DNA of 12,906 nucleotides from a virus (taxonomy: Duplodnaviria > Heunggongvirae > Uroviricota > Caudoviricetes). The notes under the pieces are model-generated. The model had not been told where the DNA came from and made no database searches. It was given only the letters and a program-made list of their open reading frames with translations. Below, piece after piece: positions 1 through 12,906 of this stretch. The stretch lies in IMG/VR virus record IMGVR_UViG_2541047938_000002, one strand, 5' to 3'. Position numbers and translations under genes: made by a program. How positions within the stretch are numbered: position 1 is the stretch's first letter; each line of letters opens with the position of its first letter.

Positions 1-1053
1 TTACGGGGTAATGCCAACCGCTGCCGCCACTTTGTCGCCACTTGGCAGCGTTGCCAGAGGATTGAAACGGAGCGCCGTTTCCAGATGATCCGGTGCCAGA
101 TGTGCGTAACGCATAGTCATTTTTATATCGTGGTGTCCGAGAATTTTTTGTAAGGCCAGAATGTTTCCACCCGACATCATGAAGTGCGCCGCAAACGTAT
201 GGCGCAGAACGTGTGTGAGTTGACCGCGAGGGAGCACGATAGACGTTTTTTCCATCACGGATAAAAATTGAAAATAGCAGTCTGTGAAGAAATTGAACCC
301 ATCAAGCGCCATGATCTCTTCGTAAAGCTCTTTACTGATAGGGATGCTTCTGTTTTTCTTCCCCTTCGTTCTTACAAAGGTAATTCGGTATTTGGTCACC
401 TGTGAACGAGTAAGATTTACGGCTTCTCGCCAGCGTGCGCCTGTGCTTAAGCATATCTTAACTACCAGTGCCAGAATTGGGTCCTGACGTTTGCAATCAG
501 CCAGTAATTCAACAATCTGCTCATGGGTAAGCCATGCCATCTCTTTTTCTGCGATGGTGAATTTTCGCATGTTCTCCAGTGGGTTCGGATACGACCATTC
601 GCCCAGGCGGGATAGTTCGCTAAAAACACTACTTAGATAGCTTTGCTCCAGGTTAATGGTGACCGGGCTTGCTCCTTTCTTCCATTTCTCGCTGAAGTAG
701 ATCTCACCTGTCAGGCGTTTATCTCGATAGTGGGCAAACATTTTAGAGGTTAGATCAGTTGCAAGGGGATTGCCCAGAGCGTCAACCATCAGCAGCAATT
801 TGTCATAGACATGCTGCCCAGCAGTCAGTGATTTACCATGTAGTTTGAACCATAGCTCAACCACGTCTTTCAGTGTTCGACGATCCACTGATTCACCTAG
901 CCAGGGCTTTGCTTCGGTTTCTTCCATCGTGTGACGCTCAAAAGCCAGTGCTTCGCCTTTGGTGGCGAATTGTTTACGCACACGACGCCCACTACGTCCG
1001 GCGGGGTAACATTCGCAAAGCCATTTTCCTGTGGTGAGTTTTCGTACAGCCAT
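1..1053 (-). CDS. int: Tyrosine integrase, P2/186 family (350 aa)
   Basis: Track ORF 1..1131(-). Best start is ATG 1053-1051, preceded by GGAGGG (1067-1062); the upstream 26 codons of the track ORF have no support. Tyrosine-recombinase signatures are present (GARWREA, LRHTFAAHF, MTMRYAHL) and the N-terminus MAVRKLTTGKW resembles P2 Int. The stop codon is bases 3-1, so the CDS ends at the window edge. Confidence 0.9.
   Translation of the reverse strand: MAVRKLTTGKWLCECYPAGRSGRRVRKQFATKGEALAFERHTMEETEAKPWLGESVDRRTLKDVVELWFKLHGKSLTAGQHVYDKLLLMVDALGNPLATDLTSKMFAHYRDKRLTGEIYFSEKWKKGASPVTINLEQSYLSSVFSELSRLGEWSYPNPLENMRKFTIAEKEMAWLTHEQIVELLADCKRQDPILALVVKICLSTGARWREAVNLTRSQVTKYRITFVRTKGKKNRSIPISKELYEEIMALDGFNFFTDCYFQFLSVMEKTSIVLPRGQLTHVLRHTFAAHFMMSGGNILALQKILGHHDIKMTMRYAHLAPDHLETALRFNPLATLPSGDKVAAAVGITP
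19..40. repeat. Candidate attL core (left copy of direct repeat CGCTGCCGCCAYTTTGTCGCCA)
   Basis: 22-bp stretch inside the 3' end of int, identical at 21/22 positions to 10052-10073 immediately after the ogr stop (C at 30 versus T at 10063). The positions match the P2 ogr-attP-int topology. Confidence 0.55.
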
Positions 1054-1078
1054 AAAAAATGCCCTCCAATAGAGAGCA

Positions 1079-1106
1079 TTTTTACTGTATGTATAACCAG
1101 TGTCAA
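1079..1106 (-). promoter_or_regulatory. Candidate sigma70 promoter for int with an overlapping LexA-like SOS box
   Basis: On the minus strand: -35 TTGACA (1106-1101), 16-bp spacer, -10 TAAAAA (1084-1079), then the int RBS and ATG about 25 bp downstream. The plus-strand 20-mer TACTGTATGTATAACCAGTG (1083-1102) fits CTG-N10-CAG with an AT-rich spacer and sits in the promoter spacer. Confidence 0.4.
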
Positions 1107-1241
1107 TGTATGAAATCCTGCGACCATACATCTCACTGAAGCCATAATGAAGTAGGCTATTCTTTTTGCTATGTGATCATGTAACTTTTGCGGTTAACCT
1201 GTGGCTCATTTTTATTTTAGGCGCAGATATAAAAGCAAAAG

Positions 1242-1433
1242 TTATCGTGAGTTTTTAGTACAGATTTTTTTGGATTTACTAATAGTTCCATCATTGCAAA
1301 CGAATTTGCCATCAGAGGTACAGTGAGAAACACCTCCCTTTTTCCCTGAGCAGGGATAATTTCTAGCATAGGTAGCTAGTGGGTTTAATAACAAAGAACA
1401 TGACAAAACCACAAAAAATACCTTACCAAGCAT
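1242..1433 (-). CDS. Small secreted, cysteine-containing basic protein (63 aa), hypothetical; possible lysogenic-conversion moron
   Basis: ATG 1433-1431 with SD GGGAGG 5 nt upstream, starting 18 nt after the cI stop. N-terminal signal-peptide-like segment [23 protein letters not shown]; predicted mature part about 40 aa with 4 Cys and many Lys. AT-rich by eye. Confidence 0.55.
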
Positions 1434-1448
1434 AATTTCCTCCCGGTA

Positions 1449-2018
1449 CTATTTAACATACTTGACTGTTAAACTTATAATTTTACCAATTATTTCAATG
1501 TCTTCTATCTTACATTCAAAGGCTCTGTTTCCACCCTCGACGAAGATTCTTCCACCGGGTAAACGAGTAATGTCACGGATCGTTATTTCGCCATCAATAC
1601 TTATTACCCATTTACCATCACGTATATCATCAAATTCCTTATCACAAATAAATTCAGAATTATTATCTGTGATTACAAAAAGATTCTTGAATGCCGACGG
1701 TAGAAATTCTCTATCGAAAATATAAAAACCGTCTTCACACAAGGCCCCATCAGATAATACATATTTAGCAACTTCCATAGTATTTGTATTACCTGAAGTT
1801 TGCTTTGAACCATGCCCGGTTGTGAGCCAATTAAGCGAGGTGCCTGTTTCAAGGGCGCACTGGATTACCCATTCTGCTGGGAATGAGTCACGCATGTAGC
1901 GTGTGGCGAGTGTACTTTTAGAGATTCCTAAATGATCGCACAACGCCTGTCGAGTCTTGAATCCATAAGCTTCTACCATGCGCTCTATGGCGCCTCGTCC
2001 GCCTTTCTCCAAATTCAT
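1449..2018 (-). CDS. cI: CI immunity repressor, phage 186 type (189 aa)
   Basis: Track ORF 1449..2024(-); preferred start ATG 2018-2016 with GGAG 5 nt upstream. N-terminal HTH-like region (GFKTRQALCDHLGISKSTLATRYMR) and overall resemblance to 186 CI. Divergent from the apl-cII operon, as in 186. Confidence 0.85.
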   Translation of the reverse strand: MNLEKGGRGAIERMVEAYGFKTRQALCDHLGISKSTLATRYMRDSFPAEWVIQCALETGTSLNWLTTGHGSKQTSGNTNTMEVAKYVLSDGALCEDGFYIFDREFLPSAFKNLFVITDNNSEFICDKEFDDIRDGKWVISIDGEITIRDITRLPGGRIFVEGGNRAFECKIEDIEIIGKIISLTVKYVK

Positions 2019-2029
2019 GGTCACTCCAA

Positions 2030-2083
2030 GTGAACTTTTATCTTGACGATTTCACCGTGCGATCGTATGTTTATGGTGTTCAC
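2030..2083 (+). promoter_or_regulatory. Candidate early rightward promoter (pR-like) flanked by an inverted repeat, possible CI operator half-sites
   Basis: -35 TTGACG (2043-2048), 17-bp spacer, -10 TATGTT (2066-2071) upstream of apl. GTGAAC (2030-2035) and GTTCAC (2078-2083) form an inverted repeat bracketing the promoter. Operator assignment is inference. Confidence 0.35.
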
Positions 2084-2143
2084 AAAATACAAACGATCCG
2101 TATTCGTCCTGATTAATCATCATTAAACGAGGAATGTTGCATC

Positions 2144-2365
2144 ATGAGACCTAACATTTCAATCACTCTTACCACGCCTCATGTGACTATTGAACGCTAT
2201 AGCGAGCTGACAGGGCTATCCATCGATACCATCAATGACATGTTGGCTGATGGACGCCTTATCCGTCACCGTCTGCGCAAAGATAAAAAACGCGAAAAAG
2301 TGATGATCAACATAGCAGCAATGACCGTTGATGCGCTTTCAGAATGCAATCTAAACCTTAATTAG
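2144..2365 (+). CDS. apl: Apl/Cox-family excisionase and transcriptional regulator (73 aa)
   Basis: First gene of the rightward operon, divergent from cI. HTH-like segment [25 protein letters not shown]; GAGG about 11 nt upstream of the ATG. Assigned by position and size. Confidence 0.6.
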
Positions 2366-2397
2366 TTCGATTCTGAAATACATCAGAGGCATTGACC

Positions 2398-2907
2398 ATG
2401 TTTGATTACCAAGTTTCCAAACATCCACATTTTGATGAAGCCTGTCGTGCATTTGCACTGCGCCACAATCTGGTGCAACTGGCAGAACGTGCAGGCATGA
2501 ATGTGCAGATTCTGCGGAACAAGCTGAACCCAGCTCAGCCTCATTTATTAACCGCACCAGAAATCTGGCTGCTTACCGATCTGACTGAAGATTCAACGCT
2601 GGTAGATGGTTTTCTGGCACAGATTCATTGTCTGCCATGTGTACCGATTAATGAGGTGGCAAAAGAGAAACTGCCACATTACGTCATGAGTGCAACCGCA
2701 GAGATCGGGCGTGTTGCTGCAGGTGCGGTGTCTGGCGATGTAAAAACCTGTGCCGGTCGTCGTGATGCTATCAGCAGCATTAACTCTGTAACACGACTGA
2801 TGGCGCTGGCGGCTGTTTCATTGCAGGCCCGTTTACAGGCTAATCCTGCGATGGCGAGTGCAGTTGATACCGTGACTGGCCTCGGTGCTTCATTTGGTTT
2901 GCTGTGA
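2398..2907 (+). CDS. cII: CII lysogeny-establishment activator, 186 type (169 aa)
   Basis: Track ORF 2392..2907; ATG 2398 with AGAGG 8 nt upstream. [19 protein letters not shown]... closely resembles 186 CII as I recall it. Confidence 0.85.
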
Positions 2908-2914
2908 GGTGCTT

Positions 2915-3115
2915 ATGCTGACGAAAGAACCATCATTTGCATCGCTGCTGGTTAAACAAAGCCCGGCAATGCATTACGGTCACGGCTGGATCATGGGGGA
3001 GGATGGTAAACGCTGGCATCCGTGCCGTTCACAAGATGAATTGCTGGCAGAACTATCTACGAAAAAACGGGGGAACAAATGGCTATTGAAGGCACTGCGG
3101 CGACTGTTCCATTAA
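2915..3115 (+). CDS. Hypothetical small early protein (66 aa)
   Basis: ATG 2915 with GAGG 5 nt upstream, overlapping the cII stop. Sits where 186 carries small early genes; no family recognised from sequence. Confidence 0.45.
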   Translation: MLTKEPSFASLLVKQSPAMHYGHGWIMGEDGKRWHPCRSQDELLAELSTKKRGNKWLLKALRRLFH

Positions 3116-3420
3116 GCCCCGGTGAACGCCTGAATGGACTTAATCACATTGCGGAGTTAAGGGCGAAAGTTTTTGGCCTGAATATTGAGTCAGAGCTTGA
3201 GCGGTTTATTAAAGATATGCGTGATTCACGGGATATTAATAGCGAACAAAATAAACGGGCACTGGCTGCCATATTCTTTATGGCAAAAATTCCAGCTGAA
3301 CGTCATAGCATCAGCATTAATGAGCTGACCACTGACGAAAAGCGGGAGTTGATTAAAGCAATGAATCATTTTCGTGCAGTGGTGAGCTTATTTCCCAGAC
3401 GGCTAACCATGCCGAATTAA
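3079..3420 (+). CDS. Hypothetical early protein (113 aa)
   Basis: ATG 3079 with GGGGGA SD; overlaps the preceding ORF by 37 nt in another frame. No family recognised. Confidence 0.5.
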   Translation: MAIEGTAATVPLSPGERLNGLNHIAELRAKVFGLNIESELERFIKDMRDSRDINSEQNKRALAAIFFMAKIPAERHSISINELTTDEKRELIKAMNHFRAVVSLFPRRLTMPN

Positions 3421-3487
3421 CCAACTAATGAAATTAATGGCGTAAACCCGCCGGGCATCCCTTTATCTAAATTCAGGAGAATTGATT

Positions 3488-3721
3488 ATGCGTAATATTG
3501 AAACCCTCTCGACCAAAACCGGACCGGATGACGCAGGGCTTAATATTTTACTGACAGAGGCTCGTCTGGAAGAACGCCGGGCAAGGGCTGAAGCAATGGC
3601 AGCTCGCCTTGATAGCCTGGCGTGTCATATCACATCCCGCCAGCTAACCCACGTCGAAGCGGCAGAACTGCTTCGTGTGACTGCTGAAGCAATCCAGAAC
3701 GAAGCGCAGGAGATCCACTAA
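3488..3721 (+). CDS. Hypothetical early protein (77 aa)
   Basis: ATG 3488 with AGGAGA 7 nt upstream (the track begins at TTG 3482). Its stop overlaps the next start (TAATG). Confidence 0.55.
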   Translation: MRNIETLSTKTGPDDAGLNILLTEARLEERRARAEAMAARLDSLACHITSRQLTHVEAAELLRVTAEAIQNEAQEIH

Positions 3722-3948
3722 TGGCTGATGCAATGGATCTCGTACAGCAGCGCGTTGAAGAAGAACGCCAACGCCATATCCGTGCTGCCCGTGCCAAAAC
3801 GCCGGGCGTGTCCCGCGTGCTTTGCATTGAGTGTGAAGCGCCAATTCCGCCAGCACGCCGCCGTGCCATTCCGGGTGTGCAGCTTTGCATTACCTGTCAG
3901 GAAATCGCAGAGCTGAAAGGCAAACATTACAACGGAGGTGCTGTATGA
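3721..3948 (+). CDS. TraR/DksA-family C4 zinc-finger protein (75 aa)
   Basis: C-x2-C-x17-C-x2-C motif (CIECEAPIPPARRRAIPGVQLCITC); start and stop coupled to neighbouring genes. Common in P2-family early operons. Confidence 0.75.
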   Translation: MADAMDLVQQRVEEERQRHIRAARAKTPGVSRVLCIECEAPIPPARRRAIPGVQLCITCQEIAELKGKHYNGGAV

Positions 3949-4802
3949 GCACCATCCTGAAATGGGCGGGAAATAAAACTGCCATAATGTCCGAACTGAA
4001 AAAACATCTTCCTGCTGGCCCGCGACTGGTTGAACCTTTCGCGGGTTCCTGTGCTGTGATGATGGAGACGGATTATCCCAGCTATCTGGTTGCGGATATT
4101 AATCCTGATTTAATCAACCTCTATAAAAAGGTTGCCGCTGATTGTGAATCGTTTATATCTCGCGCCAGAGTTTTATTTGAGAACGCAAACAGGGAGGTGG
4201 CTTATTACAACATAAGGCAGGAGTTTAATTACTCAACTGAAATTACTGATTTCATGAAAGCGGTATATTTCCTGTATCTCAATCGTCACGGTTACCGTGG
4301 TTTATGTCGCTATAACAAGAGCGGGCATTTCAACATTCCCTACGGTAATTATAAAAATCCGTATTTCCCTGAAAAAGAAATTCGCGCATTTGCAGAAAAG
4401 GCCCAGCGAGCAACGTTTATCTGCGCCAGCTTTGATGAAACGCTGGCGATGTTGAAGGCGGGGGATGTGGTGTATTGCGATCCGCCGTATGACGGTACGT
4501 TTTCCGGCTATCACACTGACGGCTTCACTGAAGATGACCAGTATCACCTGGCATCTGTTCTTGAACATCGGTCATCAGAAGGACATCCGGTCATTGTTTC
4601 TAACAGTGACACATCCCTGATCCGTTCGCTGTATCGCAATTTTACTCACCACTACATCAAGGCAAAACGCAGCATCGGTGTGGCAGCTGGCGAGGGTAAA
4701 TCAGCAACAGAAATCATTGCTGTTTCCGGGCCGCGCTGCTGGGTGGGATTTGATTATTCGCGTGGCGTGGATAGTTCTGCCGTGTACGGAGTACGTGCAT
4801 GA
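3945..4802 (+). CDS. dam: DNA adenine methyltransferase, Dam family (285 aa)
   Basis: Track ORF starts at 3885; preferred ATG 3945 ([11 protein letters not shown]) with GGAGG 6 nt upstream. Has the SAM-binding LKWAGNK motif and the catalytic DPPY motif; strong resemblance to E. coli Dam. Confidence 0.9.
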
Positions 4803-6223
4803 GTCATGCCGATATGAACAACTGCTGCGGCTTTAACGAAGCTGCCGCATCGTTCTCATGGAACAGCTCGAAAAAGGCCATTAACCCTTATCTGGACCCG
4901 GTGGAAGTTGCGCCGGTTTCTACGCTTTCAAACCTGATCACTCTGTACGCTGCCGATAACGAGCAGGAACAGCTGCGCCGTGAGGCGCTGAGTGATCAGG
5001 TCTGGGAGCGTTATTTCTTTAATGAATCCCGTGATCCTGTCCAGCGCGAAATGGAACAGGATAAGCTCATTAGTCGGGCAAAGCTGGCGCATGAGCAGCA
5101 GCGTTTTAATCCGGATATGGTCATTCTGGCGGACGTCAACGCCCAGCCTTCCCATATCAGCAAGCCGCTGATGCAACGTATTGAATACTTCAGCAGCCTG
5201 GGCAGGCCAAAGGCTTATTCCCGCTATTTACGTGAGACGATTAAGCCATGTCTGGAACGACTGGAGCATGTACGCGACAGTCAGCTATCTGCATCTTTTC
5301 GCTTTATGGCAAGCCATGAAGGGCTGGACGGCCTGCTGATCCTGCCTGAAATGAGTCAGGATCAGGTGAAACGCCTGTCCACCCTGGTAGCTGCGCATAT
5401 GAGTATGTGCCTTGATGCCGCTTGTGGCGATTTGTATGCCACCGATGACGTTAAGCCAGAAGAAATCCGCAATACATGGGAAAGGGTGGCAGCGGAAACC
5501 CTGCGTCTGGATGTCATCCCGCCTGCGTTTGAGCAACTCCGTCGGAAAAGAAACCGCCGTAAACCCGTGCCCTATGAACTCATTCCGGGTTCGCTGGCGC
5601 GTATGTTGTGCGCCGACTGGTGGTATCGGAAATTATGGAAGATGCGTTGCGAATGGCGGGAAGAGCAGTTGCGTGCTGTCTGCCTTGTCAGCAAAAAAGC
5701 ATCTCCCTATGTCAGCTATGAAGCCGTGTTGCATAAACGTGAGCAGCGCCGTAAGTCGCTGGAGTTTTTCCGTTCTCATGAACTGGTGAACGAAGACGGC
5801 GACACGCTAGACATGGAGGATGTGGTAAACGCCAGCAGCAGCAACCCTGCGCATCGCCGCAATGAGATGATGGCCTGTGTTAAAGGTCTGGAGCTTATCG
5901 CGGAAATGCGCGGTGACTGCGCCGTTTTCTACACCATCACCTGTCCGTCACGTTTCCATTCCACGCTAAATAACGGCAGGCCCAACCCGACCTGGACAAA
6001 TGCGACGGTAAGACAAAGCAGCGATTATCTGGTCGGTATGTTTGCTGCATTTCGTAAGGCGATGCACAAAGCCGGGTTGCGCTGGTATGGCGTGCGGGTG
6101 TCAGTGTGGTGTTCATGGCACAAACCTACAGCCTTGAATGAAGGCTTTCCCCGCCTGCGGTTTGTGTGGTTGTCGGTACAAATACCGCGCATTGTTTCAC
6201 TGCCCCCATCACCGCAACCATAA
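4799..6223 (+). pseudogene. A: Replication initiation endonuclease A (P2 gpA / 186 A family), apparently truncated with a non-homologous tail
   Basis: ATG 4799 overlaps the dam stop (ATGA), GGAG upstream. Resembles the N-terminal ~430 aa of P2-family A (…ITCPSRFH…RWYGVRV). After about 6100 the frame runs 41 unrelated codons to a stop at 6223, and the HUH region I expect next (…EPHHDGT.HWH…) is absent. Confidence 0.65.
6105..6180 (+). promoter_or_regulatory. Late-promoter region with two TGT-N12-ACA (Ogr/Delta-type) activator boxes upstream of O
   Basis: TGT(6105-6107)-N12-ACA(6120-6122) and TGT(6163-6165)-N12-ACA(6178-6180). The second box is centred about 88 bp upstream of the O start codon, consistent with a -55 activator site for a start site near 6226. 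Confidence 0.45.
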
Positions 6224-6258
6224 GGCTCCAGTAAGTTTTTTCTAACGGAGCACGGCTC

Positions 6259-7086
6259 ATGACAGTGAAAGCAAAGCGTTTTCGCATCGGGGTGGAAGGT
6301 GCCACCACCGACGGACGCGAAATCCAGCGTGAATGGCTGGAACAGATGGCAGCCAGCTACAACCCGGCGGTGTATACCGCGCTGATTAACCTTGAGCACA
6401 TCAAGTCTTATCTGCCGGACAGCACCTTTAACCGCTACGGCAAGGTGACGGCGCTGTTTGCTGAAGAAATCACGGAAGGTCCGCTGGCAGGCAAGATGGC
6501 GCTGTATGCCGACGTTGAGCCAACGGAGTCCCTGGTGGAACTGGTGAAAAAAGGCCAGAAATTATTCACCTCTATGGAAGTCAGCCCGAAGTTCGCTGAT
6601 ACGGGCAAAGCCTACCTGGTCGGCCTGGCTGCTACTGATGACCCTGCCAGTCTGGGTACGGAAATGCTGACATTCAGCGCCAGTGCAGCCCATAACCCGC
6701 TGGCAAACCGCAAGCAGAATCCTGCCAATCTCTTTACCGCTGCAGAGGAAACGGTGATCGAACTGGAAGAAATCCAGGACGACAAACCGTCCCTGTTTGC
6801 CCGCGTCACGGCGCTGTTTACCAAAAAAGAGCAGTCCGATGACGCCCGGTTCTCTGATGTGCATAAGGCCGTGGAGCTGGTCGCCACTGAGCAGCAGAAC
6901 CTGAGTGCACGCACCGAAAAATCCCTGTCTGAGCAGGAAGAACGCCTGTCTGAGCTGGAGACTGCCCTGCAGGCACAGCAAACCGCCTTTAACGAACTGG
7001 TGGACAAGCTGAGTCATGAAGACAGTCGCCAGGACTACCGCCAGCGTGCAACAGGCGGTACCTGCATTTTCATAAATACTTTTTAG
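6259..7086 (+). CDS. O: Capsid scaffold protein gpO (275 aa), C-terminal ~9 residues replaced at a deletion junction
   Basis: ATG 6259 with GGAG 8 nt upstream. FRIGVEG…DGR…INLEH…SMEV.P.FA.TGK.YLVGLAATDDPASLGTE… resembles P2 gpO. Similarity is lost after …ATGG (about 7059) and the frame ends TCIFINTF. Confidence 0.8.
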   Translation: MTVKAKRFRIGVEGATTDGREIQREWLEQMAASYNPAVYTALINLEHIKSYLPDSTFNRYGKVTALFAEEITEGPLAGKMALYADVEPTESLVELVKKGQKLFTSMEVSPKFADTGKAYLVGLAATDDPASLGTEMLTFSASAAHNPLANRKQNPANLFTAAEETVIELEEIQDDKPSLFARVTALFTKKEQSDDARFSDVHKAVELVATEQQNLSARTEKSLSEQEERLSELETALQAQQTAFNELVDKLSHEDSRQDYRQRATGGTCIFINTF

Positions 7087-7295
7087 CTCATCAGCGTAGA
7101 ACGCATTTTCTTTTGCAGAATAAAACATATTAATCACCATCCAATCGCGAAAACTCTAAAGCCACCGTAGCCAGCACATGTAATTTGAGTTTTTGTCATA
7201 CCAGTGTAATACGTTCTACCAACAGCCAAATTATATGCAGTTGTAGAACTCAAATCAGCAGCCCCAGTTGATACATCACTAAATAACGGAATCAT
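7060..7295 (-). pseudogene. Remnant of a tail-fibre gene 3' end plus the 5' end of a tail-fibre assembly (Tfa) gene, inverted relative to the other late genes
   Basis: Minus-strand ORF 7295..7134 (…AGYGGFRVFAIGW*) whose TGA overlaps ATG 7140 of a second reading frame, MVINMFYSAKENAFYADELKSIYENAG, in the ATGGTGA arrangement typical of fibre/tfa pairs. That N-terminus matches the conserved start of Tfa proteins as I recall it. The frame becomes antisense O after about 26 codons. Confidence 0.5.
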
Positions 7296-8163
7296 GCACT
7301 CATTTGGGAATGCAATAGGGAAACCCATCACCGCATTTCTCGGTGGCGTGGTGGAAGGATTCAAAGCGGCGGCAGGTCCCATCAGTGCTGCATTCGAACC
7401 ACTTAAGCCTGTGTTTCAGTGGATTGGCGACAAAGTACAGGCGCTGTGGGGCTGGTTTACTGATCTGCTGACGCCCGTTAAGTCGACCTCTGCCGAACTG
7501 CAGAGTGCAGCGGCAATGGGGCGACGATTCGGGGAGGCACTGGCGGAAGGGCTGAATATGGTCATGCATCCGCTGGACTCCCTGAAATCCGGCGTTTCCT
7601 GGTTGCTGGAGAAGCTCGGCATTGTCAGTAAAGAGGCCGCAAAGGCAAAACTGCCGGAAAGCGTGACGCGTCAGCAACCTGCGACGGTGAATGCAGACGG
7701 TAAAGTGATGATGCCATTGGGTGGTTTTCCATCATGGGGATATGGCTTTGCGGGGATGTATGACAGCGGCGGGTATATCCCGCGCGGGCAGTTTGGCATC
7801 GTCGGTGAAAACGGGCCGGAAATTGTTAACGGCCCGGCAAATGTGACCAGCCGGAGAAATACCGCTGCACTGGCTGCCGTTGTTGCCGGAATGATGGGCG
7901 TTGCTGCCGCGCCTGCAGAGCTTCCACCGTTGCACCCTTTGGCACTTCCCGCGAAAGGCGGCGAAGCGATGGTGAGTCGTGCAGCCACTGTGCCGCCCGT
8001 TCAACGGATTGAGGCACCGATGCAGATCATCATTCAGACGCAGCCAGGACAAAGTGCGCAGGATATTGCGCGGGAGGTGGCCCGCCAGCTTGATGAACGT
8101 GAACGCAGGCTGAAAGCAAAAGCCAGGAGTAACTACAGCGATCAGGGGGGATACGACGCATGA
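7294..8163 (+). pseudogene. T: Tail tape-measure protein (gpT family), C-terminal ~289 aa only
   Basis: The frame opens at ATG 7294 exactly at the junction with the inverted fibre fragment. Contains GIVGENGPE and Gly/Ala-rich segments typical of P2-family tape-measure C-termini; these proteins are about 800 aa. Stop overlaps the U start (ATGA). Confidence 0.7.
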
Positions 8164-8645
8164 TGATGGTGCTGGGATTGTACGTGTTTATGCTGCGCAC
8201 CGTGCCGTATCAGGAGCTGCAGTATCAACGCAGCTGGCGACATGCGGCAAACAGCCGGGTAAACCGACGTCCGTCCACGCAGTTTCTGGGACCGGACAAC
8301 GACATGCTGACGCTTTCCGGTGTTCTTATGCCGGAGATAACAGGTGGCAGGCTGTCGTTGCTGGCACTGGAGCAGATGGCAGAACAGGGGAAAGCATGGC
8401 CCCTGATTGAAGGCAGCGGCACGATTTATGGCATGTATGTGATTGAGGGACTGAATCAGACTAAAACGGAGTTTTTCCGCGACGGTATGCCGCGCCGGAT
8501 TGAGTTCACCCTGTCGCTCAAACGGGTGGATGAATCCCTGTCCGATATGTTCGGTGATCTCAGTGCGCAACTGAATAATCTGCAGGAAACGGCAACGTCT
8601 GCCTTAAGCGATATCAGTAAAACGGTGGGAGGGCTGCTGTCGTGA
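8160..8645 (+). CDS. U: Tail protein gpU (161 aa)
   Basis: ATG 8160 with G-rich SD. Position between T and D and resemblance to P2 gpU; stop overlaps the D start (GTGA). Confidence 0.8.
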   Translation: MMMVLGLYVFMLRTVPYQELQYQRSWRHAANSRVNRRPSTQFLGPDNDMLTLSGVLMPEITGGRLSLLALEQMAEQGKAWPLIEGSGTIYGMYVIEGLNQTKTEFFRDGMPRRIEFTLSLKRVDESLSDMFGDLSAQLNNLQETATSALSDISKTVGGLLS

Positions 8646-9742
8646 ATTTCAGCTCTGAACTGCTTAACAAAGGCAACAAAACTCCCGCATTCAGCATCAG
8701 TATTGAGGGCAGGGATATCACCACTGTGCTGGATAACCGCCTGATGAGTTTGACGCTGACGGATAACCGGGGCTTTGAAGCGGACCAGCTTGATCTGGAG
8801 CTGGATGACGCTGACGGAAAAATCGTGCTGCCGCGCCGTGGTGCGGTCATTACGCTGGCGCTGGGCTGGAAGGGGCAGCCGCTTTTCCCTAAAGGGGCAT
8901 TCACAGTGGACGAGATTGAACACACTGGCGCACCGGACCGCCTGACTATCCGGGCGCGAAGTGCTGATTTTCGGGAAACGCTGAATACCCGCCGTGAAAA
9001 ATCGTGGCATAAGACCACCGTCGGGGAAGTGGTGAAGGAAATAGCCGCGCGGCACAAGCTGAAGATGGCACTGGGTAAAGACCTGTCGGATAAGCCCGTG
9101 GAGCATATAGACCAGACTAATGAGAGTGACGGCAGTTTTCTGATGCGGCTGGCGAGACAGTACGGTGCCATCGCGTCGGTGAAAAATGGCAATCTGTTAT
9201 TCATCCGGCAGGGGCAGGGCAAAAGCGCCACTGGTAAACCTCTGCCAGTGATCACTATCACACGTAAGGACGGCGACAGTCACCGCTTTACCCTGGCGGA
9301 TCGCGGAGCTTACACGGGTGTAATTGCCAGCTGGTTGCATACCCGCGAACCCGCGAAGAAAGAAAGCACCACGGTGAAGCGTAAGCGCAGGACTAAGAAG
9401 CAGAAGAAAGAGCCGGAAGCGAAGCAGGGCGATTACCTGGTGGGGACGGATGAAAACGTGCTGGTACTTAATCGCACCTATGCTAATCGGAGTAACGCCG
9501 AACGGGCAGCGAAAATGCAGTGGGAACGCCTGCAACGCGGTGTTGCGTCATTCTCGCTACAACTGGCGGAAGGTCGGGCGGATCTCTACACGGAAATGCC
9601 TGTGAAGGTCAGCGGCTTTAAACAGCCGATAGATGATGCGGAATGGACCATTACCACCCTGACACATACCGTCAGCCCGGATAACGGTTTTACGACCAGT
9701 ATGGAGCTTGAAGTGAGGATTGATGATTTCGAAATGGAATGA
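8642..9742 (+). CDS. D: Tail protein gpD / late control protein D (366 aa)
   Basis: GTG 8642 with GGTGGGAGGG SD. Position immediately upstream of ogr and resemblance to P2 gpD. Confidence 0.8.
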   Translation: MNFSSELLNKGNKTPAFSISIEGRDITTVLDNRLMSLTLTDNRGFEADQLDLELDDADGKIVLPRRGAVITLALGWKGQPLFPKGAFTVDEIEHTGAPDRLTIRARSADFRETLNTRREKSWHKTTVGEVVKEIAARHKLKMALGKDLSDKPVEHIDQTNESDGSFLMRLARQYGAIASVKNGNLLFIRQGQGKSATGKPLPVITITRKDGDSHRFTLADRGAYTGVIASWLHTREPAKKESTTVKRKRRTKKQKKEPEAKQGDYLVGTDENVLVLNRTYANRSNAERAAKMQWERLQRGVASFSLQLAEGRADLYTEMPVKVSGFKQPIDDAEWTITTLTHTVSPDNGFTTSMELEVRIDDFEME

Positions 9743-9832
9743 TTCTTCGCAATGGAGAACTTTTAAGTTTGCAAAATGGAATAATACGGTATCATTGTTG
9801 TGAATTTAGCAAAAATGGGGAGAACTCGAAAA

Positions 9833-10051
9833 ATGATGATTTGCCCACTGTGTGGAAGTGCCGCCCATACTCGCAGCAGTTTTCAGGTATCTTCATTGAC
9901 CAAAGAGCGTTACAACCAGTGCCAGAACATTAACTGCAGCCATACTTTTGTTACCCATGAAACTTTTGTTCGTTCGATTGCAACGCCAAAAGAGTCAAAT
10001 CCGGTTCAGCCGCATCCAATGAAATCAGGACAGGTGGCGCTCTCTCTTTGA
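9833..10051 (+). CDS. ogr: Ogr/Delta-family zinc-finger late transcription activator (72 aa)
   Basis: Track ORF 9800..10051; preferred ATG 9833 (MMICPLCGSAAH…) giving 72 aa, as in P2 Ogr. Zinc-finger motif C-x2-C-x22-C-x4-C; GGGGAGA about 10 nt upstream. Confidence 0.9.
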   Translation: MMICPLCGSAAHTRSSFQVSSLTKERYNQCQNINCSHTFVTHETFVRSIATPKESNPVQPHPMKSGQVALSL

Positions 10052-10073
10052 CGCTGCCGCCATTTTGTCGCCA
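10052..10073. repeat. Candidate attR core (right copy of the direct repeat)
   Basis: CGCTGCCGCCATTTTGTCGCCA begins at the base after the ogr stop codon and matches 19-40 at 21/22 positions. Confidence 0.55.
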
Positions 10074-10127
10074 TCGTTAAAAAACAGTGTTTCTAACATC
10101 ATGATTTTAAACAGCTTAAATTTCAGG

Positions 10128-10174
10128 CAACAAAAAACCCATCAACCTTGAACCGAAATGGCGGGGTTGATGGG
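10128..10174 (-). terminator. Rho-independent terminator downstream of ybjL (host side of attR)
   Basis: 10-bp GC-rich stem (10138-10147 pairs with 10165-10174), 17-nt loop, then TTTTTTGTTG on the minus strand (plus A-run 10132-10137); 113 nt after the ybjL stop. Confidence 0.55.
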
Positions 10175-10286
10175 CTCCACAAAATGGGGACATCAAAGAA
10201 AAGCAGTGGCACTAATTAAGACTGATGCCCTGCGGAAAAGTTCTGCGGTTGTGCAAAAAAATTTCATTTTCAGGGCAACTTCAGTT

Positions 10287-11972
10287 TTATCCTAATCCTG
10301 GCCATACCATGACGATGATTGTCCCTGCCAGCGTCAGCAGGACGTTGGCGATTGCATAGGTGCCCGCATAGCCCAGCGCCGGGATGTTACTGCGAGCTGT
10401 ATCACTGATGATCTCCATTGCCGGCGCGCAGGTACGTGCGCCCATCATTGCGCCGAACAACAGCGCGCGGTTCATTCGCAATACATAAGCACCGAACAAG
10501 AAACAGATAACCACGGGCACCAGACTGACAATCAATCCGGCAATCAACATCTGACCGCCAATCGCGCCCAGGCCGTTATTAATACCGCTACCGGCGCTCA
10601 GACCAACGCCTGCCATAAACACCATCAAGCCGAACTCTTTCACCATGCTTAATGCACCCTGCGGAATGTAACCGAAGGTCGGGTGGTTAGCACGCATAAA
10701 GCCCAGCATAATTCCGGCGAATAACAACCCGGCAGCGTTCCCCATGCCGAAACTGAATGTGCTGAACTGGAAGGTGATCATCCCGATCATCAGCCCAATA
10801 ACAAAGAAGGCGCAGAATGCCAGCAGGTCAGTGACCTGGCTGTGAATCGAGATAAAGCCGATGCGATCGGCGATGGTTTTTACGCGGCGGGCATCGCCGC
10901 TGACTTGTAAAACGTCACCTTTGTTAAGCACGACGTTGTCATCTATCGGCATCTCAATCTGGCTACGAATGACGCGGTTAAGGAAGCAACCGTGATCGGT
11001 CAACTTCAGTTGTGCGAGACGTTTACCTACAGCGTTATGGTTTTTAACGACCACTTCTTCAGTGACGATACGCATGTCGAGAAGGTCACGATCGAAAACT
11101 TCTTTACCGTTACGGAAGCTGGGATCGAGTCGGGCATGGGCGTCGGGATAGCCTACCAACGCTATTTCATCGCCCATTTGTAGCACGGCATCACCGTCTG
11201 GATTTGCCAGAATCCCGTTACGTCGAATACGTTCAATGTAGCAGCCGGTTTGTCGATAAATACCCAGTTCACGCAGATTTTTGCCGTCGGTCCAGGCCAC
11301 CAGTTCCGGGCCGACGCGATAGGCGCGGATCACCGGTAAATAAACCTTACGGTTGGCATCAGTGTCCAGGCCACGTTCGCGGGCGATTTGCTGGGCGCTG
11401 GTCTGTAAGTCCTGATGCTGCAATTTCGGCAAGTAACGCGCACCAACAATCAAACTCACCAGACCGATTAAATAGGTTAAGGCATACCCGAGGCTCAGAT
11501 TATCCAGTGCCAGTGAGAGCTGCCTGCTTTCCATGCCGGAATGACGCAGTGTATCGCCAGCACCGACCAGAACCGGTGTCGACGTCATAGAGCCTGCTAA
11601 CATACCGGCCGTCAGGCCAATATCCCAGCCAAACAGCTTACCTAACCCTAAGGCGATCACCAGCGCACTGCCAACCATCACCAGTGCTAACATTAGGTAA
11701 TTTTTCCCATCGCGAAAAAAAATGGAAAAAAAGTTCGGTCCGGCTTCGACCCCGACGCAGAAAATAAACAGCATAAAGCCAAGATTAAGCGCATCGGTGT
11801 TAATGCTGAAATGTTGTTGGCCTAATAACAGCGATACGACTAAAACGCCAATGGAATTACCCAGTTGGATCGAACCAAGTCGTAACTTTCCGAGACATAG
11901 CCCAAGCGCGAGGACCACAAATAATAACAGAATGTAATTCCCATTTAACAATTCGGCGACGTTTATATTCAC
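10287..11972 (-). CDS. ybjL: Putative AAE-family transporter YbjL (561 aa)
   Basis: Full-length ORF whose sequence ([24 protein letters not shown]…) I recognise as E. coli YbjL; GTG start at 11972; neighbours ybjM and grxA as in E. coli. Confidence 0.9.
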
Positions 11973-12241
11973 GGAGGCTAACTTCTTGTTTACTAGTAAG
12001 CTGTTGAAAGAAATGGTAATTTACGATAATGTTTTTTACCAGAATTCAGGGCGCAGATTCATTCAGCGCACCTAAACGATAGTAAAGTAACAATATATTT
12101 TACTAGTGTAATCACATTAGGTATCAACGGCTATATGAATTGCGTTGGCCTATATTAGCATGGAATGCGAAGCGGCTTTATCTTACTGAACGCCACACTG
12201 GCGAAAAATGTGTTCGATAGACGCAGTGTCAGGAGGAACGA

Positions 12242-12619
12242 GTGAAACATAAACAACGTTGGGCGGGGGCAATCTGCTGTTTTGTCCTCTTCATTGTGGT
12301 GTGCCTTTTTCTGGCGACGCACATGAAAGGCGCTTTTCGGGCTGCCGGGCATCCTGAAATCGGCTTGCTATTTTTCATTCTTCCTGGAGCAGTCGCCAGC
12401 TTCTTTTCACAGCGTAGAGAAGTCCTGAAACCTCTGTTTGGCGCAATGCTGGCGGCACCCTGTTCGATGCTCATTATGCGGCTGTTTTTTTCACCGACGC
12501 GCTCATTCTGGCAAGAGCTGGCATGGTTACTAAGCGCGGTGTTCTGGTGTGCGCTGGGGGCACTGTGTTTCTTATTTATCAGTAGTTTGTTTAAACCACA
12601 GCACAGAAAAAATCAGTAA
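12242..12619 (+). CDS. ybjM: Inner-membrane protein YbjM (125 aa)
   Basis: GTG 12242 with AGGAGGA SD; hydrophobic multi-pass sequence; divergent from ybjL and convergent with grxA, as in E. coli. Confidence 0.85.
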   Translation: MKHKQRWAGAICCFVLFIVVCLFLATHMKGAFRAAGHPEIGLLFFILPGAVASFFSQRREVLKPLFGAMLAAPCSMLIMRLFFSPTRSFWQELAWLLSAVFWCALGALCFLFISSLFKPQHRKNQ

Positions 12620-12639
12620 AGCCCTCAACGCGAGGGCTT
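12619..12639 (-). terminator. Hairpin between convergent ybjM and grxA, probable grxA terminator
   Basis: Stem AAGCCCTC/GAGGGCTT with loop AACGC. On the minus strand a T6 run follows 6 nt after the stem; no U-tract on the plus strand. Confidence 0.4.
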
Positions 12640-12648
12640 GTCAGACGA

Positions 12649-12906
12649 TCAGGCGTCCAGATTTTCTTTCACCCATGCAGCAAAATCGGTATAGCCGCCG
12701 ATATGTTGCTGATCGACAAAAATCTGCGGCACGGTTTCTACGGGTTTACCTGCCTTTTGTTGTAGATCTTCTTTAGTGATCCCTTCCGCACGAATATCTA
12801 CATACTGATACTGAAAATCATCGCGTTCATTGCTCAATTTCTCAGCCAGATCTTTTGCACGCACACAGTAAGGGCAACCCGAACGACCAAAAATAACGGT
12901 TTGCAT
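12649..12906 (-). CDS. grxA: Glutaredoxin 1 (85 aa)
   Basis: MQTVIFGRSGCPYCVRAKDL… with the CPYC active site; recognised as E. coli GrxA. ATG at 12906-12904 at the window edge. Confidence 0.95.
   Translation of the reverse strand: MQTVIFGRSGCPYCVRAKDLAEKLSNERDDFQYQYVDIRAEGITKEDLQQKAGKPVETVPQIFVDQQHIGGYTDFAAWVKENLDA

Follow-up and report, generated by a model that had tools for sequence, protein, structure and literature searches.

Gene content of the locus

The window, that is, the whole stretch of 12,906 nucleotides that was analysed, comprises the right 99% of a defective prophage of the P2 family (Peduoviridae) with a 186-type regulatory region, together with host DNA. Both the int-cI/apl-cII-fil region of a 186-type switch and the P2-family late genes T, U, D and ogr were found, and the initial assignment to a P2-family element integrated between rcdA and ybjL holds. 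The features are as follows (window coordinates, strand, description):

1-1053, minus: int, intact 186-type tyrosine integrase of 350 aa (Pfam Int_N, Phage_integrase)
22-43, plus: P' arm, two tandem 11-bp predicted arm-type Int sites, TGCCGCCACTT and TGTCGCCACTT, inside the int 3' end
1242-1433, minus: small ORF of 63 aa, annotated in related prophages too; no Pfam hit
1449-2018, minus: cI immunity repressor of the 186 type (Pfam Phage_CI_repr, Phage_CI_C)
2144-2365, plus: gene in the apl/cox position, opposite cI, putative excisionase and repressor; no Pfam hit
2398-3115, plus: cII (2398-2907) and fil (2915-3115) (Pfam Phage_CP76, Phage_186_Fil)
3079-4802, plus: early genes DUF5347, DUF2732, TraR/DksA zinc finger and Dam methylase (Pfam)
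4799-6223, plus: replication gene A, truncated (Pfam Phage_GPA, profile positions 1-243 of 321)
6093-6100, no strand: deletion junction 1; PhiECO1 8353-15315 is gone, with the rest of gpA, the cos-like region, portal and terminase
6259-7086, plus: gpO capsid scaffold (Pfam Phage_GPO), last residues replaced at deletion junction 2, at about 7060
7059-7323, minus: stray tail-fibre C-terminus and tail-fibre assembly fragment, inverted (Pfam Gp53-like_C on the minus strand)
7319-8163, plus: C-terminal 845 nt of the tape-measure gene (gpT), aligning to PhiECO1 (locus L006) from 30467, where T spans 28234-31311
8160-9742, plus: gpU (8160-8645) and gpD (8642-9742) (Pfam Phage_P2_GpU, Phage_GPD)
9833-10051, plus: ogr late-gene activator (Pfam Ogr_Delta)
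10055-10076, plus: P arm, two tandem 11-bp predicted arm-type Int sites, TGCCGCCATTT and TGTCGCCATCG, non-coding
10129-10142, plus: att core in attR, AACAAAAAACCCAT, 14 bp; the last phage base is 10142, then host
10138-10174, no strand: host hairpin between the convergent rcdA and ybjL; the last 5 nt of the core open the stem
10287-12906: host genes ybjL (minus), ybjM (plus) and grxA (minus), 99.86% identical to E. coli 5CRE51

The integrase is 100% identical to that of the Klebsiella phage KP12, tail included, and 99% identical to that of PhiECO1, with lower values for 186 (56%) and P2 (35%). Over the N-terminal 45 aa it shares 60% identity with 186, and residues W11, E14 and Y16 are as in 186 Int, whereas P2 has Y, D and R; the core-binding domain is the most diverged part of the protein (47% to 186 versus 60-63% for the terminal domains). 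The window starts at the int stop codon, as is the case for 43 of the 124 motif hits in IMG/VR provirus contigs, and bases 1-18 belong to the P' arm of the phage. At its N-terminus, the product of the gene at 2144-2365 weakly resembles 186 Apl (E 1e-4). Further downstream, homology to gene A stops at about 6100, the remainder of that ORF up to 6223 being out-of-context sequence, and the inverted fragment at 7059-7323 is 92% identical to the tail fibre/tail-fibre assembly junction of other prophages and is absent from this position in PhiECO1.

The 22-base repeat and the attachment core

Two direct copies of a 22-base sequence lie near the ends of the phage DNA, at 19-40 (CGCTGCCGCCACTTTGTCGCCA) and 10052-10073 (CGCTGCCGCCATTTTGTCGCCA), and match at 21 of the 22 positions. 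None of 200 dinucleotide-preserving shuffles contained a second copy with up to three mismatches (chance expectation none), and a repeat search over the whole window returned this pair (family D13) as its sole high-identity direct repeat of at least 20 nt; the initial annotation of the repeat is confirmed. The left copy lies within the int reading frame, where it encodes Int residues 338-345, and the frame does continue through it to a stop at bases 3-1, as had been claimed. The right copy begins one base past the ogr stop codon (10049-10051), in non-coding DNA.

The repeat had been interpreted as the attL/attR core, delimiting an element of about 10 kb in which the C-terminus of Int would be host-encoded. 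Such an interpretation can point to a significant direct repeat near both ends of the phage DNA and to the attP of P2-like phages, which indeed lies between ogr and int, but it is contradicted by the structure of the host site. Specifically, the empty rcdA-ybjL site (E. coli locus L002) reads gataacaaaaaacccat/caacc and the occupied left junction in related loci reads aacaaaaaacccat/ttatgtaaa, so that the sequence sitting exactly at the host/element junction is AACAAAAAACCCAT and not the 22-mer, which was not found in L002 with up to three mismatches allowed. The right host/phage junction falls at 10142/10143 of the window, with host homology resuming at 10143, 69 bp past the right 22-mer. The core starts 55 bp beyond the right 22-mer, and 92 bp separate the left 22-mer from the attL core on its left, outside the window; the same distance lies between the P' arm and the attL core in the related loci L001 and L003. 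The initial annotation had itself suggested alignment to an insert-free E. coli genome and had named host boundaries that differ from the repeat as evidence against its reading, and this is what the alignment gave.

The phages themselves tell the same story. The attL/attR annotated in GenBank for Klebsiella phage 4LV2017 are CAGGCAACAAAAAACCCAT, the same core, and the published ends of PhiECO1 (916812-948276) coincide with both core starts, running from core to core. In the free phage KP12, ogr, 22-mer, 55 bp, core, 92 bp, 22-mer and int follow one another in a single contiguous attP, which agrees with the earlier placement of attP between ogr and int; an attP rebuilt from both arms matches KP12 contiguously at 98.1%. 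Because both 22-mers are present in the attP of a free phage, they are phage DNA, and because the integrase is that of KP12 to the last residue, its C-terminus is phage-encoded rather than host-encoded. The crossover core is thus the 14-bp AACAAAAAACCCAT, and the 22-mer is neither core nor element boundary. What survives of the earlier claim is that the two copies do lie in the attL and attR regions; as the crossover core itself, the 22-mer is refuted by the empty-site comparison, and the probability left to that interpretation is negligible.

The pair of 14-bp repeats encloses the pair of 22-bp repeats, and this concentric order might also suggest nested or tandem elements: an inner element, with the 22-mers as its att sites, would have entered the attP of an older one whose ends are the 14-bp core. 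In KP12, however, the 22-mers are about 160 bp apart and flank only the stretch containing the core, with the entire phage genome outside, and the geometry is the same in 186 and P2. The seemingly outer arms are therefore the P and P' arms of one phage, and the nested arrangement, which we consider extremely improbable, is rejected on these grounds.

With the core identified, the left end that lies beyond the window can be predicted. The attL core would be found about 75-88 bp to the left of window base 1, its presence in the source genome being suggested by the identical sequence of relatives, and the predicted left flank reads ...AACAAAAAACCCAT followed by TTATGTAAA(T/C)GGGTTAATG..., with window base 1 about 75 bp further on. 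Excision would be expected to leave the attB junction gataacaaaaaacccatcaacc.

Predicted arm-type integrase sites

The repeat extends in register into two 11-bp units per copy (22-32 and 33-43 on the left, 10055-10065 and 10066-10076 on the right), such that the units of both 22-mers are tandems of the type TGCCGCCAYTT (TGTCGCCA...). The units match tgccGCCActt, the published consensus for 186-type Int arm sites (PMC3448106), and the GenBank record of 186 annotates predicted Int arm sites as YAYCGCCAYTY, three on the left and two on the right. Against the latter, TGCCGCCACTT, TGTCGCCACTT and TGCCGCCATTT each match at 10 of 11 positions and TGTCGCCATCG at 8 of 11, this second P-arm unit deviating from the consensus at its last two bases. 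As judged from the KP12 attP and the prophage junctions, the tandem pairs lie 52-55 bp to the left and 92-95 bp to the right of the core.

Phages 186 and P2 share this layout: each arm has two 11-bp direct repeats in tandem, with the P arm directly following ogr (or B) and the P' arm placed at or within the int 3' end, about 95-100 bp from the crossover. Phage 186 carries the same tandems, CACCGCCATTC TATCGCCACTC and TACCGCCACTT TATCGCCATTC, with its P' pair 97 bp from the crossover compared with 95 bp in the window element; a further P-arm site of 186, its third and in inverted orientation, has no evident counterpart here. The P2 record annotates Int-binding regions directly after ogr (P arm) and inside the int 3' end (P' arm), although its arm motif, TGTGGACA, is unlike the units of the window. 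Cores and targets differ as well, since 186 integrates at the tRNA-Ile gene ileY and P2 at locI.

It could be argued that the repeat is conserved merely as coding sequence, or that it is a leftover duplication of the int 3' end, without a role in cis; after all, the left copy encodes integrase residues and the motif is frequent at int 3' ends. The right copy is non-coding, however, and in PhiECO1 and L001 a 349-bp ORF, absent from the window, lies between the P' arm sites and int, so that the left copy is non-coding there too and yet identical, with homology breaking off directly past the second 11-bp unit. In PhiECO1 this ORF encodes 89 aa and gives Int a different 7-residue tail. Other phages keep the 19-mer and its distance from the core while the adjoining int C-terminal sequence differs. 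In an IMG/VR survey whose loci were picked by the exact 19-mer, and which shows kept geometry and varied context but is biased as a measure of conservation, the spacing from motif start to core start was +74 on the P arm in 29 of 30 loci, and a spacing of +109 was found in all six of six. The 19-mer also adjoins unrelated cores with diverged flanks, e.g. the tRNA-Ile fragment of 186. For the IMG/VR loci in which the P' arm adjoins tRNA-like sequence, ARAGORN returned no tRNA genes, because the phages carry only 3' fragments; of these, only the 186-type tRNA-Ile fragment could be identified, by comparing it directly with the 186 record. Given the non-coding copies, the fixed core distances and the match to the arm-site consensus, simple coding conservation is rejected as very unlikely.

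Judged by motif and position, the 22-mer pair is instead a set of predicted arm-type sites on the P and P' arms flanking the 14-bp core, to which Int would be expected to bind. If this Int works like those of P2, 186 and lambda, its N-terminal domain would contact the arm sites and its core-binding and catalytic domains would engage the core, and Int, IHF and Apl/Cox together would build the intasome for integration and excision. The overall reading, which combines an arm-site repeat, the AACAAAAAACCCAT core and a deleted PhiECO1-type prophage at a known attB, is very probably correct, and draws on boundaries, attP contiguity, motif match, geometry and a deletion map observed directly in the present analysis.

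Relationship to known phages

The element belongs to the group of PhiECO1 and the Klebsiella phages 4LV2017 and KP12. PhiECO1 (E. coli HS, NC_009800, 916812-948276) has the same rcdA-ybjL site, core and arm sites, and is 98.2% identical at the nucleotide level over the retained segments; PhiECO1 is a full 31.5 kb, whereas in the window element about 21 kb are missing, with genes for replication, packaging, head and tail. The same integration site is shared by PhiECO2, PhiECO3 and PhiSEN1 (Nilsson et al. 2011, PMC3448106). KP12 (OM835953) and 4LV2017 (KY271398, Elveevirus, Peduoviridae) are complete Klebsiella phages of 33-35 kb that have the same attP at 98%, including both 22-mers and the core; the identity between core and attB is 19-20 bp there, and the P-arm copy of KP12 differs at 2 of 22 positions. 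Site, core, arm-site consensus and phage group have already been published or annotated (PMC3448106; NC_001317, NC_001895, KY271398).

These comparisons call for some caution in calling prophage boundaries. In prophages of the P2/186 family, the direct repeat that stands out most near the ends is that of the tandem arm sites and not the core, and taking it for the boundary shifts both ends by 55-92 bp and also breeds false inferences such as a "host-encoded Int C-terminus" or a "P4-like size".

Internal deletions and the remaining functions

The retained segments are 96-99% identical to L006, L005 and L004. Alignment to PhiECO1 stops at 8352, within gpA (7051-9465), and the second deleted PhiECO1 interval is 16284-30466. 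About 21 kb have been lost, including half of gpA, cos, portal, terminase, capsid and most tail genes, and the size of about 10.2 kb is due solely to these internal deletions, of which there are at least three. A probe made from the 186 cos region matches PhiECO1 (L006) only at 10951-11050, inside a deleted interval, and found no cos-like sequence in the window. Neither cos, portal, terminase, capsid, a full tail nor an intact gpA was recovered by the deletion map and the Pfam scan. The element is therefore a defective remnant, as follows from the deletions of 8353-15315 and 16284-30466, the lack of a cos-like sequence and the truncation of gpA, gpO and gpT.

The size had been likened to that of P4, and the two do resemble each other in this respect, as they do in carrying an Ogr/Delta-family activator and a tyrosine integrase; with an immunity repressor in addition, a P4-like satellite or another small island mobilised by a P2-type helper might come to mind. 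The likeness ends at gene content, since no families of the P4 gene set (alpha primase-helicase, sid, psu, delta, epsilon, P4 int) were found among the 17 window ORFs scanned against Pfam, and all segments correspond to contiguous PhiECO1-type stretches joined at deletion junctions. Furthermore, the junctions differ in the other remnants at this site, which indicates independent decay and not a conserved satellite architecture. A P4-like satellite, the chances of which are minimal, is rejected in favour of a PhiECO1/186-type prophage with internal deletions, i.e. a deletion derivative of a helper-type phage. The gpA/terminase junction was not found in any complete E. coli genome, nor any of the three deletion junctions in the fetched IMG/VR loci.

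The element is unable to replicate from gpA, to be packaged or to make particles. It may still confer immunity via cI, and with an intact int, an apl-like gene and the arm sites it is possibly excisable. Both ends (int to dam, and T-U-D-ogr) survive in several remnants of about 8-13 kb at this site, and it is conceivable, though unlikely, that the remnant is a maintained excisable module (int, apl-like gene, cI, arm sites and core) that occupies attB and confers immunity to PhiECO1-type phages, its ends being kept by selection. Were this so, the recurrent independent survival of both ends would reflect selection and not chance decay.

The host integration site

The hairpin at 10138-10174 has a folding energy of -22 kcal/mol (z about -3.5 to -4); a scan of 9700-10400 for terminators and promoters returned no canonical terminator, and the hairpin is evident by folding alone. 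The rcdA-ybjL junction is uninterrupted in 4226 of 5426 complete E. coli genomes, and about 20% of the complete genomes carry a phage or a remnant at this site.

Ends of the element

The 22-mers at 19-40 (CGCTGCCGCCACTTTGTCGCCA) and 10052-10073 (CGCTGCCGCCATTTTGTCGCCA) are in direct orientation and identical at 21 of 22 bases, as the initial annotation had described and as pattern search and shuffling confirm: no further copy with up to three mismatches was found in the window, and none of 200 dinucleotide-preserving shuffles gave a 22-mer repeat at that threshold. The int frame (minus strand) does read through the left copy to a stop codon at bases 3-1, while the right copy follows the ogr stop after a single base. 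The repeat is real and functionally meaningful, yet the feature, the phage group and the site are all known: the 22-mers are the arm-type integrase sites that flank the actual core (14 bp) of a PhiECO1-type prophage decayed by deletion.

They had been taken for the attL and attR cores delimiting the element. This does not survive comparison with the empty site, which puts the host/phage junctions elsewhere, the outcome that the annotation itself had named as refuting it. The host part of the window corresponds to the E. coli rcdA-ybjL region, host sequence picking up again around base 10117-10143 at 99.86% identity. The unoccupied locus of strain 5CRE51 reads ...gataacaaaaaacccat followed directly by caaccttgaaccgaaatggcggggttgatgggctcc..., and contains no copy of the 22-mer. 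On the rcdA side, two occupied loci (L001, from strain 1223, and L003) read ...gataacaaaaaacccat followed by ttatgtaaatgggttaatg..., then 92 bp of non-host DNA and then the left 22-mer. The sequence shared by attB, attL and attR in these loci, and therefore identified as the core, is AACAAAAAACCCAT, which occurs once in the window (10129-10142); the attL copy falls outside it, some 75-88 bp to the left of base 1. The element spans ~10.2 kb (-73 to 10142).

Three independent lines agree on these boundaries. In Klebsiella phage KP12, a sewage isolate, the attP rebuilt from both arms is contiguous (98.1% identity), running from ogr through one 22-mer, 55 bp, the core, 92 bp and the other 22-mer to int; for Klebsiella phage 4LV2017 (Elveevirus, Peduoviridae), GenBank lists CAGGCAACAAAAAACCCAT as both attL and attR; and the published coordinates of PhiECO1 in E. 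coli HS, 916812-948276 (PMC3448106), have their first base at the attL core and their last at the start of the attR core.

The window stops at the int stop codon (1-3) on one side and at the grxA start codon (grxA 12649-12906) on the other. These edges are a product of gene-call trimming and not biological boundaries. In IMG/VR, 43 of 124 motif matches likewise fall at position 22 of their contig, a pattern typical of predicted proviruses trimmed at gene boundaries. Nor are the last Int residues host-encoded, as had been proposed: the 350-aa Int, tail SGDKVAAAVGITP included, is 100% identical to that of the free phage KP12, and bases 1-18 are identical to the phage P' arm.

Arm-type integrase sites

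Read in register, each 22-mer resolves into two 11-bp units.

Arm-type tandems in the window
22-43, P' arm (left 22-mer): TGCCGCCACTT TGTCGCCACTT
10055-10076, P arm (right 22-mer): TGCCGCCATTT TGTCGCCATCG

According to Nilsson et al. (PMC3448106), the arm-site consensus is tgTGGaCa with P2-type integrases and tgccGCCActt with those of 186 type, and the window units fit the latter. Phage 186 shares the tandems (CACCGCCATTC TATCGCCACTC in the P arm, TACCGCCACTT TATCGCCATTC in the P' arm), its GenBank record predicting Int arm-type sequences YAYCGCCAYTY, three left and two right of attP; there, 97 bp separate the P' pair from the predicted crossover, compared with 95 bp from the core end to the first unit here. 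The P2 record places an Int P-arm site directly past the ogr terminator and a P'-arm site (TGTGGACACTG TGTGGACACTC) within the last int codons, both as in the window. By homology with these sites, which are predictions in 186 and Int-binding regions by annotation in P2, Int would bind the 11-bp units. The integrase itself supports the 186-type reading, because it carries the discriminating residues W, E and Y (Y, D and R in P2) and, as expected, is conserved in its terminal domains (60% and 63% identical to those of 186) and diverged in its core-binding domain (47%).

Cis-acting site or coding conservation

Coding conservation alone does not account for the 22-mer. The copy in the P arm lies in non-coding DNA. 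PhiECO1 and strain 1223 have a 349-bp insert, containing an ORF of 89 aa, between the P' tandem and int, and their Int tail differs, yet window bases 1-44 are 100% conserved, homology ending directly past the second 11-bp unit. An IMG/VR scan for the 19-mer TGCCGCCAYTTTGTCGCCA gave matches in at least 120 contigs. Among loci with this core, the spacing from P-arm motif to core is +74 in 29 of 30 and that from core to P' motif +109 in all six; as the scan chose the exact motif, these figures show a fixed geometry across varied contexts rather than an unbiased conservation rate. The 19-mer also stands at the equivalent position beside other cores (the 186 tRNA-Ile fragment, other tRNA-like 3' ends, a different terminator-like sequence), where flanks and int C-termini have diverged around it. 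All of this argues for a cis-acting site.

The insert (L001 4045-4394; 1945-2293 in PhiECO1) aligns between bases 44 and 42 of the window, exactly between P' tandem and int; its ORF, WP_001032044.1, has no Pfam match. Other IMG/VR relatives carry differing, unrelated sequence directly after ...GTCGCCACT, and 186 has Orf69 at the equivalent position. This interval, from the P' arm sites to int, has the look of a hotspot for cargo genes.

Deletions and gene content

Alignment to PhiECO1 (L006) gives the following deletion map.

Window segments and their PhiECO1 counterparts
42-6100; 2294-8352; int through the first 1302 nt of gpA
6093-7060; 15316-16283; first 24 nt of the terminase gene, intergenic region, gpO minus its end
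7059-7323; no counterpart at this place; inverted tail-fibre/tail-fibre assembly fragment from elsewhere in a P2-like genome
7319-10142; from 30467; last 845 nt of the tape-measure gene, gpU, gpD, ogr, P arm, core

Relative to PhiECO1, about 21 kb is missing. Among the losses are the counterpart of the 186 cos site (PhiECO1 10951-11050) and the genes for portal, terminase, capsid, lysis, baseplate, sheath and tube. The retained int, cI, apl-position gene, cII, fil, dam, U, D and ogr have the lengths annotated in relatives, and all match the expected Pfam families except the apl-position gene, which has no Pfam match. A P4-like small element, as the size had suggested, is ruled against by these PhiECO1-derived segments with deletions, and a Pfam scan covering 17 ORFs of the window gave no P4 gene family.

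The 265-bp inverted fragment, between the truncated gpO and tape-measure genes, holds parts of a tail-fibre gene (its C-terminus, with Pfam Gp53-like_C on the minus strand) and of a tail-fibre assembly gene, and is 92% identical to other P2-like prophages; it may be left over from an inverted alternative tail-fibre segment or from a rearrangement.

Three further remnants found at this site (L012, L028, L077) have deletion junctions that differ from those of the window, and the window's gpA/terminase junction is absent from all complete E. coli genomes searched; this points to independent decay rather than to a conserved small element. Several remnants of 8-13 kb, independent of one another but of the same prophage type and site (these three, and hits H80 and H95 in strain 504239), retain the int-cI-early region and the T-U-D-ogr end, with differing internal deletion junctions.

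The attachment site in the host

The rcdA-ybjL site is commonly occupied: of 5426 complete E. coli genomes, 4226 have an uninterrupted attB and 1110 the ogr-arm-core-ybjL junction. The core lies within the ascending stem of a strong hairpin (window 10138-10174, -22 kcal/mol) between the convergent rcdA and ybjL. The phage integrates in the stem of this hairpin, common to both genes, and supplies its own replacement for rcdA: at attR, ybjL retains the original, whereas past rcdA the P' arm brings a new, smaller one (aacccatttATGTaaatgggtt, L001 3920-3941; -10 versus -22 kcal/mol).

In the core-P' tandem interval, left of the window (L001 3927-4018), aaaacaataagttag(a/g)tt occurs twice in direct orientation, the copies lying about 20 bp apart, and a ggtggtcagtggtgg motif is also present. 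The equivalent interval of 186 contains an IHF site and five Apl sites, and these repeats and the motif may represent the Apl/Cox or IHF sites of the phage.

Follow-up and report, generated by a model that had tools for sequence, protein, structure and literature searches.

In the textbook picture of the P2/186 phage family the integrase gene int lies on the repressor transcript, and SOS input reaches the prophage via the Tum antirepressor only, a pathway established for 186. An earlier reading of the DNA analysed here, made from its letters alone (the sequence-only reading), had set its proposal against this picture, and its statements on P2 and 186 were correct: cI and int of 186 overlap in one operon, and the sole LexA site of that phage lies at p95-tum. 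The P2 C-int and 186 cI-int operons hold homologous integrases at the same attL-end position as in the element described here, but int is read there from the repressor promoter, and 186 int lacks a dedicated promoter and a dedicated LexA site.

Direct control of an integrase by LexA has been described in integrons, whose integrase promoter carries a LexA box (Guerin et al. 2009; Cambray et al. 2011, summarised in PMC3323433). The locus reported here would likewise place the promoter of a tyrosine recombinase under direct LexA repression and let DNA damage license recombination. The integron is nevertheless an unrelated element whose recombinase is of a different subfamily and works with no excisionase partner, and its promoter has no phage activator site. 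The resemblance is one of convergent logic only, not of homology. In lambda, CII activates integrase expression (PMC7708051). Lambda pI is a dedicated int promoter under a lysogeny-establishment factor, as our promoter may also be, but lambda CII and 186 CII are unrelated proteins with different sites, and pI has no LexA operator.

Here we analysed a window of 12,906 nucleotides of viral DNA (IMG/VR record IMGVR_UViG_2541047938_000002), in which int has a predicted promoter of its own, P_int, with a predicted LexA operator. Two promoters of 186 are its nearest counterparts. At p95-tum a LexA operator likewise overlaps a phage promoter, in the same phage family and under the same host signal; it controls the antirepressor, whereas the site in the window would control the integrase itself. 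Intact relatives of the element have both modules, tum-type and P_int. At 186 pE an inverted repeat of the same type, ATGT(T/A)TG-N12/13-CA(A/T)ACAT, has its proximal half-site next to the -35. However, pE has a poor -35 and lacks a LexA box, and the gene it drives is cI (followed by int in 186), whereas P_int has a consensus -35 and a LexA operator and would drive int alone. In the literature searched we found no published account of P2/186-like phages in which a stand-alone int promoter is under LexA or CII control.

Results

The prophage remnant and its missing tum region

A decayed 186-type (P2-family) prophage is inserted between rcdA and ybjL, and the window covers its left part. The landmarks are as follows.

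1-1053, minus strand: int, an intact tyrosine integrase gene, 350 aa (Pfam Int_N and Phage_integrase)
1242-1433, minus strand: small Cys-rich protein gene (orf63), 63 aa, cargo between cI and int (ORF list)
1449-2018, minus strand: cI, 186-type immunity repressor (Pfam Phage_CI_repr and Phage_CI_C; annotation of the relative L001)
2144-2365, plus strand: apl/cox-like gene, first of the lytic operon (position; homolog annotated Cox in phage 813R9)
6093-6100, no strand: junction of an 8.2-kb deletion (blastn of the window against L001; the two segments overlap by 8 bp)
10124-10142, no strand: attR, where the prophage remnant ends on the right (same 19-mer as the annotated attR of Klebsiella phage 4LV2017)

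The domains of Int, its homology to the 186 and P2 integrases (56% and about 39% identity, respectively) and the location of its gene next to att identify it as a P2/186-family tyrosine integrase. It is 100% identical to Int of Escherichia phage vB_EcoM-813R9, and its gene is annotated with the same extent in L001. The gene starts with ATG at 1053-1051, at the end of the element opposite attR and next to rcdA, and is parted from cI by the cargo gene and about 190 bp of non-coding DNA. The apl/cox-like product had no Pfam match.

Alignment with L001 placed window positions 1-6100 on 13102-19201 and 6093-7060 on 27397-28364. The intervening deletion truncated gene A at its 3′ side and eliminated the tum-like SOS operon, LexA boxes included, along with cargo, portal and terminase. 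It had been noted that no tum-like gene is visible in this element. This holds for the window, where gene A is truncated at the deletion junction and the LexA matrix found no second site, but the reason is that the deletion removed the region. A second LexA site follows the replication gene in L001, 4LV2017 and ESSI2_ev129. In L001 the LexA sites (20407-20441) precede a homolog of TumB, 75% identical to PSP3 TumB; the Tum module, in 186 and PSP3 a DinI-like antirepressor gene under a LexA-controlled promoter on the far side of gene A, is present in L001 and 4LV2017, and ESSI2_ev129 has its LexA site at the equivalent place. The 62-aa ORF that precedes the L001 TumB homolog was considered as a TumA homolog and rejected, as it had no BLAST similarity to PSP3 TumA or 186 Tum. 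Since intact relatives carry the tumB homolog behind the second LexA box, direct control of int would add to the Tum pathway rather than replace it.

A predicted LexA operator within the int promoter

The DNA immediately upstream of int holds the following elements.

1101-1106, minus strand: -35 hexamer TTGACA of P_int (promoter scan; kept in relatives)
1083-1102, no strand: predicted LexA operator (SOS box), TACTGTATGTATAACCAGTG on the plus strand, inside the int promoter spacer
1078-1084, minus strand: -10 region, TAAAAA (N16) or AAAAAT (N17) (sequence and promoter scan)
1062-1067, minus strand: int Shine-Dalgarno GGAGGG (sequence; 8-nt spacing to the ATG at 1053)

Both hexamers of the proposed TTGACA-N16-TAAAAA promoter were present on the minus strand at the spacing claimed: TTGACA (1106-1101) is separated by 16 nt from TAAAAA (1084-1079) and by 17 nt from AAAAAT (1083-1078). 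The promoter scan listed the N17 version, with 10 of 12 matches. The scan was rejected as evidence on its own, as it gave no excess over shuffles (4 matches in the window versus 4.2 expected), and we relied instead on conservation of the hexamers across lineages. In relatives the -35 varies as TTGAC(A/C), TTTACA, TTGAAT or TTGATT, and TAAAAT, TTAAAT or TATAAA occupies the place of the -10. The promoter had been put about 25 bp upstream of the int ribosome-binding site. It does lie upstream, but the distance was loosely stated, as 11 nt separate the end of the -10 from the Shine-Dalgarno and the start of the -35 is 39 nt away from it. We predict that int has its own sigma-70 promoter within ~80 bp before the gene.

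The proposed CTG-N10-CAG pattern was found in the SOS box, with its core at 1085-1100. The box overlaps the -35 and the -10 by 2 nt each, and the int ATG is 29 nt downstream of it. We take a LexA operator to be a 16-bp imperfect palindrome, CTGT-N8-ACAG, with an A/T-rich centre, within a 20-mer near TACTGTATATATATACAGTA. The box agrees with this 20-mer at 16 of 20 positions; its left half, CTGT, is perfect and its right half is CCAG, a right half also found in uvrB, lexA box 2, recN box 1 and dinB.

The loose CTG-N10-CAG pattern proved uninformative. Because it occurs 11 times in the window (3.3 expected), the other ten matches being GC-rich coding sequence, the full-matrix score was used as evidence instead. 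Matrix scoring, which had been suggested as a check, gave the box a heterology-index-type score of 3.36, better than 23 of 26 known E. coli sites. These reference sites ranged from 1.3 to 9.1 on the heterology matrix, which was rebuilt from published E. coli sites and gives approximate absolute scores. The runner-up in the window scored 14.3, and none of 300 Markov-1 random windows attained 3.36, the lowest among them reaching 7.9. The annotated p95 site of 186 and the site upstream of PSP3 tumA served as controls: the sole match over the 30.6-kb 186 genome was the p95 site, which tests detection as well as specificity, and the PSP3 segment scanned held one strong site, directly upstream of tumA. 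Palindrome match, a score in the range of proven operators and overlap with the predicted core promoter together confirmed that the int promoter carries a near-consensus, predicted LexA operator.

Conservation of the box and layout of int

The proposal that a LexA operator in a stand-alone promoter subjects int to direct SOS control gained comparative support. In 40 of 71 Int-homologous loci, against a background rate of 0.0013 per equivalent window, the box was flanked by conserved -35 and -10 hexamers and lay at a distance of 27-34 nt from the int ATG. It recurred in more than 100 viral contigs. The same geometry of box and promoter was seen in 41 aligned relatives. Box-bearing loci span three Int clades, with Int identity down to about 55% and unalignable flanks, and come from Escherichia, Klebsiella, Raoultella, Citrobacter, Enterobacter, Serratia, Yersinia, Rahnella, Pantoea, Pectobacterium, Brenneria, Mixta and other genera. 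The box occurs in 80 distinct sequence versions in which CTG and CAG are fixed and the centre is variable; some relatives have weaker boxes, with LexA scores of 8-9.6.

A scan for the composite promoter pattern, not based on Int, returned 120 IMG/VR loci. An Int homolog lay 10-60 nt downstream in 108; a further seven had the same promoter with int cut or disrupted, and five were chance matches. About one complete E. coli genome in five matches the sequence around the site, the site is identical in E. coli B/BL21-type strains, and the arrangement is also found in isolated, sequenced Klebsiella phages and many other Enterobacterales.

Presence of the box followed the layout of int. Box-bearing loci have a gap of 65-270 nt to the upstream ORF, and the upstream genes are variable; the apparent exception, L026, has a 30-nt gap to a short, mechanically called ORF. 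In 25 of the 31 box-less loci int lies 0-27 nt from the upstream ORF, as in 186 and PSP3 (the remaining six have gaps of 57-302 nt). Operonic layout and composite promoter were mutually exclusive among the 71 loci. Homology to heteroimmune phages stops at 1111-1113, just beyond the -35 and inside the repeat upstream of it, and the promoter therefore travels with int. The module is also present where int follows ogr instead of cI.

A CII-type site next to the -35

Upstream of the operator lies a repeat that recurs at the pE of the element.

1106-1131, minus strand: CII-type activator site, inverted repeat ATGTATG-N12-CATACAT (motif match to pE and to the 186 CII site)
2398-2424, no strand: CII binding site of the element's own pE, ATGTTTG-N13-CAAACAT (sequence type and position match the 186 CII site)
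2398-2907, plus strand: cII, presumed activator at pE and P_int (69% identity to 186 CII)

Identification of these sites rests on the RefSeq annotation of 186, with a CII site at 23435-23462, together with half-site positions near -38 and -58. The window pE site likewise lies at the start of cII, whose product aligns with 186 CII over all 169 aa (E 1e-94). The pattern ATGTWT-N13-16-AWACAT had exactly two matches in the window, P_int and pE, versus 0.02 expected; its single match in 186 was the annotated CII site, and L001, 4LV2017 and ESSI2_ev129 matched only at pE and P_int. At one mismatch or fewer it was present in 36 of the 40 box-bearing Int loci and in 0.4% of background windows, whereas none of the 31 box-less Int loci had it even at two mismatches or fewer.

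The repeat adjoins the -35, the last T of CATACAT being the first T of TTGACA; in 186 pE, CAAACAT is followed by one nucleotide and then TTGCAT. By prediction the half-sites at P_int are centred near -57 and -38, the proximal one abutting the -35. Each differs from pE by one symmetric T-to-A change, and the spacer is 12 rather than 13 nt; many relatives have the exact pE half-sites with N13 at P_int. The distal half-site is kept even where the sequence between the half-sites is unrelated between relatives. Among viral contigs with 4 kb or more of upstream sequence and a layout other than ogr-int, 59 of 63 had a cII homolog and four had no detectable one; this count leaves out 19 ogr-int contigs, in which cII would lie beyond the fetched DNA.

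P_int thus resembles pE in its inverted half-sites about two turns apart, the proximal one next to the -35, and in the presence of a cognate cII in the element. It differs in lacking a weak, activator-dependent core: because its -35 is a perfect TTGACA, we file it as a promoter that carries a putative CII-type site and not as a strictly CII-dependent one. The repeat was also considered as a terminator of the preceding gene and rejected, as it is AT-rich with no T-run, and Pantoea, Mixta and Winslowiella loci have a separate canonical terminator before it.

A hairpin in the int leader

The leader of int is predicted to fold.

1055-1083, minus strand: leader hairpin AAAAAUGCUCUCU / GGAGGGCAUUUUU (ViennaRNA fold, -14.5 kcal/mol)

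Five consecutive U close the stem, and one further U stands before the AUG; this U-run lies at 1054-1059. The int Shine-Dalgarno lies within the 3′ arm of the predicted fold, so the hairpin would sequester the int ribosome-binding site. The terminator scan did not list this hairpin, although ViennaRNA folds it. Among the distinct leaders of relatives, the folding z was below -2 for 31 of 35 (median -5.1), and the stems of separate lineages vary in sequence in a manner consistent with compensatory change. The hairpin and the CII-type site are two features that the sequence-only reading did not contain, and with them the promoter would respond to several inputs.

Discussion

The most likely mechanism, in which we have fair confidence, is that int transcription is LexA-repressed, CII-boosted and uncoupled from cI. 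P_int would be ordered as the CII-type repeat, the -35, the LexA operator in the spacer, the -10, the hairpin and the ATG. In the undamaged lysogen, LexA bound between -35 and -10 would occlude RNA polymerase and keep int silent, as the quality, position and conservation of the operator suggest. DNA damage would cause LexA to cleave itself and P_int to open; in intact relatives the LexA-controlled tum operon would open too. Tum would then inactivate CI, the lytic promoter would fire to give Apl (the excisionase) and CII, and Int and Apl would excise the prophage; we infer this coupling of the Tum pathway to P_int. Bound to the repeat abutting the -35, as at pE, CII would boost P_int after infection and again after induction. 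This boost would supply Int without CI, a step suggested by what the motif is, by where it lies and by its strict co-occurrence with the SOS box. More speculatively, RNAs that read through from cI and the cargo gene are probably terminated or kept silent by the hairpin; a transcript started at P_int would have its 5′ end within the 5′ arm of this hairpin or beyond it.

Parts of this mechanism fit less easily. A consensus TTGACA is unlike typical activator-dependent promoters, and CII may add little. With a LexA dimer in the spacer, transcription stimulated by CII should be blocked too. Such a block sits ill with the supply of Int at lysogenisation of an undamaged cell, most of all in ogr-int layouts, where an intrinsic terminator precedes P_int.

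These points bear on the alternative that LexA is the sole relevant regulator, P_int a plain SOS promoter and the upstream repeat a site for IHF or another protein, of host or phage, or a conserved recombination boundary. The consensus -35 needs no activator, the half-sites and spacer of the window each depart slightly from pE, and homology to heteroimmune phages ends within the repeat. The IHF consensus is WATCAANNNNTTR, and the Rahnella version of the repeat, AATCAAACATTTA, fits it; the window version fits it poorly, and an IHF site upstream of the -35 was given up in favour of the CII-site match. We nevertheless consider this alternative unlikely, given that a motif with 12 specified bases singles out pE and P_int so specifically, that the distal half-site is kept amid unrelated sequence and that the module is nearly always in cII-bearing phages where the layout permits a check. 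Considerably less probable is that the LexA-bound site acts mainly as a roadblock or insulator, with the hairpin, against read-through from cI and cargo, int being transcribed from upstream promoters once LexA is cleaved. That view could draw on the chance-level promoter scan, on the terminator-like hairpin and U-run directly before the ATG and on the fact that int follows cI and orf63 on one strand and that no strong terminator was detected in the interval. However, different lineages keep the hexamers at a fixed spacing on either side of the box, and the module is also found behind ogr. In addition, the CII-like site of the Pantoea, Mixta and Winslowiella loci has a canonical GC-rich terminator, complete with T-run, in front of it, and P_int must therefore be the source of the int transcript there.

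It is very improbable that the palindrome is a chance match, a non-functional relic or a site for a phage protein (CI, Apl or Int) rather than for LexA. The loose pattern is indeed common in the window and the element is a defective remnant, but the full-matrix score was out of reach of chance, and 80 versions of the box retain CTG and CAG around a free centre. A CI, Apl or Int site was rejected on the conservation of the box across heteroimmune phages: it is kept although the identity of CI to that of the window spans 31-100%, including the 313-aa CI of 4LV2017. Such conservation across different immunity repressors argues for a host factor common to all Enterobacterales.

A more elaborate form of the preferred LexA-CII mechanism is conceivable, and we offer it only tentatively. 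P_int could be a compact three-input device in which LexA cleavage and CII are OR-type triggers, a hairpin straddling the start sorts transcripts by origin and Int is decoupled from the repressor, across a large group of P2/186-like phages. CII bound 3 bp from the operator would displace or out-compete LexA. Read-through RNAs from cI and cargo would fold the hairpin and be terminated or untranslatable, whereas RNAs started at P_int would lack the 5′ arm and be translated. If this held, Int would be made only at integration and at SOS-induced excision, and cargo or defence genes could insert freely between cI and int.

Taken together, our comparisons indicate that in a large, widespread subgroup of P2/186-like phages int has a promoter of its own that is wired directly to LexA of the host and, apparently, to CII of the phage as well. 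If real, such control could explain the separation of int from cI by variable cargo or defence genes and would supply Int during induction without raising CI. In 186 with stabilised CII, raised CI is known to be a problem (PMC7708051). Phage integrases would also join those of integrons on the short list of DNA damage-licensed recombinases, with a bearing on antibiotic-induced prophage mobility. In the remnant itself, SOS should still switch int on; because the tum region and most late genes are deleted, this would not lead to phage production, and the int control circuit is probably vestigial here.

The cargo gene that parts int from cI in this element is annotated as hypothetical or as 'YdcA family' in E. 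coli genomes. Its 63-aa product had no Pfam match, and its N-terminus is, in our reading of the sequence, hydrophobic and signal-peptide-like.

A predicted LexA operator lies within the int promoter

Inspection of the sequence ahead of int bore out the sequence-only reading, which had described a LexA-type SOS box inside a TTGACA-N16-TAAAAA promoter preceding the int ribosome-binding site. This predicted stand-alone promoter (P_int) is laid out as follows:

1106-1101, minus strand: -35 hexamer TTGACA (sequence, promoter scan)
1083-1102, plus-strand reading TACTGTATGTATAACCAGTG: predicted LexA box
1084-1079, minus strand: -10 hexamer TAAAAA, after a 16-nt spacer; N17 with AAAAAT is an alternative
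Between -10 and GGAGGG, minus strand: tgctctctatt
1067-1062, minus strand: Shine-Dalgarno GGAGGG, followed by cattttttt
1053, minus strand: ATG opening a 350-aa tyrosine integrase

The product carries Int_N and Phage_integrase domains (Pfam) and matches Int of Escherichia phage vB_EcoM-813R9 at 100% identity and 186 Int at 56%.

The box also held up when scored with a LexA heterology-index matrix, in which low values are better. The matrix was rebuilt on a reference set of 26 E. coli LexA sites, and its absolute values are approximate; on this scale the 20-mer scored 3.36, better than 23/26 reference sites. The runner-up in the 12.9-kb window scored 14.3, and the best score over 300 Markov-1 random windows was 7.9. 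Applied as a control to the 30.6-kb phage 186 genome, the matrix returned exactly one site, the annotated LexA site of p95, and in an 11.1-kb PSP3 segment it returned one strong site, directly upstream of tumA.

Two simpler criteria were uninformative. The loose CTG-N10-CAG pattern occurs 11 times in the window against 3.3 expected from dinucleotide shuffles, and the promoter scan gave 4 matches against 4.2 in shuffles. The CTG-N10-CAG matches other than the int site are GC-rich, lie nearly all inside long ORFs and have poor LexA scores; codon bias is the likely cause of the excess.

The box is conserved ahead of int across enterobacterial genera

Region 900-1500 was matched in 1108/5426 complete E. 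coli genomes. Megablast against phages showed that homology of the int module stops at 1111-1113, just beyond the -35 hexamer, in heteroimmune Klebsiella and Escherichia phages. To survey more distant relatives, we took one genome per GTDB species and retrieved 77 loci with Int homologs, 71 of which had a usable int start. A LexA-like site (score below 10) was present 27-34 nt 5′ of the int ATG in 40/71 loci; the background rate in equivalent windows is 0.0013 per window. Box-bearing genera include Escherichia, Klebsiella, Raoultella, Citrobacter, Enterobacter, Kluyvera, Serratia, Yersinia, Rahnella, Ewingella, Pantoea, Pectobacterium, Brenneria, Mixta, Winslowiella and Acerihabitans. Int is as little as about 55% identical among these loci, and the flanks otherwise do not align; the most conserved alignment columns are CTG, ATACAG and both promoter hexamers. 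In a neighbor-joining tree of Int, box-bearing loci fall into three clades and box-less lineages are scattered among them.

A CII-type site abuts the -35 hexamer

Anchored alignment of the relatives revealed a conserved inverted repeat 5′ of the -35 hexamer, a predicted CII-type site reading ATGTATG-N12-CATACAT on the minus strand (1106-1131). Its proximal half-site overlaps TTGACA by one base, ending in the T with which the hexamer begins. At the 186 establishment promoter pE, the annotated CII binding site (23435-23462) is GATGTTTG-N13-CAAACAT, and the same sequence stands at the apl/cII junction of the window (2398-2424). With transcription predicted to start near 1071, the half-sites at P_int are centred at about -38 and -57, in agreement with the half-site positions at pE.

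The pattern ATGTWT-N13-16-AWACAT proved highly specific, with exactly two occurrences in the window (P_int and pE; 0.02 expected), one in phage 186 (the annotated CII site), and two each, at pE and P_int, in Klebsiella phage 4LV2017, Escherichia phage ESSI2_ev129 and L001, an intact related prophage in E. coli 13E0767. Among the 40 box-bearing loci the motif has no mismatch in 23, one in 13, two in 3 and three in 1, whereas none of the 31 box-less loci has it within two mismatches; 0.4% of background windows have it with at most one.

We then scanned IMG/VR with the composite pattern ATGTWT-N13-16-AWACATT-N3-5-CTG-N10-CAG, without using Int, and recovered at least 120 loci (at least 80 distinct sequences). 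Among the 120 matches listed, 108 have an ORF homologous to the window Int (44-100% identity) 10-60 nt downstream, 7 have this promoter ahead of a truncated or disrupted int, and 5 are chance matches. Where the listed contigs extend at least 4 kb upstream, 59 have a cII homolog and the cI-(cargo)-int layout, 19 are ogr-int, where the position of cII falls beyond the retrieved DNA, and 4 have neither.

The composite promoter and operonic int are mutually exclusive in the loci surveyed

Across the 71 loci, a box with stand-alone int and an operonic layout exclude each other. In 25/31 box-less loci int begins 0-27 nt past the upstream ORF, typically cI (gaps are 57-302 nt in the other 6/31). PSP3 has a layout close to this, and in 186 cI and int overlap. 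In contrast, box-bearing loci have a gap of 65-270 nt before int, with one apparent exception (L026, 30 nt, to a short mechanically called ORF), and the genes upstream are unrelated: a 558-aa ATPase, a KAP NTPase, small ORFs or ogr. Pantoea, Mixta and Winslowiella have a canonical terminator ahead of the promoter region, which leaves P_int as the sole possible source of int transcripts there.

The cI-int interval (window 1132-1448; relatives L003 4136-5812, L088 2737-4068 and L002 1851-2900) is a variable cargo slot. The window carries a 63-aa Cys-rich protein ("YdcA family" in some annotations) with a signal-peptide-like N-terminus; relatives carry a 558-aa "chromosome segregation ATPase", a KAP-family NTPase or a 349-aa hypothetical protein. 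The slot resembles a moron or defence hotspot, perhaps made possible by the stand-alone int promoter. In Rahnella, Pantoea, Pectobacterium, Mixta and Winslowiella prophages (L028-L040, L092, L094 and others), int lies directly 3′ of ogr on the same strand, with the same composite promoter, often past a clear ogr terminator. This orientation is opposite to that in P2 and 186, whose ogr and int converge on attP.

The window holds a prophage remnant that has lost its tum region

The window comprises the left 10.1 kb of a 186-type P2-family prophage and flanking host DNA:

1-1053, minus strand: int, tyrosine integrase
1242-1433, minus strand: ORF, 63-aa cargo gene
1449-2018, minus strand: cI, 186-type
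2144-2365, plus strand: apl/cox-like gene
2398-2907, plus strand: cII, 69% identity to 186 CII
After cII: fil, DUF2732, traR/dksA-like and dam genes
After these: truncated gene A, gpO fragment, gpT 3′ end, gpU, gpD
9833-10051: ogr, Ogr/Delta-type zinc-finger gene (MMICPLCGSAAHTRSS...), intact, right end of the remnant
10124-10142: attR core, intact, identical to the annotated attR of phage 4LV2017
After attR: ybjL, host gene

Two internal deletions define the prophage as a remnant. Window 1-6100 aligns to L001 13102-19201 and window 6093-7060 to L001 27397-28364; the first deletion is thus 8.2 kb, with 8 bp shared at the junction (6093-6100), and fuses truncated gene A to DNA just 5′ of gpO. 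The second, of about 14 kb at about 7060-7319, removed late genes and fused gpO to the 3′ end of the tape-measure gene.

Per L001, the 8.2-kb deletion took with it two overlapping LexA boxes (20407-20441), a 62-aa ORF and a DinI-like gene with 75% identity to PSP3 TumB. The earlier remark that no tum-like gene is visible is therefore true of the window, but the absence reflects decay, not design, since the deletion removed that region. The two overlapping boxes (TACTGTAAATATAAACAGTGGTTATGCATACAGTA) lie in the promoter of the tum-like operon (L001 20403-20441); colicin promoters have the same tandem arrangement.

TumB homologs lie 6.6-8.6 kb upstream in 24 of the listed IMG/VR contigs, mostly longer ones. 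Exactly two strong LexA sites are present in each of the complete phages 4LV2017 and ESSI2_ev129, at P_int and just after the replication gene. In the operonic-int phages 186, YenM_201.16 and ST13-OXA48phi12.1, and in the PSP3 segment scanned, LexA sites are confined to the region that follows the replication gene.

A model for dual control of int

In the best-supported model, P_int would be a dedicated int promoter that host LexA represses and phage CII boosts. From the sequence evidence, LexA very probably binds the predicted box, int is likely to be under SOS control, and we lean towards a CII input at P_int. In intact phages, P_int and the tum operon would both open on DNA damage; with CI inactivated by Tum, the lytic promoter would then yield Apl and CII. 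Int and Apl would thus be co-present for excision, without additional CI synthesis. In a newly infected cell, CII would increase the supply of Int for integration. With a LexA dimer 3 bp away in undamaged cells, CII might compete with or displace LexA (an OR gate), or both signals might be required (an AND gate). In the remnant, SOS should still induce int, with nothing productive following without Tum or late genes.

The component parts, namely LexA operators, the 186 CII site and the Tum pathway, are known. Integron recombinase promoters are directly LexA-controlled (PMC3323433), and the lambda int promoter is activated by CII (PMC7708051). We found neither the combination of LexA and CII at a P2/186-family int nor its exclusivity with operonic int in the literature searched, P2-family phylogeny papers included. 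The arrangement is widespread and would be moderately surprising to specialists of this family. It is also immediately testable: E. coli B/BL21 carries the identical site and is a convenient test bed. The B-strain derivative E. coli NEBExpress (L090) likewise has a remnant of this prophage, with an identical LexA box and CII-like site before int (1641-1745) and with cII and gene A annotated as partial pseudogenes.

A conserved hairpin in the int leader

The RNA from the -10 hexamer to the ATG folds into a hairpin (AAAAAUGCUCUCU/GGAGGGCAUUUUU; 1083-1055, minus strand; -14.5 kcal/mol) whose 3′ arm contains the Shine-Dalgarno. At the end of the stem is a five-U run, and one further U precedes AUG. 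Among distinct leaders of relatives, 31/35 fold with z < -2 (median z -5.1), and stem sequences differ between lineages, which fits selection for structure. Since the predicted start lies inside or after the 5′ arm, transcripts from P_int would lack that arm, and we speculate that the hairpin acts on read-through transcripts alone, which it could terminate or translationally silence. In one IMG/VR contig (L171) P_int is otherwise identical, and unrelated sequence (TAATGCCAGTCAGTTAAGCAACTGACTGG) follows ...CTGGAG, suggesting an insertion or rearrangement within the int leader.

Follow-up and report, generated by a model that had tools for sequence, protein, structure and literature searches.

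A YdcA-family gene predicted to encode a small exported cysteine-rich protein occupies the cI-int cargo slot of a 186-like prophage remnant

A described counterpart in position of the gene studied here is glo of the P2-related Vibrio phage K139, which lies between cI and int and is annotated in the K139 GenBank record as 'periplasmic protein; involved in phage exclusion'. A later paper counts Glo among the superinfection-exclusion proteins as a soluble periplasmic member (PMC3952083). The cI-int junction itself has been described as a hotspot in the Vibrio K139-like phages (Rousset, 2022), and P2-like prophages are known to have hotspots of defence and cargo genes (Rousset et al., 2022; 2026 preprint, 10.64898/2026.02.27.708500). 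Two further systems resemble the gene product in sequence. One is the E. coli K-12 protein YdcA (b1419), encoded between cybB/rydC and hokB and termed 'predicted to be a periplasmic protein' in the literature. The other is Dis2 (Lpg0823) of Legionella pneumophila, an outer-membrane-proximal cap subunit of the Dot/Icm system with two similar lobes and five disulfides, whose contacts in the cryo-EM structure are with proteins (DotK, DotC and DotD) and not with DNA. Dis2 is dispensable for the assembly of the Dot/Icm system, the effects of a dis2 deletion are subtle, and its authors hold the protein to be specific to Legionellales.

The locus analysed here lies in a 12,906-nt stretch of viral DNA (the window; IMG/VR record IMGVR_UViG_2541047938_000002), in which, as in the Glo-type placement, a small ORF (1242-1433) sits between cI (1449-2024) and int (1-1053), all three on the minus strand. 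The 186-type CI repressor gene (RefSeq start 2018; 'phage repressor protein CI' in RefSeq) matches PF07022 at 2.8e-33 and PF16452 at 2.7e-27 and is the upstream cistron of the leftward operon holding the ORF, and int, taken from its RefSeq start, encodes a tyrosine integrase of 350 aa (WP_000290937.1; PF24624, PF00589). The ORF list gives the ORF an ATG start and 63 codons followed by a TAA stop. A strong Shine-Dalgarno sequence had been claimed for it, and GGGAGG can be read directly at 1439-1444 on the minus strand, 5 nt 5' of the ATG and within the spacer that parts it from cI. This spacer (TACCGGGAGGAAATT; 1434-1448) is 15 nt long, the cI stop being the TAG at 1449-1451; the original prediction was right about the adjacency, and its distance of 18 nt takes in the three bases of the stop codon. 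The ORF is AT-rich as was said of it, with a GC content of 0.359 (GC3 0.30), where cI has 0.401, int 0.484 and the window as a whole 0.498. Moreover, a scan of the spacer found neither a promoter nor a terminator, and the position and the short distance fit a second cistron, in keeping with the earlier proposal of co-transcription with the repressor; from this anatomy we infer that the gene is transcribed with cI in the lysogen.

The window contains a 186-like prophage reduced by deletion to a remnant, not a complete prophage. To the right of cI stand apl, cII, fil, DUF5347, DUF2732, a TraR/DksA-like gene and a Dam methylase gene; replication gene A (4799-6223) ends after about 434 aligned residues, and 3' of it follow a scaffold gene (6259-7086), a tape-measure fragment (7294-8163), gpU and gpD. 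An unannotated 64-aa ORF (9739-9933), with no match in Pfam or PHROGs, is found where related genomes annotate an ogr/Delta-like gene, and the host sRNA RybB (10129-10207) and the host genes ybjL, ybjM and grxA come after it. The small gene is intact in this remnant, which can no longer make phage, and the same cI-ydcA-int block is also present in complete prophages of other genomes. In a megablast search of the region against cultured phage genomes, the only match was to the 5' end of int, in Klebsiella phages, and no Escherichia phage record in the cultured-phage collection carries the gene.

The gene and its family are already catalogued in databases. The product scores 114.6 bits on the curated NCBIfam equivalog NF007463 (PRK10040.1-2; cut-off 93), over model positions 1-58 of 58, and matches phrog_6000 at 3e-34, and it is 100% identical to RefSeq WP_001513672.1, annotated as 'YdcA family protein' or 'hypothetical protein'. 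An identical protein (P0001) is the representative of a cluster of 355 members on at least 1000 contigs and carries PF27300 (YdcA) as a precomputed Pfam label; a local Pfam-A older than PF27300 gave no significant match, its single hit being GULLO2-like_3rd at E 0.076. The suspicion that an HMM search would lead to a small secreted DUF family was thus well placed, the family being YdcA (PF27300/PRK10040). A profile search of 1.84 billion cluster representatives (E <= 0.001) gathered 470 family clusters at 50% identity. The ORF is found at a coverage of at least 80% in 627 of 5426 complete E. coli genomes (about 12%), including ATCC 8739 and the B strain C3029, and a wider 1101-nt region matches a BL21 derivative at 96.1%; BL21(DE3) has an allele that is closely related. 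The names of the Neisseria GGI 'ydcA' and the Bacillus 'ydcA' were taken, from the titles of the papers, to belong to unrelated genes.

The protein has evidently been held by selection. Among unsaturated pairs of prophage alleles the omega of the mature domain is 0.02-0.05, and the comparison with a diverged E. coli allele (P0013) gives 20 synonymous and 4 non-synonymous differences; between immunity types the synonymous sites are saturated and the mature protein is nearly constant. The signal peptide (omega 0.15-1) is free to change yet still hydrophobic. Homologues occur in 493 IMG/VR stretches, and the best 80 of these loci hold only near-identical E. coli copies, with both alleles intact. 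The ORF lies far beyond chance because its HMM score tops the cut-off and because of the 20 against 4 differences, and on these sequence comparisons it is to be regarded as a real, conserved gene under strong purifying selection. From the shortness and AT-rich composition of the ORF and from the deletions around it one might suspect a chance ORF, or a pseudogene in decay within the spacer of a defective prophage; this reading is refuted by the NF007463 score above cut-off, the 470 clusters, the low omega and the 627 of 5426 genomes, and deserves practically no credence.

The signal-peptide-like N-terminus that had been noticed is borne out by a hydrophobic core and by an invariant cleavage-site pattern. 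Judged from hydrophobicity, the -3/-1 rule and an alignment of 33 homologues, residues 1-23 (1365-1433, minus strand) form the signal-peptide part, with a predicted signal peptidase I cut after Ala23. It has K4 in the n-region, a hydrophobic core of 13 residues (mean Kyte-Doolittle 2.37) and a predicted helix at residues 3-15, P18 in the c-region and T-Y-A at -3 to -1; in the alignment position -1 is Ala in 33/33 sequences, and position -3 has a small residue (A, S, T or V) in 33/33. The alternative that the VLSC segment might be a weak lipobox does not stand, given the Leu at -2, the poorly kept Cys12 and the invariant site of A-x-A type: Cys12 is confined to close relatives, where F, I or V precedes it, and is absent from most members. 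A lipoprotein of the Cor/Llp type was accordingly set aside, the lipobox [LVI][ASTVI][GAS]C with a conserved +1 Cys not being found.

The mature part (1245-1364, minus strand) is, as foreseen, a basic domain of 40 aa with four Cys (C28, C38, C46 and C58), a pI of 9.7 and a net charge of about +6.8. This mature YdcA domain is supported by conserved columns, omega, an AF2 model and the Dis2 match treated below. It carries the four-Cys motif PCSGxKGG[VI]xHC..F[VI]CxDGxxSxSKKxC, in which C38, F44, C46, D48, G49, S52, S54 and K55 are invariant family columns and C28, C58 and H37 are kept in at least 90% of the aligned members. The AF2 model of the domain has a pLDDT of 78-90 and contains a beta-hairpin. 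Overall, membership of the YdcA family and export of the product can be asserted with high confidence.

Phage 186 has no gene at this place, as had been said in the original prediction: its cI (22433-23011) and int (21423-22433) overlap by one base. A set of 80 186-like loci from different species was fetched via cII, which served as scan seed since the cI alignment is too diverged, and cI, int and YdcA were located in them by HMMs. Both cI and int were found in 70 of the 80; cI abuts int in 35 of these 70, and 35 of the 70 hold an inserted sequence of 0.1-2.9 kb, with inserted ORFs of at least 50 aa nearly always on the cI strand. YdcA is carried by only 3 of the 80 species-level loci. Elsewhere the slot holds PD-Lambda-1 (4e-120), KAP NTPase/PDC-S20 (4e-82) and PDC-M11A (2e-134), a TIR-like effector, a Swt1-type HEPN protein and several small proteins with signal-peptide or lipoprotein-like N-termini, such as DUF2511. 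The cI-int junction is a cargo and defence slot of which YdcA is a minority occupant. The description of the gene as a moron holds because 186 is without it, 35 of 70 loci have cargo and 3 of 80 have YdcA. Of the further claim that it was acquired after the core phage, the accessory nature of the cargo stands, but the gene moves together with the cI module, and its site is a general cargo slot. As in the P2-like hotspots, the junction offers variable, lysogen-expressed cargo that includes recognised defence genes; YdcA, for its part, is an exported 63-aa protein and not a system of cytoplasmic enzymes, nor is it a recognised defence gene. Compared with PADLOC-DB 2.0 (E <= 0.001), the window protein matched none of the families, while slot cargo from other prophages did match.

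In the prophages that have YdcA, it comes first after cI and shares its strand without exception; in 9 of 10 arrangements the spacer measures -1 to 49 nt. It is 15-49 nt in prophages of E. coli, Klebsiella, Hafnia and Yersinia with different cI alleles, while in the Haemophilus phages HP2/S2, where the ORF is unannotated, the ydcA start overlaps the cI stop (ATGA); Buttiauxella is the exception, with a spacer of 409 nt. In many prophages a KAP NTPase accompanies YdcA, and the cI-ydcA pair is also found with a KAP NTPase inserted before int. Where the same int is joined to other immunity regions, homology stops at about window 1112-1117, and these breakpoints imply that ydcA travels with the cI immunity module.

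On the int side, the ydcA stop is followed on the minus strand by an AT-rich structured spacer (1084-1241), the left ~60 nt of which are common to int genes with other cargo; in the alignment the int-proximal ~95 nt are kept whatever cargo lies upstream. A long imperfect hairpin is predicted directly after the ydcA stop (about 1177-1250), and the 188 nt between this stop and the int ATG have a folding z of -5.27 against shuffles (1040-1260). Rfam holds no known RNA that matches the spacer, its only match being the host RybB. A sigma-70-like candidate int promoter lies at 1078-1106 on the minus strand (-35 TTGACA, 17 nt, -10 AAAAAT; 10/12 in the scan), and its spacer contains a LexA-box-like palindrome (1083-1102; 16/20 matches to the consensus). 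This is the sole such site in the window and was met in 0/300 shuffles; 7 further loci have it in the corresponding position ahead of int, and the scan also picks up the p95 LexA site annotated in 186. A conserved 13-bp hairpin with a U-run (1055-1083, minus strand) is predicted by folding to end at the int AUG and bury the int Shine-Dalgarno sequence GGAGGG, and was not listed by the consensus terminator scan. The candidate promoter with its LexA-like box appears to mark the downstream limit of the cI-ydcA unit. Read-through from cI-ydcA would run into the terminator-like, Shine-Dalgarno-masking hairpin, and transcripts from the SOS-type promoter would start inside the hairpin and escape it. 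If this reading of hairpin and promoter is right, cI-ydcA would be a constitutive unit of the lysogen and int would be separately controlled.

The placement of the gene, its company in the slot and the analogy to K139 suggest a role in lysogenic conversion, by which the lysogen would be protected at its envelope. In the lysogen, ydcA would be translated from the leftward (pL-type) cI transcript. Sec would export the product, the signal peptide would be cut off after Ala23, and two disulfides would form by oxidation. The resulting cationic mini-protein of ~4.3 kDa would stay in the periplasm and bind a component of the envelope at the periplasmic face of the outer membrane. There it could act in superinfection exclusion at an early post-adsorption step, either on the penetration of the tail tip or on the passage of DNA through the periplasm. 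We put this proposal forward tentatively, our confidence in it falling somewhat short of even. It is argued from the slot shared with defence genes, often with an adjacent KAP NTPase, from the retention of the gene in a remnant unable to make phage, from the recurrence of the family on other mobile elements, and from Glo as a positional analogue; the envelope site is drawn from the Dis2 match treated below. Like the predicted product of ydcA, Glo is a small soluble periplasmic protein with a signal peptide, encoded in the cI-int slot of a P2-related phage. It differs in its 137 aa and in the order cI-orf2-glo-int, in which orf2 separates cI from glo, and an exclusion phenotype is annotated for Glo only. 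Homology to Glo was tried and rejected, since hhalign gives a probability of 3.4% and aligns the signal peptides alone; Glo therefore serves as an analogy and not as a mark of membership. Against exclusion speak the lack of a PADLOC-DB 2.0 match, the subtle effects of deleting dis2, the location of the Moraxella and Acinetobacter phage homologues in head-tail gene clusters and not in a lysogeny operon, and the existence of an E. coli paralogue and of core chromosomal copies in other bacteria, which hint at a housekeeping role in the envelope.

That hint leads to the chromosomal protein and to another explanation of the prophage gene. K-12 YdcA is 57% identical overall to the window protein and shares its layout of a signal peptide and a domain of ~35-40 aa with four Cys, the mature motif (PCSGxKGG[VI]xHC...F[VI]CNDGxxSxSKKxC) being nearly identical. 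The window copy is more basic, has another signal peptide, sits after cI on a 186-like remnant and fits NF007463, the sub-model for prophage copies; on NF007462, the chromosomal one, it reaches only 68.5 bits where the cut-off is 118. The prophage copy could be cargo for host fitness. Expressed constitutively, it would give the cell more of a periplasmic housekeeping protein of envelope stress, do the work of chromosomal YdcA and raise tolerance of acid, organic-acid or stationary-phase stress, with no anti-phage role. Besides the close likeness of the two proteins, this would agree with the sensitivity of an E. coli W ydcA deletion to 300 mM 3-hydroxypropionate and with the acid-induced expression cited by the same authors (PMC7642389), with an RpoS-holoenzyme SELEX site in the rydC-ydcA spacer and the up-regulation of ydcA at entry into stationary phase, and with the core chromosomal copies that adjoin dsbC/hom in other bacteria. 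However, the host already has the gene, the 3-hydroxypropionate phenotype is suppressed by a yieP deletion and was given no mechanism (PMC7642389), and the recurrence of the family on prophages, plasmids and a type IV secretion system (T4SS), together with the company of defence genes, fits a function centred on the mobile element better. We consider host fitness to be on the unlikely side as the explanation.

The only significant match to the window protein among solved structures is Dis2 (7MUC/7MUD chain AN). It was obtained by phmmer with the full-length protein (E 3.2e-5), with the family profile (4.5e-5) and with the 40 mature residues (2.2e-4); in the mature-only search both Dis2 lobes aligned, with the Cys, the GG and the VCN(D/N)G in register. 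Dis2 is also the top match in Foldseek (prob 0.98 and 0.80, TMq 0.62). It is therefore probable that the YdcA domain is homologous to each of the Dis2 lobes. Both proteins are small and disulfide-rich and carry a signal peptide, whereas Dis2 has two tandem lobes and five disulfides and the window protein one domain with four mature Cys. Moreover, Dis2 works in a T4BSS of the Dot/Icm type, whereas the window and the related prophage loci hold phage and host genes only. The window protein is a single-lobe relative of Dis2 and not its orthologue.

Further members of the family have two or three tandem copies of the domain. In others a signal peptide is followed at once by the domain and then by a partner, which is SNase in two proteins, Endonuclease_NS in three (one a fragment recognised by eye), PLD-family PLDc_2 in one and VasL in another. 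Low-complexity tails are partners too, and some members end in a C-terminal Cys/GPRGG motif. Homologues also occur on small Acinetobacter and Psychrobacter plasmids; on a 3.9-kb MOBQ plasmid of only five genes, the ydcA homologue follows a traD-like gene. The UniRef label 'Conjugal transfer protein' has no support in the window and may have come from plasmid neighbours such as this one.

From these fusions a periplasmic module for DNA handling can be pictured, in which the basic domain would bind DNA or dock a nuclease or a DNA-translocating machine, and in which the stand-alone prophage protein would trap or expose incoming phage, plasmid or transforming DNA. The nuclease partners, the tandem copies, the net charge of about +7 on 40 residues, the membership of Dis2 in a DNA- and protein-translocating T4SS, the place after a traD-like gene and the phage copies in naturally competent Haemophilus, Moraxella and Acinetobacter would all suit it. 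However, a nuclease gene adjoins YdcA in none of the prophages examined, the contacts of Dis2 in its structure are with proteins, and the VasL and low-complexity partners imply that the domain may be a mere envelope anchor, so that we regard DNA handling as quite unlikely. Far less probable still is that the lysogen releases a cationic, disulfide-rich toxin of the bacteriocin kind or a periplasmic protease inhibitor. The small size, the charge and the four Cys might recall such peptides, and plant PIN-II proteinase inhibitors do give weak, non-significant matches (E 0.07-0.8). PIN-II inhibitors have an 8-Cys pattern that the window protein does not share. An adjacent immunity, processing or export gene is absent, many bacteria have core chromosomal copies, the homologous domain is a structural subunit of a T4SS, and no result obtained here favours a toxin.

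It would be tempting to join exclusion and the Dis2 kinship in one picture, in which YdcA is a widespread and mobile module of the periplasm with outer-membrane-associated machinery or incoming DNA as its docking partner, the prophage copy, produced along with the repressor, is a new kind of soluble factor for exclusion or for blocking DNA entry, and Dis2 is a duplicated descendant recruited by a T4SS. We offer this as a speculation whose chance of being right is clearly on the low side. The gene, the family, the cargo slot in related phages and small exported morons in lysogeny modules were known before; in the literature searched, no account was found of the relationship of YdcA to Dis2, of the YdcA-nuclease fusions, of the cI-ydcA pair that recurs regularly in prophages of Enterobacterales and Haemophilus, or of the candidate SOS-box promoter before int.

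Overall, YdcA is a 'y-gene' family present on about one in eight E. coli genomes through 186-like prophages, and found in other phages, on plasmids and in a secretion system. The prophage copy, with its 63 codons and its presumed co-expression with the repressor, offers a simple handle on what YdcA does. If it does exclude phage or block the entry of DNA from the periplasm, a very small and soluble class of exclusion factor would be added to those described, and both chromosomal YdcA and Dis2 would gain a functional lead; should it serve stress tolerance instead, it would be an ordinary fitness moron. In either case the ORF itself is firmly identified. The probable link to Dis2, the YdcA fusions, the cI-ydcA pairing and the candidate SOS-box promoter make this family a tractable target.

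The junction between cI and int in 186-like prophages is a site at which accessory genes recur. In a set of 186-like prophages from 80 species, both genes could be located in 70 loci; the junction is filled in 35 of these, and the cargo lies, nearly without exception, on the same strand as cI. It includes PD-Lambda-1, a KAP-family P-loop NTPase, a TIR-like protein, a HEPN protein, PDC-M11A and DUF2511, together with other proteins that carry a signal peptide or are lipoprotein-like. The KAP NTPase, which is the PADLOC candidate PDC-S20 and is distantly PifA-like, is often the gene ahead of int in prophages of E. coli and Klebsiella, with ydcA or cI on its other side, as at 3135-4466 in L004, 1642-2973 in L005 and 6198-7529 in both L010 and L014. 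The order cI-ydcA-KAP-int is a recurrent one in the prophages of these hosts.

A promoter scan of the window revealed a sigma-70-like promoter on the minus strand (1078-1106; TTGACA, a 17-nt spacer and AAAAAT), with the ATG of int 25 nt downstream. Within the promoter spacer is a LexA-box-like palindrome, CACTGGTTATACATACAGTA (1083-1102, minus strand), which agrees with the consensus at 16 of 20 positions, occurs once in the window and arose in none of 300 shuffles. The presence of the same box before int in seven other loci (L004, L005, L014, L017, L019, L105 and L106) suggests that int is under SOS control in 186-like prophages with cargo. RNA folding further places a 13-bp hairpin, AAAAAUGCUCUCU-AUU-GGAGGGCAUUUUU, followed by a U-run, at 1055-1083 on the minus strand; the U-run stops at the AUG of int, and the Shine-Dalgarno sequence of int is buried in the hairpin. 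The predicted structure is terminator-like and might act on read-through from cI-ydcA. It does not appear in the output of a consensus terminator scan of the window, and the spacer as a whole (1040-1260) has a fold z of -5.3.

The prophage in the window is a deletion remnant, as seen over 4799-10280. A truncated gene A (4799-6223) is followed by a scaffold gene (6259-7086) and a tape-measure fragment (7294-8163), then gpU and gpD. After gpD comes an unannotated 64-aa ORF (9739-9933), which has no match in Pfam or PHROGs and takes the place that an ogr/Delta-like gene has in the annotation of related genomes; beyond it lie the host RybB (10129-10207, minus strand), ybjL, ybjM and grxA.

The YdcA domain is also found in other settings. 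It stands directly behind the signal peptide in proteins of the SNase type, the Endonuclease_NS type and the PLD family (PLDc_2), as well as in a VasL-domain protein. Some proteins have two to three tandem copies of it, and in others it is accompanied by the motif C-x-C...C-x-GP[RK]GG-x-[YF]C at the C-terminus (for all these forms, family proteins P0121, P0227, P0182, P0183, P0202, P0185, P0118, P0056-P0062, P0113, P0170 and P0217). On the Acinetobacter pittii plasmid pApiMCR53a (NZ_CP139254.1; L109), a mobilisable 3.9-kb MOBQ plasmid with only five annotated genes, a family member (728-904) immediately follows a traD-like gene. Further small plasmids of Acinetobacter and Psychrobacter carry similar genes, as do megaplasmids of Rhizobium.

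The top Foldseek match of the YdcA domain (1245-1364 in the window) is Dis2 (Lpg0823), a subunit of the Legionella Dot/Icm secretion system, both lobes of which (PDB 7MUC/7MUD, chain AN) match the domain with E values of 2.2e-4 to 3.2e-5. While Dis2 has been regarded in the literature as Legionellales-specific and without structural relatives, the YdcA family that it matches is widespread.

Follow-up and report, generated by a model that had tools for sequence, protein, structure and literature searches.

The window, by which we mean the whole 12,906-nucleotide stretch of DNA analysed here, was identified from its ORF listing and from Pfam scans as a P2/186-type prophage of E. coli, located in the interval between rcdA (alias ybjK) and ybjL. 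The recognised features are collected in Table 1. The remnant extends for approximately 10.1 kb from the int stop codon at window position 1 to the end of attR at 10142, compared with approximately 33.4 kb from attL to attR in Klebsiella phage 4LV2017. The attL copy was located about 75-90 bases to the left of the window, and the corresponding 14-nt direct repeat was found in a Logan contig which carries the same sequence. The order of genes from cI through apl, cII, fil, DUF5347, DUF2732, the traR-like gene and dam to A is common to the window and its P2-like relatives.

Table 1. Features of the prophage remnant in the window (positions count from the first base of the window).
Feature	Position	Strand	Evidence and remarks
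Integrase, P2-type	1-1053	-	PF00589
YdcA-like small gene	1242-1433	-	63 aa; Pfam YdcA (PF27300)
CI repressor, 186-type	1449-2018	-	
Early genes, in order: apl/cox-like, cII, fil, DUF5347, DUF2732, TraR/DksA-like		+	
Dam-type N6-adenine methylase	3945-4802	+	PF02086, E=3e-77; gene call in Logan contig
Replication endonuclease gene A, first 434 codons	4799-6100	+	PF05840; alignment with full-length A proteins
Deletion junction, 8-bp microhomology TGCGGGTG	6093-6100		A codons 432-434 and P codons 6-8 in intact relatives
Terminase ATPase gene P, first 8 codons (MNTTLTPA)	6093-6116	-	tblastn of strain 1223 terminase residues 1-8, 100% identity at 6116-6093 (E=2.2, meaningless alone and counted only together with DNA synteny)
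Foreign codons (40) and TAA stop (6221-6223)	6101-6223	+	100% identical to P/O side of strain 1223
Capsid scaffold/protease gene O	6259-7060 (ORF runs to 7086 in foreign sequence)	+	PF05929, profile 2-261/268
Tail-fibre C-terminus / tail-fibre-assembly N-terminus fragment	7061-7318	-	258 bases, 38% GC
Tape-measure gene T, C-terminal remnant	7319-8163	+	Aligns to phage 4LV2017 30617-33540; T there is 28384-31461
U, D, ogr	after the tape-measure remnant; ogr 9833-10051		
attR core repeat	10124-10142	+	Matches annotated attR of phage 4LV2017
Host genes ybjL, ybjM, grxA	beyond attR		

The integrase frame, when called mechanically, runs from 1 to 1131 on the minus strand and encodes 376 aa from an upstream ATG, with its stop codon forming the window edge; gene calls use internal starts which give 350 aa in the matching Logan contig and 326-343 aa in relatives. 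The product of the small minus-strand gene flanked by integrase and cI has a hydrophobic, signal-like N-terminus, and given the low GC content of this stretch (35-36%) the gene may be a moron or cargo gene. The stop codon of dam and the start codon of A overlap (ATGA, window 4799-4802). The annotation of phage 186 notes that A seems to be translated only if the preceding ORF is translated to its end, and by analogy A may here be translationally coupled to dam.

The open reading frame at 4799-6223 encodes 474 residues, of which 434 correspond to replication initiator A while the remaining 40 are foreign and are followed by the stop codon. Residues 188-434 matched the Phage_GPA profile (PF05840) with E=8.6e-87 and 291.6 bits, the cut-off being 31.4. 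PF05840 is classed among the HUH endonuclease families (PMC5714925). The match covered profile positions 1-243 of 321, whereas the A proteins of P2, of 186 and of the prophage of E. coli strain 1223 each covered 1-321, and the frame therefore falls short of the whole catalytic-domain profile. When 50,697 phage records were searched by tblastn, residues 1-435 were found at 97-98% identity and no similarity extended further. Overall the first 434 codons were 96-98% identical to full-length A proteins. The closest of these is the 804-aa A of Klebsiella phage 4LV2017 (Elveevirus) and of E. coli prophages (97-98% over residues 1-434), while P2 A (761 aa) and 186 A (694 aa) share 26-27% overall identity with the frame. 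Members of the same 90% cluster which were named and not marked partial were all 797-806 aa long. When a full-length A protein was used to search the sequences of solved structures, no match was obtained.

The last A-like stretch is RWYGVRV at residues 428-434. A preliminary description of this DNA had placed the end of A similarity at this heptapeptide, near 6100, just before the catalytic region, and the Pfam, tblastn, DNA and protein comparisons all bear this out: DNA alignments to phage 4LV2017 and strain 1223 end at 6100, and protein alignment with P2 A and 186 A sets the breakpoint after the GxRV motif, at residue 434. The same description had counted 41 unrelated codons beyond this point. 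The foreign tail is indeed present, but it comprises 40 codons (435-474) plus the stop.

Alignment of the full-length A proteins makes clear what the frame retains and what is missing from it. Rep motif 1, a strand of the FxTxT type, is kept as FYTITCPS at residues 377-384 (approximately 5927-5950) and aligns with FITLTAPS of P2 and FYTLTAPS of 186. In P2 A, 186 A and two 804-aa relatives the HUH motif, (A/V)EPHHDGTxHWHxLxF, directly follows GxRV, with HWH at 399-401 in P2 A and at 444-446 in the 804-aa relatives, so that the cut lies nine residues before the first HUH histidine. About 50 residues past the HUH motif the full-length proteins carry YIAKYISKNIDG, with the tyrosine pair of YIAKYISK at Y450/Y454 in P2 A and at 498/502 in the 804-aa relatives. 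Tyrosines 450 and 454 of P2 are reportedly those of the active site. Alignment and tblastn found no HUH motif in the frame or in any frame near the locus, and alignment, motif search and tblastn found no YIAKYISK in the frame or the window; the earlier statement that both motifs are missing was thus correct, as both are present in the four full-length proteins and neither is present here. A tblastn search of the window with the missing C-terminal 370 residues gave no match (best E=0.9). Compared with the 804-aa A, the window frame lacks residues 435-804, which hold the HUH motif, the tyrosines, the C-terminal half and the ori nick site, and unlike that protein it ends in an unrelated 40-residue tail.

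To define the breakpoint at the DNA level the window was compared by blastn with phage 4LV2017 and strain 1223. The aligned block on the A side (3079-6100) and that on the P/O side (6093-7060) overlap. In a three-way comparison the A-side parent reads ...GGCG TGCGGGTG GCTGAGCCGCATCATGAC... and the P-side parent reads ...GATC TGCGGGTG TCAGTGTGGTGTTCATGGC..., and across the octamer the window is a perfect chimera, A to the left and P to the right, which is the signature of a microhomology-mediated deletion. Codon 434 of A is joined to codon 8 of the opposite-strand terminase gene P and then to the P-O intergenic region, and the 40-codon tail is the antisense of the P 5' end and P-O intergenic DNA read in the A frame. 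No similarity of this tail to any A protein was detected by tblastn or protein alignment. The junction is a defined deletion and not a chance pattern.

We consider it very probable (roughly 95%) that the frame is a pseudogene, comprising the 5' 54% of a P2/186-type initiator A and created by a single illegitimate-recombination deletion in the integrated prophage. The deletion occurred between the two copies of TGCGGGTG in A codons 432-434 and P codons 6-8, and the interval concerned measures about 6-7.5 kb in relatives. Lost from A were the HUH motif, the catalytic tyrosines and the C-terminal half, in which the ori nick site lies; lost beyond it were the Tum/DinI-like antirepressor, cargo genes, portal gene Q and almost the whole of P. 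The A frame now runs on through 40 codons of P/O intergenic sequence before it reaches a stop. In agreement with this, tblastn with the relatives' small ORF, DinI/Tum-like protein, portal and terminase gave no match in the window.

We considered whether an error of assembly or sequencing could have created the junction in a genome whose real A gene is intact. The exact 474-aa protein is EQZ03224.1 ('hypothetical protein G967_00840'), from a 3.39-Mb contig of E. coli UMEA 3329-1, and this is the only named strain in which it is recorded, besides matching read-set assemblies. P2-like prophages are also repeat-like, being found at a median of 3 places per E. coli genome, and can confuse short-read assemblers. 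Against this, the junction is present both in the 3.39-Mb NCBI contig and in the 52-kb Logan contig (SRR958752, 4 samples), which was separately assembled and is identical to the window at 12,906 of 12,906 bases, though the two assemblies may share the same or related read sets and the independent confirmation is to that extent incomplete. A repeat of 8 bp is well below the k-mer length of assemblers and cannot collapse a k-mer assembly, and the element carries two further deletion junctions, which show that the prophage has truly decayed. An artefact is in our judgement very unlikely.

How widely the truncated allele is distributed was examined with a 121-base query spanning the junction. Not one of 5,426 complete E. 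coli genomes covered at least 80% of it, and among the matches listed only one side of the junction was covered, each match starting at query base 54 (window 6093). The truncated A allele thus looks strain- or clone-specific. The 96-98% identity to full-length A and the intact neighbouring genes, together with the lack of the junction in other genomes, suggest that the deletion was a recent, strain-specific event and not a truncation that was retained and selected.

These observations bear on a second alternative, that truncated A has been kept for a new function, either in interference with P2-like phages or through a regulatory or DNA-binding role of its N-terminal half. All 474 codons are intact, the frame still overlaps the stop codon of dam, and both the repressor and the promoter region of its early operon are undamaged. 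A recent deletion would, however, leave an intact frame in any case; an allele which occurs as a singleton gives no sign of selective retention, and the C-terminal tail is fortuitous intergenic read-through. Moreover, the element has an intact cI but no longer the Tum-like antirepressor, and by analogy with phage 186 biology its early operon is expected to stay repressed even under SOS. Retention for a new function is accordingly regarded as very improbable. One form it might take is that the 434 residues and their fortuitous tail, made upon derepression, act on the cis-acting A of superinfecting P2-like phages in a dominant-negative manner or as a decoy. We give this very little credence; if true, a decoy A would provide the host with a replication-level exclusion function.

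The long, uninterrupted frame and the very strong Pfam match might instead suggest that the 474-aa protein is complete and belongs to a Rep family of naturally shorter proteins with catalytic motifs of their own, the finding which the preliminary description had named as refuting its reading. This alternative is itself refuted by a profile match which stops at 243 of 321, the absence of any HUH or YxxxY motif from the frame or nearby frames, cluster mates of 797-806 aa and a tail made of P/O intergenic DNA in a foreign frame.

The truncation separates Rep motif 1 from the lost motif 2 and so divides the nuclease core, and the fold is predicted not to form. With motifs 2 and 3 missing, the truncated product would be unable to nick or join DNA. 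In P2 and 186 the annotated nick sites lie inside the A gene itself, at codon 620 and approximately codon 611, respectively. The A gene of strain 1223 contains an ori-homologous stretch, GCGCC...AATAACTG (also GCGCC...GGCAATAACTG), at approximately codons 670-680, which was located through protein alignment, the ori DNA being too diverged from that of P2; the position of ori in this phage lineage is thus a putative one, based on resemblance to the sites annotated in P2 and 186. The window contained no exact copy of the strain 1223 stretch, and when 200 bases surrounding the P2 nick site were compared by BLAST with the window and relatives, only chance 9-14-mers were returned. The remnant would therefore be unable to start rolling-circle replication, with no nick site left for A. 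The preliminary description had already reasoned that, if A is cut off in this way, the element could not carry out rolling-circle replication of its own, and this appears right but understated, because the same deletion took the ori-like site, the Tum-like antirepressor, the portal and the terminase.

Since the element keeps int, apl and the att repeats on both sides, the remnant might still excise, yet it would be unable to replicate or be packaged. A search for the P2 cos 19-mer with up to 3 mismatches gave no match. When up to 5 mismatches were allowed, the cos-like 19-mer GGCGTGGCGGGGATACGAG (5 mismatches to P2 cos) was found at locus position 8855 of strain 1223 and at 4520 of NCTC9041, where it sits after the DinI/Tum-like gene, within the interval deleted from the window; no such 19-mer was found in the window or in phage 4LV2017. 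Since the sole cos-like 19-mer of the relatives lies within the deleted interval, packaging by a helper is tentatively considered unlikely.

The A gene is not the only gene to have been damaged. Compared with intact relatives the element lacks the 3' part of A, Q, P, N, M, L, lysis genes, baseplate, sheath and tube genes, and most of T. Gene O is without its last 32 bases, its alignment to phage 4LV2017 15692-16659 stopping at window 7060, and T resumes at 7319, approximately 845 bases ahead of its end. The 258 bases in between were 91.8% identical to the boundary of the tail-fibre and tail-fibre-assembly genes in 9 E. coli P2-like prophages, and were identified only via the annotations of such prophages: against the phage collection neither blastn nor tblastn of the translated fragments gave a match, and the translated fragments had no Pfam match. 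The segment includes the first approximately 27 codons of the tail-fibre-assembly gene and is inverted relative to T and the neighbouring late genes. Probably it is what remains of an inverted alternate tail-fibre cassette such as that found in strain Ecol_224 (locus 4846-5679). Two further deletions, leading from the end of O to the tail-fibre cassette and from there to T, account for the loss of capsid, lysis and most tail genes. What is left is a cryptic remnant with int, cI, apl, cII, dam, O, U, D, ogr and both att sites. Truncated A is one symptom of a thoroughly defective remnant and no special feature. The plus-strand ORF at 7294-8163 (289 aa) is chimeric, with its ATG and first 8 codons in the tail-fibre fragment followed by approximately 281 T codons; no Pfam domain was found in it.

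Remnants of closely related prophages occupy the same rcdA(ybjK)/ybjL integration site in strain 1223 (NZ_CP023383) and NCTC9041 (NZ_LR134296). Like the window, both carry the early region from int to A (95.7% identity) and the T-U-D-ogr right end, and the capsid and tail block is deleted in all three. Unlike the window, both retain an intact 804-aa A, the Tum-like gene, cargo, portal (Q) and terminase (P), and the A|P junction is unique to the window. The O-to-T joins also differ. In strain 1223 the join corresponds to window coordinates 6336|7453 (strain locus 13181-13183), while in NCTC9041 window position 7037 is joined to a point 73 bases further into T (strain locus 9945-10018). A shared T-side breakpoint in the window and NCTC9041, with BLAST blocks of both starting at 7319, was considered and rejected: NCTC9041 keeps 73 more T bases, and the two deletions are therefore independent. 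Closely related P2-like prophages have thus left at least three remnants at this att site, which were deleted differently and do not share their O-to-T breakpoints, and this looks like recurrent and independent decay rather than one inherited deletion. Altogether 55 complete E. coli genomes covered at least 80% of the window, and the best 25 matches all had the 18.1-kb span of strain 1223.

The object is a pseudogene in a cryptic P2-like prophage, which is of a well-known kind, and the process is ordinary prophage decay; only the exact junction and the better annotation are new. The label of the GenBank entry EQZ03224.1 should be changed to that of a truncated replication endonuclease pseudogene. 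The locus illustrates cleanly the microhomology-mediated, stepwise decay of a P2-like prophage and is of little importance beyond annotation, although the presence of several independent remnants at rcdA/ybjL could be of use in studies of prophage domestication rates; no new question is raised.

The cargo slot between A/Tum and the portal gene, which is wholly deleted in the window, differs in each relative. In phage 4LV2017 (locus 10905-12888) it holds a retron St85 effector and a gene annotated as 'polymerase', in strain 1223 (locus 8960-10111) a TIGR02391 protein, and in NCTC9041 (locus 1955-6208) a KAP P-loop NTPase and DprA. This variable slot may hold defence genes.

Follow-up and report, generated by a model that had tools for sequence, protein, structure and literature searches.

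The linker between the truncated replication gene A' and the scaffold gene O' of a decayed prophage is, with a probability that we put at roughly 90%, the divergent late-promoter region that separates genes P and O in phages of the P2/186 type. According to this reading, a 13-nt cos-like sequence in the linker belongs to the −35 block of the terminase promoter PP, and the true cos has been deleted. The window, by which we mean the whole 12,906-nt stretch of DNA analysed, had been described before in a first-pass annotation, which suggested that the 13-mer might be a retained cos that would make the element packageable by a helper.

By sequence similarity, the window is a decayed P2/186-type prophage of the Peduoviridae, nearest to Elveevirus and Wadgaonvirus. 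The insertion adjoins ybjL-ybjM-grxA. These assignments come from Pfam, from comparison with E. coli chromosomes, and from BLAST against the intact phage Cartapus (NC_070909). An integrase gene (1-1131, minus strand) and a CI repressor gene (1449-2024, minus strand) are followed by cox/apl-like, CII, fil, DUF5347, DUF2732, TraR/DksA, and dam genes (2144-4802) and then by A' (4799-6100, plus strand). Beyond the linker are the scaffold/protease gene O' (6259-7058, plus strand; Pfam Phage_GPO, E=1e-112; BLAST match to Cartapus 3812-4611), a 260-nt AT-rich tail-fibre relic (7059-7318), the 3' end of the tape-measure gene T with U, D, and ogr (7319-10051), and host genes from 10287. Positions 1-10051 are collinear with P2/186-type phage genes, the int/CI region and the tail-fibre relic excepted. 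The int/CI region (1-2394), which was assigned by Pfam, is divergent from Cartapus and matches the prophage at the same site in E. coli 1223. O' has a GGAG Shine-Dalgarno sequence at 6247-6250 and is native to position 7058, after which nine foreign codons carry the open reading frame to 7086. The ogr-type late activator gene (9833-10051, plus strand) is annotated as ogr/Delta-like in E. coli relatives. Its product matches Pfam Ogr_Delta (E=7e-22, open reading frame 9800-10051), so a zinc-finger activator is encoded by the element itself.

The linker was produced by a deletion, and its junction was defined by a three-way comparison of the window with Cartapus A and Cartapus P, together with overlapping BLAST segments. 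Homology to A extends as far as 6100, and the P-O region of intact phages is matched from 6093 onward. The overlap is an 8-nt microhomology, TGCGGGTG (6093-6100), which is common to A and to codons 6 to 8 of P. A' covers positions 1-243 of the 321 in the Pfam Phage_GPA profile, its BLAST match to Cartapus A (gene 29247-31661) stops at 30548, and its open reading frame continues across the junction to a stop at 6223. On the minus strand, the first eight codons of the terminase large-subunit gene P (MNTTLTPA, 6093-6116, ATG at 6116-6114) survive as a relic, and this N terminus is kept in all 40 of the species-level relatives described below. The P-O intergenic region, of 142 nt, follows at 6117-6258. 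Therefore, the 158-bp stretch that had been taken as the spacer between A' and O is intergenic from 6117 onward, but its left end abuts the junction and falls within the eight P codons.

Over window positions 6093-6600, which span the start of P and the intergenic region and run into O, identity to Escherichia phage 500465-1 is 100%. The annotated end of the terminase coding sequence and start of the scaffold coding sequence in that phage fall on bases equivalent to those in the window. Identity to Cartapus is 97.7% (window 6093-7058 versus Cartapus 3646-4611). The map of the deletion and the identity with intact phages come directly from these comparisons. The A'-P' junction itself was found in 0 of 5,426 complete E. 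coli genomes. We propose that a microhomology-mediated deletion joined the P-O promoter region to the truncated A. It would have taken the 3' half of A, accessory genes, the true cos, the portal gene Q, and all of P beyond codon 8.

The cos-like 13-mer, AGGCGGGGAAAGC, is on the minus strand at 6156-6144 and occurs once in the window, as had been reported. It is identical to nt 5-17 of the annotated P2 cosL (NC_001895 nt 1-19, GGCGAGGCGGGGAAAGCAC). P4 starts with the same 19 nt as P2 cosL and so has the 13-nt match too. Phage 186 begins GGCGTGGCGGGGAAAGCAT, to which the match is 12 nt. The cohesive end given in the first-pass annotation was correct for P2 and P4, as was the length of the match to it. 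An exact 13-mer shared with the P2 and 186 cos 19-mers was found in 0.6% of dinucleotide-shuffled windows, a figure that falls to 0.005% when the 166-nt region is shuffled by itself. By itself, the 13-nt match is unusual, and coincidence is uncomfortable as its sole explanation.

A match this rare by chance, exact and at the centre of the P2/P4 cohesive end, in an element of about the size of P4, is what would recommend the 13-mer as a retained or degenerate functional cos. A helper terminase of the P2, 186, or P4 type would then package the remnant, of about 10 kb, in the manner of P4. We consider this extremely improbable, because the evidence from the site itself and from the relatives points the other way. 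In the register of the cos 19-mer, the window site reads CCGCAGGCGGGGAAAGCCT, with six mismatches to the P2 and 186 cores. These are at all of the outer positions and take in both nick positions. Scans of the whole window with the cos 19-mers of P2, 186, and the clade to which the window belongs found no site at ≤5 mismatches, and the left flank of the clade cos had no match there either, even with up to 6 mismatches allowed. BLAST of 220- to 260-nt cos regions from P2, P4, 186, and Cartapus against the window returned only the 13-mer and equally good chance matches. When 64-nt cos regions were compared in register, identity to P2 outside the 13-mer was 12/51 for the window site, which is chance level, and 40/51, 39/51, and 36/51 for P4, 186, and Cartapus, respectively. 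The left flank (...AAAGCGGGC-) and the right flank (CGCGCG) of a true cos are both missing at the window site. Matches of this size do occur by chance: as a control, host DNA at 12310-12323 matches the 186 cos flank perfectly over 14 nt.

The location of the 13-mer is also unlike that of a packaging site. The cos-proximal region of P2-like phages is between gpA and gpQ (PMC9122126), and a 55-bp conserved cos region is needed for packaging, as stated in the passage of PMC3931495 that cites Ziermann and Calendar 1990. A packaging site of this family can be recognised by a 19-nt core with the invariant 5' GGCGNGGCGGGG, by conserved flanks of ~55 bp, and by a location between A and Q on the O-coding strand. 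The window site has neither the core nor the flanks, and it is found in the P-O interval, on the other strand. Its orientation relative to O is therefore the reverse of that of a true cos, a doubt that the first-pass annotation had itself raised.

We then looked at where the true cos lies in the relatives. Cartapus has a putative cos annotated at nt 1-59, with the core GGCGTGGCGGGGATACGAG and then CGCGCG, and the same 19-mer is annotated as a putative cos in SEN8 (nt 1-19). GGCGTGGCGGGGATACGAG followed by CGCGCG lies in the A-Q interval of Cartapus, SEN8, RE2010 (also written RE-2010), and two Klebsiella phages. The left flank is also kept in Cartapus, RE2010, and the two Klebsiella phages; the SEN8 record starts at the core. 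The core of this clade reads ...GGGGATACGAG and not ...GGGGAAAGCAC. Consequently, the window site has the G-rich central core in common with the cos of P2 and P4 (13 nt) or of 186 (12 nt), whereas it shares only 8 nt with a cos of the Cartapus/SEN8 type, which is the one that its own clade uses.

Among 80 IMG/VR relatives, the exact 13-mer was in the P-O region of 77 (as read from the listed matches), and the true cos core was seen upstream on the O-coding strand in 64. The same prophage is also present at ybjL in E. coli 1223 and NCTC9041, where it has decayed in other ways. These two copies have the 13-mer between P and O, and each has a true cos as well, at locus positions 9855 (1223) and 7520 (NCTC9041). 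In each, cos falls in the stretch bounded by the equivalents of 6100 and 6093, which the window no longer has. We also compared 40 species-level relatives from GTDB genomes, with O identities of 59-99%. All 40 have the true cos core on the O strand, at a distance of 3.1-6.5 kb upstream of O. However, the longest match between their P-O regions and the P2 cos was 13 nt in 1, 10 nt in 11, 9 nt in 7, and ≤8 nt in 21. The resemblance of the P-O region to cos fades to nothing across these relatives, while the true cos persists in all of them.

Alignment to the P2, 186, and P4 cos regions and to intact P-O regions was the check that the first-pass annotation had proposed, and it gave the result named there as contrary to a retained cos. 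The linker aligns at 100%, end to end, with the P-O region of intact relatives that have cos between A and Q, and there is no similarity to cos beyond the 13 nt. Helper packaging is likewise not supported. Taken together, these comparisons indicate that the 13-mer is not a packaging site and that the true cos was lost in the deletion. A helper that depends on cos would find no recognisable cos in the remnant by which to package it. Furthermore, the C-terminal half of A is gone, and so replication of the remnant is not expected, which is another point against a P4-like element.

What remains is the divergent P-O late-promoter region, as the first-pass annotation had also considered. In an alignment of the window with Cartapus, SEN8, RE-2010, the two Klebsiella phages, P2, and 186 over the P-O region, there are five conserved blocks, arranged symmetrically about a dyad at 6163-6180. 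This dyad (box 2, TGT-N12-ACA, centre 6171.5) is the predicted site for an Ogr/B-type activator shared by PP and PO. It aligns with the annotated activator site of P2 (3057-3087) and the B-protein site of 186 (3798-3817), each phage having a single TGT-N12-(A/C)CA dyad, and this homology supports the late-promoter assignment. Box 2 was present in 40/40 species-level relatives and in the same place in 80/80 IMG/VR relatives. Equivalent activator boxes are upstream of V and FI in Cartapus. The dyad of P2 (TGT-N12-CCA, 3063-3080) has its centre at 3071.5, which is 55.5 nt from both mapped starts, 3016 and 3127. In 39 of the 40 relatives, the centre of box 2 is exactly 55.5 nt from the P ATG, and the single exception has an extra in-frame upstream ATG.

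From this geometry and the conserved blocks, we infer the transcription starts, the −10 and −35 assignments, and a leaderless P mRNA. For PO, 6171.5 + 55.5 predicts a start at ~6227, just downstream of a conserved CAACCA, and the earlier prediction of a start near 6226 fits. The putative PO core promoter (6192-6220, plus strand) consists of TTGTTT (6192-6197), a 17-nt spacer, and CAACCA (6215-6220). Cartapus PV and PF each have a CAAC(C/A)(A/T) hexamer in this register. For PP, 6171.5 − 55.5 predicts a start at 6116, which is the A of the P ATG. The putative PP −10 hexamer is TAGGTT (6123-6128, minus strand), at −12 to −7 if that A is +1. In the 40 relatives there is a TA(T/G)NNT at −12 to −7 and no Shine-Dalgarno sequence, and this hexamer aligns with the PP −10 sequence of P2 and 186, TAGCCT. 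We propose that the Ogr/B-type activator encoded by the element would bind box 2 and activate both promoters from about −55. PO would start near 6227 and would still drive O'. PP would start at or next to 6116, and it would now read only into antisense A'.

This arrangement is like that of P2 PP/PO and 186 p12/pV, which likewise lie between the terminase and scaffold genes. In P2 and 186, as predicted for the window, both promoters start ~55 nt from the centre of the dyad, and an Ogr/Delta-type activator is encoded. However, the intergenic region is 142 nt in the window but 173 nt in P2 and 165 nt in 186, and the 22-nt P leader of P2 and 186, with its GAGG Shine-Dalgarno sequence, is absent from the window. 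Because this leader is missing, PP probably starts at the P ATG. There is a precedent in P2 PV, which makes a leaderless V mRNA whose start is annotated at the first base of the V coding sequence. Cartapus V has the same PV-like geometry, with the site centre 55.5 nt from the A of the ATG, and so does P in the 39 relatives mentioned above. The clade of the window would have this leaderless geometry at the terminase operon, where P2 and 186 have a leader. The terminase operon of a large Enterobacterales clade therefore appears to be leaderless, with its promoter at a fixed 55.5 nt from the activator site, and this apparent leaderless terminase mRNA might be of interest to P2 specialists.

The 13-mer (6144-6156, minus strand) covers −29 to −41 of the putative PP. 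It overlaps a conserved block, CTTTCCCCG(G/C)CT (6145-6156, minus strand; −30 to −41), which includes CTTTCCCCGCCT and which replaces the sequence that P2 and 186 have in the PP −35 region. The hexamer at the −35 position itself would be GGGAAA (6151-6146, minus strand), 17 nt from TAGGTT. Only RGAAAG remains at this position in more distant relatives, and P2 and 186 have GCGAAT there. On this evidence, the most likely role of the 13-mer is that of the block in the −35 region of PP, the terminase promoter. In the Escherichia lineage, two lineage-specific bases appear to have extended a 9- to 10-nt resemblance to cos, by chance, to 13 nt. Two observations count against the promoter reading. GGGAAA is unlike the (T/C)TGTTT at PO and PF, and the block is conserved over 12 nt, which is more than a −35 hexamer needs.

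The second of these observations raises the question of whether a phage protein might use the block as an operator; a terminase subunit exerting feedback on PP would be an example. The likeness of the block to cos would then come from shared recognition. In several genera the block is kept across all 12 of its nucleotides, and its position between the two divergent starts, in DNA that would not be transcribed, leaves protein binding as the only role it could have. The match to cos is also statistically unusual. However, phages that have the block have a cos without AAAG, whereas P2 and 186 have AAAG in cos and do not have the block in P-O. Therefore, the block does not covary with the cos of the same phage. 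The block also keeps AAAG, which is variable in cos, and its majority form, AGCCGGGGAAAG, drops GGCGNGGCGGGG, which is invariant in cos, so that it shares just CGGGG with the invariant cos core. Distant relatives retain RGAAAG alone at the −35 position, which fits a promoter element. An operator is therefore very unlikely in our view. The narrower version, in which a late phage protein such as a terminase subunit binds the G-rich cos-like core, is less likely still. If it were true, the leaderless terminase mRNA would be under feedback control, and the resemblance to the P2/P4 cos would reflect recognition by a shared protein and not coincidence. The −35 block of PP remains the reading that we prefer.

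The first-pass annotation had counted two Ogr-type boxes in the linker. TGT-N12-ACA is indeed there twice, at 6163-6180 (box 2) and at 6105-6122 (box 1), but only box 2 is supported as an activator site. Box 1 coincides in part with the P start codon and with the −10/+1 region of the putative PP. Conceivably it works as another Ogr/B site, for example by dampening PP or by looping with box 2. It fits the pattern and resembles box 2 (TGTGGTG...GGCACAA), and its right arm forms an 8-bp inverted repeat with the left arm of box 2. Also, there are 4 matches to the pattern in the window, versus 3.6 expected over 12.9 kb, and two within 158 nt are a local enrichment above expectation. However, box 1 is centred at approximately +2.5 of the putative PP, over the ATG and codons 1 to 4. 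Among the 40 species-level relatives, the strict pattern was present in 11 and a relaxed one (CCA) in 22, and its spacing shifts with codon indels. This partial conservation needs no further explanation, because coding and −10 constraints suffice. Furthermore, one site is expected. A single activator site serves both promoters in Smp131, as in P2 and 186 (PMC3931495), and the P2 and 186 records also have one shared site. We think it unlikely that box 1 is functional, and its match to the pattern is probably fortuitous.

The remnant is a deletion relic and not a satellite. It retains ogr, the shared activator site, PO, and O almost whole. It is without cos, Q, P (apart from eight codons), the C-terminal part of A, and most structural genes. 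Like the P4-like satellites, it is small (~10 kb from int to ogr) and has a Delta/Ogr-family activator gene. However, P4-like satellites have cos together with psu, sid, delta, and an alpha primase, and the remnant does not have this set. It has no cos, and its gene order is int, CI, CII, fil, dam, A', O', T', U, D, ogr. Because this content is collinear with P2/186, there is no room for the P4 genes psu, sid, and alpha. The prophage remnant is therefore best regarded as an inert and ordinary product of deletion and not as a hidden element that a helper could package. The feature is already known in kind, and its sequence is identical to that of deposited phages. The 13-mer also carries a caution. 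A 13-nt match to the core is insufficient for calling a cos in the P2 family, because the flanks, the A-Q position, and the orientation must fit too.

Other scans of the linker gave little. A sigma-70 consensus scan found no promoter, as expected if the promoters are activator dependent, and Rfam found no RNA family over 5800-6600 at E≤1. A small hairpin at 6130-6146 was considered as a leader or terminator and rejected. It corresponds to the PP spacer and is not kept in SEN8, RE2010, or the Klebsiella phages. When the intergenic region was folded as single-stranded DNA, the z-scores were −2.3 and −3.1. These modest values are due to the dyad plus an 8-bp inverted repeat, CACAAACC/GGTTTGTG, which brackets the 13-mer and is only partly conserved.

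The start of the terminase large-subunit gene, P, has a fixed geometry in the clade of the window. In 39 of the 40 species-level relatives (window 6116-6180; loci L097-L135 and L143), the distance between the center of the shared TGT-N12-ACA activator box and the first base of the P ATG is exactly 55.5 nt. The relatives with this geometry have a TA(T/G)NNT hexamer at -12 to -7 of P, and none has a Shine-Dalgarno sequence before the ATG. The constant distance, the position of the hexamer, and the missing Shine-Dalgarno sequence together predict that the terminase mRNA of this clade is leaderless. The annotated transcription start of P2 V resembles this predicted start. In contrast, the P2 and 186 terminase genes have a 22-nt leader with GAGG.

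The 13-nt lookalike of the P2/P4 cos core (minus strand, 6144-6156) lies between the arms of an 8-bp inverted repeat, CACAAACC and GGTTTGTG, at 6119-6126 and 6159-6166. Box 1 (6105-6122) contributes its right arm to this repeat, and box 2 (6163-6180) its left arm. The repeat accounts for a folding z-score of about -3 for the intergenic region as single-stranded DNA, and it is kept only in part among relatives. Elsewhere in the window, 14 nt of host DNA in the ybjM-grxA region (12310-12323) match the sequence flanking the 186 cos on its left side perfectly. This is an internal example that chance can give matches as long as the 13-mer.

The deletion that removed the 3' part of the replication gene A, cos, the portal gene Q, and all but 8 codons of P used an 8-nt microhomology, TGCGGGTG, at 6093-6100. 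A search of 5,426 complete E. coli genomes did not find the resulting A-P junction in any of them. The window has also lost the entire hotspot adjoining cos. In relatives, the accessory genes near the true cos, between A and Q, differ among phage 500465-1 (L001), SEN8 (L092), RE-2010 (L093), L094, and L157, and encode TIR-domain, HNH, AIPR, ATPase plus RloB, KAP NTPase plus DprA, DUF4145, and TIGR02391 proteins. This variation fits the cos-adjacent defense hotspot described previously (PMC9122126).

An AT-rich insert of 260 nt (7059-7318) separates the scaffold and tape-measure gene remnants, O' and T'. It is ~92% identical to the junction of tail fiber and tail fiber assembly genes in other E. 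coli prophages and had no match in the phage collection. The insert represents a second relic in the window and implies no fewer than two additional deletions.

The same prophage occupies the same ybjL site in E. coli 1223 (L002) and E. coli NCTC9041 (L157), where it has decayed differently. Both retain A, cos, Q, and P, and each has its own O-to-T deletion. Prophage decay at the ybjL locus seems to be repeated and independent.

Follow-up and report, generated by a model that had tools for sequence, protein, structure and literature searches.

How did a short piece of tail-fibre DNA come to lie backwards between the capsid scaffold gene and the tape-measure gene of a decaying prophage? The question arises from the window, the 12,906-nt stretch of DNA analysed here in full, which holds a heavily deleted 186/P2-like prophage inserted between rcdA and ybjL. 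What is left of this prophage comprises int, CI, CII, fil, dam, a shortened A, gpO, the fibre fragment (hereafter the island), the 3' end of T (T'), U, D, and ogr, followed 3' of ogr by the host genes ybjL, ybjM, and grxA. The retained int, CI/CII, A, O, T, U, D, and ogr stand in P2 order, as in P2/186-like phages (Peduoviridae), and Pfam matches were obtained in the window to Phage_CI_repr, Phage_CP76, Phage_GPA, Phage_GPO, Phage_P2_GpU, and Phage_GPD, as well as to Ogr_Delta. The intact EC102 prophage, which occupies the same site, is 96–100% identical to the window over all retained parts (1–6100 at 100%, 6093–7060 at 98%, and 7319–12906 at 98.7%), and the sole stretch of the window without an EC102 counterpart, 7061–7318, takes the place of 15.5 kb of late genes. 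Another deletion scar lies upstream at junction J1 (6093–6100), where about the first 434 codons of gene A are followed directly by the 5' end of terminase gene P and the P–O intergenic region. This junction shows an 8-bp microhomology, TGCGGGTG, and about 8.2 kb are missing there relative to the intact EC102 prophage.

BLASTN matches in nine complete E. coli genomes delimited the island to positions 7059–7323, i.e., 265 bp coding on the minus strand, which match the fibre-tip/tfa junctions of these genomes at 91.8% identity (E ~1e-106). Its GC content (36–40%) makes it a low-GC island relative to both flanks (54–62%). In the fibre frame, the minus-strand translation reads ...FPIAFPNECMIPLFSDVSTGAADLSSTTAYNLAVGRTYYTGMTKTQITCAGYGGFRVFAIGW* and corresponds to the last 62 codons and the stop of a tail-fibre tip, the variable C-terminal part of gpH (7134–7323, minus strand), with the frame ending in ...TQITCAGYGGFRVFAIGW and a TGA at 7136–7134. 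This stop overlaps the start of a tfa gene, ATG(7140)GTGATTAATATG..., the overlap being ATGGTGA, and the first 26–27 codons of tfa (7061–7140, minus strand; MVINMFYSAKENAFYADELKSIYENAG) are 100% identical at the DNA level to the tfa start of an intact prophage cassette, L005. The 62-aa tip fragment on its own passes the gathering cut-off of Gp53-like_C (PF21882; 24.9 bits), with a score of 25.6 bits (E 1.8e-5) over profile positions 25–84 of 84, while full-length homologues of the tip reach 35–40 bits. The 26-aa Tfa fragment is too short for this kind of annotation and did not match any HMM in Pfam or NCBIfam, including Caudo_TAP (PF02413), the family matched at 1e-33 by the 143-aa product of the L005 tfa gene; for fibre or Tfa proteins as a whole, NCBIfam yielded no match. 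The island is not an assembly artefact, since an independent assembly (Logan SRR958752; the contig occurs in 4 samples) contains the whole 12.9 kb at 100% identity and an 82-aa chimeric open reading frame (ORF) that spans the right edge of the island is recorded in NCBI for an E. coli contig of 3.4 Mb.

An earlier, sequence-only reading of this locus had described a tail-fibre 3' end that is stop/start-coupled to a Tfa N-terminus on the minus strand, opposite in orientation to every other late gene, with abrupt flanks in gpO on the left and in the middle of the tape-measure gene on the right. All of this is borne out by the ATGGTGA overlap, the PF21882 and BLASTN matches, the location of O, T', U, D, and ogr on the plus strand, and the limits of flanking homology (to 7060 on the left, from 7319/7322 on the right). 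The dimensions then given to the fragment, however, need to be revised: the island does not end at 7295 but runs 28 bases farther, to 7323, and the fibre fragment is 62 rather than 52 aa long, while the 26 aa assigned to the Tfa fragment proved approximately right, at 26–27 codons.

Both edges of the island are sharp at the nucleotide level. To the left, the capsid scaffold gene gpO (6259–7060, plus strand; PF05929, E 1e-112) retains its native codons 1–267, with homology ending at 7060, and its frame then continues into the island for 8 foreign codons (TCIFINTF) up to a stop at 7084–7086, the native last 10 codons being gone. In a three-way alignment of the window, intact gpO, and intact tfa, the parents have 2 bp, 'TA', in common at this gpO/tfa junction (J2, 7059–7060; GCAACAGGCGGTACCTGCATTTTC). 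To the right, at the fibre tip/T junction (J3, 7322–7323; AATAGGGAAACCCATCACC), a three-way alignment again identifies 2 bp common to the parents, here 'AA'. Fibre homology runs to 7323 and T homology begins at 7319, continuous from 7322, so the common stretch would be GGnAA if the interrupted match 7319–7323 were counted. Beyond J3, homology to intact T covers about the last 281 of 1025 codons (7324–8163, plus strand). The ORF listed for this region (7294–8163) takes its ATG and about 9 codons from the antisense strand of the island. On the minus strand, the chimeric 82-aa ORF (P0001; 7134–7382) is made of 20 codons antisense to T followed by the 62-codon tip fragment; NCBI annotates it as a 'gp53-like domain-containing protein', and it is a spurious annotation by-product of the deletion scar. 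In practical terms, the origin of the island explains both this spurious annotation and a gpO with a foreign C-terminus. J1, J2, and J3 are all ordinary scars of illegitimate recombination, and a recombinase site is not recognizable at any of these breakpoints. Chi-guided end processing was considered and rejected, as no Chi site was found close to any of the breakpoints, and a promoter/terminator scan of positions 6900–7500 returned nothing exceeding the shuffle expectation.

The source of the island can be traced through intact relatives, in which its homologues sit inside Din-type invertible segments seen in both orientations. Among Mu-like prophages with pinE, the tip–tfa pair lies against the baseplate genes (silent) in KW21 and is fused to the fibre N-terminus (active) in Combat11I9. 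These two loci (L003/L004) are 99.3–99.96% identical and differ by the inversion of a 1,834-bp segment, whose 26-bp sites, TTCTCCCAAACC-AA-GGTTTTCGAGAG and CTCTCCCAAACC-AA-CGTTTATGAAAA, have their outer half-sites exchanged between the strains. In the P2-like prophages of 02B21CPO003B and CUWW10 (L005/L007), genes V-W-J-I-H-tfa' are followed by an inverted, silent tfa and tip and then by a recombinase (Pfam PF00239 and PF02796), FI, FII, E, and T, an order and orientation collinear with the window when both are read on the plus strand with late genes on plus. The invertase of L005 shares 87% identity with PinE and 80% with Gin. The 186-like prophages at ybjL (Ecol_224, NCTC11023, MS6192, and CH468) carry the cassette in the active state, with crossover sites and without an invertase gene. 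O and T of the closest backbone (L002, L006, L014, and L015, at the same att site) are 97–98% identical to those of the window, and the cassette there is oriented opposite to the island. The 1,555-bp segments of L005 and L006 are 99.55% identical and flipped relative to each other, even though the backbones are only 65–73% identical. Crossover sites of 26 bp were found in L002–L007 and L010, and comparison of L003 with L004, and of L005 with L002, shows the half-sites swapped precisely at the central dinucleotide, as expected for site-specific inversion.

Other sources add to this picture. In metagenome contigs, a 95% identical tip (P0002) was detected in the silent position beside a resolvase, and in the EC102 prophage, which matches the window at 100% over its left arm, the corresponding position is occupied by an invertase pseudogene and tips of other types. 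Experimental work with sequencing and PCR has demonstrated that fibre segments flip in P2-like prophages of E. coli (EPEC E2348/69; Goldberg et al. 2014, PMC4272514). The proposal that the fragment came from a Gin/Cin/Pin-type invertible segment is thus upheld, near-identical cassettes being located inside Din-type segments in every intact context found. The island is the defunct remnant of a familiar flip-flop fibre switch, and in this sense an ordinary piece of an already known system. It records an ancestral Pin/Gin-type fibre switch, probably caught in one of its two states at the time of decay, and fibre fragments on the opposite strand in other prophage remnants can be read in the same way, as footprints of invertible segments.

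Comparison with the classical systems places this parent cassette more precisely. The P (Pin) segment of prophage e14 of E. coli K-12 (stfP/ycfK-tfaP, inverted tfaE-stfE, pinE) shares with it two opposed tip–tfa pairs, 26-bp crossover sites, and an adjoining serine invertase, whereas all that the window retains is a 265-bp stretch from the middle of a single pair, lacking both the sites and the invertase. At the protein level, the full-length tip of the silent cassette (tip S) and StfP share 35% identity over 123 aa (E 3e-16), and the C-terminal half of its Tfa (Tfa S) is 35% identical to TfaP, while the Tfa N-terminus is dissimilar to TfaP and TfaE. Similarity of the two fragments themselves to cassettes of e14, Mu, and P2, suggested earlier as a check on their origin, was found in one instance only: the 62-aa tip matches the StfP C-terminus (29% identity, E 0.05), and nothing else was returned, the Tfa start having no match at all. 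The Mu G segment (S-U, inverted U'-S', gin) follows the same switch logic with the same recombinase family, as seen in the 80% identity of the L005 invertase to Gin, and Mu U shares 43% identity with the C-terminal half of Tfa S. It differs in that the tip has no significant similarity to S or S', in that the host prophage here is P2/186-like, and in that the island is a relic rather than a switch. The P1 C segment has the same layout as the Mu G segment.

Further parallels come from the P2-like group. In the P2-like invertible loci of E. coli (PMC4272514), the segment lies between H and FI, which is the parent arrangement proposed here, and L005, L007, and L010 have this same H–FI layout; these loci are intact, whereas in the window both segment ends, the invertase, and most of the late region are deleted. 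Phage P2 itself has the same backbone order (O..H-G..FI-FII-E-T-U-D-ogr), and its G protein is 40% identical to the C-terminal half of Tfa S, but it carries Z/fun after H-G, with no inverted second cassette and no invertase, so that the orientation of the island cannot come from a P2-type arrangement. Among deposited phage genomes, no match was obtained to the island by blastn or to the 62-aa tip by tblastn, and the nearest deposited Tfa proteins are 50–57% identical.

None of the machinery needed for inversion is present in the window. Its length is filled by int..A', O', the island, T'UD-ogr, and host genes, which leaves no space for an invertase (Resolvase and HTH_7 domains). Remnants of crossover sites had been anticipated at the edges of the fragment (7050–7070 and 7285–7300), but none was found there: the best 26-mer in 7030–7340 matches at 14/26 positions, the best in the whole window at 17/26 against a mean maximum of 17.4 in shuffled sequence, and a half-site model (like TTCTCCCAAACC around a 2-bp core) had no match in the window. 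Instead of two opposed pairs and a constant fibre N-terminus, the window holds a single tip/tfa remnant of 62 + 27 codons, and in L005 coordinates the nearer crossover site would fall 147 bp past the right end of the island. The island is thus a non-functional interior piece of the segment which, lacking crossover sites, an invertase, and a fibre N-terminus, can neither invert nor encode a fibre.

We also considered invertase-mediated deletion at quasi-sites, as the 2-bp overlaps at J2 and J3 recall the core of a serine recombinase site. This possibility was rejected: at J3, the parental tip agrees with the left half-site consensus at only 2/12 positions (by eye), and the best 26-mer, at 14/26, remains under the shuffle maximum. 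Separately, a 15-nt inverted repeat, CTGCATTTTCATAAA (7062–7076), agrees with the outer half of the crossover site next to the invertase. It was not retained as a pseudo-site, since the junction is off the centre that such a site would have, and we regard it as unexplained or due to chance.

The island is not a uniform copy of the L005-type allele. All 22 differences between the two fall within a single 75-bp patch of the tip (7187–7260, minus strand), where the window encodes AADLSSTTAYNLAVGRTYYTGMTKTQ and L005 encodes AVDLSSTAAYSLAVGRSYYTTVTRTQ; outside of this patch, and including the whole tfa piece, the island and L005 are 100% identical. Alleles closer to the island within the patch were identified in P0002 (95% protein identity) and P0003 (94%). 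Exact-pattern scans of IMG/VR viral, genome, and metagenome contigs returned no match to the exact patch allele, nor any intact prophage carrying it. We rejected the idea of the island as a decayed pseudogene, because a single 75-bp patch contains all of the differences and the remainder is 100% identical to live cassettes. Rather than the drift of a pseudogene, this pattern is allelic mosaicism in a receptor-binding tip.

Given these observations, the island is most probably a non-functional leftover of two independent deletions, each at a 2-bp microhomology, in an ancestor that carried the cassette in the silent position. Because order and orientation in the window are collinear with those of L005 and L007, no inversion step is needed, and the simplest history consists of an ancestor with a silent S cassette followed by two plain deletions. 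J1, as a third scar, indicates that illegitimate deletions occurred repeatedly in this prophage. The agreement in orientation, taken by itself, had an even prior chance of arising. The homology, the junctions, the orientation, the parent cassette and its inversion in relatives, and the lack of sites and invertase in the window are all shown directly; as for the state of the ancestor and the number, order, and sizes of the deletions, we infer the following. The ancestor would have been a 186/P2-like prophage between rcdA and ybjL with a Din-family (Pin/Gin-type) segment between H and FI, laid out as the constant part of H, a crossover site, tip B, tfa B, the inverted tfa S and tip S, a second crossover site, and the invertase, and the S cassette would have been silent and inverted at the time of the deletions. 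Deletion 1, estimated at ~9–10 kb, would have taken out gpO from codon 268 on and everything beyond it through codon 28 of tfa S. Deletion 2, estimated at ~5–6 kb, would have extended from 62 codons before the tip stop to T codon ~745, with loss of the 5' portion of tip S, the nearer crossover site, the invertase, FI, FII, E/E', and T up to codon ~744. The remainder would be the 265 bp that include the stop of tip S and the start of tfa S, antisense to the late genes. The effects of this island are incidental only, namely a gpO closed after 8 foreign codons, an ATG for the T remnant, and the spurious 82-aa ORF.

In the lineage at the EC102 site, an invertase gene does lie between the segment and FI, present as a pseudogene in EC102 itself. 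No single-deletion intermediate was detected among 5,426 complete E. coli genomes, and exact-pattern scans returned no match to J2 in genome_contigs or to J3 in metagenome_contigs. All intact prophages of the window's own backbone that carry this cassette (5 of 5) have it in the active orientation and without an invertase, so a silent-state ancestor on that backbone is something we infer rather than observe.

This last point is also where a different history has to be weighed, in which an ancestor with an active cassette, such as Ecol_224 or NCTC11023, underwent a single complex rearrangement that deleted O to T and re-inserted the 265-bp piece backwards, either through one replication-based event with two template switches or through a three-break event. 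The five active cassettes with no invertase in cis would fit such an event, as would the missing single-deletion intermediates and the 2-bp microhomologies at J2 and J3, which are typical of template switching. However, it belongs to a rarer class of events than the documented flip of this cassette combined with simple deletions of the J1 type, a silent arrangement giving the order and orientation of the window directly exists in nature, and the lineage at this site has an invertase gene. We therefore consider either form of this single-event history unlikely.

Less likely again, and in our view improbable, is a single O-to-T deletion that was repaired with a fragment from the segment of another prophage, e.g., a Mu-like or an e14-like Pin segment. 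Such a donor would be conceivable as the same cassette occurs in unrelated backbones (Mu-like with pinE, and P2-like), and a cryptic remnant at ybjL, NCTC9041, displays a direct O–T deletion without filler at almost the same place. Yet capture of filler DNA is rare in E. coli, and the fragment found here comes from precisely the gene pair that this prophage type has within the deleted interval, which would make a foreign source an unnecessary coincidence. The window also cannot be derived from the NCTC9041 deletion by simple insertion, a scenario that we rejected: the breakpoints differ in both genes, with O extending 23 bp further and T beginning 75 bp later in the window, and the two remnants are ~2% different. 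Finally, chance similarity, a low-complexity coincidence, or an assembly chimera, for which only the short length of the two peptide fragments could be invoked, has virtually no likelihood and is excluded by the BLASTN E-value of ~1e-106 over 265 bp, the 100% identity outside of one patch, the Pfam score above the PF21882 gathering cut-off, and the identical sequence in independent assemblies; the concern, raised along with the original proposal, that the fragment might lack fibre or Tfa similarity or be of low complexity did not materialize.

Two plain deletions in a silent-cassette ancestor thus remain the preferred history of the island, whose biological importance is small. The only lead of wider interest is that deletion ends of independent remnants seem to cluster in the 3' third of T. 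Such clustering could stem from a fragile site or from selection for T'-U-D-ogr, with the AT-rich island possibly kept as a start codon or promoter for T', although we regard these explanations as doubtful. As a side observation that we leave unexplained, the 3' third of T seems to be the start point of many remnants. A 401-nt probe of T around the breakpoints gave partial matches in 23 of 1023 records, compared to 3 of 1003 for a probe of equal length 600 nt upstream and 28 of 1068 for one further downstream, with clonal copies, mosaic boundaries, and probe choice uncontrolled in these counts. Three cryptic P2-like remnants at ybjL, NCTC9041 (O–T), P276M (V–T), and PEC41 (P–T), are all direct joins and share the att site of the window, and the right arm T'-U-D-ogr is retained in NCTC9041 and PEC41; unlike the window, none of the three has an island of fibre DNA between the joined parts. 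Together with the window, they make up at least four independent remnants whose right ends fall within 127 bp of each other in T, each with a different left partner: the fibre tip in the window, O in NCTC9041, V in P276M, and terminase P in PEC41.

A 1,555-bp invertible segment, that is, the stretch between two 26-bp crossover sites, is shared at 99.55% identity between two P2-like backbones (L005 2874-4428, a prophage with its own invertase, and L006 2875-4428, a 186-like prophage at ybjL), and the fibre and sheath genes flanking it are just 65-73% identical. Because the edges of high identity coincide with the crossover sites, we infer from these alignments that the segment is transferred among phages as a module. 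Among intact 186-like prophages at ybjL, L002 retains both crossover sites together with two opposed pairs of variable fibre tip and tfa assembly gene (segment features at 7732-7891 and 9412-9437), an arrangement also seen in L006, L014, and L015. Across these four prophages, the interval between the segment and FI carries no invertase gene, and their fibre switch is either frozen or reliant on an invertase provided in trans.

Exchange at a finer scale is suggested within the tip itself. When the inverted fibre-tip and tfa scrap of the window was compared with the L005-type tip, all 22 differences fell inside a 75-bp mosaic patch (window 7187-7260), with 100% identity elsewhere in the scrap, a distribution that suggests short-patch recombination within this receptor-binding region. 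At a broader scale, the left arm of the window prophage (window 1-6100) and its host flanks are 100% identical to the intact prophage of strain EC102 (L009/L010), versus only 95.9-98.1% for O, T, U, D, and ogr (within window 6259-10000). In one of these two prophages, recombination has replaced the late region.

A 15-nt sequence, CTGCATTTTCATAAA, lies in the tfa start at window 7062-7076, 1 nt off the junction between gpO and tfa (J2). Its reverse complement is identical to the outer half of the crossover site nearest the invertase together with 5 additional nt (6004-6018 and 6428-6442 in L003, a Mu-like prophage with pinE); the centre of the pseudo-site that it forms does not coincide with J2. 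The scar also generates two spurious minus-strand ORFs, namely an 82-aa chimera (window 7134-7382), named “gp53-like domain-containing protein” at NCBI, and a 192-aa frame (window 6562-7140) that begins at the tfa ATG and continues antisense across gpO.

Within the tape-measure gene T, the right ends of deletions in four independent ybjL-site prophage remnants fall no more than 127 bp apart (coordinates: window 7319-7323; L010 8136-8263; L001 7337-7338; ~5001 in both L020 and L021). Their left partners vary: in the window T is joined to the fibre scrap, in NCTC9041 to O, in P276M to V, and in PEC41 to terminase P. Partial-coverage matches to 401-nt T probes numbered 3 of 1003 upstream, 23 of 1023 in the deletion-end region, and 28 of 1068 downstream. 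This clustering may reflect a hot region, or it may be the product of clonal copies and ascertainment.

A third deletion scar in the window (6093-6100) fuses replication gene A, cut after ~434 codons, to the first codons of terminase P at an 8-bp microhomology, TGCGGGTG; ~8.2 kb is gone, comprising the 3' end of A, cargo genes, Q, and most of P. Upstream of W, the intact-type 186-like prophage at ybjL in strain CH468 is split by a transposon-like insert with blaCTX-M-15 (L015 7304-8242).
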